Shown: positions 1 to 64,000 of the stretch, piece after piece
Layout: each line of letters starts with the position of its first letter
How positions within the stretch are numbered: position 1 is the stretch's first letter
NCBI GenBank assembly: GCA_951406725.2
Contig: OX597835.1
Coordinates: 39,184,001 to 39,248,000, forward strand
DNA: 64,000 nucleotides
Reading direction: 5' to 3'
Source: Octopus vulgaris
Taxonomy: Eukaryota
Made by a program: the position numbers and the translations under genes
Notes under the pieces: generated by a model
Databases searched by the model: none
Told to the model about the DNA's origin: nothing
Seen by the model: the letters and a program-made list of their open reading frames with translations, nothing else

Positions 1-567
1 GACGATCGTGATGTTGATTATAGTGTTTACGATGGTGGTATAGTCATAATGGTGGCTATGATGGTAGTGGTTATGATGATGATGATGATGATGGTAGTGG
101 TTATGATGACGATGACGATGATAACGACGACGACGTTGACAGCCCCGACGACGATGACAGCTGCGACGGCGACGACGATGACAGCTGCGACGGCGACGAC
201 GATGACGATGACGATGATGATGATGATGATGATGACGACGACGACGACGATGCGAAGGAAGAAGGAGGAGTTGAACGATCCTTGCAACGATCTTCGTCAC
301 AACGTTGCACGTGTCCATGTTGGTTTGATAACAATCACGATGGCGGCGGTGACGAGTGTGGCGCCGCTCAACATCAGAGGTGCAGACGTGGAGGACCGTC
401 TCACCCTTAAACACCGGACATCGTCAATTAATGTTTCAAAGATCTTACATGGATTCGGTCAGCATCAAAAGAAAGCCAATATTTTATGGCGTATTGCACT
501 AATGAGATTGGAAATGTTATTGTGCAAGAGTCTGATAATTATTATAGTTTTTGTAGTTACGCACTTA

Positions 568-1186
568 GGTGCAGGCGTGACTGTGTGGTGAGAAGATCGC
601 TTCCCAACCACATTGTCCCCGGGTTCGGTTTCATTGAGTGGTATTGTCCCCGAGGCGGCGTGCTGGCAGAAACGTTAGCACGCCGGGAGAAATACTTGGC
701 GGTATTTCGTCTGCCGTTACGTTCTGAGTTCAAATTCCGCTGAGGTCGACTTTGCCTTTCATCCTTTCGGGGTCGATTAAATAAGTACCAGTTACGCACT
801 GGGGTCGATGTAATCGACTTAATCCGTTTGTCTGTCCTTGTTTGTCCCCTCTCTGTTTAGCCCCATTTGGGCAGTAAAGAAATAGGTATTTCGTCTGCCG
901 CTACGTTCTGAGTTCAAATTCCACCGAGGTCGACTTTGCCTTTCATCCTTTCGGGGTCGATAAAATAAGTACCAGTTACGCACTGGGGTCGATATAATCG
1001 GCTTAATCCGTTTGTCTGTCCTTGTTTGTCTCCTCTGAGTTTAGCCCCTTGTGAGTAGTAAAGAAATAGGTATTGTCCCCGAGTTCAGTTTCATTGAGTG
1101 GTACCTTGGGCAAATATCTTCTATTATAATCTCAGGCCGACAAAAACCTTATGGGTGGATTTGGTAAGCGGAAACTGAAAGAAACC

Positions 1187-1254
<68 letters not shown>

Positions 1255-1415
1255 TGTGTGCGTGCGTGTGTGTGTGTGTGCGCGCGCGTGCAAGTGTTTG
1301 GCCCACACCACCACTTGACAACTGGCGATGGTGTGTTTGCATCCCCGTAAATTAGCGGTTCGGCAAAAAGACAACGACAGAAGAAGTACCAGCCTTTAAA
1401 GAAATAAGTACTGGC
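568..1415 (+). mobile_element. SINE family A (tRNA-like head, internal TG microsatellite), interrupted by a family B SINE at 653-1070
   Basis: Head ggtgcaggcgtgactgtgtggt...gggttc resumes at 1071 with ccttgggcaa...ggaaactgaaagaaaccc, then (TG)n and ttagcggttcggcaaaa; the same module order recurs more than 10 times in the window. Confidence 0.85.
653..1070 (+). mobile_element. SINE family B, internally dimeric
   Basis: ggcggcgtgctggcagaaacgttagc head with B-box-like gagttcaaattcc; the ~185-bp body occurs twice; tattgtccccga on both sides (642-653, 1071-1082). Confidence 0.9.
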
Positions 1416-1424
1416 TTACTCTAC

Positions 1425-1678
1425 TCTTACTCTTTTACTCTTTTATTTGTTTCAGTCATTTGACTGTGGCCATGATGGAGCACCGCCTTTAGTCGAGCAA
1501 ATCGACCCCAGGACTTATTTTTTGTAAGCCTAGTACTTATTCTATCGGTCACTTTTGCCGAACCGCTAAGTTACGAGGACGTAAACACACCAGCATCGGT
1601 TGTCAATCGATGTTGGGGGGACAAACACAGACACACAAACATACACACACATACACACACACTCACTCACACATACAT

Positions 1679-1727
<49 letters not shown>

Positions 1728-1879
1728 TACGACGGGCTTCTTTCAGTTTCTGTCTACCAAATCCACTCACAAGGCTTTGGTCAGCCCGAGGCTATAGTAG
1801 AAGACACTTGCCCAAGGTGCCACGCAGTGGGACTGAACCCGAAACCATGTGCTACTTACCACACAGCCACTCCTACGCT
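1425..1879 (-). mobile_element. SINE family A, near full length
   Basis: Reverse complement of the family A head, microsatellite and 3' tail (tgactgaaacaa...aaaagagtaa). Confidence 0.9.
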
Positions 1880-2420
1880 TCAAGTCTTTCGGATTAATGA
1901 CTAAAACAAGTAAAAGATTAAAAAAATAAAAGAGATTTATTGTGAAAATAAATATAAGATTTACCCTTAAGAAAAAGAGATATTTTTTGGCTTTCTGTCC
2001 CTTTGGCACACATTCATGTAACCTTTTCCTGCCGTTTAAAGGTTAAAACTGTCTCCTTGTAAGTTTTCTTCTACAATTATGTCGATTCCTCCAGCTTAAA
2101 TTAGTTTATTTCTGCTGTAAATATGGGAAACACCTTTTACTTATCAACGTAACGTTATTCTGATCGTATTTTAAAAAAAAAATACTTTATACTTCGTGGA
2201 GTCTTGTTATTATGGTCATGGCTGGCAACACCCTAGTCTTCACTGAAGTTTAGAATGTGAATTTGTTTTGTTATCTGCTTTCCAAAGAGGAAGCTTTGTA
2301 TCTTTGTTGGAAGCTAGCTACTGCTTACAGGAAGAGTTCAGATGATAAAAAGCAGCCGAGAATGTATACGCATGCATACATGCATACATACATGCATACA
2401 TACATGCATACATACATACA

Positions 2421-2575
2421 TTTCTGAGGAATCTAATGCTCTCAAGATTAATCAGCCGAAATTGCGAGGATGATCCGGTTCTTGACTGAAGATTAAAAGC
2501 TTCGAATGACCCGTCCGTGTTTTTTGTATCATTTATTTGGATGTTTTGCGTTCTTGTCCCATTTTGTATTTTACA
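2421..2575 (+). repeat. Diverged solo 3' fragment of the 844-bp array family
   Basis: ctcaagattaatcagccgaaatt...gatgatccggttcttgactgaaga...ttcgaatg matches the array unit; flanked by (TACA)n and (TA)n. Confidence 0.85.
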
Positions 2576-2660
2576 TATATATATATATAGCGACGTACGT
2601 ACACTTTATTCTCTTACATGTAAGTACATACATACATACATACATACATACATACATACA

Positions 2661-2694
<34 letters not shown>

Positions 2695-3150
2695 GGTGTA
2701 GGCGTGACTATGTAGTAAGAAGCTTGCTCGTCAACCACATGGTTCCTGGTTTATTCCCATTGTGTGGCACCTTCGGCAAGTGTTTTCTCCTATAGCCTCA
2801 GGCCGATCAAAGCCTTTTGAGTGAATTTGGTTGACGGAAACTGAAAGAAACCCGTCGCATATATATACGGGGGACAAACACACACACATATATATATATG
2901 AGTATGTATGCATGAATGTATGTATGTATTTGTGTGTGTCTTTGTGTCTGTATTTGTCCCCACCACCACCATCACTTGACAACCGATGCTCATGTGTTTA
3001 CGTCCCCGTAACCTCGCGGTTCGACAAAAGCGACCGAGAGAATAATTACTACGCTAACAACGAATAAGTCCTGGGGTCGATTTCTTCGATAAAAAAAAAG
3101 CCTTAAAAGCGGTGCTCCAGCATGGCCACAGTCAAGTGAAAGTATAAATG
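2695..3150 (+). mobile_element. SINE family A
   Basis: Head, internal TA/TG repeat and tail gcggtgctccagcatggccacagtcaa. Confidence 0.88.
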
Positions 3151-3769
3151 AATGAAAGAATAGATACGTATGTGCTATGTTTTAGGGGGTGATTTTGGAG
3201 GGGGGTTAGTCCACTACGAATGCCAAGGGCCAGAACCCGTTACAGGATCTCCGAGATCTGCAAGAAGAAAAGAAGGATCGAGGGAAGGAAGGATGCGCGG
3301 ATGGGGAGAGGGTGGGGAATGAGAGAGGGTTGGGGGAGTGAGGGTGGGATGAATACGAAAGGGTGGGAGGGAGGATTCTTGGAGAAGTGGAAGAAGGGAA
3401 GGTTGGAGAGGAGTGGCAGGAGGTAGTACTCCCAAATCCGAAAGCTATCCTGAGTACTTGCAACATGATAGGCTCCGCTAAAGGCGCCCTCCTCCATGTC
3501 CCCGGTTGGTGGTGTTGAACCTATGTAGACTGCGGTGGGATTTGATCTCAGAATGCAAGCATCGGGAACAAATACTACAAGCCATCTGATCCCGATATTC
3601 TTACGGTTCTGCCAATACATCAACTTTGGTTGATTCTTGGTTTTATTGACTCTGGAAGGGTAAAAAGTAAAGTTGACCTCGACGGGATTTGAACATAAAA
3701 TGCCGAGACTCGAAACACATAACACGAAGCATTCTGCACCGTGCTCAAACAGCAGTACGAATTTGCTTA

Positions 3770-4714
<945 letters not shown>

Positions 4715-4949
4715 GGTGAAATTAATTAATTAGGGATAATTATCTTAAAATTGCATGATGGATTGCCGTCATTTCATTCTTTCTTTCTTACCTGTCTGTG
4801 TTTGCCTTTTAAGTGCTGTGTTTTTACTGAGATCCCCCTTTTAGTAGAAGGAATAGCTATATCTCTTTGACTGCTATTTCTAAATTCGGTGTGTTGGTGA
4901 GGCAATTCGTTGCTAAACCCTTAATTACTTAGTATATAAATATATATAC

Positions 4950-5001
<52 letters not shown>

Positions 5002-5018
5002 AGAGAGAGAGAGACAGA

Positions 5019-5071
<53 letters not shown>

Positions 5072-5269
5072 TGGGGAGAAAGATTTCCGTAAATCAAACA
5101 AGACATCTGACAAGGAATTCACTCGTTGCTGTTTGACAGATCTTGAAGAATCATTCCGACTCCAACAGCCCCAACACTAGCACCATCACCACCACCACCA
5201 TCACCACCACCACCACCACCTACACCCCCCACCAATACCACTGGCATTACTACAACGCCATCAATACCA

Positions 5270-5532
5270 CCACAACCACCTCCACCAGCACTTTCATCAT
5301 CATCATCATCGTCATCATCATCATCATCATCATCATCGTCATCGTCGTCGTCATCATCATCAGCATCATCATCATCGTCGTCATCATCATCCTCATATTC
5401 GATCTCACCGGCACCACCAACACCAACAACATTGCTTTTACTACTACAACCTGTGCCACTACACCGACCACCGGCACCACCACCATTACTAACAACGCTA
5501 TCCTTACCACCACGACCACCTCCACCAGCACT

Positions 5533-5598
<66 letters not shown>

Positions 5599-5745
5599 GT
5601 CGTCATCATCATCCTCATGTTCGATCTCACCGGCACCACCAACACCAACAACATTGTGCTTTTACAACTACAACCTGTGCCACTACACCGACCACCGGCA
5701 CCACCACCATTACTAACAACGCCATCTTTACCACCACGACCCATC
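5270..5745 (+). repeat. Two-copy ~240-bp tandem duplication containing (CAT)n
   Basis: tccaccagcactttcatc at 5281 and 5521; shared gatctcaccggcaccaccaacaccaacaacattg. Confidence 0.9.
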
Positions 5746-6369
5746 TCCGCTCCCACCTCTACCATCATCTCCAATTTCACCACCACCATCGACAACAACT
5801 GCACCACCCTCACTGCTACATCCAGCCCTACCACTACCACCACAAACCACCACCACAAACCACCACCACAAACCACCCCCACCTATATCGTATCCACCAC
5901 CACCGCCATTTACCGTTTACCATTTCCTATCAGCATCAGCTTCGCCATCAACAGAAGAACATCCAGCGTTTCTATGACGTTTGTACGTTCAGTTTTGAAC
6001 CGCTTAAGAAAGCAAGCTTCTAGGTTTGCGCGCAACCTTTATAACGACGATGGTTCTTGTACACATCATTAAGACAGAGATCAAAAGATCAGAAGGAGGC
6101 GGGGCTTGACGACCGACCAACATTTTGTATACTTAACATTCTTGCAGTCTCAATGCTTTCAATTCCTTTGCTATCTGTTTGGTTGTATTATCTCTTGTTA
6201 TCTCTTCTTATTTCTACTTATCTTGATTTGACTTCTGAGACGTATCAAGCCAAAAACCGATGTTTGTGCTTGTCAAGTATGTAATAGCGTTCGTGGATAT
6301 AAGGATGGATGGATGGATGGATGGATGAATGGATGGATTGATGGATCTATGTATGTATATGTGAATGCG

Positions 6370-6660
6370 AGCAGTCAAATTAATAAGGCGTTACACTCAC
6401 GGTCACAAAATCGTGCTTTCGATTCCCGATCTGAACGATGCGTTGAGTTCTTGAGCAAAATACTTCACTTCACGTCATTCTGCAATCACATCGACATCTG
6501 ACGTTTGGTAAACTTTTTTGTACCTGTACAGGTAATACCCATTTGATGGAAGGATTCAGCTTATATACAACACAAACATCTGATAACTACAAACAGACAT
6601 CATCTACACAGGTTGTTCGAAAAGTAATTGCAGATCTTCACCCGTCGTTTTTTTTATCGG
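6370..6660 (+). mobile_element. Degenerate tRNA-headed SINE related to family C
   Basis: ttcgattcccg...ttcttgagcaaaatacttcacttcacgt resembles the reverse complement of 39900-40070 and 57380-57480. Confidence 0.55.
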
Positions 6661-6820
6661 TAGCAAATACAAATTTGGCTAATTTTGGAAGAAAACCGGC
6701 ATTTTTTGTATTTGCAGCCGATAAAAAAAAAACTCACGTGTGTGGTGGATTTTGAAAAATTATAACATGTAAACATGAGGCATGTTCTGTATCGCCTCGT
6801 CTTTATATGTTAATCTTGGC

Positions 6821-6905
6821 TTTCCTGCTGATGAGAGCTTCGCCTAGTAAATTATTTTATTCGCTGAAGATAGCTTGAAAATGTTTTTTTATTTTACATT
6901 CCCTT
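6821..6905 (+). ncRNA. Hammerhead ribozyme-like motif (incomplete; stem I not formed)
   Basis: CUGAUGA 6828-6834, stem II GAGCU/AGCUU (6835-6839/6872-6876), GAAA 6877-6880, stem III AUGU/ACAU, UC at 6900-6901. Confidence 0.45.
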
Positions 6906-6998
6906 TCGAAATTACCCCTAATAGTGGTTTGGAGTAGAACTACTCCTAGATGTCCTGTTATGGCCATCTCTTATGTGTTTAAATGTACACAGTATTTA

Positions 6999-7105
<107 letters not shown>

Positions 7106-7114
7106 ATATGTTTG

Positions 7115-7420
7115 GAGAGACGGAAGATGGAAGATACGAGATTTTTTTATTAATCACTACAATCGTTTCGAGACATCTAGCATCGATCCCTCATGGGTGG
7201 GATACTTAACAACTGGTTCAGGAACATCCGACGGGGCAGATGTTTCTCTTCGGTTGAGAAATAGATATAACACGTTAAAATAACAGTTCCACAATGTATC
7301 TTCTCAAAGCAACATTATATAGCTTCATTTATATAGAAGGTTAATAATAAAGTAACAGATGCAAAAAAGAAACGGACACTCAATACAGCGAAAAAAAGTA
7401 TTAATATAACCGTTAACGGA
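7115..7420 (-). repeat. Putative Penelope pseudo-LTR (3' copy), inverted relative to 8115-8432
   Basis: Shares gatccctca.gggtgggatacttaacaactggttcagga and atagatataac.cgttaaaataaca with the reverse complement of 8115-8432. Confidence 0.65.
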
Positions 7421-7649
7421 TATGGATGTATAAACGCCTTTGCGTATGTTGTATGGCGCATGTACACTCGCTCATACAAGCATCCACAAAGATGTACGCA
7501 TATGCACACGTGTGGTTTGGCGCACATACGTTCACCTAGCGAATTAAATAGCTACTTGATGTTTATAAGAACAGGGAGGTTAGAGCTAAATTTAATTCAT
7601 CCATGCTTTAAGGTGAATTATGCTAACAATTACTCAAATTCATTTTCAC

Positions 7650-8075
7650 TGCATTATGCGAAAGTGTATTTATATGCATATAAGCATCTCCAGAGCCTTG
7701 CAGAAATTTTATTAATGGTCTTTTATTAATGGACCACAGAATAGACAAGGATTCCTCGGAGCAGATTCGGCATCTCCTGGAAATGATATTATATAGTTAT
7801 TCGTGCCTTACTATGGACCAAGTTATGTTAAACTTAATTTTATCTTCCTTCAGTCGCCACACAAAATCGGCCAAAGATGTTGAATGTCTCTTTTTAATTT
7901 TCTTAAAGCTGGTGTCATGGTTGCAATAATGATTCTTGAATGAATCAGCCGTTACCCCAATGTAAGCATACACACTTCCCCTTATGTGTAAGGTACATTT
8001 ATATACAACATTTGTACTCATACAGAGGTTCATCAATGGGCATTTTGATTTTTCTCTGCATGTGCATTTATTATA
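7650..8075 (-). pseudogene. Penelope-like retroelement GIY-YIG endonuclease fragment (5'-truncated, in-frame stop at 7797-7799)
   Basis: CTCREKSKCPLMNLCMSTNVVYKC...YIGVTADSFKNHYCNHDTSF...STSLADFVWRLK...ITWSIV; beyond the stop the frame continues LYNIISRRCRICSEE. This matches the Penelope CxC..CPL..C / VVY..YIG / H..SF / CxxC..E pattern. Confidence 0.88.
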
Positions 8076-8114
8076 TATATTTGTATATATGACAGTTCTG
8101 ACTTCATTTTCCGA

Positions 8115-8432
8115 CGTTGTTACCGTGTTATCTATATTACAATTATTTCTGCTATCACGATTTAGCCGTATCTGGTACATTGTTACATCTCTTATTTTAT
8201 TATTGATATTCTATATAAATGAAGTTCTATCCATTAATTTGATGCTTTTCTTCACAGGAACTGAGAAGATACATTGCAGAATTGTTATTTTAACGAGTTA
8301 TATCTATTAGCCGAAGAGACACATCTGCACCATCGGATGCTCCTGAACCAGTTGTTAAGTATCCCACCCGTGAGGGATCGAAACAATTGTAGTAATTAAT
8401 AAAGATTCTCGTATCTACTATCTTCCATCTCT
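8115..8432 (+). repeat. Putative inverted Penelope pseudo-LTR at the truncated 5' end
   Basis: Diverged inverted copy of 7115-7420; contains GAAAC-AATT-GTA, a hammerhead stem III-like motif (8380-8391). Confidence 0.65.
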
Positions 8433-8538
8433 CATTAGCCAAATACATAACAAACACTGTGAAAGTGATCATACATTATCAGTAAGCTACCAGATAAAAG
8501 CTATTCATGTTATTATCTACTAACTGTGTGTGTGTGTG

Positions 8539-8614
<76 letters not shown>

Positions 8615-9060
8615 TACCCGAAACCGGACTGGCCTGCTGGTACCGTCGATAGAAGGTGGTAGGGGTTCGCTTCCCAGCTCGCAATATCTCGGACGCAGCC
8701 GTGAATCGTTAACAAGCTAGAAGACATGTCCTCCTGGGGTTACAAAACCGCAGTAAAGTCCATTCGAACGGACAACCATGTTGAAGCGGCTACGAACATT
8801 CATTGTTAGTACAACTATTGCGTTGATCTCTTAAAGATTTTGGAACTATCATTTTTGCGCGGGTATATATATATATATACACATACATGTATGCGTGTAT
8901 GTATGATGCATGAAGACATGTATGTATGTATGTATGTATGTATGTATGTATGTATGTATGTATGTATGTGGAAAATCCTAGAAGGGCACGTTCCAAACTT
9001 CAACTTTAGAGAGAATTTTATTGCACAAACTAGTTGATATTATCAGCTTCCAAATATATA

Positions 9061-9585
<525 letters not shown>

Positions 9586-10204
9586 TACTGTTACGTCGTT
9601 TTTAAGTTAAGTCCTAATTTCTTCTGAACCAATTACCAACGAAATTTGAGATTTACCTGTATATTTCAGGTGATACTGATATTTCGATATTTCGACAACC
9701 GTCCACCTTAACCCACTTCTATTCCGTTCCACTTAGCCTCCTCCTACCGTAATAAATACAACCAGACATACACAACCACATACTTCCCACCTATTTCCTA
9801 CCACCATCACCGCCATCCCGACATCCTGCCACCTTAGATTGATATTTCAGACCACAATAACATTTGAGATTCTATGAATCTTTCTTGGTGATTGCCATTG
9901 ATTCTATTACGGCTTGCCGCTGCCTTAATATATGTCTGTCAAATGCAGTAACGGTTAATGCTTTGTCTTTCTTATCAGCTGCCTCTTGGCGTGCGCTTGC
10001 ATCACCATTCTCGTTTGACATATCGCTAAAGAGTTTATGCTAAGATGCACATGAAAATTTGAATTACCCAATGAAGAATACAGCAACTGCAACGGAAATC
10101 GGCAGCGGCAACTGCAATTGCAAACCGACCAGCAAACCGACCGACAAGCAAACCAGCCAACAAACCGACCGACCTTCTTACCAACAGATTGCAAATAACG
10201 ACAA

Positions 10205-10352
10205 CATGTCGGTAGAAACGCTTGTACGCCGGACAAAATGCTTGATGGCGTTTCTTTCGCCTTTACGTTCTGAGTTCAAATTTCGCCGAGGTCGACTGTG
10301 ACTTTCATCCTTTCGGGGAAGGATAAAGTGAGTACCAGTTGAACACTGGGGT
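10205..10352 (+). mobile_element. SINE family B, degenerate or truncated
   Basis: ttacgttctgagttcaaatttcgccgaggtcgac...catcctttcgggg. Confidence 0.75.
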
Positions 10353-10389
10353 TGCCTTCACCTCACCGACTGCGGCCTCCGTCACAAAC

Positions 10390-10960
10390 AGCACCCACCA
10401 CCACTAACTCCGCCACTAACCTTCTCCGCCTTGTCACTACTTCTATTAACACCTCCACCACCTTCACCGTCTCCACCACCATCTTCACCTTCTTCACCAC
10501 CATCATCCACCGTCTCCACCACTTCCACCATGCCACCATCTCCACCTTCACCACTACCATCACCTCCACCGTTCCCACCACCTCCACTGTCTTCTCAACT
10601 ACCTCCACCATTCCTACCACCTCCATCTACCGTCTCCACCACCACCTCCACCATGCCACCACTTCCACCTTCACCACCACCATCCAACGTCTCCAGCACC
10701 ACCTCCAGCGTTCCCACCACCACCACCCCACCCTCTCTACCACCACCTCCACCATCTCCACCACGGCCACCCTCTCTACCACCATCACCTCCACCGTCTC
10801 CATCACCACCATTTACCCCGCCACCCTCTCCACCACCACCATCCACCCTCTCCACCACCTCCACCGTTTCCAGCTCCACCATCACCACCGTCGCCTTCAC
10901 CTCTCCGACAGCCGCCCCCGTCACACCCAGCATCCACCACCACCACCACCACCACCACCT
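10390..10960. repeat. (CCA/CAT)-rich low-complexity tract
   Basis: Degenerate trinucleotide repeats, open in several frames. Confidence 0.9.
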
Positions 10961-11264
10961 AATTCCGCTTGAAGAAAACCTTCTGTAGCAATTATTCTGG
11001 CCAATGTCTCCGGTATGAAGTCAAGTTCCTTCCTACGTTCCTTCATTTCTTCCTTTCTTCTCCCCCTCCCCCGCTAGTCTGCGAGGCCCTGTAAAAGATC
11101 CAGGGCGGTGCACTTCCTCGTTTAATTAAGCCATGTAGGATAAGAAACCAATGAATGTCATTACGCTAAACATTGTAAAAGGACAATGCATTCTGGGTAT
11201 TTATGGCTTCCTGTTGAGATAACGACTTGATAGCTATTACAGCTGGAATATACAACACACAGAC

Positions 11265-11840
<576 letters not shown>

Positions 11841-11979
11841 TGTTCAGATTTGATTTCATTTAACGATTTATCCTTTCATTCACAAAAATCGATAAATATC
11901 GAACACCAATGAACTACGAATACCAATAATTTACATCGACTCCATTTCTATCCTTCATTTCAATAATTCAAAAACGGAA

Positions 11980-13080
11980 ACATGACTGTGGGAATAAGTT
12001 TATTTCCTCAGTTCGGTTCCCCTGCGTGGCACCTTGAGTAAGTTGTCTTCTACGATTGCCACAGGTCGACCAAAGGCTTGTGAATGACTTTGGGAGACGA
12101 AAACTGAAAAAAGCCCATTATATGTGTAGGAAAAACGTGAAGAAGGTTGTTGCAAAAAATGGAACGAGAAAAAGAAATGGAATCAAGAACTACGATTCTA
12201 GTCCTCCTTGATTGCAAAAAGTTCATTGGTTTAAAACAAAATAACAGAAAATATGTCGCAGTCTGGGAGCCAGTAACTCAATCCAGAGTGGGTGGTGCCC
12301 TCCAGTTCGATAAACGAAACTTTTCCATATAACTACACCTGCTAAAAATTTCAGATCTCGAATTAAGCAATGTGTTGGAATTGCTGGATCGAACAAGAAA
12401 ATATGGCAGACTCTGGTCGACCCGAGGTGACACTTGCCCAAGCTACTACGCAGTGGGACTGAACCCAAAATCATGTGGTTGGAAGGCAAATTTCTTGCTA
12501 CACAGCCTACGCCTGCACCTAACAGCATTCTCTTAATTGTGGGTTAATACTTCAATATGTTCGGTTTCGTCTTCCTTTGTTCTAGGGTCGAGAAACTAAA
12601 GTGCCAGCTGAGAACTGTATTTGTAATAGACGCGTGCTTTCGGGTCCAATCCCACTGCGCGGCACATTGGATAAGAGTCTCCTACTTTAGCCCCGAGCCA
12701 ATCAGTGCCTTGTGAGTAAATTTTCTTTCTTTTACTTGCTTCAGGCATTTGACTGCTGCCATGCTGGAGCACCACCTTTAGTCCAACAAATCGACCCGAG
12801 GACTTATTCTTTTTGAGTCTAGTACTTATCCTATCAGTCTCTTTTGCCGAACTGCTGAGTTACGGGGGCGTAACACACTAACATCGGTTGTCAAGCGATG
12901 ATGGGGGACAAATACAGACACACAAACATATACACGCACATACCAAATCCACTCACAAGGCTTTGGTCGGCCCGAGGCTATAGTAGAAAGCACTTGCCCA
13001 AAGTGTCACTCAGTGGGACTGAACCCGGAACCATGCAATTGGAAAGTAAGCTTCTGACCACACAGCCACTCCTGCACCTA
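11980..13080. mobile_element. Cluster of family A SINE fragments (11980-12125 +, 12410-12520 -, 12640-12720 +, 12725-13080 -)
   Basis: Repeated matches to cccactgcgtggcaccttgg and gctggagcacc modules. Confidence 0.8.
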
Positions 13081-13100
13081 TGATATATATATGTATATAT

Positions 13101-14531
13101 TTCAGTCAAGAACCGGATCATCGTAGTAATTTCGGCTGATTAATCTTGAGATTACTAGATCACGGCCAGCCCTCCAAGAAAAACCAAGCAACGAGCATTA
13201 GAAAAACTAAGCTGGAAGCGTAGATTTCCTGGAAGAAGGATCGAATGCATACGAACACCAGGACAGCAAAAGGGACAGATATAAAAAAACAAAAAACAAT
13301 AATGGAATACAGAAACATGAAATACAGAAGCATTAACGGTGAAAACAACAGTGTCTTACGACTGGTAACAAGCAAACAAATTTTTTCTCTGGCGCAATGG
13401 AAAAAGCCTTTATAGTGGCGGACGAAAACAGCGATGTTAACAGAACGAGGGTCAGAGGCTGAAAGGCAGATTTCGGCCAACAGTCACGTGACAGAGAAGA
13501 GGAAAAGAAAAGAAAGAGAAGCAAAGGAAGAGAGAGAGAGGAGGGACAAACGCAACAAAGAGAGAGAAGAGAGAGAAAGAAGGAATCAGAGAGGAGAAGG
13601 GATGGGTGTCGAAGAATGACCTGTGAGTGCAGAGCGAGACAAAGAAATAGGAGGGTAGTGGAAGACTAGACCAAAGAATCAGAGGAAAGAGAAGAGAAAA
13701 AGAGGATGAGTAGAGAGAAAAGAGAGAGAGGGGGACAGATCAAGTAAAAATGAGAGAGAGAGAGAGACAAACAGAGAGTCGTACCAATTATTAAGAATAT
13801 GTGCTCACATAAATGTTAAGGGGGGTACGGGGCGCCTGGAATATATGTTAAGGTATGTAGAAAAATACAACATGGACAAGAACGTATAACTCTTAGAAGA
13901 CGACACAATAAACACGGACAGGACATTCGAAACCCTCAGTCTTCAGTCAAGAACCGGATCATCGTAGTAATTTCGGCTGATTAATCTTGAGATTACTAGA
14001 TCACGGCCAGCCCTCCAAGAAAAACCAAGCAACGAGCATTAGAAAAACTAAGCTGGAAGCGTAGATTTCCTGGAAGAAGGATCGAATGCATACGAACACC
14101 AGGACAGCAAAAGGGACAGATATAAAAAAACAAAAAACAATAATGGAATACAGAAACATGAAATACAGAAGCATTAACGGTGAAAACAACAGTGTCTTAC
14201 GACTGGTAACAAGCAAACAAATTTTTTCTCTGGCGCAATGGAAAAAGCCTTTATAGTGGCGGACGAAAACAGCGATGTTAACAGAACGAGGGTCAGAGGC
14301 TGAAAGGCAGATTTCGGCCAACAGTCACGTGACAGAGAAGAGGGAAAAGAAAAGAAAGAGAAGCAAAGGAAGAGAGAGAGAGAGGAGGGACAAACGCAAC
14401 AAAGAGAGAGAAGAGAGAGAAAGAAGGAATCAGAGAGGAGAAGGGATGGGTGTCGAAGAATGACCTGTGAGTGCAGAGCGAGACAAAGAAATAGGAGGGT
14501 AGTGGAAGACTAGACCAAAGAATCAGAGGAA
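13101..14531 (-). repeat. Inverted arm of the 844-bp tandem array (~1.7 units)
   Basis: ttcagtcaagaaccggatc at 13101 and 13942; reverse complement of 14724 to ~16160 apart from microsatellite indels. Confidence 0.97.
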
Positions 14532-17500
14532 GTTGTATTTTTCTACATACCTTAACATATATTCCAGGCGCCCCGTACCCCCCTTAACATTTATGTGAGC
14601 ACATATTCTTAATAATTGGTACGACTCTCTGTTTGTCTCTCTCTCTCTCTCATTTTTACTTGATCTCTTGATCTGTCCCCCTCTCTCTCTTTTCTCTCTA
14701 CTCATCCTCTTTTTCTCTTCTCTTTCCTCTGATTCTTTGGTCTAGTCTTCCACTACCCTCCTATTTCTTTGTCTCGCTCTGCACTCACAGGTCATTCTTC
14801 GACACCCATCCCTTCTCCTCTCTGATTCCTTCTTTCTCTCTCTTCTCTCTCTTTGTTGCGTTTGTCCCTCCTCTCTCTCTCTCTTCCTTTGCTTCTCTTT
14901 CTTTTCTTTTCCCTCTTCTCTGTCACGTGACTGTTGGCCGAAATCTGCCTTTCAGCCTCTGACCCTCGTTCTGTTAACATCGCTGTTTTCGTCCGCCACT
15001 ATAAAGGCTTTTTCCATTGCGCCAGAGAAAAAATTTGTTTGCTTGTTACCAGTCGTAAGACACTGTTGTTTTCACCGTTAATGCTTCTGTATTTCATGTT
15101 TCTGTATTCCATTATTGTTTTTTGTTTTTTTATATCTGTCCCTTTTGCTGTCCTGGTGTTCGTATGCATTCGATCCTTCTTCCAGGAAATCTACGCTTCC
15201 AGCTTAGTTTTTCTAATGCTCGTTGCTTGGTTTTTCTTGGAGGGCTGGCCGTGATCTAGTAATCTCAAGATTAATCAGCCGAAATTACTACGATGATCCG
15301 GTTCTTGACTGAAGACTGAGGGTTTCGAATGTCCTGTCCGTGTTTATTGTGTCGTCTTCTAAGAGTTATACGTTCTTGTCCATGTTGTATTTTTCTACAT
15401 ACCTTAACATATATTCCAGGCGCCCCGTACCCCCCTTAACATTTATGTGAGCACATATTCTTAATAATTGGTACGACTCTCTGTTTGTCTCTCTCTCTCT
15501 CTCATTTTTACTTGATCTGTCCCCCTCTCTCTCTTTTCTCTCTACTCATCCTCTTTTTCTCTTCTCTTTCCTCTGATTCTTTGGTCTAGTCTTCCACTAC
15601 CCTCCTATTTCTTTGTCTCGCTCTGCACTCACAGGTCATTCTTCGACACCCATCCCTTCTCCTCTCTGATTCCTTCTTTCTCTCTCTTCTCTCTCTTTGT
15701 TGCGTTTGTCCCCCTCTCTCTCTCTCTCTCTTCCTTTGCTTCTCTTTCTTTTCTTTTCCCTCTTCTCTGTCACGTGACTGTTGGCCGAAATCTGCCTTTC
15801 AGCCTCTGACCCTCGTTCTGTTAACATCGCTGTTTTCGTCCGCCACTATAAAGGCTTTTTCCATTGCGCCAGAGAAAAAATTTGTTTGCTTGTTACCAGT
15901 CGTAAGACACTGTTGTTTTCACCGTTAATGCTTCTGTATTTCATGTTTCTGTATTCCATTATTGTTTTTTGTTTTTTTATATCTGTCCCTTTTGCTGTCC
16001 TGGTGTTCGTATGCATTCGATCCTTCTTCCAGGAAATCTACGCTTCCAGCTTAGTTTTTCTAATGCTCGTTGCTTGGTTTTTCTTGGAGGGCTGGCCGTG
16101 ATCTAGTAATCTCAAGATTAATCAGCCGAAATTACTACGATGATCCGGTTCTTGACTGAAGACTGAGGGTTTCGAATGTCCTGTCCGTGTTTATTGTGTC
16201 GTCTTCTAAGAGTTATACGTTCTTGTCCATGTTGTATTTTTCTACATACCTTAACATATATTCCAGGCGCCCCGTACCCCCCTTAACATTTATGTGAGCA
16301 CATATTCTTAATAATTGGTACGACTCTCTGTTTGTCTCTCTCTCTCTCTCATTTTTACTTGATCTGTCCCCCTCTCTCTCTTTTCTCTCTACTCATCCTC
16401 TTTTTCTCTTCTCTTTCCTCTGATTCTTTGGTCTAGTCTTCCACTACCCTCCTATTTCTTTGTCTCGCTCTGCACTCACAGGTCATTCTTCGACACCCAT
16501 CCCTTCTCCTCTCTGATTCCTTCTTTCTCTCTCTTCTCTCTCTTTGTTGCGTTTGTCCCTCCTCTCTCTCTCTCTTCCTTTGCTTCTCTTTCTTTTCTTT
16601 TCCCTCTTCTCTGTCACGTGACTGTTGGCCGAAATCTGCCTTTCAGCCTCTGACCCTCGTTCTGTTAACATCGCTGTTTTCGTCCGCCACTATAAAGGCT
16701 TTTTCCATTGCGCCAGAGAAAAAATTTGTTTGCTTGTTACCAGTCGTAAGACACTGTTGTTTTCACCGTTAATGCTTCTGTATTTCATGTTTCTGTATTC
16801 CATTATTGTTTTTTGTTTTTTTATATCTGTCCCTTTTGCTGTCCTGGTGTTCGTATGCATTCGATCCTTCTTCCAGGAAATCTACGCTTCCAGCTTAGTT
16901 TTTCTAATGCTCGTTGCTTGGTTTTTCTTGGAGGGCTGGCCGTGATCTAGTAATCTCAAGATTAATCAGCCGAAATTACTACGATGATCCGGTTCTTGAC
17001 TGAAGACTGAGGGTTTCGAATGTCCTGTCCGTGTTTATTGTGTCGTCTTCTAAGAGTTATACGTTCTTGTCCATGTTGTATTTTTCTACATACCTTAACA
17101 TATATTCCAGGCGCCCCGTACCCCCCTTAACATTTATGTGAGCACATATTCTTAATAATTGGTACGACTCTCTGTTTGTCTCTCTCTCTCTCTCATTTTT
17201 ACTTGATCTGTCCCCCTCTCTCTCTTTTCTCTCTACTCATCCTCTTTTTCTCTTCTCTTTCCTCTGATTCTTTGGTCTAGTCTTCCACTACCCTCCTATT
17301 TCTTTGTCTCGCTCTGCACTCACAGGTCATTCTTCGACACCCATCCCTTCTCCTCTCTGATTCCTTCTTTCTCTCTCTTCTCTCTCTTTGTTGCGTTTGT
17401 CCCTCCTCTCTCTCTCTCTCTCTTCCTTTGCTTCTCTTTCTTTTCTTTTCCCTCTTCTCTGTCACGTGACTGTTGGCCGAAATCTGCCTTTCAGCCTCTG

Positions 17501-20474
17501 ACCCTCGTTCTGTTAACATCGCTGTTTTCGTCCGCCACTATAAAGGCTTTTTCCATTGCGCCAGAGAAAAAAATTTGTTTGCTTGTTACCAGTCGTAAGA
17601 CACTGTTGTTTTCACCGTTAATGCTTCTGTATTTCATGTTTCTGTATTCCATTATTGTTTTTTGTTTTTTTATATCTGTCCCTTTTGCTGTCCTGGTGTT
17701 CGTATGCATTCGATCCTTCTTCCAGGAAATCTACGCTTCCAGCTTAGTTTTTCTAATGCTCGTTGCTTGGTTTTTCTTGGAGGGCTGGCCGTGATCTAGT
17801 AATCTCAAGATTAATCAGCCGAAATTACTACGATGATCCGGTTCTTGACTGAAGACTGAGGGTTTCGAATGTCCTGTCCGTGTTTATTGTGTCGTCTTCT
17901 AAGAGTTATACGTTCTTGTCCATGTTGTATTTTTCTACATACCTTAACATATATTCCAGGCGCCCCGTACCCCCCTTAACATTTATGTGAGCACATATTC
18001 TTAATAATTGGTACGACTCTCTGTTTGTCTCTCTCTCTCTCTCATTTTTACTTGATCTGTCCCCCTCTCTCTCTTTTCTCTCTACTCATCCTCTTTTTCT
18101 CTTCTCTTTCCTCTGATTCTTTGGTCTAGTCTTCCACTACCCTCCTATTTCTTTGTCTCGCTCTGCACTCACAGGTCATTCTTCGACACCCATCCCTTCT
18201 CCTCTCTGATTCCTTCTTTCTCTCTCTTCTCTCTCTTTGTTGCGTTTGTCCCTCCTCTCTCTCTCTCTTCCTTTGCTTCTCTTTCTTTTCTTTTCCCTCT
18301 TCTCTGTCACGTGACTGTTGGCCGAAATCTGCCTTTCAGCCTCTGACCCTCGTTCTGTTAACATCGCTGTTTTCGTCCGCCACTATAAAGGCTTTTTCCA
18401 TTGCGCCAGAGAAAAAATTTGTTTGCTTGTTATCAGTCGTAAGACACTGTTGTTTTCACCGTTAATGCTTCTGTATTTCATGTTTCTGTATTCCATTATT
18501 GTTTTTTGTTTTTTTATATCTGTCCCTTTTGCTGTCCTGGTGTTCGTATGCATTCGATCCTTCTTCCAGGAAATCTACGCTTCCAGCTTAGTTTTTCTAA
18601 TGCTCGTTGCTTGGTTTTTCTTGGAGGGCTGGCCGTGATCTAGTAATCTCAAGATTAATCAGCCGAAATTACTACGATGATCCGGTTCTTGACTGAAGAC
18701 TGAGGGTTTCGAATGTCCTGTCCGTGTTTATTGTGTCGTCTTCTAAGAGTTATACGTTCTTGTCCATGTTGTATTTTTCTACATACCTTAACATATATTC
18801 CAGGCGCCCCGTACCCCCCTTAACATTTATGTGAGCACATATTCTTAATAATTGGTACGACTCTCTGTTTGTCTCTCTCTCTCTCTCATTTTTACTTGAT
18901 CTGTCCCCCTCTCTCTCTTTTCTCTCTACTCATCCTCTTTTTCTCTTCTCTTTCCTCTGATTCTTTGGTCTAGTCTTCCACTACCCTCCTATTTCTTTGT
19001 CTCGCTCTGCACTCACAGGTCATTCTTCGACACCCATCCCTTCTCCTCTCTGATTCCTTCTTTCTCTCTCTTCTCTCTCTTTGTTGCGTTTGTCCCTCTC
19101 TCTCTCTCTCTTCCTTTGCTTCTCTTTCTTTTCTTTTTCCTCTTCTCTGTCACGTGACTGTTGGCCGAAATCTGCCTTTCAGCCTCTGACCCTCGTTCTG
19201 TTAACATCGCTGTTTTCGTCCGCCACTATAAAGGCTTTTTCCATTGCGCCAGAGAAAAAATTTGTTTGCTTGTTACCAGTCGTAAGACACTGTTGTTTTC
19301 ACCGTTAATGCTTCTGTATTTCATGTTTCTGTATTCCATTATTGTTTTTTGTTTTTTTATATCTGTCCCTTTTGCTGTCCTGGTGTTCGTATGCATTCGA
19401 TCCTTCTTCCAGGAAATCTACGCTTCCAGCTTAGTTTTTCTAATGCTCGTTGCTTGGTTTTTCTTGGAGGGCTGGCCGTGATCTAGTAATCTCAAGATTA
19501 ATCAGCCGAAATTACTACGATGATCCGGTTCTTGACTGAAGACTGAGGGTTTCGAATGTCCTGTCCGTGTTTATTGTGTCGTCTTCTAAGAGTTATACGT
19601 TCTTGTCCATGTTGTATTTTTCTACATACCTTAACATATATTCCAGGCGCCCCGTACCCCCCTTAACATTTATGTGAGCACATATTCTTAATAATTGGTA
19701 CGACTCTCTGTTTGTCTCTCTCTCTCTCTCATTTTTACTTGATCTGTCCCCCTCTCTCTCTTTTCTCTCTACTCATCCTCTTTTTCTCTTCTCTTTCCTC
19801 TGATTCTTTGGTCTAGTCTTCCACTACCCTCCTATTTCTTTGTCTCGCTCTGCACTCACAGGTCATTCTTCGACACCCATCCCTTCTCCTCTCTGATTCC
19901 TTCTTTCTCTCTCTTCTCTCTCTTTGTTGCGTTTGTCCCTCCTCTCTCTCTCTCTTCCTTTGCTTCTCTTTCTTTTCTTTTCCCTCTTCTCTGTCACGTG
20001 ACTGTTGGCCGAAATCTGCCTTTCAGCCTCTGACCCTCGTTCTGTTAACATCGCTGTTTTCGTCCGCCACTATAAAGGCTTTTTCCATTGCGCCAGAGAA
20101 AAAATTTGTTTGCTTGTTACCAGTCGTAAGACACTGTTGTTTTCACCGTTAATGCTTCTGTATTTCATGTTTCTGTATTCCATTATTGTTTTTTGTTTTT
20201 TTATATCTGTCCCTTTTGCTGTCCTGGTGTTCGTATGCATTCGATCCTTCTTCCAGGAAATCTACGCTTCCAGCTTAGTTTTTCTAATGCTCGTTGCTTG
20301 GTTTTTCTTGGAGGGCTGGCCGTGATCTAGTAATCTCAAGATTAATCAGCCGAAATTACTACGATGATCCGGTTCTTGACTGAAGACTGAGGGTTTCGAA
20401 TGTCCTGTCCGTGTTTATTGTGTCGTCTTCTAAGAGTTATACGTTCTTGTCCATGTTGTATTTTTCTACATACC

Positions 20475-20478
<4 letters not shown>
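14532..20478 (+). repeat. Seven near-identical direct copies of a non-coding 843-852 bp unit plus 24 bp
   Basis: gttgtatttttctacatacc starts at 14532, 15384, 16231, 17075, 17924, 18768, 19611 and 20455; ends in (TA)n. Confidence 0.98.
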
Positions 20479-20569
<91 letters not shown>

Positions 20570-20763
20570 TCAAAAGGTAGGCAGGTATAAATTCTTCATG
20601 AAATAATTTCAACGATTGGATCTTTTTGTTTCAGCTGCATGGAACTCTGTCATTATATTTCCCTGTATTAGATTATTCTGTGGTCTGCTAGCCGGTCCCA
20701 CTAGAGGAGCTTTGCCTGATAGCCACATAATTATATAAGTCTATATATTTCACTACAATTTAA

Positions 20764-22004
<1,241 letters not shown>

Positions 22005-22059
22005 CAATTTCATGTGTGTGTGATATGTATACATATATACGTGAACACATTCATACACA

Positions 22060-22210
22060 CACACACACACGTGTGAGTGTATGTGTGTGTGTTTCTTTGT
22101 GTTTGTGTTTTCCCCACTCCATTTCTTGACAACCGGAGTTTGTTTATGTTTCTGTGACTTAGCGGTTCGGCAAAAAAAAAACGAACCGATAAAATATGTA
22201 CCAATGTATA

Positions 22211-22247
<37 letters not shown>

Positions 22248-22350
22248 CGTACTGCGTTCGATTCGTTCGGCTTAAATCCGCCTCAAGGTGATGCCCCGCT
22301 ATGCCCACAGCCCCAATGATTGATGACACATGTGAACGACAAAAGACTAA
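22060..22350 (+). mobile_element. SINE family A 3' half, diverged
   Basis: cttgacaaccg...ttagcggttcggcaaaa...accgata. Confidence 0.7.
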
Positions 22351-22869
22351 AGATTTATCTATATATATTTGCCTGCAGTCTATACAGGCTCACATGTGAG
22401 AGACATCAACATCTCGTGCTGACATCGATTAAGCTTTCTTTAGTCGCTATTGTTGTTATCGATGCTGCTATATTATTTTTCGATCAGTCTATTTCTATTG
22501 TATTCAAGCTTTCTTTTATCTCATATATTTACGCCTCTCTCTTCACGGTCTCTACTCTCTTTGCATGCTCCTTAGGCTGAGCTTTGAACAATCTCAAATA
22601 TATTGTTACTCTTTATGCCGAACGTTTCAACTCTCATCACTTTATCACAATGCTACTAACTTACAACAAAGCAACCTCCCCTCCTTCCTTGACCACCTCG
22701 CCCAAATTGAGGTTAATGAGGTCGGCAGTCGGTTATTGTTTATTTCTTTTAGGAACTATTTTCGGCCGTATCTTCCTGATATTATTCAATTAGAGACTGT
22801 TTTCTATAGAGTAATTCATTCGTTCGGTATTTTTCTAGAGTCGAGAGACATTGAGAAGCCCGAAGAAGC

Positions 22870-23017
22870 AAACCAAGATGATGATGAGGAGGAGGATGGG
22901 AGAAGGAAGAGGAAGGAGAAAAGGAAGGCAAAGAAAGTTAGAAGAAAAGAACGAGTAGTAGTAGTAGTAGTGGTGGTGGTGGTGGTGGTGGTGGTCGTCG
23001 TCGTCGTCGTTGTAGTG

Positions 23018-23074
<57 letters not shown>

Positions 23075-23576
23075 CTACTACTAATACTACTACCACTACT
23101 ACTAGAACAAGAGGGAGCAGTTGGAGGAGAAAGTGAAAGAGTAAAGACGGAGGTGGAAGAAGAAGGAGGAGAGGAGAAGAAGAAGAAGAAGAAGAAGAAG
23201 AAGAAGAAGAAAAAGAAGAAGAAGAAGAAGAAGAAGAAGAACGAAGAATCAACAGCAGCCACAACAGCAATATCAACAGCAGCCACAACAACAATAACAA
23301 CAACGACCACGACAACAACAAGTGTCTATTAACTTAACGGACTAACGAACTCAAACGTCAATTGAAAGACAATAGCCGTGAGTTCAAGCTTACGACTCAG
23401 TACGGCAATTGTATTTGACCTGGAGACGGCAAAGTCGTACACGGAATTCTCCTTATCTCGGCCCGTCAGGCTTGGCTGGCAACAACGATTTACATTCATA
23501 AATTCTTGCTTCGAATGTTTTTGATTTTGTTGTTTGCGAGAGGAAGTGCAGGGAAAGAAAGAAAGAGAAGAAAGGA

Positions 23577-23611
<35 letters not shown>

Positions 23612-23726
23612 GAAGAAAGGAAATGGAGTTTTGGAATCGTTAATAGAACGGTTTCAATAATAAAAAACGATGATGATGATGGTGGTGGTGGTGGTGCTGG
23701 TGCTGGTGATGATGATGATGATGATA

Positions 23727-23757
<31 letters not shown>

Positions 23758-24132
23758 CGATGTTGATGATGATGACGATGTTGATGGTGGTGATGATGAT
23801 GATGATGATGATGGTTATGATGATGATGATAGTGATGACGGTGATGATGACGACAACAACGACGACGATCATGATCATGACGATGATGATGGCGACGACA
23901 ATGATGATAATAAACTATGATGATCATGATCATGATCATGATCATGATCATGATGATGATGATGATGATGACGATGATGATGACGACGGTGATGGTGATG
24001 ATGACGATGATGATGATGATGATGATGATGATGACGATGATGGTGATGATGATGGTGATGATGATGATGATGAAGATGATGATGATGATGGTGATGATGA
24101 TGATGAAGATGATGATGATGATGACGATGATG

Positions 24133-24221
<89 letters not shown>

Positions 24222-24241
24222 GATGATGATGATGACGATGG

Positions 24242-24283
<42 letters not shown>

Positions 24284-24320
24284 CGACGACGACGACGGCA
24301 ATGATGATGATGAGCATGAT
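22870..24320. repeat. Trinucleotide microsatellite field (GTA, GAA, GAT) with a unique island at 23330-23530
   Basis: Directly visible; (GAT)n 23668-24312. Confidence 0.95.
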
Positions 24321-25037
24321 AATAAGTTAACATTTCCGAACTATTAAATTTATTGTTTTCATACAAGATTTAGAAAAAAAAAATGTATAATTTTTTTCTT
24401 AATCTCATGTATTTTTATTTTTCTGCTTTCTTTTTCTTCATTTCTAGTACGTAAGAAGTTCCAGACAACTTGAGTGTAATATTGATTACATCACTACCTC
24501 TCCTCCACCCCCATGCCGTCCCACCCGCCCCCTCTTTTATTGAACATATTCAATTACCAAAAATATTTGGAAGCCAACGTTTCTATCGTGTTTGATTTTT
24601 TCATCTTTTAGTGTCCGTAACTGGTATCTTGAACAACTACTGAAGTCCATATTTTTTTTTATTTTTTACTTCCTATTGTTTTGTTTGCTTGTTTTTCTTT
24701 TTTCTTTCATTGCTTAATCAAAAAAAATGGTAGCACCTATGACCTCTTTCAGAGTTTCCGAGGCTGGTGGGAGGTGGGAAGGAAAGAAGGAGGGAGAGAG
24801 GAAGAGAGTAGAAAATGGCGCAAAATGCTCTCAAATCGGAAACCGGACCCCCATTACTTCGCAAAACAGTAAAATACATTGGCGTGCGCATTGCTGCGTG
24901 GTAAGAAGCTTTTTTCCCAGCCACATGGTTCTGGGTTCAGTCCCACTGCGTGGCACCTTGCACGTGTGTGTTCTACTATAGCATCAGGCCTTGTGAGTGG
25001 ATTTGGTAGACGAAAACTGAAAGAAGTCCATCATATG

Positions 25038-25312
25038 TCAGGTCATCCCATAAGTTTTGTCCGGTTTTACCTTTTTTTAAAATTCAATGAAATTTAATAG
25101 TATTTTAGAATGTCTAATGGAATTAAAAATTATTTTTATGCATTTGTGTGCATTTAAACTAATTAAATATTATTTTACAGAATAATACAATTAAAATTTC
25201 TTTGATTAAAATCCTTTCTAACATGGAAGTATCCAAAGAGCATTTGAGGCACATAATGCTTCATGAGTACAAAAAAGAAAATTCTGCAGCCGAAGCAACT
25301 CAAAACATATAC
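25038..25312 (+). mobile_element. Mariner transposon 5' end (putative TIR and transposase N-terminal HTH fragment)
   Basis: tcaggtcatcccataag terminus; MEVSKEHLRHIMLHEYKKENSAAEATQNI resembles the Mos1/Hsmar1-type R..mlyefk.G..A.ea.rNI motif. Confidence 0.8.
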
Positions 25313-25409
25313 CCCGCTAAGTTACGGGGACGTAAACACACCACCATCGGTTGTCAAGGGATGTTGGGGGAACAAACACAGACACACAAACAAATATACA
25401 CACACACAT

Positions 25410-25448
<39 letters not shown>

Positions 25449-25630
25449 TACATATACATATATACGACGGGCTTCTTTCAGTTTCCGTCTACCAAATCCA
25501 CTCACAAGGCTTTTGTCGGCCCGAGGCTATAGTAGAAGACACTTGCCCAAGGTGCCACGCAGTGGGAGTGAAACTCGGAACCATGTTGTTCGTAAGCAAG
25601 CTACTTACCACACAGCCACTCCTACGCCTA
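25313..25630 (-). mobile_element. SINE family A 5' two-thirds, fused to the mariner fragment
   Basis: ccgctaagttacggggacgtaaacac...cagccactcctacgcc. Confidence 0.88.
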
Positions 25631-25709
25631 TAGATATGAATTACTTATAAGGTTTCAATGCAACCTCGGCACATCACGTAAGAAGCCAGGAACGGCTGGG
25701 TACGATAAC

Positions 25710-25739
<30 letters not shown>

Positions 25740-25767
<28 letters not shown>

Positions 25768-26005
25768 TTGTTTGTGTGTCTGTGTTTGTCCCCCCAACAT
25801 CCCTTGATAACCGATGGTGGTGTGTTTACGTTCCCGTAATTTAGCGGAGTATATGTTTTGAGTCGCTTCGGCCGCAGAGTTTCCTTTTTTGTACTCATAA
25901 AGCATTATGTGCCTCAAATGCTCTTTGGATACTTCCATGTTAGAAAGGGTTTTAATCAAAAAAATTTTTAATTCTATTATTCTGTAGAATAATATTTAAT
26001 TAGTT
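25740..26005 (-). mobile_element. Inverted second copy of the mariner/SINE A chimeric junction
   Basis: MEVSKEHLRHIMLYEYKKGNSAAEATQNIYSAKLR on the minus strand, with the same junction as 25157-25410. Confidence 0.85.
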
Positions 26006-26481
26006 CACTGTGAAGTAAACAACAATGGAGGAACCAAGTGTCCGTAGAACACTATAGACATATAAACACCAAATCCAATTCAAACTGTAGATCTGAATCT
26101 GTGGTTGGTCCTTAGTGTAGATCCAGAGATTCTCAGTATGGAACACACGTAGTAGTGCTCAAAAGTTGTCTTTACAGGAGGTCGATTCTAATGGCTGTAA
26201 GTTGAGCGGATAGAGAGGCAATTAGGCAGACAAACAAATTAGGTACATCAATTAAATTAACTATCTTAAATATGTATGAAGTACAAAATATTTACATATG
26301 TACACACGCACAAGGTGGAGACATTCAGATGATAAATTTTTAATCATAAATATATAGATATTTATATATTAATAGACCCAACTTACGCAGAGAAAATTGA
26401 AGGGGTGGAAGAAAGATGTTATAAGTCCAACAACTGTTTCTGGGGTCTTGGAGCTCCATAATAATTAATGCTGGTACATGA

Positions 26482-26945
26482 TGGCGAGCTGGCAGAATCG
26501 TTAGCACGCCGGACGAAATGCTGAGCGGTATTTCGTCCGCCGTTACGTTCTGAGTTCAAATTCCACCGAGGTCGACTTTGCCTTTCATCCTTTCGGAGTC
26601 GATTAAATAAGTACCAGTTACACACTGGGGTCGATGTAATCGACTTAATCCGTTTGTCTGTCCTTGTATGACCACTTCATGTTTAGCCCCTTTTGGGTAG
26701 TAAAGAAATAGGTATTTCGTCTGCCGTTACGTTCATATGTGCGACTTTCATGAACACGTCCCCTTCATTTATACAGTTATGCATATGTCTGTATATGTGC
26801 GGGTGTAGGTGTGTGATGGGAGGGTATATATATATATCCTTTCGGGGGTCAATGAAATACGTACCAGTTAAGCATTGGGGTCGATATAATAGACTTAAAA
26901 CACTTGCCTAAAAATTGCAGGCGTTGTGCCAAAATTTAAAACCAA
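26482..26945 (+). mobile_element. SINE family B copy (26482-26732) and 3' fragment (26835-26945)
   Basis: ggcgagctggcagaatcgttagc head and body. Confidence 0.85.
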
Positions 26946-26964
26946 AATATTATACATAAATTAA

Positions 26965-27870
<906 letters not shown>

Positions 27871-28249
27871 ACAGAGAGAACGGAAAATACTGAAGCCTTT
27901 TCTAAGTTTATTCTGTAAGCTACAGTTATACATAAATAAATAGAAGGAACAGTGAAAATATTGAAGCCTTTTCTAAGTTTATTCAGTAACCTAACAGTAT
28001 ATGTTGCTGTCTAAATAGCAACGAAAATGATTTGTTTTGCTTGTCAGAAACTAAGCCCCTTTCGTAAAGGGAAGAATTCCAGCAAAGAAAAGCATTAAAG
28101 GCTGAAGATACTTATTCCCCGCCCCCACCCCACCCCACTGCACATTTACTTCCTCTGTTGGATAAACAACTTCACTTCCTGTTTTCTTAACTTACTCTTT
28201 TTTCCATCTCTGTATGTCTTCGTCTCAATGTAGCGGTGGTGGCGGCAAT

Positions 28250-30340
<2,091 letters not shown>

Positions 30341-30779
30341 TTTATAAAATTTAACAAAAGCACAACAAATGGGAAATTTTGCAAAAGCATAGCAAACAGA
30401 AAATTCGTAGCTTATTCCTCGTCAGTCGTCGTCCAAAAAATCATTACAGTTTCGTGCCTTTAACTTTGATACCATTCACTTTTAGTGGCACCAGTGGGGA
30501 AAAGTCACAGGGATTAGCTAACGAACGTACAGAGCAATGACGGAAACAAACACGAGAAATTATGATATACATATATAGCAGAAGACGCTGTGCGGTCGCA
30601 AGACAGATAGATGTGGGGTAACGCAAAGGAAAACGTGAATGTCCCGTAGGACAGATAAAAAGTCAGAACGAAGGAAGAAGTAAAGGGAGGGAAAGAAAGA
30701 GAAAGATAGTGAGGAGAGGAAGGCAAAAAGGAGGCAAAGAAAGAGGAAGAGACAGAACTAGTCGTCGCACAAAAAGCGA

Positions 30780-31570
30780 AGAAGGACAGACAAAGGGATT
30801 AAGTCGATTACATCGACCTCAGTGCGTAACTGGTACTTATTTTATCGACTCCGAAAAGATGAAAGGCAAAGTCGACCTCGGTGGAATTTCAACTAAGAAC
30901 GTAACAGCAGACGAAATACCTATTTCTTTACTACCCACAAAGGGCTAAACATAGAGTGGACAAACAAGGACAGACAAACGGATTAAGTCGATTATATCGA
31001 CCCCAGTGCGTAACTGGTACTTATTTAATCGACCCCGAAAGGATGAAAGTCAAAGTCGACCTCGGCAGAATTTGAACTCAGAACGTAACGGCAGACGAAA
31101 TACCGCTGAGCATTTCGTCCGGCGTGTTAACCTCGGAAACAGTTGTTGGACTTATAACACCTTTCTTCCACCCTTTCAATTATAATATTTTGGTTTTAAA
31201 TTTTGGCACAACGCCTGCAATTTTTAGGCAAGTGTTTTACGTCGATTATATCGACCCCAGTGCTCAACTGGTACTTATTTCATCGACCCCCGAAAGGATA
31301 AAAAAAATCGACGTCGATGAATTTGAGCTTAAAGACGGACGAAATACCATTAAGCATTTTGCCGTCGTACTAACGGATCAACAGGTTACCGCTTTATATA
31401 AAAGTGATAATAATATTCTTTTCTATTCTAGGCACAAGGCCCGAAGTTTTGGGGGAAGGGGCCAGTCGATTAGATCGACCCCAGTACGTAACTAGTACTT
31501 AATTTATCGAGCCTGAAAGGATGAAAGGCAAAGTCGACCTCGGCGGAATTTGAACTCAGAACATAAAGAC
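30780..31570 (-). mobile_element. Cluster of family B SINEs (dimer 30780-31130; 31190-31395; 31415-31570)
   Basis: Repeated gaaaggcaaagtcgacctcggcggaatttgaactcagaac. Confidence 0.9.
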
Positions 31571-32467
31571 ATATACCCTCGTGTATTTTAGTACGAGGGA
31601 CCAATCATCGAGTTTTCGATGGAGAAGTTTGGGAAGAAGATCCTCCAGTTGTCATGCCTATCCCCCGTATCATTCCAAACCGAGAGGAACTGTGGACTCA
31701 GTGGAAAGACGAGGAGGATATTTCAGTGCCTGAGAACAATAACGGTTCGATACCAAATGCTGCTTTGATCATATGTAGTTACAAGAACTAACCCAGCTAC
31801 CTGCAAATTTTGAAGAGCCCAACAATATCCATGGTGAAACCCCACCTTTTTTTTTACCTTTTTCTTTTGTCTGTCCCCTGCTATCGATTCGCTACAGCTC
31901 AGAGCCCCTTGCAGATTGCAATAAATTTACTTGAAATGAGAGAAAAGAGGCTACATTAGGATCGTTCTATTTGTTTCTTAGATATATTTAAAAACAGAGA
32001 GTGTTGAAAGTGGTTTTTGAGACCCCTAAGAGCGTCTTATATAAAGAAGTCTGGATTTTAATATTTTAAAATACAAAACTAGATTTTTATTGATTGCATA
32101 ATATTTTATTTATTCTAATGGTCTTAAATTGTCACAAAAATATCGATAAAACCAATTTTACATTTTTATTTCGTACATTAATATTTATAATTACATTTTC
32201 GCAATAAATCTAATTACATTTTCTTTTTTCTATATTTAATAAAATGTTTTTAATGCGGCCGTTTTAGACTTCACGTAAATCAATGTGGCCTTCGAATATT
32301 AAGAAAAATCGAAAGGTTCCGTCGCCTCTGCTTTAGCAATTTCCTGAATATCATAGTTCACGTGTCCAAAATACAGAACTACACCAATTTTATTACAGAA
32401 CCACCAACTCAATGTTTAAATTCAAATAAACGCCAAACTCTATAAACAGGTCGTTATTTGCACTGTG

Positions 32468-32865
32468 AACATTTCTATTCTAAGCACAAGGCCTGAAATT
32501 TTAGGGGAAGGGGCAAGACGATTACATCGACCCCAGTACTCAACTGGTACTTAATTTATCGACCCCGAAAGGATGAAAGGAAAAGTCGACCATGGCGGAA
32601 TTTGAACTCAGAACGTAGCAGAAGATGAAATACCTATTTCTTTACTACCCACAAGGGGCTAAACACAGAGGGAGCAAACAAGGACATATAAACGGATTAA
32701 GTCGATTATATCGACCCCAGTGCGTAACTGGTACTCATTTAATCGACCCCGATAGGATGAAAGGTATAGTCGACCTCGGCGATATTTGAACTCAGAACGT
32801 AGCGGAAGACGAAACACTGCTAAGCATTTCACCCGGCGTGCTAACGATTCTGCCAGTTCGCCGCC
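32468..32865 (-). mobile_element. SINE family B dimer with 14-bp TSD
   Basis: TSD ttatttgcactgtg at 32454-32467 and 32866-32879. Confidence 0.93.
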
Positions 32866-33684
32866 TTATTTGCACTGTGGACTGAGAGAGCTGAAACGAT
32901 GACTCGCACATCTATTCTAAACACGCTGAGGCAGCAGATTCGAAAGCAAACATGATAATCGCGGTTGTGTATGTCACAGGAGAACAGCTTCTCCTTTCAC
33001 AACAACTTGCTTATAACACACTTGACTCATTAGCGACCGTGGATACTTTTTTGAGATGCTGACATGACAATGTTGTGCCTTTAGACAGTATAAGCATTCA
33101 GTTACATTTTTGTCGAATAAAAATTCGCTGGGGGGAGGCACACAAGCAGATTGTAAGCTAGATAACTCATCTTAAAGACATTGCATTTCTTTAATTGGTA
33201 GTTTAGTTGATGAAATTACCATCTTTAAAAAACCGCTTTTTTATTGCAATTTTTTTTTTCTTTTACAGTAATTTTCCTTCAGTAAAAATCTTTACGACAA
33301 AATTTCCTATAGCCTCAGTTCTTGCAAGTGGTTGAGCACTCTACAGATACGCACATCTTTAACGTAGTTCTCAAGGGGATTCGGTATGACACAGAATGTG
33401 ACAAGGCTTGCTCTTTTGAATTACAGCTATAACTCATTTTTTTTGCCAGCTGATTGGACTGGAACCACGGGACATGAATGTCCTGGGTTGATTCGTTCGA
33501 CTAAATACCCTCCAAGGCAGTGCTCCATCTTGATCAGAGTTAGATGACTGAAATGAGTAAAAGGATAAAACACGAAAGATAAAATATGCTAAGAACTGTA
33601 ATAGTTTGTTGCGGTGATGATGTCGATAGGGTGATAGTTAATGGAGGTGATGGAGGTAGCTGTATGTGATAAAGTGGTTGACCG

Positions 33685-33747
<63 letters not shown>

Positions 33748-34439
33748 ATACGTAAACATACGTAACCATAAATTCATACATACATCTATGTAGAAGATCT
33801 GAACACTAAACGTGTAGCGAAGAAATGCTATCAAGAAATAGTGCTTTTATTTTACAACTATCGGAGCGCAAAGAGCTCCTCACGAACGAAGATTCCCAAG
33901 ATGGTTGTGAACTATAAACAGTTTTGAATAGAAACCGGAAAGAAAAGTGTGAATGCGCAATGCGCATGTGCACACTTAATTGGTAAAACGGAAGAGAAGA
34001 ATGAAAACACAATATGCATGTCAATATAAATTGGAAGAGGAGAATAAAACAAGCTAAATAATGGTCTCCATGCTATGTTGACACCACCATCATGCAGCTT
34101 TGCTGAAATTTTCTTGTTATATATACAAAAGTTCACCTCAAAAATTCTTCAAATGCAGACAGAGAAACAGCGAGAGCTGGGGAGAAAAGGAGAGCAAGAG
34201 AAGGCGTGCTTTACTTTCTCTCCCGTCCTTACTCAGCCTCTCACTTCTTAGAAGCCTTACCGTTCGACAAATAGCTTTCGATAAAACGGACTTCCGCATA
34301 GTTTTCCGATTATTACCTCACAAGACATCGATCGACCCGAGCTTAACAGCAGAAGGTACCGCGCAATGCAATAAAAAAGCCGGTACGTTACAGCTGAGAG
34401 CGCAGCGTTTCTTCATAACCCAGAGGCGACGACTACGTG

Positions 34440-34518
<79 letters not shown>

Positions 34519-35535
34519 TTATTTATTTATATATATATATATATAGCTCCCCACACACACACAAACACATGTATACATATATATATATATACACACACAC
34601 AAGGACACACACACTCACACCAATCTCACCTCCATACAGACACACATATACACACGCAGCACCATGCCAAATGCCATCCACACACATAATACACACACAC
34701 ACAACACCAAGACAACCACACACGCGGTTGACAAACGGACACACATATACACACACCATCCTACCAGATCTTACAAACACACAGACACACACACAAAGAC
34801 ACACACACACACACACAAAGACACACACACTCACCCCCACCCTGACCCCTAAATCATTGATGCTTGAAGGAGAGACAAAAAAAGGGTCAATTCTTTTCAG
34901 TTCCACATTACTCCTCCTTTCCCCCCCAACCAAACACACCTACTGCGTCCCTTGAAATAGATAATATTCTTTCACGCTACCATAGCGGACAGGTCAGTTT
35001 TAGCTTCACTACTATTATAATGTAAATCTTTTTGAACTCATAATATTCTGTACGTGTATACTGGAAATTATCTTGAAAATGTATAATATATTTGTTGTAA
35101 TCTTTTGTGCCCATTATTTCAATGAGCTTGTTAAACTTTTTTATATTCTCAACATACTCTTGTCACCAAAGAATGTATATTTATATGGATTTTAGTACTC
35201 TGTGTCAACCAATATTCTGTGCATGTTTGAATATACAGATACAATACCAATACCAATATCAATTCCTTCTGGAAACTATCTTAAGCATGTCCTTGAGAAC
35301 GATTATTTATGTAGTAATCTTTTGTGCCCAATATTTTAAGGAACTTGTTGAACTGTTTTATGTCCTTAACATGTCCCTGTTACCAAAGACTGTATATAAG
35401 TAATGTAGCAATGTGTAACAACCAATAATTAACGCAACCAAACTTCTACATGTTACTTTTGACAATCTTTTTCCAAAGAGTGAAACCGGTAAAGTAAATA
35501 AACATCTTTTAAATTGCATTTTCAAACCTTCTTTC

Positions 35536-35606
<71 letters not shown>

Positions 35607-36324
35607 CATACATCATACATACATACATACATACATACATACATACATACATACATACATACATACATACATACATACATACATACACATATATATATAT
35701 ACATATACATACAGACACACAGATACATAAATTCATTTTACATCATATATCATATTTAATACACAAATAAAATATATATACATTTAATATGCGTGTGTTT
35801 AACCGCTAGAATTTCGTTGATTATAATACCAAAATAAAATTTTATTTATCAAATTTATTTATATATTTATATTTATATTCTTGGTTTTATAATATATTGA
35901 ATAGGAAAAAATAAAGCATATTTTCATTTCTTTTAAATATTTTTTCTTTTCTTTTTGTTTTCTTGTTTTGCAATGAAGTCTACGAGAAAACGTGCAACAA
36001 CAACAGCAACAACAACGAAAGGGAGGCAAAAACTCGATATCTTCCGAGTATTTAGATATTTTCCTTGTAGTTTGGTTTCAGCAGATGGATTGTTGCCTAT
36101 GCATTCTCAGAACACAAGTGTACACACACACACACACACACAAACTTACACACTCACACACATACACAAACACATATATCTATTTACATATATGCATACA
36201 ATTACATACATGCATACATACATGCATGCATATATATATACGTACGTTTAAACACACATTCATATATACATACGTATATATATATACGTACTTTTAAACA
36301 CACATACATATATACATACGTATA

Positions 36325-36369
<45 letters not shown>

Positions 36370-36398
36370 TATACACATAAATAAATACACATACATAC

Positions 36399-36466
<68 letters not shown>

Positions 36467-36947
36467 GTACATACAACCATATATAATACATAAACATGCA
36501 TACACAAATATATATTCTAACATACACACACATAGACCGATACACACGTGCATACATACATACACACACACATATATACACACATAGACACATACATACA
36601 TACATACATACATACATACATACATACATACATACATACATACATACATACATACATACAAATATATGCTCATACAATACGCAGATATTCAGACAGGGGT
36701 CGTGGAACTTTTTTTTAACCAATTCCCCCAAAATATATTTATTTATGCCGAAGTTAAACCCTTGATTTGAAAAGAAAATCATATATTCTTTGAATTGAAA
36801 AGGTTTATTAAATCTGTTTTATCAAATCTATTTATAAGAATCTATTTACCCGTCCATTACACTGGACAGATGCAGTGTTGCCAGAGGGAAAATGTCTGTC
36901 ATAACAAGGAACACGGTTTTTTTTAATGTAATTTTGCTTATGTCTAT

Positions 36948-37112
36948 AGGCGTAGGAGTGGCTGTGGGGTAAGTAGCTTGCTTACGAACCACGTGGTTCC
37001 GGGTTCAAGTCCCACTGCGTGGCACCTTGGGAAAGTGTCTTCAACTATAGCCTCGGACCGACCAAAGCTTTGTGAGTGGATTTTGTAGACGGAAACTGAA
37101 AGAAGCCCGTCG

Positions 37113-37163
<51 letters not shown>

Positions 37164-38590
37164 TTGTCCCCCCACCACCACCAACATCGATTGACAACCG
37201 ATGCTGGTGTGTTTACGTCACCGTCACTTAGCGGTTCAGCAAAAGAGACCGATAGAATAAGTACTAGGCTTACAAAGAATAAGTCCTGGAGTCGATTTGC
37301 TCGGCTAAAGGCGGTGCTCCAGCATGGCCACAGTCACATGACTGAAACAAGTAAAAGAGTAAACCAGAGTCGTAAAAGCTCTCTCAGTAGATCGATGCTG
37401 CTATTGTTTATCACTTATCGTTAGTGCGTCGAACAAGGTGCTTATTCTTTTATTCCTTTATTATTTTATTTGTTTCAGTCATTTGACTGCGGCCATGCTG
37501 GAGCACCGCCTCGAAGGGTTTTAGTCAAACAAATCGACCCTGGACATTTTTGTTGTTGTTGTTTTGTAAGCCTAGCACTTATTCTATCGGTCTCTTTTGC
37601 TGAACTGCTAGGTTACGGGGACGTAAACACATCAGCACCGGTTGTCAAGTGGTGGTGGAGGAGACACAAAGACGCACATGCATAGATATATATACGACGG
37701 GCTTCTTTCAGTTTCCGCCTACCACGTCCACTCACAAGGCTTTGGTCGGCCTGAGGCTACATTAGAAGACACTTGCTCGAGGTGCCATGCAGTGGGACTG
37801 AACCCGGGACCATGTGGTTGGAAAGCAGGCTTTACATGTGTACGACGGGTTTCTTTCAGTTCCACAAAGCTTTGGTCGGCCCAGGGCTATAGTTGAAGTC
37901 ATTTGCCCAAGGTGCCACGCAGTGGGACTGAAACCCGGAACCATGGTTGGGAAGCAAACAGCTTACCACACAACCACACTTAGTTACATTTCTTCCGGCT
38001 GTTTGGGTTCTGCGTTCCAATCTGGCCGAGGACAACTTTGCCTTTATTTTTTCAGGGTCTATAAACGACTTGCCCCCTCCCATTTGCTTTCTGCTAAAAT
38101 CTGAAGCTATTATCAATCGTTGGCGCGTCGGACAAAATGCTCACCGCATTTCTTTCGGTTCTTTACTTTCCGAGTTCAAAATCCCGTCTTTCATTCTTTC
38201 GGGTTCGATAGGAGTGGCTAGGTGGTAAGTAGCTTGCTGATCAACCACATGGTTCCAGGTTCTGTCCCACTGCGTGACACCTTGGACAAGTGTCTTCTAC
38301 TATAGCTTTGGACCGACCAAAGCCTTGTGAGTGGATTTGGTAGACGGAAACTGAAAGAAGCCCGTCGAATATATGTATATATATATGTGTGTTTGTGTGT
38401 CTGTCCCTCCACCATCGCTTGACAACAGATGCTGGTGAGTTTACGTCCCCGTAACATAGCGGTTCGGCAAAAGTGACCGATAGAATAAGTACTAGGCTTA
38501 CAAATAATAAGTCCTGGGGTCGATTTGCTCGACTAAAGGCAGTGCTCCAGCAAGGCCACAGTCAAATGACTGCAACAGGTAAAAAAGTAA
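36948..38590. mobile_element. Three family A SINEs in alternating orientation (36948-37365 +, 37460-37980 - with duplicated head, 38209-38590 +)
   Basis: Matches to the family A modules; degenerate B fragments at 37985-38210. Confidence 0.9.
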
Positions 38591-38629
38591 ACTAAAGTAC
38601 CGCTCAAGTACTGGCTTCGATAATATTGA

Positions 38630-38840
38630 CTTGGCCGAATCTTCAACATGCCGGACAAAATGCTTAGCAACATGTCGTCCGTCTTTACGTTCCGAGTTCA
38701 AATTCCGCCGAAGTCAGCTTGGCTTTCATCCTTTCGGGGTCGATAAAATAAGTACCAGTTGAACACTAGGGTCGATGTGATCGACATACACTCCTCCCCC
38801 GAAATTACTGGCCTTGTGCCAAAATTAGAAAGGATTACTT
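38630..38840 (+). mobile_element. SINE family B, diverged subfamily
   Basis: gagttcaaattccgccga...catcctttcggggtcgataaaataagtaccagttg. Confidence 0.8.
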
Positions 38841-39194
38841 AAGAAAGGGTCGTTCGATTCTCATTCAGCAGAGCTATGATCAAAAGTGATCCAGCCGTAA
38901 CCATCCCGTCTTCACAGTTCTACATTGTTAAATGCTGTCTAAGATATACATACATTTGTATTTAAATGATATGATTTAATGAAAATTTAGCTCTTATTTC
39001 TAGCATGTTGAGCGATCGCGTACAGGCACGTTGGCTCAATACTAATGATGTTGCCACTGCCCATTCGCTGATAATGTTGTTGGTGCTGTTGCTGTTGCTG
39101 TTGAGCGAACGGTCTTCGTCCCAGAACCTGAAAGATGGGAGAAGTCCGAATCGTGGTCCTTTGCTATTCGTAAGACCCGCAGAAGAGAAAGCAG

Positions 39195-39330
39195 GTCAAC
39201 CCCCCGACACCGAGAGCATCGACGGATGGATGAATGCGCATCCAGGCTCAGCGGTTGCGTAGGAAGTCGGGTATAAGAAACAAGAAGAAAGAATGAGAGA
39301 AAGTTGGGGCGAAAGAGCACAACAGGAGGC
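39195..39330 (-). mobile_element. SINE family D fragment
   Basis: gagagaaagttggggcgaaagagcacaacagg is shared with 45750-45780 and 51908-51940. Confidence 0.7.
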
Positions 39331-39690
39331 GGCGGTAGAGGAGGTAGTAGCAAGGGTGGCGGAGGCGGCGGAGGAAGATGTGGAGGCGGCGGCAGCAGCG
39401 ACGGAGGCAGCAGTGGCGGCGGAGGCAGCGGCGGAGGCAGCGGCGGAGGCAGCGGCGGAGGCAGCAGCGGAGGCAGCGGCGGAGGCAGCGGCGGAGGCAG
39501 CGGCGGAGGCAGCGGCGGAGGCAGCGGCGGAGGCAGCGGCGGAGGCAGCGGCGGAGGCAGCGGCGGAGGCGGCGGTGGAGGAGATAGTAGCAAGGGCGGC
39601 GGAGGCAGCGTAGGCTGCGAAGAAAGAGGTGGAAGCAGAGGAGGCGGTGGAGGCGGAGGTGGTGGAGGCGGAGGCGGCGGCAGTGGTAGT
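39330..39690 (+). repeat. GC-rich 12-bp minisatellite (GGCGGAGGCAGC)n
   Basis: About 12 near-perfect units at 39417-39570 with degenerate flanks. Confidence 0.95.
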
Positions 39691-39879
39691 GGTAGTAGTG
39701 AGAATAACAGTGACTTTGGCGACAACAAAACACGAAGATACACACACGCACGTATATAAAAATATGTGTCTGTGTATATGTATGTTGTGTGCGTGTGTGT
39801 GTGTGTATCTATGGATTTTCCCCTCGTTAGACAACGGATGAGGGTTCCGCAATGATTTGTTCCCTAGTGGCCAAATGTT

Positions 39880-40072
39880 TGCGTTGCGCATAAGCTCACT
39901 CACGCCATCAGACAGACATTACCCGTATACAGACCACACATCTGATGACAAAACGATCACAGAGCAACGTGAAATGAAGTGTTTTGCTCAAGAACTCAAC
40001 GCTCCGCTCGGTCCGGCGATCGAACCTACAATCTAGTAATCATGAGTGCAACACGTTAACCACTAAACCACA
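39880..40072 (-). mobile_element. SINE family C-related 5' fragment
   Basis: gagcaacgtgaaatgaagtgttttgctcaagaac...atcgaacc...taaccacta. Confidence 0.75.
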
Positions 40073-40334
40073 TGAGGAACTTCCACGCAGTTTCCGTCTA
40101 CCAAATTCACTCACAAGCCTTGCTCGTCCCAGGTCTACAGGAAAAGAAACTTGCCAAAGGCACCACGTATTGGTATTGAACCCCAAACCACAGTTCTTGC
40201 ACACAACCATGTCTGCGCCTTACTGAAAATATTTAAATAATAGCAATTATAACACTGTGTAATAATTTTTCTATTTTCTCTCTTTTTTTTTTTTTGTCTT
40301 TTGTCAGTAGGTGTTGTTTCCTATTTGCTTTTGA

Positions 40335-40700
40335 TCTAGAAATTAAAGGAAACGGCTACTATTCCCTTCACATTTTGCTTTTGTGACATGGACATCAATG
40401 TTTTAAAACTGACCTATTTTCCGTTCAGACAGATTCAGCGCTGAAATGCTGAAGCAGAAATATCGTTATACCAAATATTCTAACCAAATATTTGCTCAGT
40501 TAGTGTTATTTCCAATTTGCTTGTATCAAAAAAATCGAAGGAAATTACTACTATTCCTTTCAAACTTTGCTTTTGCGATCTGGGCATAAATGTTTTGAAA
40601 TGGTTTCCGTTTCATTTCAGACGGATTCAGCGCTGAGTTACTGAAAGAGAAATATCTTTAAACCAAATATTCTGCTCAATACCACAAATTTACTTGACAA
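40335..40700 (+). repeat. Two diverged ~190-bp tandem units, probably internal to an old DNA element
   Basis: actattcc..tca.a.tttgcttttg...cagac.gattcagcgctga...gaaatatc.tta.accaaatattct occurs twice. Confidence 0.75.
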
Positions 40701-41139
40701 TGGCTTGACCATAACCACTTGAGCATGTCATTTAGTGGCTGACAATATGCGCATCTTGCATCTCTGGGCACGAGCAGGGGTAGCTGGGTGAGCATCATAG
40801 CCGTATGTTGAAAGGGATTCTTCAAAATTTGAATAAATGTAACAAAAGCAAAGCTTGAAGAAAATAGCTATTTTTCATAATTTTTCATATTAGCTATTTT
40901 CAAAATGCAAGCAAATTGGAAATAACAGTTGTTTCCCAAGGCCAATAATCGTGCGCTAATGTTCTTTTGTTATACACACCACAGGCTTCCATGCAGTTTC
41001 CGCCCGCCGAATACCATTCACATGTTATTGGTTACTCTAATGTTAGGGTTGAACTTAGTGCTCAGGTCTGAGACGAACTCTAGGGTTCATAAAAATGGAG
41101 CATGGTTCTCATGGCGTATAATAGCTGAGATTACAACAC

Positions 41140-41736
41140 TCCCCTGGATCGGACGCCAGTCTACCTCAGGATTAACTCACCAGCTATTGCTGGAACTCGT
41201 TTACAGCTGAGTGGACTGCAGTAACGTGAAGATGAAGTGTTTTGCTCATAAGCACAACGCACCGCCAGGTCCGGGTATCGTAACCGCGACCTAACAGTTG
41301 TGAATGTAACATTCCAACCTCCAGGTCACACATACATAAACACCTATTTCTTTACTACCCACAAGGGGCTAAACACAGAGAGGACAAACAAGGACAGACA
41401 AACGGATTAAGTCGATTATATCGACTCCAGTGCATAACTGGTTTATCGACCCCAGGCAAAGTGGACCTCGGCGGAATTTGAACTCAGAACGTAGCGACGG
41501 GCGAAATATCTATTTCTTTACTACCCACAAGGGGCTAAACACAGAGATGACAAACAAGGAGAGACAAACGGATTAAGTCGATTACATTGACCCCAGTGCG
41601 TAACTGGTACTTAATTTATCGACCCCGAGAGGCTGAAAGGCAAAGTCGACCTCGGCGGAATTTGAACTCAGAACGTAACCGCACACGAAATACCACTAAG
41701 CATTTCGCCCGGCGTGTTAACGTTTCTACCAGCTCG
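41140..41736 (-). mobile_element. SINE C-related fragment (41140-41330) followed by a SINE B dimer (41342-41736)
   Basis: acagctgagtggactg...tttgctca; family B body occurs twice. Confidence 0.85.
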
Positions 41737-42614
41737 CAGAAACACCGCCGCACTGCAGGATCGAACTCAGTACCGCGTGTGCTCGAGAAAGCAAACTTCT
41801 GCAATCATACGGCTGAGCTGAAACATCAAAGAAACGCAATCTGTGTCGGTTGCTCGTATTTGAAGTGTTTTCTTTGTTGTCGGCGGTGAAATTAGATATA
41901 AAAGGGTACCTCCTGGGAATTGAACCTACGTCAACACGACTCTGATTATATTACAGCTGTTCCATTACCACCATTTAATTATGTGTAGTTGAGACTTGGC
42001 GGATTAAATGACAGAGAGAAAATTGACGAATGGGTAACATCATAGACTTACGTGTTTCATATATAAATAGATTCTCTGTTGACAATGGTTTTCGTTAGTA
42101 GTTTTGCACTCTTCCCACCCGCCCGCCCCCACCCTCCGCCGCCGTCGCCGTCGCCGATCTCTTCTTCTTAAGAATATTTACTAATGTTTCTGTTATACTA
42201 GTAAAAAAAAAACTATGGTATACAATTAAGAGTAGACGAAGCAATACCATAAATCGGTTGGTCGGGGGTGGGCAAACAGATCACCTGGTAATAAATACCC
42301 CGAATTAAAAAAAAAAGACACAAACTGCTTCTGTCCCTCGCTTTTCTGTTGGTTTTTTTTGTATTTTTCTCTTGTTTTTTGTTGTTTTTTTCCTTTCTTT
42401 GCTTTTTTTTATATCTCAGCATCTTTCGCTTTTTGCCTTTTTTTTTTCGTGTCTCTTGGTTTCCTTCCTCAGCCTCATTCCTTCCTTTCTGTTCTCTCTC
42501 TCTTTCTCTCTCTTTTTCTCTCCCTCTCTCTCCCTCCCTCCCTCTCTCGCTCCTTCTCTCTCTCTCTCCCTCTCTCGCTCTCTCATTCCTATTTCTCATT
42601 CGCTGTCGTACATC

Positions 42615-42662
<48 letters not shown>

Positions 42663-42747
42663 GTGTCTCTGTCTTTCTCCCTTTCTCTATTGAATATCTT
42701 AGCCCCGCTCCCACTTTTTCTCTCTCTCTTTCAATCTCTCACCCGCT

Positions 42748-42779
<32 letters not shown>

Positions 42780-42829
42780 ACGTATATCTTAGCAGCATCT
42801 CTCTTTCGTTCGTATCTCTCACCCTCTCT

Positions 42830-42874
42830 TTCTCTCTTTTGTATCTCTTAGCCTCTTTCTCTTGTATCTCTTAG

Positions 42875-42912
<38 letters not shown>

Positions 42913-43116
42913 ATCTCTTAGCCTCTCTCTCTCTCTCTCTCTCTTGTATATCTTAGCCTCTCTCTCGTATCTCTTAGCCTCTCTCTCCCATCTCTCTCTT
43001 GTATCTCTTAGCCTCTCTCTCTCTCTTGTATCTCTTAGCCTCTCTCTCTCTCTTGTATCTCTTAGCCTCTCTCTCGTATCTCTTAGCCTCTCGCTCTCTC
43101 TCTTGTATCTCTTAGC
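42830..43116 (+). repeat. Minisatellite (CT)n-TGTATCTCTTAGC, about 10 copies
   Basis: Recurrent gtatctcttagcc separated by variable CT runs. Confidence 0.92.
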
Positions 43117-43458
43117 TGTTCTCTCCCCCTCTCTCTCACCCCTCTCTCTCCCTACCCAATATGTTTACTAATTTCTGTCTCAGTAAATAACAACCAAATG
43201 AAATTATAAGCCACGTTTAACGATAAAGAAAATAAAGAGACACAGCAACACCATAAAAAGAGGGAGGAGGAGGGGGGAGAGAAACAAGCCTCAAACGTAA
43301 AGAACAGAACAGAAAGAGATAAGCAACCTATTACCGCTCGAGTCTTTTTCCATTTCTATTTCTTTAGTTCTAACTCACGGCTTCTCACTCTTTTAACATC
43401 GCCATCTCTCTTCCTCGCTTTCTCGCTGTCTTGCGACTCTCTCTCTCTCTCTCTCTCA

Positions 43459-43559
<101 letters not shown>

Positions 43560-43770
43560 CATGCGTGTGTGTATGTTTCTGTGTATGTGTGTGTATAAAT
43601 GTACACATTGCTCCTTCTCTCCCTCATTTCCTTTCTCTCTCACTCTCTCACTCTCTTTCTCTCTCTCTATCTTTCTCCCTCTCTCTCTCCCTCTCTATCG
43701 ATATATATATATTTAAAGAGAGAGAGAGAGAGATATATTTATATAAACATACATACACACACATGTACGT

Positions 43771-43831
<61 letters not shown>

Positions 43832-43925
43832 TACATACATATAAATGTATATATTGCTCCCTTTCTTCCTCAGTTTCTCTCTCTCTTTCTCCCTCCTGCC
43901 TTCCCACTCTCTTTCTCACCCCCTC

Positions 43926-43959
<34 letters not shown>

Positions 43960-44395
43960 ATCTTTACTAAATGAGACAATATGTCTCTCCCTTTGTCATG
44001 TTATTCAATTTCAAGCAAGAACAAACGGGGACCAAAAGTCCTTCATCCTCTCACTTCTCTTTCCCTCTTACCTTCGCCCCTCTTTCATTCTGTCCCTCTT
44101 TCATTTCTTTCCTGCTTCCACCCTTTGCTATCCGATAGAAACACGTACACTTTCATACACATGAACACACATATTGACACACACGCACATGTACACACAT
44201 ACGCACATACACAAATATACACATATATTCGCGCCAAGAAGAGGCATATATACACATGTTTGTAGCGGATAAACACCCACCCACAAACACACTGAATAAC
44301 GTACGTCTTATAGAGACGCATACATATGCAAGGACATTCATACACACATACATACACATACACATACTCACGAATACATGGGAATACACAAAGAA

Positions 44396-44431
<36 letters not shown>

Positions 44432-44629
44432 ACATACACACGCATATACAAATAAACACACAAACGCGCGTACGGAATAAACACGTACACGCACGACCGA
44501 TTTCATAATGAAATTGTGGTCAACAACAACAACAAACAAACAAAAACAACAACAACAGTAACGAGAACAACGATGACCGCCATTACAGCAAAAACAACAG
44601 CAGCTGTAGAAGCTATGAATAATAAAAAA

Positions 44630-44685
<56 letters not shown>

Positions 44686-44740
44686 ATAATAATAATAGTA
44701 ATAATAATGATAATAATAATAATAATAATAATAATGATGT

Positions 44741-44784
<44 letters not shown>

Positions 44785-45310
44785 GTGATGCTGGTGGTGG
44801 TGGTGGTGGTGGTGGTGGTGGTGGTGGTGGTGGTGGTGGTGGTGGTGGTGGTGGTGGTGGTAGTGGTGGTGGTGGTGGTGGTGGTGGTGATGAGGAGGTG
44901 GAGGATGAAGGATGATGATAATGACCACAGCAGTGGCTACAGCTACTAAAACAATTACGGTACCAACAATAACGGGAAGAACATCTATTACAACAACAAC
45001 AACGACAACAACAATAATAATAAACAAGCAAACAAACAACAGCAGCAGGAGCATTTGCGACGACGGTGGCGGCAACCATTACCATCACCACCACTACTAC
45101 CAGCAGCAGCAACAACTATAACAAAAACTACGACAACAACGGCCACAGAACCAACACTGAGAGCAACAACAACAGCAAAAATACATAAACACTAAGACCA
45201 ACAAAAGTAGTAATAACAACAGCTGCTTCAACAACTACATCAGCAACATACTACTACTACTAACAATAATAATAATAATAATGGTGGTGGTGGTGGTGGT
45301 GGTGGTGGTG
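44630..45310. repeat. Graded trinucleotide field TAG>TAA>TGA>TGG, then CAA-rich
   Basis: Directly visible. Confidence 0.93.
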
Positions 45311-45609
45311 AAGCTGGAACGCCCATTAATAAATCCTCCTGTGGTTTCTCTTCTATGTCAGTAACGACGATAAGAGAGCCAAGTTGTGAGCGCCATCATC
45401 CATGCTGTTTACCTTCACGAAGTTGCTGCATATTAAATAATATGGTCCACTTGTTATGAGCCAGCGAAGAGGCGTCTTTGTGTGGTCGTTCATTCAACAG
45501 AGATAGAAATAGCAGCCAAATCAGCCTCAAATCGCAACCCATCGTCACAAAAAGATAAAACGCAAGGACATAATCGATAATGTATTTTCTGGAACATAAA
45601 AACTATTAT

Positions 45610-45920
45610 TTTATTTATGCGCCCTTTTTCAAGCCTAGCCAGATTCGTGGACCCGGTTTCCCGGTTTCTGTGGCGTATGTGTTCCCCCCAGCTGGACGGT
45701 ACGCCAGTCCACCGCAGCGTTACTCGAGAGACAGGAAGAAAGAGTAAGGGGAAGTTGGGGCGAAAGAGTACAACAGGGGTCGCCACCACCCCCTGCCGGA
45801 GCCTCGTGGAGCTTTAGGTGTTTTCGCTCAATAAACACACACAACGCCCGGTCTGGGAATCGAAACCGCGATCCTCCGACCGCGAGTCCGCTGCCCTAAC
45901 CATTGGACCATTGCGCCTCC
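45610..45920 (-). mobile_element. SINE family D, full length (tRNA-like head, V-domain-like core)
   Basis: Minus strand ggaggcgcaatggtccaatggttagggcagcggactcgcgg...ggtttcgattccc (A/B boxes); ctgcggtggactggcgtaccgtccag resembles the V-SINE core; A-rich tail. Confidence 0.85.
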
Positions 45921-46329
45921 TTGCTGTTGTTGTTTCTAGTCTCAGTCAAGAAACTAGAAACAGCAGTTAAATCAGCCTCAAACCACAATCATCGTAGTAA
46001 AAAAAACACAAGGATGTGGCCGAGAATGTATTATCTGGAACACAAAAACTCATCCTCATTGCCAGATGATATTACAATGAAAGACGAATAATAATATTGT
46101 GCTCAGACAAAAACTTTATAAACGAACAAAGAAACCATTGCAACAATTCCAAACCAAAGTGTAAAATGGCGAACTGTAACTTCAATTGTCCACAATGCAA
46201 AATGAACAGTCTGTACCACAGTAAGTGTGCTAAGGCGAAAAGAGTAAATCCGCAGCACTGAGTCGATGTATATCTAACGTCACCATAAAGTGTCCCTTCA
46301 GACGAATCGACGTCAGCTAAAAAAATGCT

Positions 46330-46745
46330 TTCAAATTTTGGTACAAGAGTAACAATTTCAGGAAGGAGTAAGTCGATTGCATCGGCCCCAGTACTCATAT
46401 TATCGACCTCGAAAGGATGAAAGGCAAAATCGACCTCGGTGGAATTTGAACTCAGAACCCGAAGACGGATGAAATGCTGCTAAGCATTTTGCCCGGCGTC
46501 CAAACGATTTTTATTTCTTTACTGCCCACAAGGGGCTAAACACAGAGGGGACGAATAAGGACAGACAAAGGGATGAAGTCGATTATATCGACCCCAGTGC
46601 GTAACTGGTACTAAATTTATCGACCCCGATAGGATGAAAGGCAAAGTCGACCTCAGCGGAATTTGAACTCAGAACGTTGCGGCAGATGAAAATAGGCTAC
46701 GCATTTCGCCCGGCGTGCTAACGTTTCTGCCAGCTCACCGCCTTT
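46330..46745 (-). mobile_element. Family B SINEs (an older and a younger copy adjacent)
   Basis: Family B body and head matches. Confidence 0.88.
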
Positions 46746-47034
46746 ACGTAAGCCTAAATAATAAACGATGTGGGAGTAAAAAAACATCACGTGGTAGAAT
46801 TGTGTCCACTGATTGGATGGCACATAACAAACAATATTTTCGAGACAGCCGAAGTTATCTTAGTTTATAATATGGTTTTCTTGTTAAGAGCCAGCGATGA
46901 GACGTCCTTTGTGTGGTCGTCCAATTAATATACTGGAAATAACAGTCAAATCATCCTCAAATCACAACCCCTCATCATAAAAGAATTCAAGGACGCGTTT
47001 AGTTTATATTCTCTGAAATATAAACTATATGAGA

Positions 47035-47135
47035 TGGTCTCTTTTGCTATCGGTCTGTTTTGCCGAACCGCTAAGTTACGGGGACGTAAACACACCAGCA
47101 TCGGTTGTCAAGCGATGTTGGGGGGACAAACAAAG

Positions 47136-47229
<94 letters not shown>

Positions 47230-47382
47230 GACAGGCTTCTTTCAGTGTCCGTCTACCAAATCCACTCACAAGGCTTTGGTCGGCCCGAGGCTATAGTTGA
47301 AGACACTTGCCCAAGGTGCCCCGCAATGGGACTGAACCCGGAACCATGTGGTTGGTAAGCAAGCTACTTACCACACAGCCAC
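47035..47382 (-). mobile_element. SINE family A, 3'-truncated
   Basis: Reverse-complement match. Confidence 0.9.
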
Positions 47383-47829
47383 AACGCAAAAATTAAGAAA
47401 ACCCATCTCTTTGTCACTCAGCACAGAGCTGTTTGAGTAGCTGCTCGTCTTAACTCTCCCTATCATAATAGAAGCATCCCTGCGATTAAACCAATCGTTT
47501 GTCCACTCTCCAACTATTTTCTAAATAACCGGATATGTTTAAGCTGAATGGGAATTTTTACTACAAAAGATCACAAGTTTTTGACTTTATAAATACGAAA
47601 ATGTGTAATTCATTCCCCGTAACATGTCTTATATAGCTGGAGTTAACATTGTCCTATGAAAGCTTTTATATATTTTTTTCTTTCTATGAAATATTGTCCA
47701 TTTTTAGCTTATATTTCACTAGTTTTAAAGGAACATGTGCTATTCAATTATACACACACACACGTATATATGCAAATACAAGTACGTGTGTGTGTGTGTG
47801 TGTGTGTGCAAACCAGATACAAAAACGAA

Positions 47830-47863
<34 letters not shown>

Positions 47864-48166
47864 TTATATTTCTCTATTTATATATATATACATATACATA
47901 CATATATATATATATATATTTGTATATATGAATATACATACATACCTGTATATATATATATATATATATCTGTATTTGTATTTATGAATATACATACATA
48001 CCTATATATATATATATATATATATATTTACAACGTATATATGTATGTATGCATGTATCTATATATATATATATATATATCTGTATTTGTATTTATGAAT
48101 ATACATACATACCTGTATATATATATATATATATATTTACAACGTATATATGTATGTATGCATGTA

Positions 48167-48220
<54 letters not shown>

Positions 48221-49025
48221 CATACATACATATGTATATGTTTATACATACGAGTATTGTATGTGTTTGTGTGTGCGCGCGAGCACGTGATGCCACAAGA
48301 GGAATGTCAAAAACGACCGAATGCTACGTCTTTAAAGAACATTAGAGGATGGAATTACTCTGTAACTGAAAAAAAAAAGCCAGTATTAACAGAGGTAGGC
48401 ATTATTAAACTAAGCATTCATCTCTCATTATTCTTATTTAACAGGAAAGCTACGTCACAAGGAATATGGTGGCTTCAGGCATAATATTTTAACATGGCAG
48501 TCGTTTTGCATTGGAATAAATGTCAATAATGAATCTACGTCTAACTAAAGTTAGTTTGGGAATATTTTATTTATTAGCTAAGAAAGTAAATCTATCTCCT
48601 GACGCTGAATTAATTAAATTTTGAACGGCAGCCATTAAATTTTATACGACAGCCATTAAATTCAGAACGACAGTCGAAGAAGTATGCCCAGATAAAAAAA
48701 AAACAGATTTATCAAAAATGTTGGTCTTTCTCTGAATGTAGCAAATAAGAGACAAAAGCGACACAAGGCGACGATATTCTGTGCGAATTAAATAATAGAA
48801 TAGACCATTTCTAGTGGTTTTGCCTCGTTCTTGGTAAATAAACATGCGTGTCTGAAGATTCGGTGTTGCTATTGTTTAATCGAGGAATTAGTACTAACTT
48901 TGAAATAACGGAAGAATTAGTTTGAAGATGCATCTTCTATAGGAAATCTATTGCCGAAGACATTTTTCAAAAGATGGAGGAAACATTGACTAAATACAAT
49001 ACAGTGTGTAAATAAATGTCTAAAG

Positions 49026-49257
49026 CAACGGCTCTCAACTAGCGTCCTTTTGACCGTTGGAGTTTATGTACAATAAATTGTTTATAAATCGATGATACTC
49101 AAAATATTTTTACATTTCTTTATAGAATTACTAATAATAATTAATTATAAAAAATATAATAGTTTTTTTTTTTTTAATGTCGAATGTTTATTAGGGCCCA
49201 GTAGAGTAAAATAGGAATCAAAGGATTCAATAAATAAAAATGGTTGAGAACCCACTG
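49026..49257. mobile_element. hAT (Charlie-like) MITE
   Basis: Imperfect TIRs caacggctctcaac / ggttgagaacccactg; related left ends cagtggttctca at ~55481 and ~56608. Confidence 0.65.
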
Positions 49258-49340
49258 GTCCTAATTTTCTGTGTCTGGTGTTGGAAAGGGTTTCATAGGA
49301 TAAGATTACAATGGCTGGGGTTCAATATACTTAGCACGGG

Positions 49341-49587
49341 AGGTGCTAACAGGTACTAACAAGTGTTAACAGGTGCTAACAGGTGCTAACGAGTGACAAC
49401 AGGTGCTAACAAATGTTAACAGGTGCGAACAGGTGCTAACGAGTGCTAACAGGTACTAACAAGTGCTAACAGGTGCCAACAGGTGCCAACAGGTGCTAAC
49501 AAGAGCCAACAAGTGCCAACAGGTGCTAACAAGTGCTAACAGGTGCTAATAAGCGCTAACAGGTGTTAACAAGTGCTAACAGGTGCT
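49341..49587 (+). repeat. 10-bp minisatellite (ARGTGCTAAC)n, about 25 units
   Basis: Exact 10-bp period with no indels. Confidence 0.97.
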
Positions 49588-49669
49588 TGCATAATGCTGG
49601 TACAGCTTTCAGGGTTATTAAGATGACAATGACTGGACCTTATGGTGTTTGTGCTAATATACCTAAACC

Positions 49670-49790
49670 CTTCGTTCCCTATGAAGCATAAGCCCTCGCC
49701 GACTTCTCTCCACTTTTCTCGCGTCTGAGCATTTTTAAGGCCTTCTTCTCCCAAGTCTTAGTGGTTATGAATTGTCATCAATGCTTCAGT
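49670..49790 (-). mobile_element. Possible RTE-type LINE extreme 3' remnant
   Basis: GLKNAQTREKWREVGEGLC resembles the RTE C-terminal AQDR..WR..V.ALC motif. Confidence 0.35.
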
Positions 49791-50149
49791 AAATTTGTTT
49801 TTCTTTTCTCTATGTAGGGGGTCCTAAGCAAAAAACGTGTTTACCTCAGGGAAGAGCTGGACCATATAAGTTTAGCGTCTATCTTTTCACCTGTCCAACA
49901 TGAGAAGCTCTACCAGGAACTTGTGCTCCGCTGAAATAGACAACACACAGCAACAAGGAGCTGACCTTGTGTTTGTGTCAAAAAGGGTTGTATTGTTCGT
50001 CTTTGTGGAAATATTTAGATCTTTCGTGTCTGATACAGACATTGGTACCAGCAGTGAACTCTGTTCGATAGTATGGATTCAGTCGTCGCTAATTTCGAAG
50101 GTTTTTTTTAGAAAAGAAATAGATGATGAATACCACGATTTAAAGGGTA

Positions 50150-50890
50150 AAGACCACCTTCGGTCATAGATTGATCCTAAAAAGTTACCCTCCGAGACAC
50201 AAGTCCAGGCAAGGTTGTTTGTGGAAGACCAGCAGTCACCCATGCATACCAGCCTCCCCTTTCCACGTCACTGATGTTATCTAAGGGAAAGGCAAGCTGG
50301 CAGAAACGTTAGTTCGCCGGGCGAAATGCGTAGCCGTATTTCGTCTGCTGTTACGTTCTGAGTTCAAATTCCGCCGAGGTCGACTTTGCCTTTCATCCTT
50401 TCGGGGTCGATAAATTTAGTACCAGTTACGCACTGGGGCCGATGTAATCGACTTAATCCCTTTGTCTGTCCTTGTTTGTCCTCTCTGTGTTTAGCCCCTT
50501 GTGGGTAGTAAAGAAATAGGTATTTCGTTTGTCTTTATGTTCTGAGTTCAAATTCCGCCGAGGTTGACATTGCCTGACATTCTTTCGGGGTCGGTAAATT
50601 AAGTACCAGTTACGCACTGGGGCCGATGTATTCGACTTAATCCGTTTGTCTGTCCTTGCTTGTCTGCTCTGTGTTTAGCCCCTCGTGAGTAGTAAAGAAA
50701 TAGGAAAAGCAAAGGCCGATACAACTCGACGCCAGTGACATCGCAACTCATTTCTACGGCTGAGTGAACTGGAGCAACGTGAAATGAAGTAACTTGCTCA
50801 AGAACACAACACGCAACTCGGTCCCGGAATCTAAATCACTACGTTCTGATTGCGATCCCAACGCTCTAACCACTGAGCTATGAGCCTTCA
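50150..50890 (-). mobile_element. SINE family C interrupted by a plus-strand family B dimer (50296-50704)
   Basis: C sequence breaks at gggaaaggcaa and resumes ggaaaagcaaaggccgatac. Confidence 0.88.
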
Positions 50891-51637
50891 CATAACGATT
50901 TACCGCATTGTTATAAGATGACTTAGCGACCGTAAAACTTACGCGCAATTTTTTTTTTTTTTTTGAACTTCAGATGTAGATTGAGCTGTTTTAGCCCTTT
51001 GTCTATCCTGTGTAACTCATGTAATACACGGGACATATTTTTCCTGGTGACCATACATCATATCTGATGCACATTCCCAAATTGTTTTCAACCACCAGAG
51101 CAAACTGGGACTTATGAAAGGAAAGCTTCCTATTACTCAGAACGTATGAATCAAAGGCTAATTAAAAGCCCGAAAACAAGCTTGGGCGTTTAGGAAATAC
51201 TTATGAAAATGAATTGGATTTGCAAAGACTTTAAGTGAGAAATATTGTGTTCATCCACTGCTTGTAATGGAATGGTAAATCACAGAGGAAATTGCCATTC
51301 TGAGCTGAATTAATGACATATTCTAGCGAGGGATTCTGAATTAATATGCAACGTATTGTCTGTAGTGAAAGCTTTTCGACATAACAATTTCTCATTCCCA
51401 GGTATTGATAACTAACATAAAGTCTTGATTTATGAAAATTATCTCCGCCTTGAGAAGTATCATAATTGCCGAATATCAATTAAGGCCAGCACCACTTGAA
51501 AATGGCATATAATCGAATGATTCAAGAATTCTTCGACCCTCTTAGAAATTAGAGATAAAATGGAACAATGGTCGTGTTGTTGACGGTTGGTGAGTCAGAA
51601 ACACGTGCTAACAACTAACCTGTCATCTCCAGACAAT

Positions 51638-52297
51638 AAGACCCCCTTCGGTTATGAATGACCATGGGGTTGCACCTAGAAACTTACCCTTCGAGACACA
51701 AGTCTGGGCAAGGTTGTTTATGGAAGACTAGCCGTCACCCATGCACACCAGCCTCCCCTCTTTACACTATTATATGTGACCGTGACCGTGACCGACCATG
51801 CTATCAGATGTTGTTACACACCGCTTGTCACAATGCGCTTCGCATTGTTTTAGCCTTCAAATGACGCCACCCCGCTGGCTAAGCGAGTAGGCCAACAGAA
51901 GAAAGAGTGAGAGAAAGTTGTGGCGAAAGAGTACAGCAGGGATCGCCACCACCCCCTGCCGGAGCCTCGTGGCGCTTTAGGTGTTTTCGCTCAATAAACA
52001 CTCACATGACCATGGGGTTGCACCTAGAAACTTACCCTTCGAGACACAAGTCCGGGCAAGGTTGTTTATGGAAGACTAGCAGTCTCTCATGCATACCAGC
52101 CTTTCCTCCAATGTTATCCAAAGGAAAGCAAAGGCTAATACAGCTTGGTACCAGTGATGTTGCAACTCATTTCTACAGCTGAGTGAATTGGAGTGACGTG
52201 AAATGAACACAACACACAGCCAGGTCCGGAAATCGAACTCACTGTCTCATGATTGTGAGTCCGACACTCTAACGGGCTTAACGCTGAGCTATGCATC
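51638..52297 (-). mobile_element. Composite: SINE C 3' part (51638-51770), SINE D-like (51775-52005), SINE C (52006-52297)
   Basis: atgaccatggggttgcacctagaaacttacccttcgagacac occurs twice; D core lies between. Confidence 0.82.
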
Positions 52298-52487
52298 CTG
52301 CTGAGTAACATTGTATCAGAGATCTTTCGGAGCAATCCCATTTCGGCCAGGACGGGTTGCTATTTCTTTACATTGAGAGATGATAGTAAAAAGAGGTCGA
52401 TTTTGTGACATTCATCCTTTCAGAGTAGATAAAATAAGTACCACTTGAGCACTAGGGTCGATGCAATCGACTTAACTCCACCCCAAA

Positions 52488-52573
<86 letters not shown>

Positions 52574-52612
52574 TATCATCATCATCATCATCATCATCAT
52601 CCTTATTATTTA

Positions 52613-52651
<39 letters not shown>

Positions 52652-52942
52652 TGCAGTCAGTCGTCGTGACTACGACTTTTCGTGGCTTTGGCATAATGAC
52701 TTGTTAAGCTTTCTCCATACTGGTCGCCTTCTCCCTTGGGTTTGCCGTTTATTACGATCAATTCCTTCCCACTTCATTCCTGTTAACAGTAGCTTTGAAT
52801 CTCAGTCTAGGTCTTCCATTGTTTTCTTTTTTTTTTTCTTCTCCCCTCGCATAATTAAGAGTAAATGCGTCGCCTGGGAAGCCTGTTGTTGTCCATCCTG
52901 TGTGCGTGTCTCGACCAACGTAAATTTCTGTCAATCAGGTTT
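52652..52942 (-). pseudogene. RTE (BovB-like) LINE ORF C-terminus and 3' end
   Basis: Minus strand DRNLRWSRHAHRMDNNRLPRRRIYS*LCEGR...NGRPRLRFKATVNR matches the RTE LRW.GH..RM...RLP....Y.EL..G.R..GRP..R(F/Y)K pattern; followed by an (AAT)n tail. Confidence 0.78.
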
Positions 52943-53444
52943 CTCCATCATAGGAAAAGAGAAACATATTATTAAATGTTTTATTCCAATATATAAACAA
53001 AACAATCTCTTTCCTCTTCCCGCCATTTATTACTCCTCACCCCACCCCCCTTAGCCAACCGCCTGCACACTTCTACCGTTGACCTGCAGTCAGTCCGTTC
53101 CCATTTCCTCAATACGCTTCCCTCGAAGCGACATCCGCAGCCATCTTTCTATTTTTTTTATAATTATGACACTCCCTGTTGTCCTCGTTTAAACTCATTA
53201 TTCCGCTCCTCCTCCGTCACCTACAGTGTCACATTGTCATTTATCGCTTCATCCTCTGGCCTCTCTCACCCTGACCTTTATTACTTTACCCACTAACCTA
53301 CTATTTTACACATCAATACAATAATATACATCGCGCGCACTGATTTATTCGAACAGAATTTGCTCCAAAATATACTTCGCATGTTTAGCTTCCTTTCCGC
53401 ATGTTCACATGTTTTAACATACCTCGCTTCTCCTCCCGACTTAT

Positions 53445-53473
53445 ATCCTCTCTCTCTCTCTCACTCTCTCTCT

Positions 53474-53522
<49 letters not shown>

Positions 53523-53832
53523 CCTTCTCTCTATCTTTCTCTTTCTCTCTCTCCCTCTCTCTCTATATCTTTCTCTCCCCCTCCCTCTCTCTTTCTCTTT
53601 CTCTCTCTCTTTCTCTTCCTCTCTTTCTCTTTCTCTCTCTCTCTTTCTCTCTCTTTCTCTTCCTCTCTCTCTCTTTCTCTCTCTCTCACTCTCTCTCTCT
53701 CCCTCTCTTTCTCTCTCTCCTCTCTCTCTTTGCGCCTTTCTCCCTCTCTCTCTTTCTCTCCCTCTCTCTCTTTCTCTCCCTCTCTCTCTCTCTTCTTCTC
53801 CCTCTCTCCCCTCTCTCTCTCTCTCTCTCTTT
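53445..53832. repeat. (CT)n-rich polypyrimidine tract
   Basis: Directly visible. Confidence 0.96.
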
Positions 53833-54451
53833 CCGGCCTTCTCTCGCAAAGGAAAATACACCCGTGCCTCTTCTCCTCGTGGTGTGTTGAATTATCGTAA
53901 ATCAAGTATGTTCAAGTTATCATCGTATTCTTATTTAGGACCGACGAGGGATCCATAAAAAATCTAAACATTAAATAATTGTTTACAAATATGGGTTTCG
54001 ATCCCTAAGCCCAGGTTTTGTCCAAAATGCATTGCAGAGCTTGCAATGAATTTATTGCATTGTTTTTTTACTACAAATTAATTGCAATTTTCTTTCGTCG
54101 CATTAGATAATTGCAATTAATTGCTATAAATTGCAATGCTCTCCAGAAAATCCCCCTTTAAGATTTTTACGCATCCAAAAATGTAATTTTTTGCAAAAAT
54201 TACTGTACATTTCTAATGAAAGCTCTCCTTTCTCAATTTTGATTGGTTTATTTCTTTGCTGCCCGAAAGACACCCACAATTTTCTAAAAATTCTTACACC
54301 GCCTGCCAGAATGACAAATCGACCGCCAATGCGATATGACCTAGGATGGAAAAACATGACAACAACACTCCCCTTAGGGCCCATACCACCCCAATCAAGA
54401 CAGAAAAAAAACGTATGAATGGAAAATGGACGGTTTCATACTATTAGCAAT

Positions 54452-54869
54452 AATATTTCTTTACTACCCACAAGGGGCTAAACACAGAGGGGACAAACAA
54501 GGACAGACACACGGATTAAGTCGATTACATCGACCTAAGTGTGTAACTGGTACTTATTTAATTGACCCCGAAAGGAAGAAAGTCAAAGTCGACCTCGGCG
54601 GAATTTGAACTCAGAACGCAGCGGCGGACGAAATACCTATTTCTTTACTACCCACAAGGGGCTAAACACAGAGGGGACAAACAAGGACAGACAAACGGAA
54701 TAAGTCGATTATATCGATCCCAGTGTGTAACTGGTACTTATTTCATCGACCCCGAAAGGATGAAAGGCAAAGTCGATCTCGGCGGAATTTGAACTCAGAA
54801 CGTAACGGCAGACGAAATACGGCTACGCATTTCGCCCGGCGTGCTAACGTTTCTGCCAGCTCGCCGCCT
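54452..54869 (-). mobile_element. SINE family B dimer with 17-bp TSD
   Basis: ttcatactattagcaat at 54435-54451 and 54870-54886. Confidence 0.94.
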
Positions 54870-55520
54870 TTCATACTATTAGCAATTAAAATGAGTATGC
54901 ATTTAACAATTTACATGAGGGGATTGGATGAAACGATGCGCGAAACAAGTTCGTTATCCCAAAGTTGGTCATTTACTCTTAAAAACAGTTGCATCTCCAG
55001 ATAGACGGGTGACGATTGATGTCTTGTATCATCGAAGGCATTCGCTGCTACACTGAAGAAACCTTTCAACCAAGTTAGTCGTTGGCAAAAGTTAATCGTT
55101 AGAAAGTTCGTTTCACAGCTATTCTTTTACTTGTTTCAGTCTTTTGACTGTGGCCATGCTGGAGCACCGCCTTTAACTGTATAATTTCGGTTTCAATTCT
55201 ATTTTGGTTACTATTTTCTACTAAAGCTTCGTATTTACCAAAACCTTGCCGGTGGAATTTGGTAAGAAAAACTGCACGGAAGCCTTTCGGAGTGACTATT
55301 TCTGCTTGGTTGGGGAAGCGGGGTCGAATTACGGCCCTTGTGGGCTTTTCGTGGTGTACATTCTGATGCGAATATTCGAGGTCAAGTCTCCACTCAGATG
55401 AACCTTCTGCCTTCTTCTCACAAGACACAGAGATGAGGAACAAGAAAAATATTATGGCCATTGCACGTTCACCACTAGACCAGTGGTTCTCAGCTGGGGT
55501 CTGTATGACCGTCACCAAAC

Positions 55521-55844
55521 TTCAGGCCCTGCTCCTATAGTAGAAAGGATATTAATAAAAATAAATGTTGCTGAAGCTGCTATCTAGTTCCAAGTAGTCC
55601 CTAATCTAGTTTAGCCTCGCTAGATTCTTTACATATTATAAAAAACCGTACATGCCCGTACATAAAACGTAGAAAAGCAAAACAAATTTAGTATGTTTCG
55701 TTATGCATTGAGTTGTAGTAAATTTAAAGTAGTTTTTGAGAGGAAAACATTTGATTTTATGCATGTAAATAGAATATAGTGGAATCAAGCACGAAATCAT
55801 ATACGGTAACATTATACTTGTCTTGAAAGGAAAATAAATTAAAT
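55521..55844 (+). repeat. Copy 1 of a ~324-bp near-identical dispersed duplication (copy 2 at 60244-60567)
   Basis: ttcaggccctgctcctatagtagaaagg...ggaaaataaattaaat. Confidence 0.93.
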
Positions 55845-56159
55845 ATTTAAATATTTAGATTTTGATCAAATTAAGTAAAGATTATTTGCCAACATAATGT
55901 GACTATCTTGGTTAGGCGAATGTTACTTGACAACCGATGTCAAGTCAGCGCTTGACAACCGATGTTGTCCATTTTCCATTCATACGTTTTTTCTGTCTTG
56001 ATTGGGGTGGTATGGGCCCTAAGGGGAGTGTTGTATGCATGTTTTTCCATCCTAGGTCATATCACACATTGGTGATCGATTTTGTCATTCTGGCAGGCGG
56101 TGTAAGAATTTTTAGAATATTCTGGGTGATCCAAACATCTTTCGGGCAGCATTGTGTGT

Positions 56160-56165
56160 GCGCGC

Positions 56166-56207
<42 letters not shown>

Positions 56208-56412
56208 TTGTGTGTCTGTGTCTGTCTCCCCAACATCGCTTGACAACCTATGCTGGTGTGTTTACGTCCCCGTCACTTAGCGGTTCGGCAAAAGAAGACC
56301 GATAGAATAAGTACTAGGCTTACAAAGAATAAGTCCTTTTAGTCAATTTGCTCGACTAAAGGCGGTACTCCAGCATGGCCACAGTCAAATGACTGAAACA
56401 AGCAAAAGAGTA
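56160..56412 (+). mobile_element. SINE family A 3' half
   Basis: (TG)n followed by the complete 3' module and tail. Confidence 0.87.
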
Positions 56413-56655
56413 AGCTAACCTAATACTGTGCTTTCTCTCTTTCGCTTTATTTATTTAATCATTTTGCACGACTTGCGAACGAGTTTGCCAGGCCCGATGC
56501 TTCTCATCACCGAAATTATTTTTTTTTAAAAGGTAGAAGGCAACATAATCAAACATGTCCTTCACCTTTTAGAGCCGATAGGGCATGAATTAACCCTTTG
56601 TCTACCCCAGTGGTTCTCAACAGGGGTTAATATGGTCCTTGGGGTTTCAGGTAAC

Positions 56656-57096
56656 TTAATTTAATTTAATTTAATTTAATTTAATTTAATTTTTAATTGG
56701 CTCAAAAAGGAAAAGCAAGGCCATGTAGGGGGACAGGGAGTTATGTACAGGGAGGGTGTTCATGCAAAGAGTTCAGGCCATTTCCGGTCGAGAGAGACTT
56801 TGAACCGAGCGGTCGTCGGCATCTTCACTATCTCGTCCGGCAGCTTATTCCACGGATCCGCAACCCGGACGGAGAAAGCCCTTCTCCTTCGATTGAGATG
56901 AAATCGTCGTAGATAGAGCTTTTCGGAGTGACACCGCAGTCCACGCTCGGGAGCAGGAGTGAAGAACAGCTCTTTCGAGAGGTTACACTTTCCGCTTATG
57001 ATGTTGTGAGCGAGAATGAGATCACCACATCGTCGTCGTTTTTCTAGAGAATAAAGGTCGAGCGTCTTCAGCCTTTCTTCATAAGACAAATGCTTG
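56656..57096 (-). mobile_element. CR1-group LINE, 5'-truncated: ORF2 C-terminus (56760-57089), 3' UTR and (AATTA)n tail
   Basis: SYEERLKTLDLYSLEKRRRCGDLI...RCHSEKL...RRRAFSVRVADPWNKLP matches the CR1 ORF2 C-terminal consensus Y.ERL..L.L.SLE.RR.RGDL...RGH..KL...FS.RV...WN.LP. Confidence 0.92.
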
Positions 57097-57177
57097 GTTA
57101 AAATTTAGGTGTAATAAATTTATTATACTTCCTCAATACACAAAATATTTCAACAATTTTTATACAGTTCCTGATAA

Positions 57178-57498
57178 CAAAAGGGTAAAGACCCCGTTCG
57201 GTCATGAATGACCATGGGGTTGCATCTAGAAAGTTCCCCTCCGAGGCAAAAGTCCGGACAAGGTTGTTTAAAGAAGACCAGCAATCGCTCAGGCATACCA
57301 GTCTTCCCTCTCCACGCCGCCGATATTATCCAAGGGAAAGGTAAAGGCCGATACAACTTGAAACCGAAACTGAGTGAACTGGATCAACGTGAAATAAAAT
57401 GCCTTGCTCACGAACACAACACACAGCCTGGTCCGGGAATCGAACTCACTACCACATGATTGTGAGTCAGACTCTCTAACCACTGAGTCATGCGCCTT
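57178..57498 (-). mobile_element. SINE family C, full length with 14-bp TSD
   Basis: Head aaggcgcatgactcagtggttagag...gagttcgattccc; TSD acagttcctgataa (57164-57177)/acaattcctgataa (57499-57512). Confidence 0.9.
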
Positions 57499-57701
57499 AC
57501 AATTCCTGATAATATTTTATCATGAATATAAATGGGACTTTTTAAACATCGAATGTCTATAGTGGTCTTTTAGAGTAAAGTAGAAATCAGAGGGCCATTG
57601 GCCTATACAAAGCATTTTGATAAGTTTGACCTTAGGGTCCATGCCTGTTTTTAGTCTTTTAGTTAACTCTTATTTCATACGATCTGAGTAATATAAAGCT
57701 T

Positions 57702-58129
57702 GGATCTTTTCGGATTGAACGGCAGTTTTTCTAGCGGTGTCATATTAAATTGTCACCCATAATTATGACCCTAGAATCGATCTATTGCATTTCAATCTCT
57801 TTTAGGGTTAGGGTTAGTTAGTTAGGGTTAGGGTTAGGGTTAGGTGTGGGGGGAAGGGTATCTTTTTTTCTTCACAAATGTAAATAAACCCAATCTGTTT
57901 CTTAAACGAGGGAATCTTCATACGGCACAGAATGCTTTTTAACTCAATAGACGTCATTGATTGGTTGAAATTGCAGAAATTGAAGAAAAAAAACAACAAA
58001 TATCTTACAAACTAAAGAATTTTCTCAATAAAGATGTTTTATAAACACATTCTACCAGTATACGAAGTTTAAAAATTTTTAGTTACTTAGAAATTATGTT
58101 AAAAACTGCCGTTCAAACCGAAAAGATCC
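57702..58129. mobile_element. MITE with 29-bp TIRs, perfect 8-bp TSD and internal TTAGGG repeats (Merlin-like by end structure)
   Basis: ggatcttttcggattgaacggcagttttt / aaaaactgccgttcaaaccgaaaagatcc; TSD taaagctt at 57694-57701 and 58130-58137. Confidence 0.9.
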
Positions 58130-58842
58130 TAAAGCTTTCCTTTTTATAAGTCTGAAGTTACTCTGCTGGTCGAAAACATTTGAGAATATGTATCATACAC
58201 GATGTATGGACGCCATGGAAAAATGTCCTATGAATTACATGTGATACACAGCGAAACAAGCAAAAGGTTAATGAAGATTTGGCTGCTATGTTTAGCTGGT
58301 CGGGCGGTTGCTTAGAAGCTCTATTTTCATCGGCTCCGTAGCAAAAAAAATATTTGGAGATCCGTAGAATGTCAACTTCAGGTCATAGCTAAAAATATAT
58401 TTGTTGTTGGCTCAGAAGAACTCACACACATACACCGAACCAAATTAATGTTTTCTGGTAGTTTACTTCAATTATGTTACGGATAAGGGGGGGAAGAGAA
58501 GCAGGAAAGGATGTGCAGAATGTTGTGTGTTCCAGGAAGTTACTATTCTAAATTTAAAGAAAAAAGCGCAATTGCCAAGATGATTAAGACAAGTGCCAAT
58601 CCAATGTGCAGTTTCGCAACGACTGAACACAGTAATTTCAAACGTGATGGACCGAGAAATAATTAAAAAAGAGACGGAAATAACAAAAAAAAAAATATTT
58701 ATTCATTTATTTATTTGTTGACTAAGGTAGTAAAATCCATTTATTTAAAGGTGACGTGAGGAGAGGCAATTAGTCTTGAGGGGGTAGAAGAAATCATGTT
58801 AGCATTTTTTTTTTACTTCTTCATTATTGCTATTATTATTTG

Positions 58843-60272
58843 AAGGCGGCGAACTGGCAGAAACTTTAGCACACCGGACGAAGTATGTTGCGGTATTTCG
58901 CCTACCGTTACGTTCTGAGTTCAAATTCCGCCGACGTCGACTTTGCCTTTCATCCTTTCGGAGTCGATAAATTAAGTACCAGTTACGCACTGGGTCGATG
59001 TAATCGACTTTATCCCCTTGTCTGTCCTTGTTTGTCCCCTCTATGTTTAGCTCCTTGTGGGTAATAAAGAAATAAGAAACTTTAGTACGCCGGGCGAAAT
59101 GCTTAGCCGTATTTCGTCTGCTGTTCTGAGTTCAAATTCCGCCGAGGTCAGTTTTGCCTTTCATCCTTTCGGGGTCGATTAAATAAGTGCCAGTTACGCA
59201 CTGGGACTGATATAAACGACTTAATCCGTTTGTCTGCCCTTGTTCGCCCCCTCTGTGTTTAGCCCCTTGTGGGTAGTAAAGAAATAGGTATTTCGTTTGT
59301 CTTTATGTTCTGAGTTCAAATTCAGCTGAGGTCGACTTTGCCTTTCATCCTTTCGGAGTCGATAAATTAAGTACCAGCTGCGTACTGGAGCCGATCTAAT
59401 CGACTGGCCCTCTCACCCAAAATTTCGGGTCTTGTGCCTAGAGTAGAAAAAATTATTGTTATTATTATTTGAAGGCAGCGAGTTGGCAGAAACGTTAGCA
59501 CGCTGGGCGAAATGCGTTGCCGTATTTCGTCTGCCGTTATGTTCTGAGTTCAAATTCCACCGAGGTCGAATTTGCCTTTCATCCTTTCGGGGTCGATAAA
59601 TTAAGCACCAGTTATGCACTGGTACTTAACTGGTACTTAATTTATCGACCCCGAAAGGATGTCAGGCGAAGTCGACCTCGGCGGAATTTGAACTCAGAAC
59701 GTAGCGGCAGACGAAATACCTATTTCTTTACTGCCCACAAGGGGCTGAACACAAAGAGGACAAACAAGGACAGACAAACAGATTAAGTCGATTATATCGA
59801 CCCCAGTGCGTAACTGGTACTTATTTAATCGACTCCGAAAGGATAAAAGGCAAAGTCGACCTCGGCGGAATTTGAACTCAGAGCGTAGCGGCAGACGAAA
59901 CACCGTTAAGCATTTCGCCCGGCCTGCTAACGATTCTGCCAGCTCACCACCCTTTAAATATTCTTTTCTACTCTAGGCGCAAGACCCGAAATTTTGGGGG
60001 AGGAAGCCAGTCGATTAGATCAACCCCAGTACGCAACTGGTACTTAATTTATCGACGTGCAAAATAGCGCTAAGCATTTCGTCCAGCGCGCTAACGATTC
60101 TACCAGCTCGCTGCCTTACATTAATATTAATAATAAAATTCCACCGAGGTCAACAAATTTGCCTTTCATCCTTTCGGGGTCGATAAATCAGGTACAAGTT
60201 GAACACTGGGTTCCATGGAGTCTACTATCCCCCTTCCCCAAATTTCAGGCCCTGCTCCTATAGTAGAAAGGA
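58843..60272. mobile_element. Dense family B SINE cluster (58843-59450 + trimer; 59472-59625 +; 59626-59953 -; 59960-60117 -; 60135-60272 +)
   Basis: Repeated B heads and bodies in both orientations. Confidence 0.9.
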
Positions 60273-60567
60273 TATTAATAATAATAAATGTTGCTGAAGC
60301 TGCTATCTAGTTCCAAGTAGTCCCTAATCTAGTTTAGCATCGCTAGATTCTTTACATATTATAAAAAACCGTACATGCCCGTACATAAAACGTAGAAAAG
60401 CAAAACAAATTTAGTATGTTTCGTTATGCATTGAGTTGTAGTAAATTTAAAGTAGTTTTTGAGAGGAAAACATTTGATTTTATGCATGTAAATAGAATAT
60501 AGTGGAATCAAGCACGAAATCATATACGGTAACATTATACTTGTCTTGAAAGGAAAATAAATTAAAT
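60244..60567 (+). repeat. Copy 2 of the ~324-bp duplication
   Basis: Matches 55521-55844 with only about two differences visible by eye. Confidence 0.93.
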
Positions 60568-60984
60568 TTACTGTGTCTGAAAAGAAACAGTGCAGCGAAT
60601 ACTGCTACAAGAAGATAAAGCAAATCTATCGTTAAAAAGCTGGCACAAAGCAAGCAGAAAAGTACAATAAATGTGTATGAGTTTCTTTAGATCTACTACA
60701 TACAGACAAAGCAAATATTTCATTAATATAAGTACGCAGCAAGAAGCAGGAAGGAGAACAAAAAATGAATGCGTTCTAATAGAAATTGGTGTTTGAGGCT
60801 ACGTAACGAGTAGCAGTGTGCAATAAATGTCAAAATATGCATTGTGAAGATTTATTTAATCGTCGTGATCTGGTGCTGCTGTGTGGTTAAGAAGATTGCT
60901 TTGCAACCACTTGGTTTCGAGTTCAGTTCCACAGCACGACGCTTTGGAAAAGTGTTTCGTGATATATCTCCGTCATAAACATAC

Positions 60985-61428
60985 GTGTGTATGTGTGTGT
61001 AGAATTGTGTGTGTGTGTAGAAATGTGTGTGTGTGTGTGTGTGTGTGTATAAATGTGTGTGCGTGTGTGTGTGTAGAAATGTGTGTGTGCGTGTAGAAAT
61101 CTGTGTGTATGTGTAGAAATGTGTGTGTGTGTGTAGAAATGTGTGTGTGTGTAGAAATGTGTGTGTGTGTAGAAATGTGTGTGTGTGTGTGTGTATAAAT
61201 GTGTGTGCGTGTAGAAATGTGTGTGTGTGTAGAAATGTGTGTGTGTGTATAAATGTGTGTGCGTGTAGAAATGTGTGTGTGTGTAGAAATGTGTGTGTGC
61301 GTGTAGAAATCTGTGTGTATGTGTAGAAATGTGTGTGTGTGTAGAAATGTGTGTGTGTGTGTAGAAATGTGTGTGTGTGTAGAAATGTGTGTGTGTGTGT
61401 GTGTAGAAATGCGTGTGTGTGTGTAGAA

Positions 61429-61465
<37 letters not shown>

Positions 61466-61475
61466 AATGTGCGTG
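60985..61475 (+). repeat. Punctuated microsatellite [(GT)n-AGAAAT]n
   Basis: About 24 agaaat/ataaat spacers between GT runs. Confidence 0.95.
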
Positions 61476-61588
61476 TATTTGACCACTGCAGTATTTGAAC
61501 TCAGAACGTCAAGACGAACGAAATACCGCAAAGCATTTCGTCCAGCGGGCTAACGACTCTGCCAGCCTTCATGATGATGATGATGATG

Positions 61589-61655
<67 letters not shown>

Positions 61656-61675
61656 TAATAATAATAATAATAATG

Positions 61676-61708
<33 letters not shown>

Positions 61709-62146
61709 TTAATAATAATAATAATAATAATAATATATGAATTCCTAGATCAGGGATTACGAGGCGGTAAATAGGGTAAACACTGGCAGTATATTGATTG
61801 ACGTATAAAACCCATCATTTGGGGTTTACGTTAATGAAGAGATAAGGAATTACACTATAATGGCTCGGGTATTAACGGTGGTGGTGGGGGCAGGGAATGA
61901 TCGACTTCGAAGAAAGGTTTCGGTGCAGGATTAGCAGGTCAGGTGAATTCTAAAACGGCTACATTACATGCCAAGTGCTTCTGTTCTTATACGACGTATT
62001 TCGTATTTGATGAGTCTAAATTGAATGATGTTCTCCAACAGGAAATTGGAAAATGTCAATCTTCTGAATAAGGAAATGAAGACATATTAGATGGGTTAAG
62101 ATCCATAGACACACAAGTACACACAGCACACATTTACACAGACACA

Positions 62147-62180
<34 letters not shown>

Positions 62181-62359
62181 CACACATATATACCTACTTA
62201 CGCACAAACACACGCACATGCATACATAAACACCTGTGCGCGCTGGCACACAAGAAGTACGCATGCGCCCACACATACACAAACGATTCCCGGATTTGAA
62301 CCAGAATTTCAATAGCAAATGATTAAAGATTATGTATCACAGGTTGACATTTATAAACT

Positions 62360-63680
62360 GTGTTTATCCATTCATTCAATATCTACACACTTCGTCTATC
62401 TATCCAGTCAACATCTACACACTGTGTCTATAAATCCACTCTACATCTACACATTGTGTCCATCTATCCTGTCAACATCTATACACTCTATCTACATGAG
62501 GTGAAAATCTATACCCTCTGTCGATCTATCCAGTCAGCATCTACACGCTGTCTTTCTATCTAGTCAACATCTACACACTGCATCAATCTTGTCAACATCT
62601 ACACTCTACGTCTATCTATCCAGGCAAAATCTACACAATATGGCTATCTATCCAGTTAACAACTACGTGCTGTGTCAATATTTCTATCTTTCCAGTCAAC
62701 ATCTACACCACACAGTGTCAATATTTCCAGTCTATCTTTCCTGTCAATATCTACACACTGTGTCTATGTTTCCAGTCAATATCTACACACTGTGTCAATA
62801 TTTCCTGTCAATATCTACACAAAGTGTCAATATTTCCAGTCAATATCTACACACTGTGTCAATATTTCCAGTCAATATCTACACACTATGTCAATATTTC
62901 CAGTCAATATCTACACACTGTGTCAATATTTCCAGTCAATATCTACACACTATGTCAATATTTCCAGTCAATATCTACACACTGTGTCTATCTTTCCTAT
63001 CAATATTTACACACAGTGTCAATATTCCTAGTCAATATCTATACACTGTGTCAATATTTCCTGTCAATATCTACACAAAGTGTCAATATTTCCAGTCAAT
63101 ATCTACACACTGTGTCAATATTTCCAGTCAATATCTACACACTATGTCAATATTTCCAGTCAATATCTACACACTGTGTCAATATTTCCAGTCAATATCT
63201 ACACACTATGTCAATATTTCCAGTCAATATCTACACACTGTGTCTATCTTTCCTGCCAATATCTACACACTGTGTCTATCTTTCCTATCAATATTTACAC
63301 ACAGTGTCAATATTTCTAGTCAATATCTACACACTGTGTCAATATTTCCAGTCAATATCTACACACAGTGTCTATCTTTCCTGCCAATATCTACACACAG
63401 TGTCTATGTTTCCAGTCAATATCTACACACTGTCAATATTTTCAGTCAATATCTACACACTGTGTCTATCTACACTCATAACATTTGCATTCTCTGTCTA
63501 TCAGTCCTGTCAGCGTCTACATACTGCGTCTATTTAACCAGTCAACATCAAGATATTGTGTGTGTATCTATCCAATCAAAATCTACACACTGTATCTATT
63601 TATGCAGTCACCATCTGTACTGTGAGTATATCAGCTCATCTACACTCTGCGTCTGTAACTCTAGTCAACATGTTCTGTGC
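62360..63680 (+). repeat. 32-bp minisatellite TTTCCAGTCAATATCTACACACTGTGTCAATA with a homogeneous core (~62720-63450) and decayed flanks
   Basis: Visible 32-nt period; the translation repeats every 32 aa (3 units). Confidence 0.95.
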
Positions 63681-63859
63681 AAACACACACACATACACAC
63701 ACAAACACACTCAAACACACAAACATACGTTGTTGACATAATTCTGTTAGGGAAATAACTCATGTTAAATTGTAGATATACTACCACAAAAATTACAGTG
63801 AAACGTATTAATGCCTATACATACATACATACATGCATACATACATACATACTACATAA

Positions 63860-64000
<141 letters not shown>

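Follow-up and report, generated by a model that had tools for sequence, protein, structure and literature searches.

The window analysed here, 64,000 bp of the Octopus vulgaris genome (assembly GCA_951406725.2, contig OX597835.1, positions 39,184,001–39,248,000), contains a fold-back array of an 844-bp non-coding unit, in which a short inverted arm is joined head-to-head to a longer direct arm. The features of the window are as follows.

2421–2575, + strand: diverged solo relative of the 3' end of the unit, ending on a TA run
13083–13100, no strand: left target run, 18 bp of TA with one G inside, at the 3' tail of a SINE-type repeat
13101–14531, − strand: inverted arm, 1,431 bp or 1.70 units (unit positions 183–844 plus 1–772)
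13101–13171, − strand: ninth copy of the hammerhead-type motif, interrupted within CUGAAGA where the array ends on the left
13940–14012, − strand: complete motif copy of the inverted arm, predicted cut at 13991
14531–14532, no strand: head-to-head (5'-to-5') junction between unit positions 183 and 843
14532–20478, + strand: direct arm, 5,947 bp or 7 units plus 24 bp
14659–14674, + strand: 8-bp duplication, present in the first direct unit only
16233–17076, + strand: reference unit, 844 bp, non-coding
16687–16700, + strand: TATA-like box at unit position ~455–468, a candidate internal promoter of low weight
16934–17006, + strand: motif, example copy, with the predicted cut after 16955, GAAA at 16972 and CUGAAGA at 17000
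18433, + strand: C>T, with T in one unit and C in the other eight of the nine copies
20478–20564, no strand: right target run, (AT)43.5

Units are numbered such that position 1 corresponds to window position 16233. Those of the direct arm, anchored at 14534, 15386, 16233, 17077, 17926, 18770, 19613 and 20457, are 852, 847, 844, 849, 844, 843 and 844 bp long, and the arm runs from unit position 843 to position 866 (equivalent to 22), with a terminal overlap of 24 bp. The starts of the two arms are separated by 184 unit positions, and their copy numbers differ; at 14531/14532 the arms meet with neither microhomology nor filler bases. Their 3' ends lie 94 unit positions apart; that of the inverted arm is the earlier, falling inside the CUGAAGA of the outermost copy, where it abuts the left TA run. 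Ordinary interspersed repeats, 75–86% identical, are all that the two flanks have in common. The sense strand of the unit is 70% pyrimidine, with a GC content of 42%, and its longest ATG-initiated reading frames span 57 and 62 codons, with none longer. The original prediction of a multimer with 1.7 inverted units and 7 direct units plus 24 bp was thus reproduced in coordinates and lengths, as were the absence of a credible reading frame and the pyrimidine bias. The (TA)n proposed for both outer ends is long on the right, whereas the left run, although present, is short and interrupted; and the probable natural element end, proposed from the direct arm and from the solo relative that stops on TA, is not shared by the inverted arm, which stops 94 positions earlier. 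By eye, the TATA-like box resembles one that several bivalve Naiad consensus sequences carry close to their 5' end.

The array units are 98.6–99.8% identical to one another. In addition to the 8-bp duplication and the substitution at 18433, both noted before, two more apparent substitutions occur in the units at 15386 and 18770, each at the border of a homopolymer or microsatellite; the remaining differences are indels in such runs. No substitution is common to a subset of units, a comparison of very low power given one clear substitution. The T at 18433 is the only allele listed at this position (place 13365) in sequencing runs X8, X1 and X19. A single unit therefore carries exactly the allele of the runs. 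Unless gene conversion or a polishing error is involved, this speaks against one circular template and leaves the proposed single rolling-circle event without an explanation for this unit.

The unit belongs to a dispersed multi-copy non-coding family and is not confined to one locus, the possibility raised against the original prediction, although some of its copies elsewhere in the genome may lie in ordinary satellite blocks. Between 0.78 and 0.94 of its words are contained in 18 of the 24 listed runs (8 studies); run X20 has a share of 0.06. In run X8, 2,074 contigs aligned to the unit at 80–100% identity, 749 of them at 99% or more, and a 429-nt contig of run X1 spans the head-to-tail unit boundary with zero differences; these are assembled contigs, in which a tandem and a circle look alike. 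One contig of run X2 carries a head-to-head fold-back in a relative (place 13145). That run holds 0.94 of the unit words by index, yet its aligned contigs cover the core only. The fold-back joint of this array, its flank junction and its C allele were absent among the matches listed for four runs (threshold 2 in 100), for the two junctions an uninformative result at that threshold. Unit words are present in one run recorded as RNA, from a second organism, and in many others for which RNA is only guessed. A scan of prokaryote genomes for homologues of the unit returned 0 loci; viral scans (0 and 4 loci) and a metagenome scan (2 loci) gave six matches of only 17–25 bp, which were dismissed as chance.

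Each complete unit contains a motif in which all conserved hammerhead nucleotides (CUGANGA, GAAA and UH) lie beside stems I, II and III, in a rearranged order. From 5' to 3', the motif consists of the 5' strand of stem II, helix X, stem III, the predicted cut site, the 5' strand of stem I, a linker, the 3' strand of stem II, GAAA, stem III, helix X, the 3' strand of stem I and CUGAAGA. Stems I, II and III comprise 6, 6 and 7 bp, respectively, helix X comprises ~8 bp with a bulge, and the pairs A15.1–U16.1 and G10.1–C11.1 are present. The predicted cut falls at unit position 723/724, and the other plus-strand copies start at 15243, 16090, 17783, 18627, 19470 and 20314. Between A9 and G10.1 the backbone is not continuous, a consequence of the upstream position of the stem II 5' strand, which also lets both strands of stem III enter the fourth helix. 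An alternative stem II, a 4-bp downstream pairing that follows a 5-nt insertion, was given up in favour of the 6-bp strand upstream once Naiad ends had been compared.

The motif descriptor matched eight times in the window, always within the array, and at none of the 15 other CUGANGA sites. Its first version was met by 6 of 200,000 shuffled sequences in relaxed form and by none as observed, and the full version, which adds helix X and the upstream strand of stem II, by 0 of 300,000 even when relaxed, counts that are flattering to descriptors composed after the sequence had been viewed. A scan for all six permutations found the knotted order alone; canonical hammerheads of types I, II and III were absent from the 64-kb window, and an Rfam search over it gave nothing at gathering score, the unit producing one chance match (E 4.8). 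Among relatives in the runs, N7 varies (A, G or U) while CUGA and GA are kept, with the exception of one listed copy. In a circular monomer, pair probabilities are 0.80–0.97 for stem III and 0.56–0.61 for helix X; in an 80-nt fragment, a competing rod displaces helix X (probability 0). The unit as a whole is no more folded than its shuffles (−126.0 versus −123.6 ± 4.7), and simple folding of the 3' region, for either strand, gave no stability above shuffles (z 0.4–2.8, on the unstable side).

The solo relative aligns to the unit over 2431–2572 (82% over 142 bp, E 3e-33). Stem I, GAAA and CUGAAGA are preserved in this relative, but the stem II strand is missing upstream and the pairing of stem III is broken; its motif core is identical to that of the unit at 50 of 53 positions, versus 54 of 80 in the region behind (p 2e-4). 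An old remnant of a Penelope-like element (PLE) at 7.1–8.5 kb was ruled out as a partner, having no sequence in common with the unit.

The closest structural counterparts are found among the Naiads, PLEs that, according to Craig 2021 (PMC8557442), have (TA)n targets and form partial tandems preceded on the 5' side by an inverted, 5'-truncated copy. The array shares the (TA)n targets, the combination of tandem and inverted 5'-truncated copies and a T/G-rich 3' tail ~90 nt behind CUGANGA. It differs in lacking an ORF, in its size (844 bp versus 3.4–4.4 kb) and in the 94-nt offset between 3' ends, compared with a usual tail of 30–40 nt; 14-mers of the unit core gave 0 matches to the published Naiad consensus set. 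In the same source, canonical hammerheads are reported absent from Naiads and only an 'HHR half core' is recorded. The same order of parts, with other letters and all helices paired, was nevertheless recognised by eye, with no control set, in 6 of the 50 Naiad consensus 3' ends viewed (Obim, Ovul, Amil, Anas, 3_Chem and 2_Movir), representing four independent lineages; inspection by eye also revealed an imperfect form in three (Aacu, Esco and Bfor) and an intact CSG form in five nematode Naiads. We found no report of permuted hammerheads in Naiads in the literature searched, which lay outside subscription journals. Chlamys elements, relatives of Naiads, have non-autonomous multicopy head-to-tail forms such as MRC1 (PMC8557442, section 10). 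These occur in green algae, with no ribozyme reported and a known partner, whereas for the unit none was recognised among the Naiad consensus set.

As a non-coding, low-GC tandem repeat with one hammerhead-type motif per unit, the unit also resembles metazoan non-LTR retrozymes (PMC7229834), for which PLE dependence has been proposed and, in some cases, dimer-dependent cutting (PMC7229834; 10.64898/2026.07.22.740005). Its length lies within the 51–972-bp range, and its seven direct units within the common range, of Li 2026 (10.64898/2026.07.22.740005). Retrozymes are, however, defined by type I hammerheads, which the unit lacks, and their units typically measure 150–450 bp; the term 'inverted' is absent from the main text of Cervera and de la Pena 2020 (PMC7229834). 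The knotted hammerheads of SGC and CSG order, which cut in vitro (Eckert 2023, PMC10085705), derive from metatranscriptome and metagenome contigs, neither type having been found in genomes of known organisms (PMC10085705). The motif shares with them the order of cut site, GAAA and CUGANGA, a short linker from stem I to stem II and a fourth helix, here helix X, which connects the two stem strands (one of stem I, one of stem II) left free by that linker. Unlike SGC, its block C is broken, with a downstream stem II pairing of just 4 bp after the 5-nt insertion; Eckert 2023 assume that the A9–G10.1 block is interrupted by no more than 1–2 nt (PMC10085705).

The array is likely to be a retrozyme-like element with a new hammerhead variant, for which cutting is predicted from the sequence. 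On balance we favour, with some confidence, a young non-autonomous derivative of a Naiad PLE that a Naiad enzyme acting in trans inserted into a run of TA, and whose motif is predicted to cut multimers to unit-length RNA. The TA targets, inverted copy, head-to-tail family and hammerhead-type motif, the last not noted before, thereby bear out the original proposal of a Penelope-type, non-autonomous, retrozyme-like element and narrow it to the Naiad clade, whereas the type I hammerhead of retrozymes is missing. The arrays would first be transcribed, as the unit words in recorded or guessed RNA runs may suggest. Helix X and stem III would form a long hairpin, with the cut site and GAAA in its loop and the 5' strand of stem II and CUGAAGA at its basal fork. 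Since stem III passes directly into helix X on both strands, docking would take place between the loop of one copy and the fork of another, and cutting would need two copies. Unit-length RNA might then be circularised as in retrozymes. The Naiad endonuclease would nick (TA)n and the reverse transcriptase would start internally, at ~90 nt behind CUGAAGA on one side and 0 nt on the other, to copy 7 and 1.7 units, respectively, from a template that is either circular or multimeric. Head-to-head joining of the two 5' ends, usual in Penelope-like insertions, would complete the array. For a Poseidon element, both AT-rich cleavage and internal initiation have been demonstrated (PMC11167929). Several observations weigh against this reading: the opening between A9 and G10.1, the rod that displaces helix X in the 80-nt fragment, the folding of the unit at the level of its shuffles, the 0 core 14-mers matched in the Naiad set, the 94-nt offset and the T at 18433. 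Eight of nine predicted Xenopus retrozyme dimers also remained uncut in vitro (10.64898/2026.07.22.740005).

A bolder version, which we put forward tentatively and hold to be less probable, is that the motif represents a seventh hammerhead arrangement, open between A9 and G10.1 and dependent on docking, in cephalopod and cnidarian Naiads and their passengers. The motif would then count copies and trim multimers to circularising monomers, and the array would be a fresh reverse transcript of such an 844-nt RNA, the product of a Naiad that is still active but has escaped recognition.

The element may instead be of the same kind with a motif that does not cut, a decayed or repurposed hammerhead serving as a binding and priming signal, so that the multimer stems from an uncut read-through transcript. 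The break between A9 and G10.1 and the weak nested fold would suit such a motif; none of the array ends (183, 772, 843 and 866) falls at the predicted cut, and one unit with the family allele is what a mixed source array would give. Hammerhead cutting is, moreover, dispensable for insertion of the element PAc in vitro (PMC11167929). We consider this unlikely, given that UH, GAAA and CUGANGA are exactly kept with N7 alone varying, likewise in Naiads of several phyla, as expected of catalysis, and that nematode Naiads have a CSG hammerhead that is intact.

Less probable still is a transposon-derived satellite, grown at the DNA level from one or two inserted copies through rolling-circle re-insertion or unequal exchange, the inversion being a separate event. 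The private C allele occurs in both arms, both 3' ends lie on TA runs, the 5'-to-5' junction lacks microhomology and no subset of units has a substitution in common, the last at very low power. These features count against local growth, for which the head-to-tail context common in the family, the presence in eight of nine copies of an allele that the runs do not list, as would result from local homogenisation, and the local tandem amplification of PLE termini discussed by Li 2026 (10.64898/2026.07.22.740005) can be adduced. A chimeric long read or mis-join as the source of the fold-back or copy number is very improbable: although most unit differences are of the homopolymer or dinucleotide type typical of long-read consensus errors, and the junction and C allele are not among the run matches listed (threshold 2 in 100), a fold-back read mirrors itself, so that the different flanks and the unequal arms with their displaced starts exclude a simple one, and the unit, its tandem form and its motif are present in independent runs regardless of locus.

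If the favoured interpretation is true, the statement that Naiads lack hammerheads would be overturned, and knotted permutations so far obtained from environmental contigs would gain a home in an animal chromosome. An arrangement would be added beyond the six thought possible, and a class of retrozyme-like repeats missed by type I descriptors would come into view. A 75-nt motif with an exact predicted cut site makes the role of hammerheads in Penelope-like elements testable. Cephalopod Naiads are described by Craig 2021 (PMC8557442) as long-dead remnants; the near-identical array would imply an active Penelope-type enzyme in this lineage.

The array at 13101–20478 is made up of two arms of a non-coding 844-bp unit joined head to head. 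Self-comparison resolves the direct arm (14532–20478) into seven units of 843–852 bp plus 24 bp and the inverted arm (13101–14531) into 1.70 units, bearing out the fold-back multimer of the original prediction; the units are 98.6–99.8% alike to the query unit. The array is young-looking. Numbering the unit from 16233, the inverted arm (minus strand) starts at position 183, passes 844 and ends at 772; the direct arm starts at 843 and reaches 866 after seven turns. By this numbering the junction is 5′ to 5′, with neither microhomology nor filler. The outward-facing 3′ ends of both arms abut TA runs, as had been claimed, but only the right run is extensive, (AT)43.5; the left is merely 18 bp interrupted by one G, and lies at the tail of a SINE-type repeat. 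Such repeats are abundant in the window (for example at 12630–13080 and many other places), with one 3′-end motif counted in seven copies, several in inverted pairs less than 3 kb apart; these repeats resemble octopus SINEs. The longest ATG frame in the unit is 62 codons and its sense strand is 70% pyrimidine, in keeping with the predicted lack of a credible ORF and strand bias, and the solo relative was recovered at 2431–2572, 82% alike.

A fold-back read is a mirror, whereas the two arms start 184 positions apart, have unequal copy numbers and differ in their flanks, which have only interspersed repeats in common. This argues against a fold-back artefact, and the locus is very probably real (gradings of locus, passenger status, structure, activity and template are judgements, not calculations). 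The unit itself is real and multi-copy rather than confined to one locus, a confinement that would have counted against the prediction: in 18 of 24 listed runs (8 studies, one organism), 0.78–0.94 of sampled words of 14900–15500, a sample taking in the unit boundary, were present. Assembled contigs from 4 of the 24 runs were compared with the array at a 2-in-100 listing threshold. One run, X8, placed 2,074 contigs, 749 at ≥99% and 408, 608 and 309 in lower identity bands, with depth greatest over 13098–13157. A contig of run X1 spans the unit boundary near 13848 and wraps round with zero differences, a configuration in which tandem DNA and circular RNA look alike. In a run recorded as RNA, from a second organism, parts of the unit are covered at ≥95% and depth 3–5; for most other runs the RNA label is a guess.

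The stretch most conserved between unit and solo (50/53 identical, versus 54/80 behind it; p = 2 × 10⁻⁴) contains the three core strands of a hammerhead, with the cut site first, then GAAA, then CUGAAGA. A descriptor of this order matched the eight complete units and none of the 15 other CUGANGA sites; it occurred in 6 of 200,000 shuffles in relaxed form and in none of 200,000 in the observed form, and a six-block-order scan of the window found this order alone. Comparison with Naiad ends then revealed an upstream strand that pairs better as stem II (6 bp). The complementary strands give stems I, II and III of 6, 6 and 7 bp and a fourth helix, X, of ~8 bp that extends stem III; relaxing every helix to 4 bp still gave 0 matches in 300,000 shuffles. 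Both descriptors were composed post hoc with the sequence already known. Rfam gave no match, and plain folding yielded no stability. Circular-monomer folding gave probabilities of 0.80–0.97 for stem III and 0.56–0.61 for helix X, stems I and II being knots beyond the program’s reach; in an 80-nt fragment a competing rod displaces helix X. Among relatives in the runs, the variable base N7 is A, G or U, and CUGA and GA are kept with one listed exception. A 23-contig X8 consensus retains the upstream stem II strand and carries a stem III change that pairs with the solo’s 3′ strand, though in different copies; the solo lacks that upstream strand and its stem III is broken. The motif is very probably a conserved hammerhead-type structure, and somewhat more apt to be catalytically active than inert. 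One X2 contig (place 13145, depth 6.5) shows a relative of the unit that folds back head to head within the motif, and may be a library artefact.

In Eckert et al. (PMC10085705), stem II is assumed directly after CUGANGA, as in type-SGC hammerheads. The unit motif lacks it there and so falls outside strict SGC membership, though it is predicted to work like SGC. It differs further in that both strands of helix X join stem III directly, an arrangement that those authors note is difficult to accommodate in the crystal structure, from which docking between two copies is inferred. Penelope-like elements (PLEs) carry minimal hammerheads acting as dimers (Cervera 2014, PMC4209133). Type I hammerheads together with circular RNA are the defining features of retrozymes (PMC7229834), and Li et al. 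2026 (10.64898/2026.07.22.740005) tie them to PLEs, with units up to 972 bp, having searched type I hammerheads alone and found 1 of 9 dimers cut.

Naiads, a PLE clade, insert into (TA)n as partial tandems accompanied by a 5′-truncated copy in inverted orientation; the published account reports cores and half cores but no canonical hammerhead, and terms cephalopod Naiads inactive remnants (Craig et al. 2021, PMC8557442). The final 330–400 nt of 50 of ~54 consensus sequences were compared by eye, uncontrolled and non-exhaustively. Within that sample, six Naiads from four independent lineages (Obim, Ovul, Amil, Anas, 3_Chem and 2_Movir) have the motif order in other letters with all helices paired (stem I 4–6, II 4–6, III 5–13, X 5–9 bp), and three (Aacu, Esco, Bfor) have an imperfect form. 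Five nematode Naiads (1_Nbra, 2_Nbra, 3_Nbra, Hcon, Hpol) have an uninterrupted block C and the CSG order, which corresponds to circularly permuting the same knot; they read as complete type-CSG hammerheads with a I–II helix. The remaining 3′ ends viewed have other motifs or none, with other conserved motifs at the same position in bivalve, hemichordate and some cnidarian Naiads; the 1_Movir end may resemble a twister ribozyme. Just two CSG sequences, from metagenomes, were known to Eckert 2023 (PMC10085705), and a literature search covering few subscription papers turned up no account of Naiads with permuted hammerheads. The unit has no core 14-mer in common with the consensus set as compared, and its partner therefore probably lies outside that set; the unit is probably a Naiad-type passenger.

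At place 13365, A (sense-strand T) is the sole allele listed in all three covering runs, while 8 of 9 array copies have C, the exception being the substitution at 18433. The private C in both arms indicates one source lineage; the family allele at 18433 points to a mixed multimeric template, template change, gene conversion or polishing error rather than to a simple spin on one circle. Multimeric or switched templates are a serious possibility, a single circle is only slightly less likely, and later growth of the array at the DNA level is the least likely of the three.

A further Penelope-like sequence lies elsewhere in the window:
7092–8457, an old remnant bounded by a separate pair of arms in head-to-head orientation (7092–7367 and 8180–8457, 75% alike)
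7797–8210, minus strand, GIY-YIG-like frame of 137 codons, with these arms around it
The frame had no Pfam match; its atlas look-alikes scored 0.93–0.97, some in clusters with GIY-YIG in 11–27% of members. Remnant and unit are unrelated in sequence. Two neighbouring CUGANGA words just left of the remnant (6829–6885) gave no full hammerhead in the six-order scan. A degenerate short-period tandem repeat at 62500–63760 holds long open frames, probably non-coding.

The array is very probably real and is a retrozyme-like, likely Naiad-dependent repeat; the predicted Penelope-type, retrozyme-like character is supported, and the 18433 allele speaks against a simple one-circle origin. Transcripts of the array would be cleaved by the motif acting in two copies, the unit RNA would circularise and be mobilised by a Naiad enzyme, priming would occur internally at unit positions ~866 and ~772, and the two arms would be joined head to head. 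Frangieh et al. 2024 (PMC11167929) describe internal initiation at two sites, AT-rich cleavage and, in vitro, dispensable hammerhead cutting. The weight of the finding rests chiefly on the motif and its occurrence in Naiads, a hammerhead arrangement that escapes standard descriptors.
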